In this document: piece by piece, positions 1 to 31,647 of the stretch
Layout of the letters: each line of letters opens with the position of its first letter
How positions within the stretch are numbered: position 1 is the first letter of the stretch
IMG/VR virus record: IMGVR_UViG_3300004241_000037
Coordinates: 1 to 31,647 of that record
Origin: a virus
Lineage: Duplodnaviria; Caudoviricetes
Strand: one strand, 5' to 3'
Length of the DNA: 31,647 nucleotides
The notes under the pieces: model-generated
What the model was told of the DNA's origin: nothing
The model's database searches: none
The model's input: the letters and a program-made list of their open reading frames with translations, nothing else
Program-made: the position numbers and the translations under genes

Positions 1-1319
1 TTGTTCATCTCCTTGGTCATGTTCATGACCCGGTCGTAGGTATCCTGCTTGGCATTCTCTATCTGCGTGATCGCATTGATCTTCTCAGAGTGCAACTTTT
101 GCAGTGAGATGTTGAACTTCACATCAGCCCCGGCCTTGGCTTGCATGAACTCAGAGGAACCCATGATACCCAGGTTACCAAAGACGTTACGCTGTTGCTT
201 CCACATAGCCTTCTGCGCTTCCTTGGCATCCACGACTGCGTAGTTGTACGAGTCACTGACCTGCTTGTTCTGGATCTCCAGGTCACGCACCTTGGCATCC
301 CGGGTACGGTTCAGCTCAGCGAGGAAGTCTGCAGTCTCCCTATCCATCCTGGCTTCTTCCAGGTCCTTGTTGTTCTTGGCAGACTCCAGCTTGTTCCGAA
401 GCGTTATCTCCAGGTAGTCATAGGTATCCCCTATGGTCTTTGACTGATTAGCGGTACTGTCATTGATGAGCTTCTCTCTGCCACGGATACCTTCTATCAA
501 GGGATCGTAGGCAGTATTGAACGTTCCGGTAAGCGGAGCCACCATCTTGTCATAGGCAGCGCCGTACTGTGTGTTGTACTCACCTTCCTGACTCTTGGCA
601 AAGGTCGGGAGCAAAGCCCCGGTGATCTGGTCCAGTGACCAGCCAGCCTTGGCGTAGTTCAGTACGTCATCCACCAGCCCACCCTTGCCTATCTGGTCTC
701 TCACCATCTGCATAGCAGCAGCTTTTTGCTCTGGATCTGCGAAGATGGAATTGATCTCATCCTCAGATAGACCGAGCTGGTATTTACCCAGCTTGGCAAA
801 GGCTTCAATCATCGGATCAGTGAGCGATACTTCAGCCGGGGTAGTGCTGAATTGAGACATGATGTCAGAAACAGACATCCCGGTATAGCCACCACTCGTG
901 CCACCACTGCCGGTATCTGCTAATGCGGTAGATCCTGCCCCACCTCCTGATTGGTCAACGACCTGAGGCGGTGTTTGCAGATTGGTCAATGGCTGTTCAT
1001 ACCCATTCACATTCATACTGGTACCGAGATCAACATCCGGGACCGCAGGGAGAAGATCACCCCCAACGAATCCAGAAGTGGCTGATCCATTTCCTGATAC
1101 ACCTAGCCCTGGGTCGGGTGTCATCAGTTGACCATTGGTATCTACTGAGGTCGTACCCCAGTTCCCACCGTCAAGCATGACTGGTGCCTGGTCTGCTCCA
1201 GCTCCGCTACCTAATCCGGTAGCTTGCCCACCACCGCCACCACTACCATCAAAAAGGCTAGCTATGCCAGTAGCGATGTTCTTTACACCACTCACGAAAT
1301 TGTTGAAAAAATTACCCAT
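1..1319 (-). CDS. Probable internal virion / DNA-ejection protein (partial, runs off the window)
   Basis: Missing from the ORF track because it has no stop in the window. ATG at 1319 (MGNFFNNFVSGVKNIATGIASLFDGSGGGGG...), read by eye as open to position 3 (...DRVMNMTKEMN). Gly/Ser/Thr-rich N-half and helical coiled-coil C-half. Position downstream of the tail genes in a podovirus-like module supports the functional guess. Confidence 0.6.
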   Translation of the reverse strand, partial: MGNFFNNFVSGVKNIATGIASLFDGSGGGGGQATGLGSGAGADQAPVMLDGGNWGTTSVDTNGQLMTPDPGLGVSGNGSATSGFVGGDLLPAVPDVDLGTSMNVNGYEQPLTNLQTPPQVVDQSGGGAGSTALADTGSGGTSGGYTGMSVSDIMSQFSTTPAEVSLTDPMIEAFAKLGKYQLGLSEDEINSIFADPEQKAAAMQMVRDQIGKGGLVDDVLNYAKAGWSLDQITGALLPTFAKSQEGEYNTQYGAAYDKMVAPLTGTFNTAYDPLIEGIRGREKLINDSTANQSKTIGDTYDYLEITLRNKLESAKNNKDLEEARMDRETADFLAELNRTRDAKVRDLEIQNKQVSDSYNYAVVDAKEAQKAMWKQQRNVFGNLGIMGSSEFMQAKAGADVKFNISLQKLHSEKINAITQIENAKQDTYDRVMNMTKEMN

Positions 1320-1353
1320 CGCTCTAGCCTTTCATTTTATCGTTGAAGTACCA

Positions 1354-1680
1354 TCACTGAGGTCTATTCAAATGGTTGACGAAAAGGAAGAAACTCCAGC
1401 TTGTGACCGTCATCAAAACAGTATTACAAAGGGTGGTCCAGTTGATAGTGTTCTGGTCAAGACCCATGTCCATGATACGCATGGAGTAGGTCACGACCTG
1501 TAAAATTGATCTGATACCTATGGTGGCGATGAGTAAGACCAGCAGAATGTTCAGTGTCTTCCTCTGCTTTTCCTTGATCAGTCGTCTCTCCTGTACCAGC
1601 ATGATAACCAGGAGCATTACCGGGACCAGGTTGAAAATGTTGAGGGTCAGGATGAACCACCGCAGCAGGTCGCTACTCAT
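1354..1680 (-). CDS. Small integral membrane protein (3 predicted TM helices), possibly holin-associated
   Basis: 108 aa with three hydrophobic segments; ATGA-type coupling to the upstream gene at 1677-1680. Confidence 0.6.
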   Translation of the reverse strand: MSSDLLRWFILTLNIFNLVPVMLLVIMLVQERRLIKEKQRKTLNILLVLLIATIGIRSILQVVTYSMRIMDMGLDQNTINWTTLCNTVLMTVTSWSFFLFVNHLNRPQ

Positions 1681-1937
1681 TGTTTGTTCCTCGTCTTAAT
1701 GAGTTCGTCATAAACTCTTTCAGTGACCGTCAAGGTCCTGTCTGCTACTGCGGTGTTCTTCTCAATGACACCTTTCAATTCACCGTTCATCTCTGTCTGC
1801 CGAGTGATCACGGTCAACAGCTTCTCCTGTAATTCGCAGGTCTGTTTATCTTTCCCAATGTAGAGCCAGACAAAGATCCCGGCTATTCCCAGTTGCGCTA
1901 TGGCGGTCAGAATGACTTCAGTGTTTTCCATATTCAT
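1677..1937 (-). CDS. Holin-like protein (BhlA/UviB-type architecture)
   Basis: Single N-terminal TM segment (ILTAIAQLGIAGIFVWLYI) followed by a charged coiled-coil tail. Confidence 0.5.
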   Translation of the reverse strand: MNMENTEVILTAIAQLGIAGIFVWLYIGKDKQTCELQEKLLTVITRQTEMNGELKGVIEKNTAVADRTLTVTERVYDELIKTRNKQ

Positions 1938-1942
1938 CGTCC

Positions 1943-2281
1943 CTACCGAGTAAAGGCTTGGCGCATACCTGACAACCTTTGGTTGATCATGTTCTGCTGC
2001 ATCTGCTGATCCATCATGGCCTTCTGCATCTGCTGGTCTACCATAGCTTTCTGCATCTGAGGATTAATGACCGGCTGAGGCATACGAGGCGGGGCTACTG
2101 GCCGGGGTGCATTCGGGTTGTAGACATTCGTTCTGCTGCCATCTGTCCAGAAGGTACCATCCCCACGAGGGATGAGAGCCATCGTGTAACTACGTCCAGG
2201 TTGCACTGGCCGCTTTGGCATCATCGGCCTGGGGGTTGGCTGTGACCACTTCAATCCATCCACGAGACTATTTAGCGCCAT
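1943..2281 (-). CDS. Hypothetical Pro/Gln/Met-rich protein with 9-aa repeats
   Basis: 112 aa; AAGGAG RBS inside the upstream gene; repeats PQMQKAMVD/QQMQKAMMD/QQMQQNMIN. Confidence 0.55.
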   Translation of the reverse strand: MALNSLVDGLKWSQPTPRPMMPKRPVQPGRSYTMALIPRGDGTFWTDGSRTNVYNPNAPRPVAPPRMPQPVINPQMQKAMVDQQMQKAMMDQQMQQNMINQRLSGMRQAFTR

Positions 2282-2615
2282 CGTCTTTCTCCTTTACAGT
2301 AAGACCTTCCAGATAAGATATGACCTGACCGGCAATGACCGGGCGGTACGCTTTAGGCAGATTGTCTTTGATCTTTTTGATCTCATCTATCTCCAGGTCT
2401 ACCGAGTCCGTAGCCGCCATGATCTTCATGGAGGTAGCCCAGATCTTCATGGCTTCTGACGGTGACTGCTTCTCACCTTGGTCCCGGTAGTTCAAGGAAT
2501 TGACAAACACTTCCTTCATGGTCAAATCACGACTGACCAGTTTACCGTTCTCCATGTCTTCTGCCTGGAATACGGTGTCTTTGTAGGTCATAATCGGTTT
2601 GAACTGTACCTTCAT
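2268..2615 (-). CDS. Hypothetical protein, possible fibre-assembly chaperone
   Basis: 115 aa, AAGGAG RBS, directly downstream of the tail fibre gene; function inferred from position only. Confidence 0.55.
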   Translation of the reverse strand: MKVQFKPIMTYKDTVFQAEDMENGKLVSRDLTMKEVFVNSLNYRDQGEKQSPSEAMKIWATSMKIMAATDSVDLEIDEIKKIKDNLPKAYRPVIAGQVISYLEGLTVKEKDDGAK

Positions 2616-2637
2616 TGCTTTCTCCTTAGAGAGATAA

Positions 2638-4332
2638 TTAGATCATTTCTATGCAGACATAGGTCCGGCCTGCGCCAGTTTCTATGTCAGCCTGGGCAGC
2701 GGGGGCTGGCCCAGTATTAGCCTGGACGTAAATATCTATCGTGTCTTCTGCTGCTAATAGGGCAGTGGTTGATATGTTCATGGTCCGTCTACGCTCATCA
2801 CCTTCACTCTGCGCTCGGCAGAGATCAGCCCCATTCTTGTATATGAACAAATAGCATGGACAGTCAACCACATCATCCAGGGCTACCTGGGCTGTTATAC
2901 GGTAATAGCTGGCTACTGGAGCTGTAAAAGTAGACGTAGCGAAATTGCTACCAATGTCATATTCTTCAGTACCGAATACCACTTTGGTCGGCGTAGCATC
3001 AGTTATGTCGGTCTGTTCGCTACTGGAATATGCCCTGCATTTAGCTACAGTAGATGTTGCATTGCTACCCCAGGATACTGAGTCAACTGCCGAGATCGCT
3101 CCGAACGCTTTGTAGTCACCGTCAATATCAAAGATGTGCCGGGTGGTGGCATTGTTCCTCAGGACAAGGAGGTTTGCATCTGCACCACAGTCAGTCACTC
3201 CGGTGCTACCATCCGTGTAGTAAGCTGCCATCTCAAATACGCCACGGCCAGAGGTTGTCTTTGTGGTTCCCAATGATCCAGCAGCATAAGCACCAAACTG
3301 AAAAGTGATAGCTGATTCAGAAAAAGCCCGGATATCCAATCCCCCGGTAGTAGCAGCGGCTTTACGGAATGATCCGTAGGTATCTGCTTCCGCATAGTCA
3401 GTAAAGGATTGAGCTACATCAGATGATTTGCAGGCCAGTATCTCATCATCAGAGGCCTTCTGATCAATGGTCAATCCTCTGGTCATCTTGGCATTGCCAG
3501 ACATTGAGCCGATAGTGAGTATGCCGTTATCAATACAGAGAGAGGAATCACCACCCTGGCCATACAACCTATGGTTTACGGTAGTGCTGTTATTACCTTT
3601 GTATACCTGGATTGAGGTATCTCCGGAGGTCTCTGTTGACCTGAAGATCCTGAAGATCACTTCATCAGTAGCCTCTCCGGGCATAGCATTGATATTCACA
3701 TAGGCGGTCCCGGTATCTCCTGAACCGTAGAAGGCAGCAGCAATGGTGTCGTACGTCACTTCCAAAGGATACTGCGTAGGTACTTTGTTTATGCCTACCC
3801 TGTTCTCAGAAGCATCTACGAAAAAGGTGTCAGTATCCACGAAGAAGTCATAGGCCCCAACTGCTACCGCAGCACCAAACTCCACCTGATCTGAGGCGTT
3901 CACCTTGAGGATGTTGACCGTGTCATCCCCGGCGTTGTTCAGCCCGAGCAGGTATCCGTCATTCAAGAGCTTGATACCGAGATTGTCTATGAACTTGCTG
4001 TCCGTACCATCATGGTCATGCCCAACAGTCGTGGACGTGATCGCAGTATCCAGGTCTGTCCAGAGACTAGACACCGGGTTCATGGTGACGGCACATCCGG
4101 CGCTATGTGCGCCAGCCGAGGTAGACCCGACCCCTCTGGTCTCAAGCGTACAGGTAGTACCTGCGATGCTTGATACCTTGACGATCTCTCGGAGGGTAGC
4201 ATCAGTCGCATCCAGTACCAGGTAGCAAGGATAGCTGGTTGGCGCTGCCACCAGTACCATGCTGTTCGCCCCGGCTGTGATCCCACTACTGAGGGTAGTG
4301 GAGAAAAAATCTTCAATGTGGTTGATTGCCAT
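2638..4332 (-). CDS. Tail fibre / receptor-binding protein with C-terminal C1q-like domain
   Basis: 564 aa. Beta-rich fibre motifs (FFVDASENRVGINK); C-terminus [33 protein letters not shown]...IYKNG matches the C1q signature; follows the nozzle gene. Confidence 0.8.
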   Translation of the reverse strand: MAINHIEDFFSTTLSSGITAGANSMVLVAAPTSYPCYLVLDATDATLREIVKVSSIAGTTCTLETRGVGSTSAGAHSAGCAVTMNPVSSLWTDLDTAITSTTVGHDHDGTDSKFIDNLGIKLLNDGYLLGLNNAGDDTVNILKVNASDQVEFGAAVAVGAYDFFVDTDTFFVDASENRVGINKVPTQYPLEVTYDTIAAAFYGSGDTGTAYVNINAMPGEATDEVIFRIFRSTETSGDTSIQVYKGNNSTTVNHRLYGQGGDSSLCIDNGILTIGSMSGNAKMTRGLTIDQKASDDEILACKSSDVAQSFTDYAEADTYGSFRKAAATTGGLDIRAFSESAITFQFGAYAAGSLGTTKTTSGRGVFEMAAYYTDGSTGVTDCGADANLLVLRNNATTRHIFDIDGDYKAFGAISAVDSVSWGSNATSTVAKCRAYSSSEQTDITDATPTKVVFGTEEYDIGSNFATSTFTAPVASYYRITAQVALDDVVDCPCYLFIYKNGADLCRAQSEGDERRRTMNISTTALLAAEDTIDIYVQANTGPAPAAQADIETGAGRTYVCIEMI

Positions 4333-6149
4333 TATTCCCCTCCAAAAGTTAGGTCTTTATCAAACGCTCGTTGGTTGCGGTGTCTGTACCAGAAGCCCAT
4401 ACCCAGGAAGTCAAAGTGTTCTCCGTTGGCTACGTTCGCCAGCTTGATCTGGCAGGTACGCCCTACATATCCTCGGCTGATCCTCATGCGTATTGATTCC
4501 TCAGTGGTAGTCTGCGTTCCGGAGCTGTACCCTATCATGTCCACGCCTATCATGGATACACCGATACCAGCTACACCGACCTGTCCACCTACACTATATA
4601 CCATGCTGTCTCTCAGCACACCATCTGTGTAAATATCTATCGTCAGGTCACCGAGTACATTCTGCAGGTATACGTCTATGAACCGCCAAAGTTTGGCAGT
4701 AATGTATTCTGAAATATGGTACTGCTTGGTTAGGATCCATGACTCAATCCGAGTACCGTTGTCGCTATACGTTGAATCAAAAACGTGCATCTGCCCACTG
4801 TTCGTACCGAATATCAGGTGTTCTGCTCCACCAGTATCCTGTACGATCTTCATGCAGGTAGCATTGAAGCCACTCATCGGGAACAGCCCGAGGTACTGCA
4901 GGTCATAGAAGACGGCACGGTTGTTATAGGTCGTGGTGGGGTAGCACAGGTAGTAGCCGTTGTGTGCTACCTGGGCATAGGCCAGATGTACGTTCGGTGC
5001 GGAGATAGCATCCAGCTTGTCCTTTACTCGTTCGCTGATATTGTCTATCCGCATCTTCTCCAGCATGTTCGGCTCCATGCCGAGAGAACAGATCTTGAAT
5101 CCACCCTGCCCATCCCGGGCCAGGAAGAAGATGTTGTTCTCAGTAGACACGATTGACTTGGTAGCACAGGAACCTATCTGCTCACGCACGGTCTTTGGCA
5201 CCATGTAGGTCGTGGTGCTGGTAACCTCAATCGTGATGCTGGCTATCTTGTCTTCTTTGAAGACGAACAGGTTATCGTTCATGATGGCGAAGCCTATGAT
5301 GTCGTCACCATCCTGAGCGTAAATATCTATGAACCCCCCACCGGCTGCGACCGTGAACTCATCCCCACCGGAAGCAGAGTAATATAGGCGGCTCCCAACG
5401 CTAGCCCATATCCTGTTCTTCCAGAAATACAAGTGATCAAAAATGGGAGGATACCGAGTATAGCTGGCGTAGATACCTTTACCAGTGGCGGGTGCGGCAT
5501 TGAAGGTAACCTCGTAAACACCAGTGGTGTAATTGATCGTACCTGAGCCTCCAGCGTCACCAGTCAGTGTACCATCGCCATTGTCGCTGAAGGTCTCCAC
5601 GTCATCAGCGATCTCTAACGTGTCTGCTTTCAGTATGGGAGCCGCCAACGTACTTCCAAAAGTCTTGGTCACTGCATCGCCAGTAGCGATCAGCTCGTCC
5701 ACTACGTCCTCAGTCAAGTCAGCACCGGCAGTCTCATTGAGCTTCTGTGGCTTGTCTACGCCATTACAGAAGTAGATATGATTGAATGCCTGGATCAGGT
5801 CACAAGGACCGGAGGTCAGGCCGGAGAGTATCTCTGTACCCCAGCTCGTATCGCTGTAGGCTTTGACATAGACCTTAGCCCCAGCTACGCACATCAGTTT
5901 ATCTACGGTCTCAGTTTTGAAATGGATGATCTCATGGATCGGATCAGTCCCCAGGTCATTGCCATTGGCTGTATATCCACGCCTGGTACGCAGTCTACCC
6001 TCAGCTTCCGGTATCACGTTCAGGCAGTCAGACAGTTCATCATCCTTGATCTCAATCGGATTGGAATTGGAATGAGCGCCGAGGGTCATCTTGGAGAAAC
6101 CCTTGTGCATCAAGTTCTTGAATACTTGGATTTGCTCATACCTGGGCAT
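4332..6149 (-). CDS. Tail nozzle / tail tubular protein B (P22 gp10 / T7 gp12-like beta-propeller)
   Basis: 605 aa; N-terminal DCLNVIPEAEGRLRTRRG, propeller-like motifs (IYFCNGVDKPQK, FWKNRIWA, LYYS, LFVFKEDKI); located between the adaptor and fibre genes. Confidence 0.75.
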   Translation of the reverse strand: MPRYEQIQVFKNLMHKGFSKMTLGAHSNSNPIEIKDDELSDCLNVIPEAEGRLRTRRGYTANGNDLGTDPIHEIIHFKTETVDKLMCVAGAKVYVKAYSDTSWGTEILSGLTSGPCDLIQAFNHIYFCNGVDKPQKLNETAGADLTEDVVDELIATGDAVTKTFGSTLAAPILKADTLEIADDVETFSDNGDGTLTGDAGGSGTINYTTGVYEVTFNAAPATGKGIYASYTRYPPIFDHLYFWKNRIWASVGSRLYYSASGGDEFTVAAGGGFIDIYAQDGDDIIGFAIMNDNLFVFKEDKIASITIEVTSTTTYMVPKTVREQIGSCATKSIVSTENNIFFLARDGQGGFKICSLGMEPNMLEKMRIDNISERVKDKLDAISAPNVHLAYAQVAHNGYYLCYPTTTYNNRAVFYDLQYLGLFPMSGFNATCMKIVQDTGGAEHLIFGTNSGQMHVFDSTYSDNGTRIESWILTKQYHISEYITAKLWRFIDVYLQNVLGDLTIDIYTDGVLRDSMVYSVGGQVGVAGIGVSMIGVDMIGYSSGTQTTTEESIRMRISRGYVGRTCQIKLANVANGEHFDFLGMGFWYRHRNQRAFDKDLTFGGE

Positions 6150-6808
6150 TAGTAGTTGTCCCTGTAATCTTCAGCTTGAGTTGCATCTGTGTAGGGGATG
6201 AACCTGTCCGAAGCCTTGTACCCGGAGACACCATTGGTGCGATCCCAGGATACCAGGCGTTTCATACCATCCGAGTATTCCTTCAGGTATTCTTCTTTGA
6301 CCGGATCATCTTCCTTCCGGGTCGCTAGATAGCAGACAAAGGTAGGAATGATGTCATGGAATACCGTAGGGAATAAAGGTGAATCCGTGTCCTCATCCAT
6401 CTCCGGAGGTGAGAACAGGTAGATCATACTCAGGTTGTTCGTACCATCTGCCGAAGGAGTCTCCAGCAAATGCAGGTAGCGGTCACCCTGGTCAGTACCC
6501 AGGACGTAGAAGTAATGCCCACCTGATTCGTAGAACGGCACTTCATGGTAATTGATACCCAGGAAGGTGTCGCCATCTACCTTGACTTCCTTGATCAGAA
6601 GGCAGTCATCCGGCAGCTTGTACGCAGTAACCCCTGTCTGGAGGCTGATCGTCTTGGTAACGGTCATCCAGTTCCAGTCGTTCCTGCCACGGATGATCTT
6701 GCGGTAAACGCCATTGCACCAGTTGTTGAGCTGGGCAGTAGTACGGAAACCGGTGATCGTCTCACCGATGTAGTCCGTTATGAAAGTTCTCATTTCTTGC
6801 AAGTTCAT
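6149..6808 (-). CDS. Head-to-tail adaptor (tail tubular protein A-like)
   Basis: 219 aa; MNLQEMRTFI...WNWM...YKLPDDCL...DTDSPLFPTVFHDII pattern typical of podoviral adaptors; position upstream of the nozzle. Confidence 0.75.
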   Translation of the reverse strand: MNLQEMRTFITDYIGETITGFRTTAQLNNWCNGVYRKIIRGRNDWNWMTVTKTISLQTGVTAYKLPDDCLLIKEVKVDGDTFLGINYHEVPFYESGGHYFYVLGTDQGDRYLHLLETPSADGTNNLSMIYLFSPPEMDEDTDSPLFPTVFHDIIPTFVCYLATRKEDDPVKEEYLKEYSDGMKRLVSWDRTNGVSGYKASDRFIPYTDATQAEDYRDNY

Positions 6809-6817
6809 AGAACGCTC

Positions 6818-7141
6818 CTAGTTCCAAGTATGTGAGGTGGTCTGATCAGCGTCAGTCCAGCTTGAGGAATCAGTAGCGTCTTGGTCTTGCCAGGTAGCGC
6901 TTGTCGTACTGTCAGTGTCTGCCCACGAGGCCGTGGTGACTTCATCACTATCAGTATGAATTGGCTCCAGCCACCTGTCAAGCAACAGCACATTGCTGGC
7001 CATGCCATAGGTCGCCATTGCCAGAACGTCAATGTTGATACCGGCATCCTGGTCAAGCCAACCCAGTGAATCAGGATTGTCTTCCTGCTCCTGGGTGACA
7101 TTGCCCATGCACAACATGCTGATACCTCTATGCTCTATCAT
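6818..7141 (-). CDS. Hypothetical virion protein with Trp-periodic acidic tail
   Basis: 107 aa; ATGA coupling at 7138-7141; C-terminal (S/T)W repeated every 11 residues. Confidence 0.6.
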   Translation of the reverse strand: MIEHRGISMLCMGNVTQEQEDNPDSLGWLDQDAGINIDVLAMATYGMASNVLLLDRWLEPIHTDSDEVTTASWADTDSTTSATWQDQDATDSSSWTDADQTTSHTWN

Positions 7142-7563
7142 GACTTGCTGATCTCCGTAGGTGAATCTACTACTGTCCGGGTAGTAACGACCGTTGTACC
7201 ATCCTCACGGTATAGCGTCTCTACCTTTGAAATCTTATTGAAATGGTACTTGCCTTTGGCAAAGGCCACCATAGCTTCCCCCATAGATCCGGCCACGGCA
7301 GAGTACTGTGTCTGGTCTCCATCATTGCAGCCCATCCGGTAGCGTTCAATAGTAGCCAGACCAGCCCCACCGTCAGCTATGAAGGTGTAGGGAACAGACG
7401 GATCGTATGTGGTGAAGTCGTACTTGTAGAACCCTTCCCCTACTTCCGTCATGTTGGCAGCGTCCACGATCTTCGTACTGGTATTCAAACTCCAGACTGA
7501 GATAGTGGGAACCAGGCCGGTAGCCGGTGAGCCTTCGTCTGTGAAGAATGCTGAGAGTATCAT
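7138..7563 (-). CDS. Hypothetical beta-sandwich virion protein
   Basis: Start moved to ATG 7563 (AAAGGAG RBS, ATGA overlap with the stop of the 971-aa gene); 141 aa, Thr/Val-rich, MTEVGEGFYKYDF motif. Confidence 0.6.
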   Translation of the reverse strand: MILSAFFTDEGSPATGLVPTISVWSLNTSTKIVDAANMTEVGEGFYKYDFTTYDPSVPYTFIADGGAGLATIERYRMGCNDGDQTQYSAVAGSMGEAMVAFAKGKYHFNKISKVETLYREDGTTVVTTRTVVDSPTEISKS

Positions 7564-10475
7564 TGCTTCTCCTTTACCCATGATTTGAGGAAGTGGTGCT
7601 TGACTATCGTGTTCTCTGTGACCTTCTCCGTATTCGCCTGGTGATCATACGGATAGAAATAGTCAGGGCTGAGCAGCTTGAAGTCATCCATCTTGAAACC
7701 CAGTTCGTGGTATCCCTTGGTCAGTACTTCCATTGAGGATTCAAAGTTCTTCTCGTCATCGCCCCGAAAGTTCTGCACCACATGGTCTATCCAATCCTTG
7801 ATGAACGGCTGGCCCTTGCAGGCCCCGAACACCGCAGAACCTATGAAGCCATTGTTCTCTGTGGCTGCGAACATCCCATGCTTGAGCAGTTCATCAAAGT
7901 TCTTCCCGGGCAGGATCTCCACGTCCGCATCCAAGTATATTCCACCTTCATTGTAAATGTAATACATCCGCAGATAGTCAGACATCTTCACCCACTTATT
8001 GTGGCGGTCTGAAGCCATAGCCTGCTGCATGTAGGGACAATCCCGGAAGGCGTTGTCATCAGTGATCAGGACATGTTCGTACCCCGGGATCTTCTGGCTT
8101 TCTATGCAACGCTTGACCAGCTCAGGCATCTCATTGCCAAGCCAGATAGTGAAGATACGTTTCGGGATACGCTGTACCCAGGGGAAGTTTTCCTTGAAGG
8201 CGAACCCCAGCTTCTCAGCACGTTCCTTGTAAAGCGCATGGTCATGAGCTACACGATCAGCTTTGTAGGCCAGGGTGTAGACCGGGTCTAGCTGTTCCTT
8301 GAAGCCGTCCTGTATCGGATGGTCATGGAAAACCTCAGCTTCTTCGGCCCAAGTGTAGGCATTCATCAGCTTGCAGCGTTCAGTCAGCTCATTGTCACAA
8401 CCGGTATGGTAGTACCCGGTGTGGAAGAACTCACCATCCAGGGCAGGGAGCAATGCCTTACCTGCCAGCCAGTGCGTAGCAAACTCGCCTTTCCAGTAGC
8501 CGTCATTCAGGCCGATGAGTCCTTTGTAGTCAGGGTACTCACGGATCATACGGAAGACGGCCTTCTGCAGGAAGTCCTTCCGGGGCATACAGTCATTACC
8601 CAGGTACATGACCAGCTCGCCCTTGGCTTCCTCTACCATCTGCTTCACCAGCTTGGGAACGCCAGTATTGTTTGGAGGGAACTGATCGTGCTTGACTATG
8701 ATCTCGTAGTTATCGTACCCAGCATTCTCCTTGATCAGCTTGAGCAGTCTACGGAACTTATCACCTCTGCCCAGGGTAGGGATGATGATACTGACCAGTG
8801 GCTTCTGCACGTATTTGTGCCAGATCGTATCAGCTACGCCGTCTATCGTACCGAAGGATTCATCCACTGCATCCTGTACCCCCATCCAGATCGTGTCCTT
8901 GTAGTCATGCCCACTGATTATCAGCTTGGCTTTATCACGCCAGAGGGCTATGTCTTCCAGCACACCTTCCTTGGTATGGGTTGCGTCAATGAAGATCATG
9001 TCAAACTTCTGGCCCTTCAGCTTCTCGGCAGCTTCCTTGGAAGTCATCTTCATGATCTCCAGGTTCGGGAAGTGGCCTACGTTTTGCTTGAACTTTTCAT
9101 ACACTCCCATCGGGATACCCTGCTGATAGGTCCAGTCACCCGGAACTGGAGTACCTTCAAACGTATCCACTGCGATCACTTTGCCTTTGCAGCCTGAGAG
9201 CAGGGCATGGGTAGAGCGACCACACCAGCTTCCGATCTCCACGATGGAGGTCATCTTCTTGGCAGTTTCAAATAGCCAGGTCAATTCAGGGAAGGTCATC
9301 CAACCCTCAATGCCCTGGTCCGGGTACTCAAAATAGTACTTGGTATCATGGAGGTACCGGTTACTGTTGAAGCAGTATTCTAATGCTTTCGTCAAATGCT
9401 CACGCCCACCGTCCACATCACCCATCCAACCTCTTGCCCAGTACAGGACTTCATGCGGGGCTGAGGTGTAATAATACAGATCGTTCATGTACAAATTATC
9501 CCAGGGGAGCTGGAGTGCAGCTCCGGCATAGGCAGCAGCGTGGTGCTTATCATCCCTGGCCTTGTAAACAAAGGCCAGTTTCATCAAGGCTTCACGCCGT
9601 GTGCCATCCAAAGCGAAGGCTTTCAGGTACCATTCAATCTGTTTACCCTGGTCTTTCAGCATACCGTAGCAGTCACCGATGAAGATCATGGACTGCGCTC
9701 TCTCGGCTGGCCAGCGGTCCATAGCGATATGCCGTTCAAACTCTTTGATGGCAGACTTGGGCCTGCCAGACCAAAGCAGCTCCCGAGCCAGGTAGTGGGA
9801 ATTGCGGTCATTGTCCGGGTGTGAGAAACAATCCAGGGCCAACCCAGCCAGGTACCGCTTTCGTTCCGGCTTGTCTTCCTGGAAGTGTTCTATCTTGAAT
9901 CTGTCTTCCGGAAGGAAGGTACGCTTGGCTTCGCCTTGCAGTACCTCATGTATGATCCCTTCCCAGTGCAGCTTGCGCCTGTCGTAGAACTTGCACTGCA
10001 TAAACTTGATGGACTCGTTCCCTAATCCGTCATGGGCAAAGACAAAGTTGAACTCCAGTTGTTCAAAGCCCTGGGCGATCACATCCTGGACATAGTCTAC
10101 ATCCAGTCGGGTGAAGATCTCATCGCAGTCTGGCATGGACACCATGTCATTTGAAGCGAGTGACGCTGCGTGGTTCCGGGCAGCAGCATAGTTGAAAAAG
10201 GTATCACCTTCATTCACGATCAAAGCTTCATCTCCTACCACGAACCGTTCATTGATAGCCTTGACCTGTTCCGGGGTCATCTTCTCCGTGTACTTGTCCC
10301 CGACTCTAGTTACTTTACAACCGAGGTTGGTAGCGATCTGCACGGTATCGTCAGTGCTGCCGGTATCCAGGACGATGATCTCACCGCCTCTGGCTTTGAA
10401 GTCAGCCAAGCTGTTGACCAGCTTTGGCAATGTTGTCGCCTCGTTCTTGGCGATCACGACTACGGAGAAGTTCAT
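7560..10475 (-). CDS. Multidomain glycosyltransferase: GT2 + TPR + SAM methyltransferase (Methyltransf_24-like) + GT2 + GT32/DXD-type
   Basis: Motifs in order: SVVVIAKNE/DTGSTD/DCDE; TPR-like helices (YLAREL...AIKEFERHI, YLKAFALDGTRREAL); VEIGSWCGRST/FIDATH/GHDY; VSIIIPTLGR/YLGNDC; RIPKRIFTIWLG/SDYLRM..IYNEGGIYLDADVE/HHFLKSW. Confidence 0.88.
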   Translation of the reverse strand: MNFSVVVIAKNEATTLPKLVNSLADFKARGGEIIVLDTGSTDDTVQIATNLGCKVTRVGDKYTEKMTPEQVKAINERFVVGDEALIVNEGDTFFNYAAARNHAASLASNDMVSMPDCDEIFTRLDVDYVQDVIAQGFEQLEFNFVFAHDGLGNESIKFMQCKFYDRRKLHWEGIIHEVLQGEAKRTFLPEDRFKIEHFQEDKPERKRYLAGLALDCFSHPDNDRNSHYLARELLWSGRPKSAIKEFERHIAMDRWPAERAQSMIFIGDCYGMLKDQGKQIEWYLKAFALDGTRREALMKLAFVYKARDDKHHAAAYAGAALQLPWDNLYMNDLYYYTSAPHEVLYWARGWMGDVDGGREHLTKALEYCFNSNRYLHDTKYYFEYPDQGIEGWMTFPELTWLFETAKKMTSIVEIGSWCGRSTHALLSGCKGKVIAVDTFEGTPVPGDWTYQQGIPMGVYEKFKQNVGHFPNLEIMKMTSKEAAEKLKGQKFDMIFIDATHTKEGVLEDIALWRDKAKLIISGHDYKDTIWMGVQDAVDESFGTIDGVADTIWHKYVQKPLVSIIIPTLGRGDKFRRLLKLIKENAGYDNYEIIVKHDQFPPNNTGVPKLVKQMVEEAKGELVMYLGNDCMPRKDFLQKAVFRMIREYPDYKGLIGLNDGYWKGEFATHWLAGKALLPALDGEFFHTGYYHTGCDNELTERCKLMNAYTWAEEAEVFHDHPIQDGFKEQLDPVYTLAYKADRVAHDHALYKERAEKLGFAFKENFPWVQRIPKRIFTIWLGNEMPELVKRCIESQKIPGYEHVLITDDNAFRDCPYMQQAMASDRHNKWVKMSDYLRMYYIYNEGGIYLDADVEILPGKNFDELLKHGMFAATENNGFIGSAVFGACKGQPFIKDWIDHVVQNFRGDDEKNFESSMEVLTKGYHELGFKMDDFKLLSPDYFYPYDHQANTEKVTENTIVKHHFLKSWVKEKQ

Positions 10476-10494
10476 ACCAAACCCTCATAAATAA

Positions 10495-12078
10495 TTAGAT
10501 CTGTTCAATACAGACAAATGTACGTCCTGCCCCTGATTCAATATCTGCCACATTGCCGGTCGTGTTAGCCTGTGCGTATATCTCTATCGTATTTGTTGCT
10601 TCAAGATACGCAGTATAGGCTATGTTCATGGTCATTCTTCTTTCAGTAGTAATGCCTTGCGCTCTTGCTAATTCAACTCCGTTTTTATAAATCCAAATAT
10701 AACAAGGGAACGTACCAACATCATCCCATGCTACCTGAGCCGTGATCCTATAGTAGCCTGTTGACGGAACGGTATAGGTAGACGTGGCAAAGTCTGCCCC
10801 TGTATCGTAGTTCTCTGTACCGAACACTACCTTAGTCGGTGTACTCGCAGTGATGTCTGTTTGTTCACTTGAGGCATAGGCACTAAGTTTTTCAAGAGTA
10901 GCAGGGGCCGGACCAGTATAGCCGGTGTAGCCCGAGTACCCTGTATACCCAGTTGCAAATGCCCCGGTATACCCAGTGTAGCCTGTCCTCCCTGTATAGC
11001 CTGTATAACCAGTAGGTCCAGTAACAGTAGAAACAGGCCCGGTGTATCCTGTATAGCCAGTCACCTGCGGTCCTGTGTACCCGGTATACCCAGTCCTGCC
11101 GGTATACCCTGTCGCCCCTGTCGGGCCAGTAACCGTGCTTGCTGCTCCGGTATAGCCTGTATATCCGGTTGCTCCGGCAGCACCGCCTGCCCCAGTATAG
11201 CCTGTGTATCCAGTCCTTCCTGTGTACCCAGTCGGGCCGGTGACTGTACTGGCGGCTCCACCTGCTCCAGTGTATCCGGTATACCCTGTTCTTCCAGTGT
11301 ACCCAGTAGCGCCTGTCGGCCCGGTGACGGTGGAAGCAGGGCCAGTGTACCCAGTGTATCCTGTGGTACCAGTTGGGCCAGTGACCGTGCTATTCGCACC
11401 TGTATATCCTGTATAGCCTGTGACTTGCGATCCAGTGTAGCCGGTATAGCCGGTAGCACCAGTAGGTCCAGTTACGGTGGACGCTGCCCCAGTGTAACCT
11501 GTATATCCAGTAGCCCCGGTAGGGCCTGTCACTGTACTCGCCGATCCAGTATACCCAGTGTACCCGGTCCTACCGGTATACCCAGTAGGTCCGGTCACGG
11601 TTGAAGCGGGGCCTGTATAGCCCGAGTATCCTGTATATCCAGTCGCACCTATTGGCCCAGTAGGGCCGGTGACAGCGCTGGCTGCGCCGGTGTAACCTGT
11701 GTACCCTGTTCTCCCTGTATATCCAGTCGGACCAGTGACGGTAGACGCGGGACCAGTGTACCCTGAGTAACCGGTATACCCAGTAGCCCCAGTGAAGCCG
11801 GTTGGCCCGGTAACGGTAGAGGCTGCTCCTGTATAGCCAGTGTATCCAGAGTAACCAGTCGCACCGATAGGGCCGGTTACGGTACTGGCAGCACCAGTGT
11901 ATCCGGTGTACCCGGAGTAGCCAGTGTAGCCGGTGACCGTACTGACTGGTCCTGTATACCCGGTGTAGCCACTATACCCGGTGTACCCTGTTGCTCCTGC
12001 TCCTGTGTATCCTGTATACCCGGTTGCCCCCTGATCACCCGGGACTGAGAACGGGCTGCGATCTAGTAGTATGCTCAT
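10495..12078 (-). CDS. Collagen-like fibre (Gly-Tyr-Thr repeats) with C-terminal C1q-like domain
   Basis: 527 aa; about 375 aa of interrupted G-X-T triplets followed by a C1q domain paralogous to that of 2638-4332. Confidence 0.88.
10910..12030 (-). repeat. Degenerate 9-bp (GGN TAY ACN) coding repeats punctuated by GxxS(T/A)VT units
   Basis: About 48 GYT and 6 GYS triplets and 13 GxxS(T/A)VT interruptions counted by eye; third codon positions heavily varied. Confidence 0.9.
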
Positions 12079-12727
12079 CTTCCATCGCCTTTCTCATGGC
12101 TAGATAATCCAGGGGCGTATAGATGTACGATCCTATATGCCCTACCTGTATGGATGGATCTAGCCAGACTTTGAAGCCAGCTTCTTTCGCCTTCACGCAG
12201 AAGGTCGTATCTTCTCCCAGCATGTACCCATCTTTGTACTTTCGGTATTCAAACCAGGGTTCCTTCATCTTCTCAAACACCCTGCGGTGTACCATCATGA
12301 AACCTGTCCCCAGAAAATCTACCTCTGTCATCTTGTCCTCATCCCACTTGCCGATACCCTGAACCTTCCACTTGGTCTTGGCATTGCAGTATCCAGGGGT
12401 CGGATGATACGGTGGCTTGCGTTTGACATAAAGGCCACCTACGATGTCCAGCTTGTGGTCCCAGAGCTTCTGAATGTCTTCCGGCTCGTAAACCATATCA
12501 GCGTCAATCCACATGAGGTAGTCACATCCATCACGAGCGAGAAAGTTCTTGACGATCTCATTGCGTGAGTAATGGACGAGACAGGACTGAAAATAATTGG
12601 TAATGATCACATACGGTGGCCTGCTGTTCATCAGCTTCTGAAGTGAAGCTACCCATTCAAGGGGAAGATCCTTGTATACAGGACAACCAATAAACAACTG
12701 TGGTGTTTTCTGGGGTTCGGTTTCCAT
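12035..12727 (-). CDS. GT-A fold (GT2-like) glycosyltransferase
   Basis: 230 aa; [21 protein letters not shown] (DxD), [29 protein letters not shown]. Confidence 0.85.
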
Positions 12728-12744
12728 TACGGAAATCCTTGTAA

Positions 12745-13044
12745 TTAGTTTTGGGGTTCTGCCTTGACTGCTCCGGTCAATGAATTGCGGGAGCCGGTTA
12801 CTAGCTTGCGTTTCGCTCTCGGTAGCGGAGCTTCTGGTGTCTCATCAGGGATCTCCGTGATGATGGCAGGATTGTACTGCCGGAGGAAATTGATGATGTC
12901 CTTGTTCTTCGTCTCATAGTACCCATCGGTGAACTGGACGTACTGCCCTGCATTATGCTCAGGGAAGCCAGCATGGTTGTACGTGTGGGTCATGGGAATG
13001 AGTACGATCTTGAGCTGAGGATACCGGGACTGGAAAGTTGCCAT
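12745..13044 (-). CDS. Hypothetical protein downstream of major capsid gene
   Basis: Start moved to ATG 13044 (GAAAGG RBS), because the longer ORF call begins inside the terminator hairpin; 99 aa. Confidence 0.6.
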   Translation of the reverse strand: MATFQSRYPQLKIVLIPMTHTYNHAGFPEHNAGQYVQFTDGYYETKNKDIINFLRQYNPAIITEIPDETPEAPLPRAKRKLVTGSRNSLTGAVKAEPQN

Positions 13045-13057
13045 GATAAACCTTTCG

Positions 13058-13096
13058 TAAAAACTAATGGGGGCGGGAAGTTGCCCGCCCCCCATA
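13058..13096 (-). terminator. Intrinsic terminator after major capsid gene
   Basis: Minus strand ATGGGGGGCGGG-CAACTT-CCCGCCCCCAT followed by TAGTTTTT, 3 nt after the capsid stop codon. Confidence 0.8.
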
Positions 13097-13098
13097 AG

Positions 13099-14268
13099 TT
13101 ATGCAGAGTAGGAAGTAACGCCGTAGAGCCGTGCATGGGCTTTCTCAACGTTCACTTCAAGACCAGCCTCAGTCAGATACTCGTCAATGACCTGATCATC
13201 ACCCGGGGTCTGGATGTTTGTGATCAGCTTGGTATCCCGGTTGCTGAGAGGACGATACTTCACATAGTCCAGATCCAGCAGGAGAGCCTGGCCACCATAG
13301 GTGGCACCTTCCAGCAGGTTGTGACGGACTACGATGACTTCACCATGTGCCGAGAGATACTGCATGGCAGCGATGCCATAGGTCTTATCTTTCGGGAACA
13401 TCTGAAGTTTTGCCTTGGCCCAGTAATTGATGGCCGAGATCACCTTGGAAGATGCGAACAGGACTTTCTTGGTAGAGCCATAGGCGAACCCGGTCTCCAG
13501 GAAATCCTCAAACTCAGACTCGGTCAGAGTGCCGGAAGCATCTTTGAGGTTGGTGGTGATCCAGTAGAGCAGCCCACCGGTATACCGTTTGGGATGAGTA
13601 CCACTGGTATCAATCGCACGTTCTCCAAAGAGCAAGGCTCTCTCAATATCCACACGATGCTCCAGCATGTGTTTCTTCCGTTCGTAGTCCAGGCCCTTGC
13701 CACCATAGGTGTCAGAGTTGGCATACGTCTCGGTCACACCGAAGGGAGTGCGGATGATCTGAGTGTAGTTGTACTTCTCGTCCAGGGCGGTCGTCAGGAT
13801 ACCACGCTTGCTTGCGCCTTCAGCGTTGGCATTGCCGATGATGACCAGCGGTCCGTTGTCCGGAATGGTCGCAGCAGCCGTACCACCGGAATCTCCGATG
13901 GAACGAGTGATGGACAGGGTGGAAGTCGTGGCAGTGATCGCCGTGACTTCAACCACTTCGGCGGTGCTGGGGATCTTCACAATGTCACCGACACGGAAGT
14001 AGCCAACGTTGTCTACGACAACGGTAGCGCTACCGGCGGTAACGGTTCCGTTAGCCTGATCCCATCTCGGGGTCATGCTATCTTCAAGCCACTGGAACTT
14101 GGGGTTCGTGGCTGCTTTCTTCTGCGCCCGGGCAGTAAGAACGGTGAGAGGGGAACGGTTGCCCTTCTCATCATCAATCTGATAGATGATGTCAGAGACA
14201 TCAATCTTCATACTCAGCGCATTGGTGCTGGTATTGGTAGAGTTTTTGATCGTTGCAATGGTTGCCAT
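13099..14268 (-). CDS. Major capsid protein (SU10 / DUF5309-type, HK97 fold)
   Basis: 389 aa; KFQWLED, YNYTQIIRTPFGVT, DIERALLFG, YTGGL, EAGLEVNVEKAHA; follows the scaffold gene and is followed by a terminator. Confidence 0.88.
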   Translation of the reverse strand: MATIATIKNSTNTSTNALSMKIDVSDIIYQIDDEKGNRSPLTVLTARAQKKAATNPKFQWLEDSMTPRWDQANGTVTAGSATVVVDNVGYFRVGDIVKIPSTAEVVEVTAITATTSTLSITRSIGDSGGTAAATIPDNGPLVIIGNANAEGASKRGILTTALDEKYNYTQIIRTPFGVTETYANSDTYGGKGLDYERKKHMLEHRVDIERALLFGERAIDTSGTHPKRYTGGLLYWITTNLKDASGTLTESEFEDFLETGFAYGSTKKVLFASSKVISAINYWAKAKLQMFPKDKTYGIAAMQYLSAHGEVIVVRHNLLEGATYGGQALLLDLDYVKYRPLSNRDTKLITNIQTPGDDQVIDEYLTEAGLEVNVEKAHARLYGVTSYSA

Positions 14269-14278
14269 CTAGTGCCTC

Positions 14279-15145
14279 TTAGAAAATAGAATTGGATCTT
14301 GGTGAGTTAGCTACGTTCAAGATCCCTTCTCGGATCGTATCCGCTTCTGACTTCTCAACCCCATGTTCACTACCCTGACCGGTGGCCATGCTACGCATAG
14401 CTACCTGCCCGGCTGCCTTTGTCTCGGCCTGGACACGTTGGCCTTTTTCATAGCCTCGTTTTCCACGCACAGCAGTACAGGCAGTACGGAGCAGTGAATC
14501 AAATTGCTGAGCATCCCTAAGATTGATCTGGAGTTTCTGTTGCAAGTCCTTCATGGTCGCTTCCACTTCGGCTTGGAACCCTTTGTCAGATTTCAATTCA
14601 GGGAAATCATTTGCGGCTGTTGCAGCTACAGTTCGGCTTTCTGAAATGTTGAGCTTGCCTTGAAGCTCTTGGATCTGTTTGGACATCTGGGCCAATACAG
14701 GGTTGAGCTGACCTGATACCTGGGCAGCGAATTGACCTAGCCGTTTGTCAACTGCTCCACCAAGCATCTGCTCGGTTCCGGGGTACAGTGCAGCTTTCTG
14801 CTCGGGCTGTTCCCCTATCTGAAAATCAATGAACTTCTGTTCCGGCTCAGGCTGGGCCTGTGGCTGGACAGCTTGCGGTGCTTGCCTCTTGAGGTCGGCC
14901 AATTCCTGCTTGGATCTGGTCAACTCTGCCTGGGCTTCTTCGTAGGACTTCTTTGCATCGTCCTCTGAATTGAACTTGCCCCAGAACTTTTCCGGGGTCT
15001 TGTCCTGACCTTCGGCGGTACCAGCCTCGGGGGTTTCGCTGGATTGTTCCTCCGACTGAGAGGGGACAGTGAACGCTCCGAGCGTCTCCTGTACCTTTCC
15101 ATCGGGGGAGTCCGTTGTCCCGGGGTTGTTGGTGGTGTCGGTCAT
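14279..15145 (-). CDS. Capsid scaffolding protein
   Basis: 288 aa; acidic disordered N-terminus, KFWGKFNSEDDAKKSYEEAQ motif, coiled coil; directly upstream of the capsid gene. Confidence 0.7.
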   Translation of the reverse strand: MTDTTNNPGTTDSPDGKVQETLGAFTVPSQSEEQSSETPEAGTAEGQDKTPEKFWGKFNSEDDAKKSYEEAQAELTRSKQELADLKRQAPQAVQPQAQPEPEQKFIDFQIGEQPEQKAALYPGTEQMLGGAVDKRLGQFAAQVSGQLNPVLAQMSKQIQELQGKLNISESRTVAATAANDFPELKSDKGFQAEVEATMKDLQQKLQINLRDAQQFDSLLRTACTAVRGKRGYEKGQRVQAETKAAGQVAMRSMATGQGSEHGVEKSEADTIREGILNVANSPRSNSIF

Positions 15146-15159
15146 GGCTTATCCTTATA

Positions 15160-15480
15160 TTACTTGGATGACTTGGAACCTAAACTCTTGGTTGCTTCTG
15201 CTCCCATCTCAATCATACGGTCTGGCCTTTCAAGGATCTTCTTCAGTATGTAAACCTCTCGCTTCGTTGCTTCCAACTCCACGACAGGGAAGGCTTTCTC
15301 AAACACTTTGTTCTTGGCGTTCCGTATCCTATCAATCATGAACTCTTTCAGCAATAGCCATCCTGGGCTTTCAATGAAGCCCTGCATGACCTCTGCCTCC
15401 TGGATCTGTTTGAGCATGATACGTTCCAGCTCATTAGATTCCTTCGGGGACGTTGCTGCTACCGAACCTCGTGTAGGCAC
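15160..15480 (-). CDS. Small conserved protein between portal and scaffold
   Basis: GTG start with AAGGAGGT RBS inside the portal 3' end; FIESPGWLLLKE motif common in this position. Confidence 0.65.
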   Translation of the reverse strand: MPTRGSVAATSPKESNELERIMLKQIQEAEVMQGFIESPGWLLLKEFMIDRIRNAKNKVFEKAFPVVELEATKREVYILKKILERPDRMIEMGAEATKSLGSKSSK

Positions 15481-17467
15481 GTTTACCTCCTTCCTGTTCT
15501 GCAGGATTAGTCAGACCGCTGCCTTGAGCAGCTTGGTTAGCTTGATTCATAACTTCCATCACGTCCGGTGCTATCTCTTTTTGCCCTTCTTCCGGCTGCC
15601 CTTGCATTTCTGGTTGCTCAGTGACATAGCCCTTGCCTCCCTTGTACTGGGTATGCAGCCCGATATGCTGACGATACCGGTCACGTTCATCCGGTGTCTT
15701 GGCTTCATTCAACCCCAGGTTGTGGATCATCAGGTGGAGAGAGTGATTGTCGTTCTGGTTAGGCTTGGGAGTCTGGCCAGTGCTGATCAACTCGTTTTCC
15801 TCCCGGGCCTGGTGTGCCTCAATCGGGGGAGAAGCAGGAGCCTTCTTCTTGTCGTCTGTGACGAACAGGCCAGCACTGTTCTTCTGCTCCAGCAGATTGA
15901 AGATTTCTTCCCAGTAGGCTCTCATGTCAATGTTCGGATCGGTCTTGGCATACGGCATCAACTGCATCATGCTCTGGAGTATCTGAGGTTTACGGAACTC
16001 ATTGGAGGGACGGAACTCTACGTTCAGATCCAGTACGCTCGTGAGCTGGTCAGGCTTGACCTTGTGGCTGTCAGGGAATGACCACTGCCCATTATCTCCG
16101 AGTACCCGGACGGCTACTTCCTCTTTCATGTACTGTTCGTTCAGGCTGGCAAGGATCTGCCCCAGGGTGTGGAGGCCGCTGGCTGCCAGTGTCTTTGTCC
16201 TGGCGAGGATCTTGCTGTTCAGCTTGGCTTCCAGCAGAGAGCCTACCGTTGCACCCTCAACGCTACCCACGCCAGACTGGAAGTCAGTCATGCCGGTAGT
16301 ACGTTCAAAGTCCCGGTAGATCTTGTCTTCTTCAAACAGGCCAGACTGTGACACATCTGGCATATCCAGGAACTTCAGAGCAGTAGTGACTTCCTCTACC
16401 TCATCCACCCAGAAGATCTTGCCGGGGGCGGTACCCATCTGAGCCTGGTTCAGTGAGCTATTCTTGGCTGCGATAGCCATACGGTCAATGCTCAGCTTCA
16501 CGTTATCAATGCGCTGATTGCGGATGTCATTGATCTCAAACTGCAGGGAGGTGATCATGTCCAGTACGGTCTTGGCGTACAGCTCGCCCTTCATGGGGAT
16601 TGAGCAGAGCCGGGACACCGGCTTGCCCGGATAGAATATCGGGTTCTCATGATCCATGATCAGGTTCGTGCGGTTGGCCAGAGTGACCCACCGGTTATCG
16701 TAGAACAGCTTCATGACCACTACATGCTTGCACTTTGGGGAATTGTTATTACGAGACCCCTTTACGTCATACTTCAGGGTATCGTACTTGTGCTTCATAT
16801 TCTCCCAGCTTTTCTCCAGATCCTCACGAGTGATGGCATTGTCCTTCAGGTCTTCAGCGTACTGCTGCATGAAGTAATCAATATCCATGATGTCTTCGTA
16901 GATGATGGCGGTACTCTTGGTCTCATCATCGGCACGAGCGTCACCCCAGACGTGGAAGGTATCGGCTATCTCAATCTCCGGCCCCTGGTAGTAGGGCTTG
17001 TAGATGTCCGACTTCTCCTTGAACATCGGCTTGGTTGACTTGTCGGTCGGCTGGATACGGCTTTTGATAGCCCAGCGTGGGAACGCCCAGGCCGTACCGT
17101 AGATGATCTCCTGCTTCAGCCAGAGGATCTCCTTGTATAGAAAGCGCATGTTCGGTAGCTGGTAGTCATTCACCAGCAGGTTCATGGCCCGAGCCTTGTC
17201 TATGTCTTCCTGGCTCTTGGGCTGATAGTCAAAAAAGATACTGCCGTTGATGTAGCGGGGCAGTATGTTCTCAATGATCTGGAAGGCCAGAGGTATGAAA
17301 AGATTGGATTTCCAGGGATAGTTCTTCTTGTCTACGAACGCATTGTACAGTTTGTAGACAGTGTTCCACATTCTCTCGTAGCTGGCACGTTGCTTGTCAT
17401 AGTAATTGAACAGCTCTAGCTGTTCGTCTACCACATATTGCTGTTCGTCTTTGGAGAGCTTAGCCAT
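15434..17467 (-). CDS. Portal protein (P22/SU10-like)
   Basis: About 677 aa from ATG 17467; WKSNLFIP, LQFEINDIRNQRIDNVKL, ERTTGMTDFQSG, DNHSLHLMIH; immediately follows the large terminase. Confidence 0.88.
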   Translation of the reverse strand: MAKLSKDEQQYVVDEQLELFNYYDKQRASYERMWNTVYKLYNAFVDKKNYPWKSNLFIPLAFQIIENILPRYINGSIFFDYQPKSQEDIDKARAMNLLVNDYQLPNMRFLYKEILWLKQEIIYGTAWAFPRWAIKSRIQPTDKSTKPMFKEKSDIYKPYYQGPEIEIADTFHVWGDARADDETKSTAIIYEDIMDIDYFMQQYAEDLKDNAITREDLEKSWENMKHKYDTLKYDVKGSRNNNSPKCKHVVVMKLFYDNRWVTLANRTNLIMDHENPIFYPGKPVSRLCSIPMKGELYAKTVLDMITSLQFEINDIRNQRIDNVKLSIDRMAIAAKNSSLNQAQMGTAPGKIFWVDEVEEVTTALKFLDMPDVSQSGLFEEDKIYRDFERTTGMTDFQSGVGSVEGATVGSLLEAKLNSKILARTKTLAASGLHTLGQILASLNEQYMKEEVAVRVLGDNGQWSFPDSHKVKPDQLTSVLDLNVEFRPSNEFRKPQILQSMMQLMPYAKTDPNIDMRAYWEEIFNLLEQKNSAGLFVTDDKKKAPASPPIEAHQAREENELISTGQTPKPNQNDNHSLHLMIHNLGLNEAKTPDERDRYRQHIGLHTQYKGGKGYVTEQPEMQGQPEEGQKEIAPDVMEVMNQANQAAQGSGLTNPAEQEGGKRAYTRFGSSNVPEGI

Positions 17468-17469
17468 GT

Positions 17470-19050
17470 TTACCAACCTGTGTAGGGATTAGCTTGACGG
17501 TACGCATCCACACCGGGTTGCTGGGGAACCTCATCGTTGTTGAAGTCCCTGGGGACTTTTGCGAATTGTAGGATCTGCTGCAAAGCGTCAGATAGATCGT
17601 CATGTACTGGTCTCGGATGATGCAATAGTTCTGTCTCCAGGTCTCCATCTTTCATATTGAGCGTGTGGAACATCTGCCCCCGGGCGTACTTCGGCTGCAA
17701 TCCCGCTATCCTCATGTCCTTGCTGATCGTAGTCTCTGGCTTGATCTCCACGATATTGTACCGTTTCTGCCGTTCTGCTACTGCTTCATTGAAATCATAC
17801 ACGAGCGACTTTGTAAAGGCAACAGACTCAACCCCGATAGCCTTGGCATGATAGGTGTCTGCGTAGGACAAAGCCTTGGGTATGATCTCGCTCGGACGTA
17901 GCTTCATCCGTACACATTCTAGTATGAACCACCGGTTGAGAATGTCAACGCCCACAACGATAAGCCCTGTGAAATCACCATCCTTCTTCTCTGAAATAGC
18001 AGGGTCAATGGAGATGTACACGTTGAGTGCAGTTTTATCAAACGTGTCTCGCACGTTCCCCTTCGTGTCTAGTAACTGGACTTTGTCCTGGTCAAACTTG
18101 TAGTAGCGGAACCACCGCTTCTGGAAGACAGCGTCCTCCGGGGCGGTAGGCATATTCAAATACTGGCAGGAGAAGTCATACGGTCCCTTGATAGCCTTCA
18201 GGCTGATCAGCTTCTTCCGGCTGAACTTCTGGGGGAACAGGATCTCACCATTCTCCAGGTCGCCATCCTTGACCGCTTGCATGACCAGCGGCTCATTGAA
18301 AGCCTCACTGGCGTTCTCCATCAGCCAGCCATACAGGTCGCCCCAGTGCCAGCGGGTGCCGATGACTATCATCTCACCGTCCGGCTCTAACAGGTCTTCG
18401 TAGTCTTTGTAGTACTGGATCGTCTTGGCGATCTGATCAGATGTACTGATTGACTCCCGGTTGACCAGGTCATCAAGTATGATTCTATCGTAATGCTGGG
18501 AAACTGATGTTGCAGTGAGGCCAGAGACTTTGATCGTGGGTTCGGTATAAATTGCAGACCGGGGTAGCACGATCTCCCACTGGTTCCATGTATCAGGTTG
18601 GTACGCCAGCTTTCCATATTCGTTCTCTCCATAGAGCCTGACAAAGTCTTTGTTCTGTGTGATATGGGTCTGGATACTTCTCATGAACGCCCGGGCATTC
18701 TTGCCAGTGGCATTCACTATCAGGGTACGCTTGTTCGGATCCTGGATGTAGCGCTGCAGGGTACTGCCGATAGTGACCACGCTGGTCTTCAGGTGGCCAC
18801 GAGGCATCAGTATCAGCTTGTAGGGTAGGTCTTCACGCCCCAGGTAGTCCAGTAGCCTGCGGTGCGTATGCTCATTCACATCCTCATAGTGCAGAATCTT
18901 CTGGCAGAAGTACATCAGATCGTTCTTTCCCACTTCCGCTTCGGAGATAAGATGCTTCTTTTCTATCTCCTTCTCCAAGCCTTGGCTGAGCAGAGCTGTC
19001 AATGAGGGTGGTTGAGAGTTCTTTCTGGATTGAGACGAGGGTTGATACAT
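17470..19050 (-). CDS. terL: Terminase large subunit
   Basis: Walker A LILMPRGHLKTS, Walker B IILDDL, coupling motif VIGTRW, nuclease SIDPA...GDFTG and HDDLSDAL. Start position uncertain. Confidence 0.93.
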   Translation of the reverse strand: MYQPSSQSRKNSQPPSLTALLSQGLEKEIEKKHLISEAEVGKNDLMYFCQKILHYEDVNEHTHRRLLDYLGREDLPYKLILMPRGHLKTSVVTIGSTLQRYIQDPNKRTLIVNATGKNARAFMRSIQTHITQNKDFVRLYGENEYGKLAYQPDTWNQWEIVLPRSAIYTEPTIKVSGLTATSVSQHYDRIILDDLVNRESISTSDQIAKTIQYYKDYEDLLEPDGEMIVIGTRWHWGDLYGWLMENASEAFNEPLVMQAVKDGDLENGEILFPQKFSRKKLISLKAIKGPYDFSCQYLNMPTAPEDAVFQKRWFRYYKFDQDKVQLLDTKGNVRDTFDKTALNVYISIDPAISEKKDGDFTGLIVVGVDILNRWFILECVRMKLRPSEIIPKALSYADTYHAKAIGVESVAFTKSLVYDFNEAVAERQKRYNIVEIKPETTISKDMRIAGLQPKYARGQMFHTLNMKDGDLETELLHHPRPVHDDLSDALQQILQFAKVPRDFNNDEVPQQPGVDAYRQANPYTGW

Positions 19051-19597
19051 CAGTGATATGCTTTCCTAATATGGAGATCCAGGCATACATCAGCCGTTCC
19101 ACGTTCTTCACGGATAACATGTACTGCCGTTCGTTCTCTATCCGCTCAATAGTCTCTACGGTGCTGCGTATTTCCTTGACCAGTTCAATGATCTTGTAAG
19201 CCTTGACCTCGGTATCCTTGTCATAGATGGGATTGCCCTTGTCATCCTTCTTGCCATCTATGCGCTTCTTGGCTTCCTTGGCACGTTCAAACTCCTGGCC
19301 GATCAGGCCCCGGAGCAGGATCAGTTCGTCCTTCACGTTCTTGTAGTCAGTATCAGAGTACAGTTCGTTCAGCTTCTCCTGAAGCGACTGGTCAGCGTAC
19401 CGGCCATACCGGCCTATCTGCTTCGGAGGCCCGGGGTTCATGCCACCATGCACCCGGCAGACGGCCTTGCCCGGCACGGCGTACCGCTTGCACTGGGCAG
19501 TCCCACCCTTCACATGGGCAGTACACTGCATGGCTTTACCCTTCTCAGCGTACTGGCCGGAAAAGAACGTAGCCTTTGACTTTGTACCTTTTTTCAT
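18884..19597 (-). CDS. Terminase small subunit-like protein with HGGxSTG-type zinc motif
   Basis: QCTAH...QCKRYAVPGKAVCRVHGGMNPGP followed by helical region; directly upstream of terL. Confidence 0.7.
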   Translation of the reverse strand: MKKGTKSKATFFSGQYAEKGKAMQCTAHVKGGTAQCKRYAVPGKAVCRVHGGMNPGPPKQIGRYGRYADQSLQEKLNELYSDTDYKNVKDELILLRGLIGQEFERAKEAKKRIDGKKDDKGNPIYDKDTEVKAYKIIELVKEIRSTVETIERIENERQYMLSVKNVERLMYAWISILGKHITDVSTLVSIQKELSTTLIDSSAQPRLGEGDRKEASYLRSGSGKERSDVLLPEDSAL

Positions 19598-19821
19598 CAG
19601 AACCTCGTGAGACCTTTGGTAAGCATAGGATCGTTGTTTTCTTTCCCCAGTTCATGCAGGATCTTGTCCGTGAAGCGCAGCACTACCACGATTGCGCCGG
19701 TGAATACCACCCGCCAGTCTATGCTCCCTGATTCAATCATGAGCAATAGGTTCGCCACCACAGACATAAGCACGAGTCTCGCTGCCTCTAGCAGGGCTTC
19801 CTTCATTGGTCCGTTCAGCAT
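19597..19821 (-). CDS. Holin-like protein (2 TM)
   Basis: Start moved to ATG 19821 (AGGAG RBS); 74 aa with two hydrophobic segments separated by IDWR; next to the endolysin. Confidence 0.65.
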   Translation of the reverse strand: MLNGPMKEALLEAARLVLMSVVANLLLMIESGSIDWRVVFTGAIVVVLRFTDKILHELGKENNDPMLTKGLTRF

Positions 19822-19942
19822 TGATGATCTCCTGGCTAAGAAAATAAAGTACGATATTCCGATAGGTCTGCCACATGGCATCCTTCATCGGAGGTACGAG
19901 AGTCTCTCTGTCTTGCATCAAATCCAGTAGTCGCTGGTTCAT
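19733..19942 (-). CDS. Small hypothetical protein between endolysin and holin
   Basis: ATGA coupling to the endolysin stop; 3' part overlaps the holin gene by 89 nt. Confidence 0.4.
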   Translation of the reverse strand: MNQRLLDLMQDRETLVPPMKDAMWQTYRNIVLYFLSQEIINAERTNEGSPARGSETRAYVCGGEPIAHD

Positions 19943-20733
19943 GTGTTGGTTACCGCTGTTTTCATAAGTCCGTAGATCACCTTGAGTCTCTGAGTGGTCG
20001 CTGTCCTTTTGTCGTTTGCTGTCTTGAGAGCATCGGTCAGTTCTTTGATCTTTGACGTGTTCGCAGCGTTTGCCGTAGCTGCTTTAAGCTTGGCAGTCAG
20101 GTCGGCTACCTTGGCGGTCAGGTCTCTTGCCTGGGCCTGAAGCGTAATGTATATGTCAATCTCCGTTCTTGGCAGTGTCATCAGTTGAGTGCCAGTTATA
20201 GGATCTCCATCCACAAACATATTCTCCAGAGTCTCATTCCCCATCTTGTCTATCACTGCAATCGCACGTTCGCTCAGTGGGATCATGTTCGCCTTTGCCT
20301 CAATAATGGAATAGCCAGTAACGATACCGTACCTCTCTCTGCTATCTACCTGCCCTGTCCAGGGGTCAGCCATCTGATCATCCCGCAGGTACAGTACCCA
20401 GTGCTTGCCGTTGGTACGGATGTTGTTATCAAAGTCCACCTCTACCAGGCAGGCGTTGAAGTTATGGATGGCACCGTTCAGTTCATCCCAGTTCAACGAG
20501 TACCGCCTGGCCTGGAAGTTCAGCCAGGGGATAGCCTGATTGATCTTGCCCCATAGGACGAGATTGCCATTGGCGAAACCTCCGACATCCTTCATTCTCT
20601 GATTGACTTCGCTCGGGGTCAACCCGGCCAGCATGGCCAGGCAGGTTATCGTACAGCCCCAGCCACCGATCTTGCTGTTACTGAAGCCCAGGTTCTCATC
20701 TGCCCACCTCGGGTCTCTCTGACCATAGATCAT
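19939..20733 (-). CDS. Endolysin-like C39/papain-fold peptidase with C-terminal coiled coil
   Basis: QRDPRW...GWGCTITCLAM (catalytic Cys), HWVL (His), ADPWTG (Asp); GGAGG RBS; adjacent to holin. Confidence 0.75.
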   Translation of the reverse strand: MIYGQRDPRWADENLGFSNSKIGGWGCTITCLAMLAGLTPSEVNQRMKDVGGFANGNLVLWGKINQAIPWLNFQARRYSLNWDELNGAIHNFNACLVEVDFDNNIRTNGKHWVLYLRDDQMADPWTGQVDSRERYGIVTGYSIIEAKANMIPLSERAIAVIDKMGNETLENMFVDGDPITGTQLMTLPRTEIDIYITLQAQARDLTAKVADLTAKLKAATANAANTSKIKELTDALKTANDKRTATTQRLKVIYGLMKTAVTNT

Positions 20734-20742
20734 AGTCGCCTC

Positions 20743-21420
20743 CTATTTGATATAGACCGTACACTTGCCCCAGCCATCAGGGTTACGCTTCAGTCCCTTG
20801 CCGGGCATGTTCAGATAGTTGTTGTTCACCTGCGCCTGTCTCATGTCCCTGGTCAGTTCATGGTGCTGGTGGATCAGCCAGGCCCGGGGCCGGGCATCCA
20901 TCAGATGGTAGCCACTCTCCAGCGCTCTCCGGCGTATGTCTTCATCCTCACTGCCCCAGCCCTTGAAGTTCTCATCATAGCCCTGGACCGAGTTCAGCCA
21001 GTGACGGTTGAAGCAGAGGCAGCACGGCCTGTTCCCCACCTTGTACTCTTTCCCATCAGAGTCCAGGTAGGAAGGCGAACACCCGATCAGAGTCTTCGGG
21101 TCATCGGTCACTGCCCTCAGGTAAGTCTCCATCAGGTTCTCACTGAAGATCATATCTATCCCGCAGGTCATCACCCACTCTGTCTTCGCCCGCCGTATCC
21201 CGATGTTGTTGGCATGGCTGATATTGAAAAGGGGTTGGGCATTGCCCACGATCACCAGGTCATCCTTGAACATCCGGCGTTCCCATTCCAGGTTCTCCGG
21301 CCTGCTCCCATAATCCACCACGATCAGCTTGCAGGGTATCGTCTGTGCTATTACACTGGTATAGAAATTACCGGCCAGCGTTACCGGACGGTCCTTGATA
21401 CTTACTACGCAGGTGAGCAT
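20743..21420 (-). CDS. GT2/GT7C-type glycosyltransferase
   Basis: From ATG 21420 (alternative 21432): VVSIKDR, VVDYGS, FNISHANNIG, GYDENFKGWGSEDEDIRRR, IHQHH. The upstream extension to 21597 is antisense to the next gene and is not GT-like. Confidence 0.85.
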   Translation of the reverse strand: MLTCVVSIKDRPVTLAGNFYTSVIAQTIPCKLIVVDYGSRPENLEWERRMFKDDLVIVGNAQPLFNISHANNIGIRRAKTEWVMTCGIDMIFSENLMETYLRAVTDDPKTLIGCSPSYLDSDGKEYKVGNRPCCLCFNRHWLNSVQGYDENFKGWGSEDEDIRRRALESGYHLMDARPRAWLIHQHHELTRDMRQAQVNNNYLNMPGKGLKRNPDGWGKCTVYIK

Positions 21421-22204
21421 GGGTGTACGCATTGTCGCCGGGTTCGGCTTCCGATACGATAAGGAATTGGTGGAGGACTGTGTAGCCAATCTCTCTCCCT
21501 GGGTTGATGACTTCGCTATCCTAGATGATACCAAGCATGACCGCCTCTGGCGTAATGAGTCTGAGTACCGGTACCTGATCCGTAACCTTGCTATCAAAAA
21601 AAAGGCTGACTATCTTCTCATCACTTCACCTGATGAACGGTGGGAGAAAAACGCTGGTACCATTATAAGACAAGCCATTGAATTTGAACAGCATCCCAAA
21701 CGTCCTCTCACCCGGAAAGAGTTCTTCCTGAAGTACCACACCTACTATCTCCCACCCGCTGAGTTCAAGTACCCCGGCTCTGAGTTCTTCTACAATAACC
21801 CCAATATCATCTACACCTTTGATCTCCGGGAGTTATGGACTCCACGCACATATCGCATAGACGGCATCTGGGGGAAAAAGAAACGGCCCCGCCTCTTTGC
21901 CATCAAGCCCGGCCAGGTCTTTGATAAGTCTCCCATCCAGTGCAAGTCCTACCCCATAAACGCTGGCTATACCTTCTGCCATCTCCCGGTCAATATCTAC
22001 CACCTCAAGATGATCAACCCCTCCAACAGAAAATTGCGGGCTGAGGTTTTCACGAAACTTGACCCCAACCTCAAGTATCAGTCCATCGGATATGATTACC
22101 TTTTTGATGAAACAGGTCTACAATTAGAGCAGATCCCCAAAGGCAGAGGCTACTCGCCCCGCTATAAGGAGTACACATTTACCGTACCAAAGGAGTACCT
22201 ATGA
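21419..22204 (+). CDS. GT-A-like glycosyltransferase (divergent)
   Basis: RIVAGFGFRY...LSPWVDDFAILDD...ADYLLITSPDERW...IYHLK; DxD position reads SPDE; ATGA coupling to the nitroreductase. Confidence 0.65.
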   Translation: MGVRIVAGFGFRYDKELVEDCVANLSPWVDDFAILDDTKHDRLWRNESEYRYLIRNLAIKKKADYLLITSPDERWEKNAGTIIRQAIEFEQHPKRPLTRKEFFLKYHTYYLPPAEFKYPGSEFFYNNPNIIYTFDLRELWTPRTYRIDGIWGKKKRPRLFAIKPGQVFDKSPIQCKSYPINAGYTFCHLPVNIYHLKMINPSNRKLRAEVFTKLDPNLKYQSIGYDYLFDETGLQLEQIPKGRGYSPRYKEYTFTVPKEYL

Positions 22205-22743
22205 GTGCCGATCCCTTCCAGGACGCCTACCTCTTACACCAAGCCAGAAAGAAGGAACAGTTGCTTCACTATAAAGAAGACGCTTTCCACTTCCTTGCTA
22301 CCTCCCGCCACTCAGACCGCATCTTCAAGCCAGATCCCATCTCCCCTGAGCTTCTACGCAAACTCAATGCTCTCATGCCCCTCGCCCCTTCCTCCTGTAA
22401 CCGTCACGCTATGACCGTCTCTGAGATCAAAGGTGATCACATCCCACCTCTCGCTTCCCTCCTGGTCGGAGGCAAGAACTGGCTGGACTATGCTCCCCTC
22501 GTCTTCCTCATCTTCGCTCACCCTGAAGCCTACAAAGCACCAGGCGAACTCTCCTTCATGCCCTACCTGGACGGCGGCTTCCTCGCCATGCACATCCTCT
22601 ACTCTGCCCATTCCCTCAATCTCGCCTCCTGCTTCTGTAACCCCAACATCCGGCCAGAAGATCTCCCCATCTTCAATCCTTCCTATAATAGTAATGCCCT
22701 CATCTTCACCGGGGCCATAGCCATCGGCTACCCCTTCCCCTAA
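22201..22743 (+). CDS. Nitroreductase family flavoprotein
   Basis: SRHSDRIF, LAPSSCNRH, YLDGGFLAMHILYSAHSLNLASCF, AIAIGYP are the canonical nitroreductase motifs. Confidence 0.88.
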   Translation: MSADPFQDAYLLHQARKKEQLLHYKEDAFHFLATSRHSDRIFKPDPISPELLRKLNALMPLAPSSCNRHAMTVSEIKGDHIPPLASLLVGGKNWLDYAPLVFLIFAHPEAYKAPGELSFMPYLDGGFLAMHILYSAHSLNLASCFCNPNIRPEDLPIFNPSYNSNALIFTGAIAIGYPFP

Positions 22744-22849
22744 CCTAGTGACGTATTCCTCCCATCTTGTCTCAGCACGGATTCTTACGCCATCCTGAGA
22801 GGCCTGGACATACCAACTACTGTCCTTATCCTCAGCTAATCCGGGGATC

Positions 22850-23280
22850 CTTTACCCTTTTTACCCCTTTTTGCTCCCTACACGTCTGTAGCAATGAGAT
22901 GGGTTTATATTATGTCACTACTACTATTACTCACCAACCCTCCCCACTGGGTACCACGCTACCCCTACTCTTGCTTACACTATCTCTGCTTCTACTACCT
23001 ACACACTACTACTCTACACACACATACTACCTACCTACTAACTGACTACTATACAATAAATACAATTCCTTCTTTTACTCCCGACTACTTTACTCTCTAC
23101 TTACTTACTATCTTTCTACTATACAATTTCTCTTACGCTTTTACTTTCTTACTTTACTAGCTACTGCTATCTCACATTACTACTTTACCCTACTTTACTC
23201 TCTCTCTCTTTACTACCTTACTACTTCCTTTTATCTGTCTAGTTACTTTACACTTTCTTTCTTTCCTTTTTACTCAACCA
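22850..23280. repeat. Low-complexity, G-depleted (TAC/TACT/CT-rich) non-coding tract
   Basis: Only 8 G counted in the 300 nt 22981-23280 on the plus strand; many TACT/CTAC words; ORFs over it are low-complexity. Confidence 0.9.
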
Positions 23281-23399
23281 TATCTCAGTAGCAATATGCT
23301 ACAGCGCTATACGCGTTATGATATCAGAAGAATTGCATAGAAACCCACCTCACTTTAAGCGCTAGCGCCAATACAGTATAGCCATTCATTTCTTTTGAC

Positions 23400-23420
23400 C
23401 ATTTTCTTAGTAAGAAAATG
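23400..23420. promoter_or_regulatory. Perfect 10-bp inverted repeat (candidate operator)
   Basis: CATTTTCTTA-G-TAAGAAAATG, abutting a TTGACC hexamer at 23395-23400. Confidence 0.55.
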
Positions 23421-23446
23421 CTAAACATACACGGCATCCTCTACCT

Positions 23447-24073
23447 GTCATGCTCTCTTTGCCGAATAAGAGAACATGACTATATAGGATCCCGGCTTAG
23501 CCTCGCTAACGCTCGGGTCCTATATCTCACAACAAAAGAAACCAGAGCCACGCCAAGACTATATCGGGCATCGCCTGTGTCGTTCCAGAGCGTGGCATCT
23601 ATCTTAGTATTCCCACAAAAGAATAGTAAGCTACCCCCCGCGCTTCGCAACCAGCGCTCCATCTGTGCCTGGCCTAACAAAGAGTTATCGTATAACCGGC
23701 CAGTCACAAGACAGGCATGCGGTGAGCAGTTGAGTAAGACATACTGCACCTGACTGGCGCTATGCAAAGCTGCCAATGAAACACCGCCTGGACGCCCGAT
23801 TTCCTCGTCACCTTTGCTGAGCGCCAGTAAAACTGTACATGTTGGTCTATGAATAATTTATCTTAGGAGTGCGTTGCCCTTTCATTTTCTCATAGCACAA
23901 CCCACCAGTGTCATCCAGAAAACCAGGCAGTCAAGGCTCCCAACGGATTACCGTTGTGAGGCACCTGAGCCCTACAAACGAGGTGCTAATCTATGATCGC
24001 AGACATTTAGCAACCCTATCATTCTTAGCTCTAGGCTGCCTAACAGCGACTTGACAGCCTTCGGTGCTATGAG
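23447..24073. ncRNA. Candidate large structured non-coding element (RNA or ssDNA), family unknown
   Basis: Seven consecutive stem-loops with 6-12 bp helices at 23447-23480, 23482-23525, 23547-23596, 23664-23708, 23721-23750, 23753-23828 and a multibranch domain at 23889-24073; no credible CDS here. Confidence 0.5.
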
Positions 24074-24109
24074 GCACTAGAGGTGTTTAAATAATTAGTG
24101 GGGATTGGT

Positions 24110-24450
24110 TAGGTTTCAGATTTATATTTATTAGGAGTTGAAAATGCTTTGCAAAGTGGTGAACAAGTATCATAGTGCGTACGATGTGTATATCGGGAGA
24201 GGAAGTAAATGGGGAAATCCGTTCAGGATTGGACCCGATGGGAATCGGGAGGAAGTTATTGCGAAGTACGAGACGTACATTCGCAATAAACCAGAATTAC
24301 TCGCTCAGATTACTGAGCTTATCGGCAAGACTCTTGGTTGCTTTTGCGCCCCTCTTCCGTGTCACGGAGATGTGCTTGCACGGCTTGCCGAGGAGAATAT
24401 GAGTAGATAATTCAATTATCAGATAGGTTTCAGATTATTTATTATGAGGT
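24110..24450 (+). repeat. Imperfect direct repeat flanking the DUF4326 gene
   Basis: TAGGTTTCAGATT at 24110-24122 and 24424-24436, each followed by ATTTATTA and an RBS. Confidence 0.75.
24144..24410 (+). CDS. DUF4326 family protein
   Basis: YDVYIGRGSKWGNPF...REEVIAKY...GKTLGCFCAPLPCHGDVL; AGGAG RBS before ATG 24144. Confidence 0.9.
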   Translation: MLCKVVNKYHSAYDVYIGRGSKWGNPFRIGPDGNREEVIAKYETYIRNKPELLAQITELIGKTLGCFCAPLPCHGDVLARLAEENMSR

Positions 24451-24457
24451 ATCAGAC

Positions 24458-25144
24458 ATGCGCACAGACGTTGACTGTCTCCGAGAGAACAGTACCCACA
24501 TCATTTATGGACCTGTTCCCTACGCCATCACAGACCCGGATGGAACGGTAGCGAAGAACCTGTTCAAGAAGTATGGGTGGTACAATGAGAAGATAAAGAA
24601 GCTCGCACCTGCCTACCCATGCGAAGCGTTCTTTGAGATAACGCATCGCACCACTGGTGTACAACGCCACTGGTCCTGCACGATTGAGAGCAGAGAACAT
24701 GCTCTCGCTATCGTGAACACCCTGCGTAAACAGGATACGAAGCCCAAGTCCTACGTTCCTGAGTGGGTGTTGGCACACCCTGCCTATAAGAAATCCAGAG
24801 AAGAAATCAAGAGCAGACAACCAGACGTGAACCACGTCAGCGTCTCGCTCGTCTCGCCCATCGGTGACCCTGAAGGGGAGGCAGAGTTGGAAGATGCGGT
24901 CGCTCAGATCACCGATCCCACCGTTCCCTCTCCCATGGAAACCAGAGAATACACGGACTGGACCTCGTTCTACGAGGACATGGACACTTGGGTTGCACAG
25001 GGTTGCCCCCCTTCCGGCAAACCTTCCCCCGAAGCGTATGCTTACACAAGAGAGGTCGTAGCTGACGACCTTGACCATAGCAGGGACATCCCGCCCAAGG
25101 TCATCGCTGACGATGGCCTTGACCCCGATGCCTTGTGGATATAA
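24458..25144 (+). CDS. Hypothetical protein (acidic C-terminal half)
   Basis: 228 aa, GAGGT RBS, followed by a hairpin. Confidence 0.6.
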   Translation: MRTDVDCLRENSTHIIYGPVPYAITDPDGTVAKNLFKKYGWYNEKIKKLAPAYPCEAFFEITHRTTGVQRHWSCTIESREHALAIVNTLRKQDTKPKSYVPEWVLAHPAYKKSREEIKSRQPDVNHVSVSLVSPIGDPEGEAELEDAVAQITDPTVPSPMETREYTDWTSFYEDMDTWVAQGCPPSGKPSPEAYAYTREVVADDLDHSRDIPPKVIADDGLDPDALWI

Positions 25145-25153
25145 ATGCAAACA

Positions 25154-25184
25154 GAGAGGGAGGTGGCACGCCCATCTCCCTCTC
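25154..25184 (+). terminator. Stem-loop, possible terminator or processing site
   Basis: GAGAGGGAGGTGG-CACGC-CCATCTCCCTCTC, 13 bp with one G-U; the U-rich run is displaced about 15 nt downstream. Confidence 0.5.
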
Positions 25185-25233
25185 ATTCCAAAAGAGTTTA
25201 TCCTTTTGTTTTATATCTTACGGAGTGTCCCCT

Positions 25234-25395
25234 ATGGACAGCAAACAGAAACAGAAAACGCCTGCCAGTGTACCCGATACCTGGCTGACGTGGGCGGTCA
25301 AGAGTGAGCAGATGCGTAGAGGTGGCAACGCAGTGGCAGCCCACCGCTACGCTCGCCTTGCCCGTACCCAAATGCTGGGAAAGAACAGGGCATAG
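25234..25395 (+). CDS. Small basic hypothetical protein
   Basis: GGAG RBS before ATG 25234; 53 aa; sits between two hairpins. Confidence 0.45.
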   Translation: MDSKQKQKTPASVPDTWLTWAVKSEQMRRGGNAVAAHRYARLARTQMLGKNRA

Positions 25396-25411
25396 CGCAC
25401 CTTGCCAAAGA

Positions 25412-25475
25412 GTGGGGGTCACCACCACCCTAGCCTTCGGTTCGTTCCGGAGGTGTGGGTGGTGGTGACCCCCAC
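25412..25475 (+). repeat. Long GC-rich hairpin (19-bp perfect inverted repeat plus 8-bp inner stem)
   Basis: GTGGGGGTCACCACCACCC (25412-25430) / GGGTGGTGGTGACCCCCAC (25457-25475); inner GCCTTCGG/CCGGAGGT uses G-U pairs on the plus strand. Confidence 0.85.
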
Positions 25476-25626
25476 CGTTCCTCTCGCCTCGGACTGGTAC
25501 TGGCCGGGGACCCTACTCGTAAGTTGAACCACCGCCAACCCTGTACCCATCTATTATCACTCGCCTTCAGGAGGTAGGCGTATTGTAAGTTGAACCATTG
25601 TCTAGTTACTTAACAAGGAGCATGCT

Positions 25627-25899
25627 ATGAACATGCGCTATCGTAACCTGGAAGGTGAAACCCTGTTCCAAGCCCTCAAGCGTGAAGGTCTACATCGGTG
25701 CGGTAAGTCGGTGCTTGACCAGTGGTCTGAAAGCCCACGGAAAGATGAACACGGTGACACGCTTACTCGCTACACCTTCTGGTCTGAACATCAGATTGAT
25801 TGCGACCAGTTGAATATGCTCTCTAACTTTGGAGCATTCATGGAGTTCATCTGGACAGACGAAGGTACTATCTACATCTCTATTATCACAAGGAGATAG
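25627..25899 (+). CDS. Hypothetical protein
   Basis: 90 aa, AAGGAG RBS. Confidence 0.6.
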   Translation: MNMRYRNLEGETLFQALKREGLHRCGKSVLDQWSESPRKDEHGDTLTRYTFWSEHQIDCDQLNMLSNFGAFMEFIWTDEGTIYISIITRR

Positions 25900-25901
25900 G
25901 A

Positions 25902-26267
25902 ATGTCCTATCCACAGTTTGAAGATCTCAAGGTCTGGCAGAAAACCCGCAACCTGGTGGTTGCTACTGCCGATGTGCTGACTAAGTCATCCATGCGAGAC
26001 ACCATTCCCTGTAAGGTGATCCTGCGTGACTCGCTCTCTATCCTGAACAACATAGCCAAAGGCTATGAGGCTAGAGAAAACAAATCGTTCCCTCGTTACC
26101 TCACCGCTGCCCGTGGTTACGCTGGTGAGTTCAGATCCTGCCTGTATGTACTGGCTGACCTGAACATCATCACCCCGGAACAACGTGAGGTCATGGATCA
26201 GGAAGCCCGTGACATCGCCAAGATGTTAGGCGGTCTCATCAAACATCTGACCTCTCCCGACTGTTGA
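25902..26267 (+). CDS. Four-helix bundle protein (23S rRNA IVP / TIGR02436 family, Avd-related fold)
   Basis: FEDLKVWQK...SILNNIAKGY...RYLTAARG...MLGGLIKHL matches the family pattern. Confidence 0.85.
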   Translation: MSYPQFEDLKVWQKTRNLVVATADVLTKSSMRDTIPCKVILRDSLSILNNIAKGYEARENKSFPRYLTAARGYAGEFRSCLYVLADLNIITPEQREVMDQEARDIAKMLGGLIKHLTSPDC

Positions 26268-26293
26268 CATTACTGACAGTACTATTGTATACT
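26264..26293 (+). promoter_or_regulatory. Sigma70-type promoter
   Basis: TTGACA (26264-26269) - 18 nt - TATACT (26288-26293). Confidence 0.75.
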
Positions 26294-26300
26294 TATCTAG

Positions 26301-26312
26301 GAAAGGAGGTGA
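26301..26312 (+). promoter_or_regulatory. Orphan extended Shine-Dalgarno at predicted transcript 5' end (STAB-SD-like)
   Basis: GAAAGGAGGTGA with no start codon 5-10 nt downstream; the next gene has its own AGGAG at about 26353. Confidence 0.55.
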
Positions 26313-26364
26313 CCCACCAGGCACGTTTACATCTCATCAGTCTATATCTAAACAGGAGTCTGCA

Positions 26365-26553
26365 ATGCCAGACGAAATGCTTCTCAAACAAATACAGAAA
26401 ATCTGCTCAGCCTATCGGCTGATGCAGGAGTTCGTTGATGACCTGGCACTGGAGCCTGAAGAACAGGCGCTAGTGGAACAGGCACATGCCCGGTACGTTG
26501 ACGCAGTCAACATGCTGTCCGCTATCTACAACCTGGAGGTGGACAATGTCTAA
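26365..26553 (+). CDS. Small helical hypothetical protein
   Basis: 62 aa, AGGAG RBS, first gene after the promoter. Confidence 0.6.
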   Translation: MPDEMLLKQIQKICSAYRLMQEFVDDLALEPEEQALVEQAHARYVDAVNMLSAIYNLEVDNV

Positions 26554-26803
26554 CCTACCCTGGCATGTCGGTACGCTGGATGAACGGATGGGAGCGCATG
26601 GTCTCATCCGATCCGGCAAGTACCCCGATGACGTGTACGCAGTACATGGCATGGAGTACACCCGGCTGGTGTATGCCTCACCCTGGAAGGTGAAGCATGT
26701 ACATGACCTCAGCCTATCGGACTTCAACGCTTGGATTGAAGACGTATGGGCTGAAGGTGACATCGTCTACATCTCAGTCATTATCTCGGATGGTGACGCA
26801 TGA
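26546..26803 (+). CDS. Hypothetical protein
   Basis: Start moved to ATG 26546 (GGAGGT RBS); 85 aa MSNLPWHVG... Confidence 0.6.
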   Translation: MSNLPWHVGTLDERMGAHGLIRSGKYPDDVYAVHGMEYTRLVYASPWKVKHVHDLSLSDFNAWIEDVWAEGDIVYISVIISDGDA

Positions 26804-26976
26804 TCACAGCAACCTGTCCCTTCTGTCATCAGCCTATGTCTGATGCTGAAGTCAAACGCTCAATCAAACTCAGCGTTGGTATGTGTGACCAATGCTGGTC
26901 AGGTCAGGGTACGGAAGTCGGAGACTTCAACCCGGACCTCATCACTGATCAAACCATTACCGGGGATCAATCATGA
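26800..26976 (+). CDS. Small zinc-finger protein
   Basis: Below the ORF-track cutoff; 58 aa MITATCPFCHQ...MCDQCWSG; ATGA coupling at both ends. Confidence 0.65.
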   Translation: MITATCPFCHQPMSDAEVKRSIKLSVGMCDQCWSGQGTEVGDFNPDLITDQTITGDQS

Positions 26977-27782
26977 ACACTGATAAAATCACCCAAGCCC
27001 TGCTGGATAAACTCCGGCAGGGTCAGATACCCTGGCACAAGACGTGGGATTGTGACTACCAGAACGGTGTCACTCACCACGAGTACCAGGGCATCAACGT
27101 CCTGCTACTCGCCTTCTCTCGGCAAGATCATCCCTACTGGTACACCTTCAATCAGGTACGCCAGCTCGGGGGATCGGTGAAGAAAGGCGAACATGCTACC
27201 ACCATTGTCCACTACAAACTGGTGGACAAGAAGGACAAAGAGGGTAAGGTCATTGGCAAGTACCCCATGTTCTCAGCCTGGGCTGTGTTCAACCACAACC
27301 AGACCACACTACCAGACACGAAGGTGGAAGCCCCACCTATCCAGTCAGTAGGTGAGATCCTCACTCAGTACATCGGATGTCCACCATTCGTGGATGGCAC
27401 ATACTGTGCATACAATCCGGTGAAGGATGAACTCATCATGCCCAAGGCGAAATACTTTGACCATCCTGAAGACTATGCTCAGGCATTGTTCCATGAACTG
27501 ACGCATAGCACTGGTCACAAGTCACGGCTTGACCGTAACCTTGAGGATCGTAGCAACTATTCCTTTGAGGAACTGGTTGCCGAGATGGGCGCATGCTTCC
27601 TTGGTCACAAGGCTGGCACTGCTGCCCCTACCATAGACAATACCGTTGCCTACCTGCAGGGTTGGCTGAAACGTCTGGGTGATAACCCGGACTGGATCAT
27701 CAAGGCTGCAGCCAAGGCTCGTGTTGCTACCAACTACATACTTGGAAAGGAGAAACATGAAGCACGCTGTGCTGCTGCCTAA
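26973..27782 (+). CDS. ardC: ArdC-family ssDNA-binding anti-restriction protein with zincin-like domain
   Basis: IPWHKTW, YQGINVLLL, WYTFNQVRQLGGSVKKGEH, VFN, LFHELTHSTGHKSRLDR, YSFEELVAEMGA, AYLQGWL. Confidence 0.92.
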   Translation: MNTDKITQALLDKLRQGQIPWHKTWDCDYQNGVTHHEYQGINVLLLAFSRQDHPYWYTFNQVRQLGGSVKKGEHATTIVHYKLVDKKDKEGKVIGKYPMFSAWAVFNHNQTTLPDTKVEAPPIQSVGEILTQYIGCPPFVDGTYCAYNPVKDELIMPKAKYFDHPEDYAQALFHELTHSTGHKSRLDRNLEDRSNYSFEELVAEMGACFLGHKAGTAAPTIDNTVAYLQGWLKRLGDNPDWIIKAAAKARVATNYILGKEKHEARCAAA

Positions 27783-27811
27783 CCTATCTAATTTGTAAAG
27801 AGACTAGACAA

Positions 27812-28483
27812 ATGGAGAAAACAAACATCAAGATGGTCAGGGTACACCCTGCCATCCAAGAGACTCAGACCATACTTAATCACTTTGTATTGGTGTCAGG
27901 TATGTCCTTCCTACTTCTCTGCTTCATTGCAGTAACCTGGGGCGTATTCAATCCTGAACGCGTAGGATCGTCTGTAGAGGCAGATAGTGTCCAGACGATA
28001 GAGGACACCACTCCGGAGCCGATAGCCCCAGCGCTTGAGGCAAGCGTTGCCAGCGTAGAACCTGGCATCTCATCCAACTCTGTATACAACTGGCAGTATG
28101 CCGTTGATCAGTGGAATGAGTGTAAAGGAAATGTAAACATGGCTACCTTCTACCAGGACTGGGTCAACTGGTACGGAGAACTATCTGCAATGCAGATGTG
28201 TCTCATCACCTGGCCCGAGTCAAGGTACGACTGGTATGCCAAAGGTGATAACGGTTGGTCAATCGGAATGTTCCAGATCAACATACCTGCCGGACACTGC
28301 AAGAAAGTGGAAGGCTTGGTAGGTGGATCACTCAGCGATGCTGAATGTAAGGAACTTCTGTTTGACCCGGAGATCAACCTGACTGTTGCTCGTCAACTGT
28401 ACGAAGCACAGGGTTGGACTCCCTGGTCTGGACGCAAGGCCTACCTGCCTGACTTCCGTGTTGACTGGCTTACACTTGAATAA
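27812..28483 (+). CDS. Membrane-anchored lytic transglycosylase (SLT / lysozyme-like)
   Basis: N-terminal TM helix, acidic linker, catalytic PES, SIGMFQIN, LFDPEINLTVA, GWTPW. Confidence 0.8.
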   Translation: MEKTNIKMVRVHPAIQETQTILNHFVLVSGMSFLLLCFIAVTWGVFNPERVGSSVEADSVQTIEDTTPEPIAPALEASVASVEPGISSNSVYNWQYAVDQWNECKGNVNMATFYQDWVNWYGELSAMQMCLITWPESRYDWYAKGDNGWSIGMFQINIPAGHCKKVEGLVGGSLSDAECKELLFDPEINLTVARQLYEAQGWTPWSGRKAYLPDFRVDWLTLE

Positions 28484-28493
28484 GGAGAATGTC

Positions 28494-28658
28494 ATGACCG
28501 AGAAGCTATCGTTTATCGGACTGACTAACAAGGTGGAGAAGATCATACTCACCAAGTACGATCTCACCCGGCAATCAGCATCCATCAATGAGATGGCCAA
28601 GGAGATCATCAATCTCGTAGTGGATACTTGTATCGCTGAAATGCGGAGGGAGAAATGA
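28494..28658 (+). CDS. Small hypothetical protein
   Basis: AAGGAG RBS before ATG 28494; 54 aa. Confidence 0.55.
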   Translation: MTEKLSFIGLTNKVEKIILTKYDLTRQSASINEMAKEIINLVVDTCIAEMRREK

Positions 28659-28816
28659 GTTGCCCTAACTGCGCTATGGTTTACTGCTCTTGCGGTGAAC
28701 CGATGGAAGACAATGGATACGGTGGTTGGCTCTGCCCCGAGTGCGGAGAACAGGTCGGTAACCGTATCCCCTCATCAGAGGAACCTGACTATCCAGATAT
28801 ACCGGAGGTAGAATGA
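28655..28816 (+). CDS. Small zinc-ribbon protein
   Basis: Below the ORF-track cutoff; 53 aa MSCPNCAMVYCSCGEPM...WLCPECGE; ATGA coupling at both ends. Confidence 0.65.
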   Translation: MSCPNCAMVYCSCGEPMEDNGYGGWLCPECGEQVGNRIPSSEEPDYPDIPEVE

Positions 28817-29100
28817 GATACACCTACGCAACAGGCAACATAGACATTGCTGCCTTCTTGCTACATAAAGGCTACCGCCCGAACAGGATCAGCAAACATA
28901 CCTACACTACGAAGCACGGTGTCAACAAGCCGAGTAGTGAATGGCTGTTTGAACTGCCGGACCATCCCAATCGTTTCATTGACGAGTGGGAAGTGTCTCC
29001 GGAGTTTCACTTCACTCAGTGCCGGGTAGCACTGAAGGCGGCTATCCAGAAGTTGTTCGCCTCATCCTCATCCTCACTTATCATGACGGAGCAAGTATGA
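28813..29100 (+). CDS. DUF5659-like protein
   Basis: YATGNIDIAAFLLHKGY...WLFE pattern; GGAGGT RBS. Confidence 0.55.
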   Translation: MRYTYATGNIDIAAFLLHKGYRPNRISKHTYTTKHGVNKPSSEWLFELPDHPNRFIDEWEVSPEFHFTQCRVALKAAIQKLFASSSSSLIMTEQV

Positions 29101-29384
29101 TAGAGACATCTGGAAAGACATACGATGTCGTGTACAGTATCGCTACTGCTACCGACACGCTGTTTCCTGAAGTGTGGAAGTGCGGTGTGGTCTTCAAATA
29201 CTTTGGAGATCACCAATCCCATCTGGAGTTCACTCACGATGGACCCGGTGTCATCTCACATACCGGGTACTTCTCAAACTTCCCATCCTGGGATGTTACC
29301 CCGGAGAATGTGGAAGGTTACATCAGCGCCTTGCTCAAAGACGAAGGCATATCCAATTACTCAATCACAAAGGAGAACGCATGA
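29097..29384 (+). CDS. Hypothetical protein
   Basis: Start moved to ATG 29097 (GGAG RBS, ATGA coupling); 95 aa. Confidence 0.6.
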   Translation: MIETSGKTYDVVYSIATATDTLFPEVWKCGVVFKYFGDHQSHLEFTHDGPGVISHTGYFSNFPSWDVTPENVEGYISALLKDEGISNYSITKENA

Positions 29385-30190
29385 AGATCCTCTCACTCTC
29401 TGACTTCATCTCAGTACAGGCGTACAAAGACTACGCCTCTGAGGAAACCAGAGATCCCACTAAGTGGCACATGTCAGGCTTCGGTACCTGTATGCGCAAG
29501 CGTATGTACCGCCGGGCTGATATAGCCGGGCTACCCGAATGTCCCAAGTCACTGAAGAACTTTGCCTTCGGTGACATGATCCATTCCTACATCCAGAAGC
29601 AGGCTCAGGACAACAAGTCCTCTGACTTCCACATCCGAGGGATGGAGATCCAGATCCCGATAGTGGATGACGGTACTGTCAAAAAGATTGAACCCTGGAC
29701 AGACAAGGTGTCTGGCCATGTAGACATGATCGTTGAGGTGAACGGCAAGATGATAGCGTATGAACTGAAGTCCATACACTTCCTTGCCATGAACCGCTAC
29801 ATGAAAGGCAAGCGTTGCCTTGAGGATGAACTGGCTAATGCCTACCCCCATCACCATGCCCAGTTGTCTGCCTATGTCTACTTCCTTCGGAAGTCCGGGG
29901 TGAAGATAGACGAGGCCCGGATAGTCTACATCTGCAAGTCCAACATGTTCATGGCTGAAGTACCACTCCAGATGTGGGACGTTGAACGTGAACTCAAACT
30001 GCTGGAAGCAGCCTGGGCGCAGTACCAGAAGGACGGTACCCTACCGGCCAAGATCCCATCGGATGATCCGGTATACTGGCAGTGTTCGTACTGCTCATAC
30101 CGTTCCATCTGTCGTGAGATGAAGTCATGTGATTGTCAGTATTGCCAGGCCATCATGGCAAACGATCCAACCTTTGATGTAAAGGACTAG
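29381..30190 (+). CDS. Cas4-like PD-(D/E)XK exonuclease (solo, not CRISPR-associated)
   Basis: Start ATG 29381 (AAGGAG); TCMRK, GDMIH, SGHVD, YELKS, QLSAY, CSYCSYRSIC (four-Cys Fe-S pattern). Confidence 0.85.
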   Translation: MKILSLSDFISVQAYKDYASEETRDPTKWHMSGFGTCMRKRMYRRADIAGLPECPKSLKNFAFGDMIHSYIQKQAQDNKSSDFHIRGMEIQIPIVDDGTVKKIEPWTDKVSGHVDMIVEVNGKMIAYELKSIHFLAMNRYMKGKRCLEDELANAYPHHHAQLSAYVYFLRKSGVKIDEARIVYICKSNMFMAEVPLQMWDVERELKLLEAAWAQYQKDGTLPAKIPSDDPVYWQCSYCSYRSICREMKSCDCQYCQAIMANDPTFDVKD

Positions 30191-30192
30191 AC

Positions 30193-30507
30193 ATGAGCTT
30201 CAACAACACTCATCAGCAGTACACCCTGTACCGTGTCCATACCCTCATCCCCGGCTACAAGCTGGGGATGAAGGGGCGGGAGAAGTACATCGCTGTACCC
30301 ACTAAGTATCTCAGAGGCCCGGTACTTGTCACCTATGCCGTCAAGGAAAAGATGTACATAGGCGATGGCGTACGCCCGGTACTGGAGAATACCTTTGAGG
30401 ACAAGCACCGACCCGGGGAGAAGTACACCCTGTCCTACTTCAAGTGGGAACCGGATACGGTACAGACCAGCTTCATGCCAGAAGATCCGGAGGGTACTGA
30501 TGATTGA
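30193..30507 (+). CDS. Hypothetical protein
   Basis: 104 aa, AAGGA RBS, 2 nt after the upstream stop. Confidence 0.6.
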   Translation: MSFNNTHQQYTLYRVHTLIPGYKLGMKGREKYIAVPTKYLRGPVLVTYAVKEKMYIGDGVRPVLENTFEDKHRPGEKYTLSYFKWEPDTVQTSFMPEDPEGTDD

Positions 30508-30871
30508 ACCATCTACCATCCCTGTCCAATCCAACTCTCCCAACTTTGAGAAGTGGAAGAAACAGATGACACTGGCCAAACGCATAGGCATGAGAGCTGC
30601 CTATGAGGAAGCCTGGGATAAACCCCTGGTCATAGCCTATAAGGATCTTGACTGGTGTGTTGCTCGTCTGAACGATATGGACAGGCAAGCACTCCGATCC
30701 GGTTGCGCCGTCATGAACCAGGACGGTAATGGCTTCTGGTACTTCGCAATCTCCAACGCACAGATGTACAACACCTTGTGTAAACAGAAGGCTGTTGAGG
30801 ATTATCACAAACAGGCAGCCTGGAATAACCTGGCTGGCTGGGGTGAGATCCTGGAGAAAGAACAAGGTTGA
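30500..30871 (+). CDS. Hypothetical protein
   Basis: Start moved to ATG 30500 (GGAGG RBS); 123 aa. Confidence 0.6.
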   Translation: MIEPSTIPVQSNSPNFEKWKKQMTLAKRIGMRAAYEEAWDKPLVIAYKDLDWCVARLNDMDRQALRSGCAVMNQDGNGFWYFAISNAQMYNTLCKQKAVEDYHKQAAWNNLAGWGEILEKEQG

Positions 30872-30896
30872 CTGTACTGTCTATTTCCACTATACT
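30868..30896 (+). promoter_or_regulatory. Sigma70-type promoter, probably giving a leaderless transcript
   Basis: TTGACT (30868-30873) - 17 nt - TATACT (30891-30896); ATG at 30903 with no RBS. Confidence 0.7.
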
Positions 30897-30902
30897 ACTG
30901 TC

Positions 30903-31229
30903 ATGAATAACAGTGGATGGAAAGAACAGAAGGAAGCAGTCTACCTGCGTGACAAGGGGCGGTGCCGGTTCTGTCACAAACCTGCGCCAGATGGTACCGC
31001 CCACCACGCTATCTTCCGGTCACATTCGTTAGAGTTTAGTAACCTAAAGGAGAATCTGTTATGGACATGTCAGACCTGCCACAGGACGATCCATTCGCCG
31101 ACCCGATCCAGCCTGCACCTCAGCCTCCAGCTCAGGGAGCAGGGGGAAACTATGGCACTACGCCAGCTCAGGGACAGCAAGGTGGAACTGAGCCAACCCC
31201 AACTGGACCAACTAAGAAACGAGTCCTAG
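30903..31229 (+). CDS. HNH endonuclease
   Basis: VYLRDKGRCRFC...AHHAIFRS...ENLLWTCQTCHRTIH; 108 aa from ATG 30903. Confidence 0.82.
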   Translation: MNNSGWKEQKEAVYLRDKGRCRFCHKPAPDGTAHHAIFRSHSLEFSNLKENLLWTCQTCHRTIHSPTRSSLHLSLQLREQGETMALRQLRDSKVELSQPQLDQLRNES

Positions 31230-31588
31230 TCACCAACATTGAAACCAAGCAGGGGAACTATGGCCCCTACATCTTCTTCCGGGGATCCGGCCTGAAGATG
31301 GGGTGTTTCAAGAAAGACCTCATAGCCCTGTTGCAAACAGCACAGGATACTGCCAAGGAAATTGAAGTTGAATACGTTGCCAAACAGAACGGTCAGTACA
31401 CCAACTATAACGTCACCTGGGTTGAGGGAGCAGTCCCGAGACAGGGTAGCGGTAAGTGGGGTGGTGGCAAGATGTTCTCCGACAAGCAAGCTGCTGCGTT
31501 CATTGCAGGTCACATCCTCGCTGGCCAGTATAACGATAACGATTTCGTTGCCATCTTCAACAAAATCCATACGCTTATCAAGGAGTAA
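31061..31588 (+). CDS. Putative ssDNA-binding (OB-fold-like) protein with disordered N-terminus
   Basis: AAAGGAG RBS; beta-rich core (VLVTNIETKQGNYGPY...IEVEYVAKQNGQYTNYNVTWV); near a Cas4-like nuclease. Function is inference. Confidence 0.55.
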   Translation: MDMSDLPQDDPFADPIQPAPQPPAQGAGGNYGTTPAQGQQGGTEPTPTGPTKKRVLVTNIETKQGNYGPYIFFRGSGLKMGCFKKDLIALLQTAQDTAKEIEVEYVAKQNGQYTNYNVTWVEGAVPRQGSGKWGGGKMFSDKQAAAFIAGHILAGQYNDNDFVAIFNKIHTLIKE

Positions 31589-31590
31589 CT

Positions 31591-31647
31591 ATGGGCAACG
31601 ACTTGACCGTCCAACCCGAAGGTATGCCCCGGGAACAGTGGGCAACC
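31591..31647 (+). CDS. Start of next gene (partial)
   Basis: AAGGAG RBS and ATG GGC AAC GAC..., open to the window end. Confidence 0.55.
   Translation, partial: MGNDLTVQPEGMPREQWAT

What the first reader, a model, noticed from the sequence alone, without database searches (positions are those of the whole stretch)
7560..12727. Candidate virion-glycosylation system: GT + Gly-Tyr-Thr collagen fibre + five-domain glycan assembly-line enzyme, embedded between capsid and adaptor genes
Seen: inside the structural operon a hydroxyl-saturated collagen-like fibre is flanked by a GT-A enzyme on one side and by a 971-aa GT2-TPR-methyltransferase-GT2-GT32 protein on the other. Established: GT2-TPR fusions are typical protein/peptide glycosyltransferases; the Bacillus anthracis collagen-like BclA is O-glycosylated on its GXT-rich region; chlorovirus A064R joins GT and methyltransferase domains to build a capsid glycan; some mycobacteriophages glycosylate their virions. 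Inference: the TPR-GT2 primes Thr/Ser/Tyr on the fibre, two more GT domains extend the chain and the methyltransferase caps it, giving a podovirus a spore-nap-like glycan coat (host-surface mimicry, shielding or adhesion). I do not recall this exact five-domain fusion being characterised.
Basis: partly seen in the sequence, partly recalled or inferred. Interest (0 to 1): 0.85.

Follow-up and report, generated by a model that had tools for sequence, protein, structure and literature searches.

The report
Phage enzyme sugar-coats its collagen fibre
An uncultured freshwater phage carries, among its particle-building genes, a threonine- and tyrosine-rich collagen-like fibre gene next to a five-domain sugar-transferring enzyme gene, and because the two occur together across many different phages the enzyme likely sugar-coats the fibre, probably to make it fold and to cover the particle, though no chemistry has been done.

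Summary
Observation confirmed. Between SU10-type capsid and adaptor genes lie a 230-aa GT-A, a 527-aa Gly-Tyr-Thr (GYT) collagen-like fibre with a C1q head (predicted trimer: 0.91, best control 0.00), and an intact 971-aa GT2-TPR–methyltransferase–GT2–GT32 protein. The GT2-TPR part is closest to protein/peptide glycosyltransferases (SunS, Z 22.4; GmaR) and has the architecture of C. difficile SgtA, which O-GlcNAcylates Thr in BclA3 collagen. The pairing is reciprocal: 11 of 11 near-complete GYT-collagen virus records encode GT2-TPR, against 0 of 22 with charged Gly-Pro-Lys-Gly-Asp-Lys collagen. The second GT2 is also in those 11, and in 0 of 20 Gly-Pro-Thr-collagen records. Corrections: the methyltransferase and GT32 are optional and shuffled, the GT-A is accessory, and the collagen is broken into 18 short runs. 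Best reading: cytoplasmic O-glycosylation of fibre Thr, probably needed to stabilise a Pro-poor, nearly uncharged triple helix; shielding or mimicry is untested. This scan noted related GT2-TPR/collagen pairs on other DNA; my searches found no paper on the phage system. New variant of a known kind.

The parts
12035..12727 (-). 230-aa single-domain GT-A (phage-specific Anp1/GT2-like family, phrog_1574); DxD at 75-77, GED motif at 171; accessory
   Evidence: homologue in 1 of 169 related GT loci
10495..12078 (-). 527-aa collagen-like fibre: 13-aa N-terminus, interrupted GYT-rich repeat, C1q head
   Evidence: PF01391 E 8e-28; tail fibre PHROGs
10900..12039 (-). Repeat region, residues 14-393: 18 runs of 3-11 Gly-X-Y triplets, 106 Thr, 54 Tyr, 21 Ser; inferred acceptor
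10498..10890 (-). C1q/TNF-fold head, residues 397-527; predicted trimerisation domain; 66% identical to the C-terminus of the tail protein at 2638-4332
7560..10475 (-). 971-aa five-domain protein, no hydrophobic membrane segment
9321..10475 (-). GT2 plus TPR (residues 1-385), SunS/GmaR/SgtA type; D116-x-D118 and H176-E177 invariant in 52 diverse homologues except D118 (at least 90%); inferred priming enzyme
8808..9314 (-). Class I SAM O-methyltransferase (residues 388-556), closest to MeT1; optional in relatives
8181..8807 (-). Second GT2-like domain ('GT2b', residues 557-765; NDC in place of DxD); near-obligate partner in GYT phages
7572..8174 (-). GT32-like DxD domain (residues 768-968); optional in relatives
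13099..14268 (-). SU10-type major capsid protein (context)
6149..6808 (-). SU10-type adaptor (context)
2638..4332 (-). 564-aa tail protein sharing the C1q head with the fibre (context)
20743..21597 (-). Separate GT2/GT7C-like gene at the head of the late genes; possible further sugar transferase, link not tested

Best explanation
The 971-aa protein is likely a phage-encoded cytoplasmic O-glycosylation enzyme whose SgtA/SunS-type GT2-TPR end probably puts the first sugar on Thr in the Y position of the neighbouring Gly-Tyr-Thr collagen, which is predicted to trimerise through its C1q head and is likely displayed on the particle. Shown: gene order, five intact domains, folds, the repeat, and reciprocal co-occurrence. 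Predicted: the homotrimer with a triple-helical stalk. Inferred from SgtA-BclA3: transfer from a host nucleotide sugar to Thr/Ser, with the TPRs gripping the repeat. Inferred: the second GT2 does the next step that GYT fibres always need (second sugar, or the Tyr); the GT32 and the methyltransferase are swappable decorations that lengthen and O-methylate the glycan and vary between phages. The first job of the sugar is probably structural: this stalk has 5.5% Pro and no Lys or Glu, so it lacks the proline and salt-bridge stabilisers of other viral collagens, and Thr glycosylation is a known substitute. Shielding, adhesion or host mimicry would be added effects.
For: (1) Nearest solved relatives of the GT2-TPR modify proteins or peptides. 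Profile A2 against the PDB: the best glycosyltransferase hits are GmaR E 1e-31, SunS 6e-29 and the ThuS entry 7msk 1e-24, among many plain TPR hits. Foldseek ranks SunS/ThuS 1-6. VIA gives SunS Z 22.4. (2) SgtA, a 358-aa GT+TPR encoded just upstream of bclA3, adds beta-O-GlcNAc to Thr and Ser of collagen-repeat peptides in vitro (PMC7157674, passages). (3) Forward test: a GYT collagen lies within the fetched flanks in 103 of 169 related loci, 102 of 103 on the same strand, median gap 1.5 kb; 26 of 35 well-flanked clusters at 70% identity. Of the 9 negative clusters, 6 have GYT further along the record (L003, L017, L035, L045; L007; L170), 1 has a GPT collagen (L168) and 2 could not be searched. 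(4) Reverse test on whole records: 30 of 65 GYT records against 4 of 100 GPKGDKGD controls; at least 90% complete, 11 of 11 against 0 of 22 (p 5e-9); at least 50% complete, 19 of 21 against 1 of 47. The 3 positive controls also carry Gly-X-Thr collagens. (5) Enzyme clades track the repeat: the window's clade of 83 has 48 GYT, 3 GPT/GAT and 32 unlabelled; a sister clade of 45 has 23 GPT/GAT and 0 GYT. (6) The carriers are different phages: complete records of 40 to 317 kb; the window's capsid protein matches 1 and its terminase 6 of the related loci. (7) Trimer of residues 327-527: score 0.91, best of 3 controls 0.00, runs agree in at least 93% of contacts, pLDDT at least 83, contacts run along the repeat; the mark was reached by 21 of 30 solved pairs and 0 of 23 monomers in calibration; C1q trimers are solved, so the pass may be from likeness. 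(8) (Gly-Pro-Thr)10 is a coil until its Thr are galactosylated (PMC11923368, passages). (9) Some GYT collagens carry tail-fibre domains: Mtd_N and Peptidase_S74 (2 of 45 end segments scanned).
Against: No glycan, activity, expression or virion proteome was seen. One 93%-complete record (L067/G172) has GT2-TPR-methyltransferase but no GYT match. An 80%-complete provirus (G113) and a 52% record (G088) have GYT but no enzyme; 35 of 65 GYT records are negative, mostly fragments. 31 of 96 GYT records submitted were not held, and 21 records named GVMAG were left out; within 10 kb only 1 of 8 GVMAG contigs had a GT2-TPR. Distant GT2-TPRs of cultured jumbo phages PaBG and Y3 have no Gly-X-Thr collagen among the 6 and 10 neighbouring genes examined, so the wider family has other substrates. 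Carriers share descent and probably habitat, so the p-values overstate independence. Nothing shows how the 13-aa N-terminus anchors to the particle. 40 of 45 fibre end segments had no Pfam match.
Confidence: 0.68

Rival explanations
1. The enzymes mainly glycosylate the capsid or other shell proteins, as in mycobacteriophages, and the fibre is only a neighbour or a minor target. The 230-aa GT-A, two genes behind the capsid gene, could serve this role.
For: Capsid and tail-tube glycans are reported for Mycobacterium phages (Freeman 2023, seen only as cited in PMC12619734). GT2-TPRs of PaBG and Y3 sit among structural genes without a collagen. L067's record has the enzyme without GYT.
Against: G-x-T-G is absent from the capsid, portal, adaptor and 605-aa tail protein, and occurs twice in the 564-aa tail protein (0.5 expected), against 77 times in the fibre. 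The enzyme follows the fibre across different capsid types.
Confidence: 0.1
2. The fibre is glycosylated but is not a virion part. It is made during infection as a decoy or host-surface or matrix protein.
For: Very short N-terminus with no recognisable anchor; position between capsid and adaptor rather than among the tail genes.
Against: No hydrophobic segment that could be a signal or membrane anchor (maximum KD19 0.73). Head shared with the tail protein. Late-operon position. Mtd_N and S74 domains on some relatives.
Confidence: 0.09
3. The glycosyltransferases alter host LPS, capsule or S-layer to mask the receptor (serotype conversion or superinfection exclusion).
For: The GT32 domain matches Caps_synth (PF05704) and the N-terminus weakly matches a GtrB-like PHROG. 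A relative carries LicD-like and cytidylyltransferase-like genes by my reading of the translations.
Against: No membrane segment. Late-operon position. TPR-bearing fold of protein-modifying enzymes. It does not explain 11 of 11 against 0 of 22.
Confidence: 0.05
4. The enzymes glycosylate phage DNA against restriction.
For: This is the usual annotation for phage GTs (PMC10202952 and PMC12619734, passages). PHROG 2675, labelled DNA methyltransferase, matches the methyltransferase domain (E 8e-22).
Against: No base-hydroxylating or nucleotide-modifying gene was matched among 30 ORFs scanned with Pfam or 42 with PHROGs. The methyltransferase folds closest to MeT1 and other small-molecule O-methyltransferases. 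About 6 kb of the roughly 40-kb genome was not seen.
Confidence: 0.03
5. The short Gly-X-X runs fold back as a monomeric polyproline-II helical bundle with a Tyr face and a Thr face, needing no glycan, and the enzymes serve something else.
For: Runs of mostly 5-7 triplets separated by regular STVT linkers recall PPII-bundle proteins (recalled, not tested).
Against: C1q head and a predicted three-chain stalk. Relatives have uninterrupted runs of up to 87 triplets. It does not explain the co-occurrence.
Confidence: 0.05

Closest known systems
Clostridioides difficile SgtA with BclA3 (PMC7157674, passages read)
   Same: GT-A domain followed by TPRs; gene next to a Gly-X-Thr collagen gene; soluble, DxD-type enzyme. 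Distant homologues found here in gut Firmicutes sit directly beside GPT/GAT collagens (25 of 72).
   Different: Phage structural operon, not spore. Tyr instead of Pro in X. Collagen interrupted, with a C1q head instead of membrane helices. Three further catalytic domains are fused; for BclA3 the extending enzymes could not be found in that paper. The SgtA sequence itself was not compared.
Bacillus anthracis BclA exosporium nap (glycosylation per PMC8968730, passages; C1q/TNF-like C-terminal domain recalled)
   Same: Short N-terminus, Thr-rich collagen stalk, C1q/TNF-fold trimer head.
   Different: Viral; GYT; enzymes encoded in the same cassette; sugar unknown.
Glycocin S-glycosyltransferases SunS/ThuS and Listeria GmaR (PDB 7msp, 7msk, 22ao; GmaR's flagellin O-GlcNAc activity recalled)
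   Same: Best fold and profile matches of residues 1-303; KNE, DTGSTD, AARN, DxDE and IHE motifs align with GmaR.
   Different: About 14-17% identity to SunS; below the TIGR04195 cutoff (15 against 350 bits); no bacteriocin precursor or flagellin nearby.
Chlorovirus PBCV-1 A064R (PMC9614988, passages)
   Same: Virus-encoded soluble multi-domain protein joining GTs and an O-methyltransferase to finish a virion glycan.
   Different: Eukaryotic virus; N-glycan on the capsid; no TPR priming domain. Homology was not tested directly, and A064R was not among the listed fold matches.
Mycobacteriophage virion glycosylation (Freeman et al. 2023; paper not held, seen only through PMC12619734 and PMC10955285)
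   Same: Tailed phage using its own GTs on its particle.
   Different: There the glycans are at capsid and tail-tube C-termini; here a dedicated repeat fibre with about 100 potential Thr sites is the inferred acceptor.

Membership tests
SgtA-type collagen O-glycosyltransferase | N-terminal GT2 (GT-A) domain followed by TPRs | tested here: met
SgtA-type collagen O-glycosyltransferase | Gene adjacent to a Gly-X-Thr collagen gene | tested here: met
   19-nt gap; conserved across relatives
SgtA-type collagen O-glycosyltransferase | Intact DxD and HE motifs | tested here: met
   D116-C-D118 and H176-E177
SgtA-type collagen O-glycosyltransferase | Sequence kinship to SgtA itself | not tested
   SgtA was not fetched; kinship is shown only to uncharacterised Firmicutes GT2-TPRs at 23-30% identity
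SgtA-type collagen O-glycosyltransferase | UDP-GlcNAc transfer to Thr/Ser of collagen peptides | not testable with these tools
   needs an enzyme assay
SunS-family peptide S-glycosyltransferase (TIGR04195) | Score above the curated cutoff | tested here: not met
   15.2 bits against 350: same fold, not a member
Prokaryotic/viral collagen-like proteins | Gly-X-Y repeats with runs of six or more triplets | tested here: met
   9 of 18 runs have 6-11 triplets; PF01391 96 bits against cutoff 27
Prokaryotic/viral collagen-like proteins | Trimerisation domain and triple helix | tested here: inconclusive
   C1q fold by a model of pLDDT 69.8, TM about 0.5; trimer predicted, 0.91 against 0.00; prediction only
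CAZy GT32-like | DxD GT-A domain matching PF04488 and the GT32 structures | tested here: met
   PF04488 39.9 bits against cutoff 23; Och1 Z 16.7
Tyrosine-glycosylating GT32 enzymes (YeGT, PaTox) | Closer to these than to sugar-extending GT32 | tested here: inconclusive
   Best by profile (E 2e-12 and 8e-12 against Och1 1e-6), tied by structure (15.8 against 16.7); they are the only other GT32 structures (PMC12312940)
Phage virion glycosylation systems | Glycan detected on virion proteins and lost on GT deletion | not testable with these tools
   uncultured phage
Phage DNA-hypermodifying GT systems | Partner gene making a hydroxymethyl or hydroxy base | tested here: inconclusive
   None matched in the ORFs scanned; about 6 kb unseen

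The most novel reading that the evidence does not exclude
GYT phages build a doubly glycosylated bottle-brush collagen: the GT2-TPR modifies Thr, and the second GT2 is a new cytoplasmic tyrosine O-glycosyltransferase. That domain is in 11 of 11 complete GYT records and 0 of 20 GPT-collagen records. Sugar is required for the fibre to fold, and shuffled GT32 and methyltransferase modules give each phage its own glycan serotype.
Probability: 0.18. Interest if true: 0.9.

Novelty: new variant of a known kind. Interest (0 to 1): 0.68.

Why it matters
It points to a widespread, self-contained way for small tailed phages to put a dense glycan on their particle. The records suggest two alternative ways of stabilising viral collagens: charged Lys-Gly-Asp repeats without the enzyme, or Thr-rich repeats with it. 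The locus offers one soluble polypeptide plus its likely substrate, so it makes testable a question the collagen literature states as open, whether Thr glycosylation precedes and drives triple-helix folding (PMC11923368). It may also supply the chain-extending activities that could not be found for C. difficile BclA3, and new GT modules for glyco-engineering of collagen biomaterials. It also suggests that many phage GTs annotated as acting on DNA or LPS act on virion proteins.

Tried and rejected
Virion-wide G-x-T-G motif (lead from earlier scan notes): not seen here outside the fibre. GT32 as the Tyr-modifying domain: attractive, but those hits are the only other GT32 structures, Och1 ties by structure, and the domain is in only 46 of 107 loci; set aside. 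Hairy jumbo phages PaBG and Y3 as cultured models: the enzyme is distant and no Gly-X-Thr collagen was found in the neighbouring genes examined; the PaBG paper's passages do not discuss it. The 230-aa GT-A as a core partner: 1 of 169 loci, and a viral scan with it found no relative. ORF 21395-22204 as a GT: hhalign probability 2%, not supported. A narrow HMM within 10 kb gave only 7 of 58 in the reverse test and a broader one 9 of 58; whole-record searches showed this understated the link. Expression: no RNA holder listed. First tree run did not finish; redone with FastTree. Literature searches for the system found no paper on phage GYT collagens with GT2-TPR; the library lacks most subscription papers, including Freeman 2023, and no supplements were read. 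Look-ups of the scan's own notes by sequence and by place gave nothing.


Full report
Setting. The window is most of a roughly 40-kb podovirus-like phage: terminase, SU10-type portal, capsid and adaptor, a 605-aa tail protein and a 564-aa tail protein, followed in locus L083 by long ORFs that I read as ejection proteins. A 40,098-base contig holds the same 971-aa gene, and the stretch is found in freshwater metagenome runs. The host is unknown.

Observation. The three ORFs are as described and are packed into the late operon: capsid, 116 aa, GT-A 230 aa, fibre 527 aa, 971-aa protein, 147 aa, 107 aa, adaptor. Contigs from three runs show no differing letter; two may be the window's source. The 971-aa protein folds with mean pLDDT 90.4. 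Its five domains align to SunS (1-303, Z 22.4, rmsd 2.2 over 259 residues), TPR proteins, MeT1 (379-559, Z 21.8), PcManGT (556-765, Z 16.1) and Och1 (766-961, Z 16.7). Catalytic-type motifs are present: DCDE at 116, IHE at 175, VEIGSWCG at 412, GNDC at 626, GGIYLDADV at 844.

The fibre. It has 106 Gly-X-Y triplets in 18 runs of 3-11, with 48 GYT, 11 GPT and 9 GAT; none contains Lys or Glu. The repeat is 47.6% hydroxyl residues and 5.5% Pro, with 12 STVT linkers. The last 131 residues form a C1q/TNF jelly roll, 66% identical to the end of the tail protein. Three copies of residues 327-527 score 0.91 against 0.00 for the best of 3 controls; the runs agree in at least 93% of contacts with pLDDT at least 83, and contacts run along the repeat. 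In calibration 21 of 30 solved pairs and 0 of 23 monomers reached the mark. C1q trimers are solved, so this shows likeness, not binding.

The enzyme family. The search gave 527 homologues. Among the best 120, the exact five-domain order occurs in 16, GT2-TPR-MT-GT2b in 41, and a version with GT32 and GT2b swapped in 13; 26 architectures occur in all. In 107 related loci with at least 4 kb downstream, GT2b is in 101, the methyltransferase in 54 and GT32 in 46. The core is therefore GT2-TPR plus GT2b and the rest is swappable. The best glycosyltransferase hits of a 52-sequence GT2-TPR profile in the PDB are GmaR, SunS and ThuS. C. difficile SgtA has the same GT+TPR layout, lies just upstream of bclA3, and adds beta-O-GlcNAc to Thr and Ser of collagen peptides (PMC7157674, passages).

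Forward test. A GYT collagen lies within the fetched flanks of 103 of 169 related loci (own contig left out), 102 of them on the same strand, 97 within 4 kb; by 70%-identity clusters with adequate flanks, 26 of 35. Of the 9 negative clusters, 6 have GYT elsewhere on the record, one has a GPT collagen and two were not held. One 93%-complete record (L067) has the enzyme and no GYT match. Among 72 distant homologues from mostly gut Firmicutes, 25 are directly beside a Gly-X-Thr collagen and none has GYT.

Reverse test with control. A scan for [10 protein letters not shown] gave 117 distinct contigs from a sample of the collection. I left out 21 named GVMAG and submitted 96; 65 were held. Of these, 30 encode GT2-TPR, and 11 of 11 at least 90% complete. 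For GPKGDKGD collagens I submitted 100 records from the 126 loci; 4 are positive, and 0 of 22 at least 90% complete. Fisher p is 5e-9 for the complete sets; at 50% completeness the counts are 19 of 21 against 1 of 47 (one of the 19 is a partial match at a contig edge). The three positive controls also carry Gly-X-Thr collagens. GPT-collagen loci have a distant GT2-TPR within 10 kb in 20 of 70. Two of the 11 complete records and two control loci contributed sequences to the profile; match E-values of 1e-113 or better for the 11 make this immaterial. Shared descent and habitat are not controlled.

Enzyme and repeat type. In a FastTree of 139 GT2-TPR domains, the window's clade (83 tips, support only 0.37 at its base, 0.9 for 79 of them) has 48 GYT and 3 GPT/GAT labels. 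The sister clade (45 tips, 0.99) has 23 GPT/GAT and no GYT. A third clade of 11 is mixed, 4 and 4. GT2b is found in 14 of 20 GYT records that have GT2-TPR, including all 11 complete ones, and in 0 of 20 GPT records, 4 of them complete. The profile was built from the GYT clade, so this may reflect descent rather than a need for Tyr chemistry.

Mechanism. The proteins have no membrane segment, so the reaction would be cytoplasmic and use host nucleotide sugars; no sugar-synthesis gene was matched in the ORFs scanned. I infer priming on Y-position Thr by GT2-TPR, a second step by GT2b, and optional extension and O-methylation. Why glycosylate: (Gly-Pro-Thr)10 is a coil until galactosylated, KGD is the commonest stabiliser in viral collagens, and the timing of Thr glycosylation is stated as unknown (PMC11923368, passages). 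This fibre lacks both proline and salt bridges, and the control collagens that have salt bridges lack the enzyme, which fits a structural role. Shielding, adhesion and mimicry remain possible and untested. Virion location is inferred from operon position, the head shared with the tail protein, and Mtd_N or S74 domains on 2 of 45 end segments of relatives.

Against. No chemistry. The exceptions are L067, G113 and G088. PaBG and Y3 have a distant GT2-TPR with no collagen among the neighbours examined, whereas DSL-LC01 has two GPT collagens three genes upstream. The GT-A is accessory. The GT32 resemblance to Tyr-modifying enzymes is explained by the few GT32 structures available.

Known and new. 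It works like SgtA-BclA3 and ends like A064R (PMC9614988, passages). Phage virion glycosylation is known in mycobacteriophages (seen through PMC12619734 and PMC10955285; the original was not held). Five searches found no paper on this phage system. This scan has noted similar GT2-TPR/collagen pairs in other genomes (unchecked AI notes, not counted as support). New here are the five-domain fusion family, the controlled reciprocal test, the near-obligate GT2b and the folding argument. Recalled, not from calls: GmaR's activity on flagellin, the C1q-like head of BclA, and the Absconditabacterales codon code. Verdict: real, new variant of a known kind, interest 0.68.

Noticed in passing
L170:8170-12068 (JAUIDC010000001.1): GYT fibre, LamG-like virion protein, GT2-TPR-GT2b and holin in a 936-kb bacterial contig that reads TGA as Gly. 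CGA/CGG stand at three positions where I read Trp as expected, as recalled for Absconditabacterales. Likely a prophage of a CPR bacterium, a host hint for one member.
   Followed up: partly
window 20743-22743: Second sugar-related spot: GT2/GT7C-like gene (20743-21597, minus) divergent from a 269-aa orphan (21395-22204, plus) and a nitroreductase (22201-22743, plus).
   Followed up: partly
window 2638-3042 and 10498-10890: The same C1q head (66% identity) ends both the tail protein and the collagen fibre, suggesting an internal duplication or domain swap.
   Followed up: partly
L067:6247-10409: GT2-TPR-methyltransferase followed by ORFs that I read as LicD-like, cytidylyltransferase-like, glycerol-3-phosphate-dehydrogenase-like and GT2, upstream of the terminase, in a record with no GYT match: a possible phosphoglycerol decoration with another substrate (labels by eye).
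   Followed up: no
L679 (PaBG), L680 (Y3); 69 phage records: A distant GT2-TPR is conserved in cultured jumbo phages of Erwinia, Dickeya and Pseudomonas among structural genes, annotated as a LOS glucosyltransferase. It may be a protein glycosyltransferase testable in culture.
   Followed up: partly
L243, L250, L266, L267, L281, L282, L289, L298 and the fold hits: Giant-virus (GVMAG) contigs also carry GYT collagens, and giant-virus GT2 proteins are top fold matches of the enzyme.
   Followed up: no
L022, L033, L021, L145, L094, L073, L118: Some loci carry two GT2-TPR copies.
   Followed up: no
window 22750-23400: Strongly C- and T-skewed low-complexity stretch with short tandem repeats at 22992-23034 between the divergent gene blocks; possible origin or control region.
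   Followed up: no
window 26973-27782 and 25902-26267: ArdC-like anti-restriction protein and a four-helix-bundle (23S rRNA IVP family) protein in the early region.
   Followed up: no

Follow-up and report, generated by a model that had tools for sequence, protein, structure and literature searches.

The window analysed here, a stretch of 31,647 nucleotides, is the virus record IMGVR_UViG_3300004241_000037 of a tailed phage, in which terminase, portal (with T7-type matches), capsid, and tail-fibre genes run leftward on the minus strand and small genes for DUF4326, a four-helix-bundle protein, ardC, a Cas4-like nuclease, and an HNH-like protein run rightward. From this gene content, we take the rightward arm to be early. 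One public contig contains the window as two pieces, with 30 bases of overlap at the ends, so that the phage genome maps as a circle 40,036 bases long and the window makes up 79% of it; the 38% completeness figure of the virus record is too low. Genome matches for host assignment did not exceed 41% identity and were taxonomically scattered, and the Atlas search for a host gave no usable match. Two near-consensus sigma-70 promoters inside the early arm (26264-26293 and 30868-30896) point, as sequence motifs, to a bacterial host.

The gene-free junction and its hairpins

The two arms diverge at a gene-free gap (22744-24143) that is wider than the element reported in the preliminary description (23288-24073). 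At the left edge of the gap, two plus-strand genes end (21419-22204 and a nitroreductase gene, 22201-22743), and ardC lies 2.9 kb downstream of the element. Four DNA sequencing runs, labelled freshwater metagenome, contain the element or part of it; their contigs hold no variant within the element, and none ends or is joined there.

The preliminary description had depicted about 790 nt of tiled stem-loops. The helices are real: those listed at 23288-23302, 23447-23480, 23482-23525, 23547-23596, 23664-23708, 23721-23750, and 23753-23828 are all present, as is the domain 23889-24073, and we found three extra hairpins (23400-23420, 23603-23631, and 23639-23657). The first part, 23288-23440, is not folded beyond chance, and the structured block runs from about 23390 to 24075. 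The inner hairpin described within 23664-23708 is there in sequence but is unstable and forms in only some predicted folds. In the rod 23926-24059, two predicted folds near 23937-23960 exclude each other. The features are collected in Table 1.

Table 1. Features of the gene-free junction and of the first early gene, in window coordinates.
Feature	Position	Strand	Remarks
G-poor, C/T-rich unstructured tract	22850..23290	+	outside the element
Imperfect 19-bp palindrome, operator-like	23235..23253		four copies in the window
Small hairpin, 6 bp	23288..23302		first in the series; surrounding 150 nt at chance folding, z -1.7 plus / -0.8 minus
A/T-rich hairpin, 9 bp	23400..23420		
Back-to-back hairpin pair	23447..23525		23447-23480 and 23482-23525; most stable part
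Irregular stem-loop and two hairpins	23545..23657		stem-loop 23545-23599, hairpin 23603-23631, small hairpin 23639-23657
Three tiled stem-loops	23664..23828		23664-23708, 23721-23750, and 76-nt rod 23753-23828
185-nt domain	23889..24073		9-bp closing helix, irregular rod 23926-24059 inside
A/T-rich leader motif and ribosome-binding site of the first early gene	24110..24143	+	
DUF4326, first early gene	24144..24410	+	beats synonymous shuffles, z -2.6

The leader motif in front of the first early gene recurs before the second gene (24424-24449) and, weakly, at 23844-23870, where it is followed by a 40-codon frame predicted by no gene caller. A 26-nt repeat (24110-24135 and 24424-24449, 81% alike) flanks the DUF4326 gene like a cassette boundary. 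Further into the early arm, the four-helix-bundle protein (25902-26267) belongs to Pfam PF05635. Avd accessory proteins, which serve diversity-generating retroelements, share this fold, but the window shows no reverse transcriptase. To the left of the gap, the start codons of two divergent genes, a glycosyltransferase gene on the minus strand and a 261-aa gene on the plus strand, overlap at 21418-21421, which leaves no space for a promoter between them; the four runs show no joint or inversion at this overlap.

Folding of the element and of the early arm

Folding was compared with dinucleotide shuffles, 20 for the whole element and 40 for each of its parts. The large structured element proposed in the preliminary description held up in this comparison, as 23280-24090 beat its shuffles on both strands (z -6.71 plus, -4.66 minus) and none of the 20 shuffles was as good. 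The excess was spread unevenly over the parts. At 23288-23440, it was not significant on either strand (Table 1), while it reached z -7.7 plus and -3.8 minus in a core at 23440-23640, -3.1 and -2.9 at 23640-23850, and -3.6 and -2.5 at 23880-24080. On the plus strand, the core lies -15.2 kcal/mol per 100 nt relative to shuffles; it is the most strongly folded of 10 stretches compared and stands above every coding stretch among them. In 701 nt, 181 pairs were predicted with confidence on the plus strand and 147 on the minus strand.

A scan of the window in 28 windows of 700 nt, with 8 shuffles each, set these values against the rest of the genome. The element came third of the 28 on both strands, at 52 (plus) and 47 (minus) kcal/mol below shuffles, behind 24790-25489 (68 and 53) and the ardC gene (58 and 52), both of which are in the early arm. 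All 11 windows from 23390 to 31089 folded 14 to 68 kcal/mol below shuffles on the plus strand, and the 17 windows to the left of 23390 ranged from +12 to -25 kcal/mol. When codons were shuffled synonymously (one out-of-frame terL row was dropped), seven of the eight early genes beat their shuffles, with z -2.6 to -7.3 and an excess of about 4.6-7.9 kcal/mol per 100 nt, as did two of nine late or junction genes, namely the capsid gene and its upstream neighbour. The folding of the early arm is thus not codon bias. Among the stem mismatches read on the plus strand, 19 of 76 were G.T and 8 were A.C in the early arm; the late arm had 10 and 9 of 58. On these predictions, the early arm looks folded as plus-strand RNA, and the element looks continuous with it.

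Because the whole early arm is folded beyond synonymous shuffles, a folding z-score alone cannot flag a large non-coding RNA in this phage. The arm-wide folding is the more useful result and may deserve a separate study. In ten distant relatives, 7 of 140 windows of 500 nt reached -20, and these were scattered; here, five of six early-side windows did (3 shuffles).

Such a background bears on the reading that the element is functionless filler, that is, decayed early genes or a spacer where the two arms meet (perhaps at the genome end), under the same folding pressure as the early arm. Its density of pairs shared by the two strands, 164 in 811 nt, is within the range of early coding sequence (80-156 in 700 nt), and the leader-like motif at 23844-23870 precedes nothing more than the uncalled 40-codon frame. 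A gap at this place is also common, since inspection by eye of 80 terminase-related loci picked out 19 with an ORF-free gap of 0.67-2.2 kb upstream of terL. However, those gaps are mostly unfolded: 5 of 64 windows of 300 nt reach -20 kcal/mol on either strand, compared with -23/-26 here. The core exceeds every coding stretch compared, and non-coding DNA would lose perfect stems without selection. We therefore regard filler as quite improbable. Folded patches do occur in the ORF-free gaps upstream of terL of three distant relatives (L064, 3158-3757; L006, 4205-4804; L011, 6853-7152); they have no Rfam match and no likeness to the element.

Relatives, coding potential, and architecture

The only long frames over the element encode 111 aa (plus) and 98 aa (minus), and neither is among the called proteins, in which all five flanking genes that we looked up were found. 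A coding reading through the 111-aa frame was rejected, as the frame is uncalled and has no relative in a word-indexed search; its single match among 1.84 billion representatives is a tandem-repeat protein.

Covariance-model searches gave no Rfam match at gathering scores in the whole window or, within 21500-24500, at E<=10; on this ground, every Rfam family, including the introns, was rejected. ARAGORN found no tRNA or tmRNA in the window, that is, in 79% of the genome, and these classes were rejected as well. A likeness to group I intron P7 sequences and to ssoA boxes was dropped because the partner strand was absent or the order was reversed.

Searches for homologs were equally without result. 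Against INPHARED, blastn returned only chance matches of 23-41 nt (E 0.5-9), and against the plasmids of PLSDB, it again returned only chance matches of 23-41 nt. Neither nhmmer nor blastn found a homolog in 80 terminase-related viral loci, 80 ardC loci, 50 genome loci, or 47 pattern loci, and blastn on 26 whole records gave two matches of 15-16 nt only. Single-sequence covariance models of two domains, which are weak models of their kind, found no homolog in searches that extended, for 50 of the 80 terminase loci, to the complete records. Four DNA patterns run over the viral collection hit 29, 9, 9, and 0 stretches, none of them related. The closest two terminases are at 68% identity. One locus, L002, comes from the same phage, with 100% identity across 21,443 nt, and for that reason yields no covariation.

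Literature searches for large RNAs of phages, viral RNA candidates, Frpo/ArdC, the c2 origin, and early leaders with structure returned nothing that describes the element. The candidate RNAs of Fremin et al. 2023 (PMC10690425) are 29-151 nt long; six short strings from the element are absent from three of the supplementary files of that paper, and a sub-motif of the element may still be listed among its candidates. The sequence of the element is new to every collection searched, and its probable kind is a known one: the structured non-coding head of a phage early transcript.

The preliminary description had mentioned GOLLD and ROOL as large structured phage RNAs, with no assignment of the element to them. 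A stand-alone ornate non-coding RNA of that kind, 650-800 nt long, with its own function in trans and founding a new family, would suit several observations. The element is phage-encoded, similar in length (GOLLD often exceeds 800 nt; PMC12286853), and heavily base-paired on prediction, with about half of its bases in the 181 confident plus-strand pairs; its core is the strongest fold of the stretches compared, and the RNAfold structure of the plus strand draws multi-branch domains with G.U pairs. GOLLD and ROOL are described as having pseudoknots and kissing loops and as often lying near tRNA genes (PMC12286853). The element, in contrast, has no covariance-model match at E<=10 (Rfam 15), no tRNA island or tRNA in the window, no plus-strand 3' terminator, no homolog in any search, and no spread across other phages.

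Its architecture also speaks against this kinship. With nine hairpin blocks held fixed and only the 232 linker bases shuffled, 23 of 100 shuffled sequences on the plus strand and 61 of 100 on the minus strand folded as well as the element (z -0.78 plus, +0.20 minus). No two unpaired segments can form six or more Watson-Crick pairs on either strand. Neither inter-hairpin pairing nor kissing loops go beyond chance. These tests are thermodynamic, rest on a single sequence, and can miss tertiary contacts. On this evidence, the element is predicted to be a string of about ten local hairpins and rods, and a GOLLD- or ROOL-like RNA is unlikely.

Strand, flanks, and the proposed early transcript

Judged by its predicted folding, the element is likely a structured non-coding RNA. 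The preliminary description had remarked on conflicting hints as to its strand, and the conflict is borne out. In none of its four parts does the element fold better on minus than on plus. Within its own stems, the mismatches read on plus are G.T in 0 and A.C in 2 of 9 cases, a weak lean to minus, and G.U pairs make up 12 of 147 pairs on minus versus 6 of 181 on plus. A noisy single run with 3 shuffles gave -44 on minus versus -35 on plus for 23416-23915. A is similarly enriched among the unpaired bases of the two strands (0.36 and 0.38). Because 164 of 173 Watson-Crick pairs are common to the two strands, the stems alone cannot separate RNA from DNA or plus from minus. Overall, we favour the plus strand over the minus strand by roughly two to one.

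This symmetry of the stems, their few G.T pairs, and their persistence under DNA energies would also suit a DNA-level element: an Frpo/ssi-type single-strand promoter or primer signal, which the preliminary description had raised, or a signal for packaging or injection located at the end of the genome. Analogues in other phages are the origin of lactococcal phage c2 and the injection-stop signal of T5. The site is where the two arms diverge, and, as in the Frpo/ssi of plasmid leading regions described in PMC7690428, hairpin-rich DNA lies upstream of the anti-restriction gene ardC. Unlike the Frpo/ssi described there, the element does not have -35 and -10 boxes in one duplex stem (PMC7690428): among 30 weak -35/-10 pairs, none exceeds 9/12 and none fits, and the only two that are mostly paired in both boxes, which overlap and score 8/12, straddle a loop and two hairpins. 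There is no plasmid match in PLSDB, no contig ends or joints lie at the element, and strong folding, at -30 or lower per 700 nt, is also found in 7 of 24 ardC genes from other phages. The terminase, portal, capsid, and tail-fibre genes, moreover, mark a tailed phage and not a conjugative plasmid, and we know of no long single-stranded stage in a tailed dsDNA phage. The Frpo/ssi comparison thus fails, and we consider a DNA-level element of any of these sorts very improbable.

The left flank of the element is a tract with 12 G versus 96 C in 300 nt and z of about -1.4 on plus; a comparable G-poor tract was found in 3 of 239 other loci. At fourfold-degenerate sites, C gains on G along the two plus-strand genes, the skew moving from -0.52 to -0.92 and -0.78. 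This bias, seen across 21419-23290, leads to a low-complexity, G-poor tract of 440 nt in which one tetranucleotide is frequent. Loci L007 and L049 have a skewed stretch of the same polarity about 5 kb upstream of terL, but it is in a predicted coding frame. Rho is described as preferring C-rich, G-poor, unstructured RNA (PMC6144790), and the tract fits a candidate C>G bubble where Rho would be loaded as the two plus-strand genes end. An R-loop-prone, G-rich minus-strand transcript would suit the tract too, and the data do not separate these two readings; G-rich transcripts are reported to favour R-loops, and T4 origins to consist of a promoter and an unwinding element (PMC4412123).

The second of these readings leads to a minus-strand RNA that begins with a folded 5' part and continues into the purine-rich tract. 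The tract would prime replication through an R-loop by the logic of ColE1 RNA II or a T4 origin, or the RNA would be a long leader of the late operon. The A.C and G.T counts in the stems lean that way, the G/C skew changes sign across the element, and the fourfold-site skew climbs toward it. The minus-strand gene at 20743-21420, the first of the late genes, shares sequence with the start of a plus-strand gene, which means that the promoter of this late gene has to be inside the overlapped gene or upstream. As for RNA II itself, a G-rich minus-strand tract is present and Rfam gave 0 matches in 21500-24500 at E<=10. However, folding is weaker on minus than on plus in all four parts, no minus-strand promoter above 8/12 was found near 24075-24200, a C>G bubble at the end of the two plus-strand genes explains the skew gradient equally well, and the replication genes are in the 8.4 kb absent from the window. 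A minus-strand RNA is accordingly improbable.

We hypothesize instead that the element is the non-coding head of a plus-strand early transcript, whose local hairpins would likely shield it from Rho and nucleases and from which cleavage may release small stable RNAs; its layout would be that of a Pleft RNA. We put the probability of this reading at about 0.5. Several observations argue for it. The folding excess that begins at about 23390 continues into the early arm, where the G.T-rich mismatches point to plus-strand RNA. No plus-strand terminator was found in 21500-24600, and hence none before the first early gene. The palindrome in front of the element recurs before two early genes: copies with up to 3 mismatches are at about 10303, 23236, 25599, and 27794 (0.06 expected; 0 of 100 shuffles reach four), of which those at 25599 and 27794 are directly upstream of the early genes at 25627 and 27812 and that at 10303 is within a late gene. 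The palindrome pattern had nine matches across the viral collection, all unrelated to the phage. We infer that the copy at 23235-23253 likely marks an early promoter region. The reading is weakened by the lack of a consensus promoter upstream of the element, where neither side shows more than 9/12 consensus matches, though the phage has two good sigma-70 promoters elsewhere, and by the lean to minus of the element's own mismatches and G.U counts.

In the mechanism that we propose, host RNA polymerase would start near the palindrome at 23235-23253, under operator control, and read through to DUF4326. The resulting untranslated head, about 850 nt long, would fold into hairpins during synthesis. 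In 23440-23839, C is higher than G on plus in three of four 100-nt bins, with a tie in the fourth; because the strand is richer in C than G here and would be untranslated, folding would block the loading of Rho, and the otherwise bare RNA would also be shielded from nucleases. A double-strand RNase might then cut the two long rods, of which 23753-23828 is a candidate processing site, and so release stable small RNAs and the early mRNA.

The closest parallel in layout, and in layout only, is with the Pleft RNAs of Cluster A mycobacteriophages. In L5, D29, and StarStuff, a non-coding region of ~500 bp is reported between Pleft and gene 89; its RNA is described as more abundant than any other transcript and probably processed to smaller species, as toxic to the host, and as having one part apparently needed for lytic growth (PMC5712189; bioRxiv 10.1101/2025.11.21.689395). 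Here, too, a gene-free stretch of several hundred bases reaches from a putative operator-bearing early promoter region to the first early gene, directly upstream of it and at the junction where early and late arms diverge, and a repeated palindrome is present, although with no consensus promoter beside it. In contrast to the Pleft RNAs, for which abundance, processing, and toxicity have been reported, the element is known from its sequence alone; it shows no likeness to them in INPHARED and belongs to an unrelated phage with T7-type portal matches. A more specific and more doubtful proposal is that the element gives rise to a new, abundant phage RNA that acts in host takeover in its own right, and that it is the non-coding tip of an early transcript folded on purpose throughout, also in its coding parts, against Rho, RNases, or RNA-targeting defences.

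The untranslated head of an early transcript also has a parallel in T7, whose early leader carries RNase III processing hairpins. As there, long irregular rods lie in untranslated parts of what would be an early polycistronic transcript; unlike T7, the candidate hairpins here are tiled over about 700 nt, and the folding extends through coding sequence. Between early genes, at 25412-25475, a 29-bp intergenic hairpin with G.U pairs on plus resembles the T7 processing hairpins and is a candidate RNase III-type site; it is the strongest local fold in the window (z -9).
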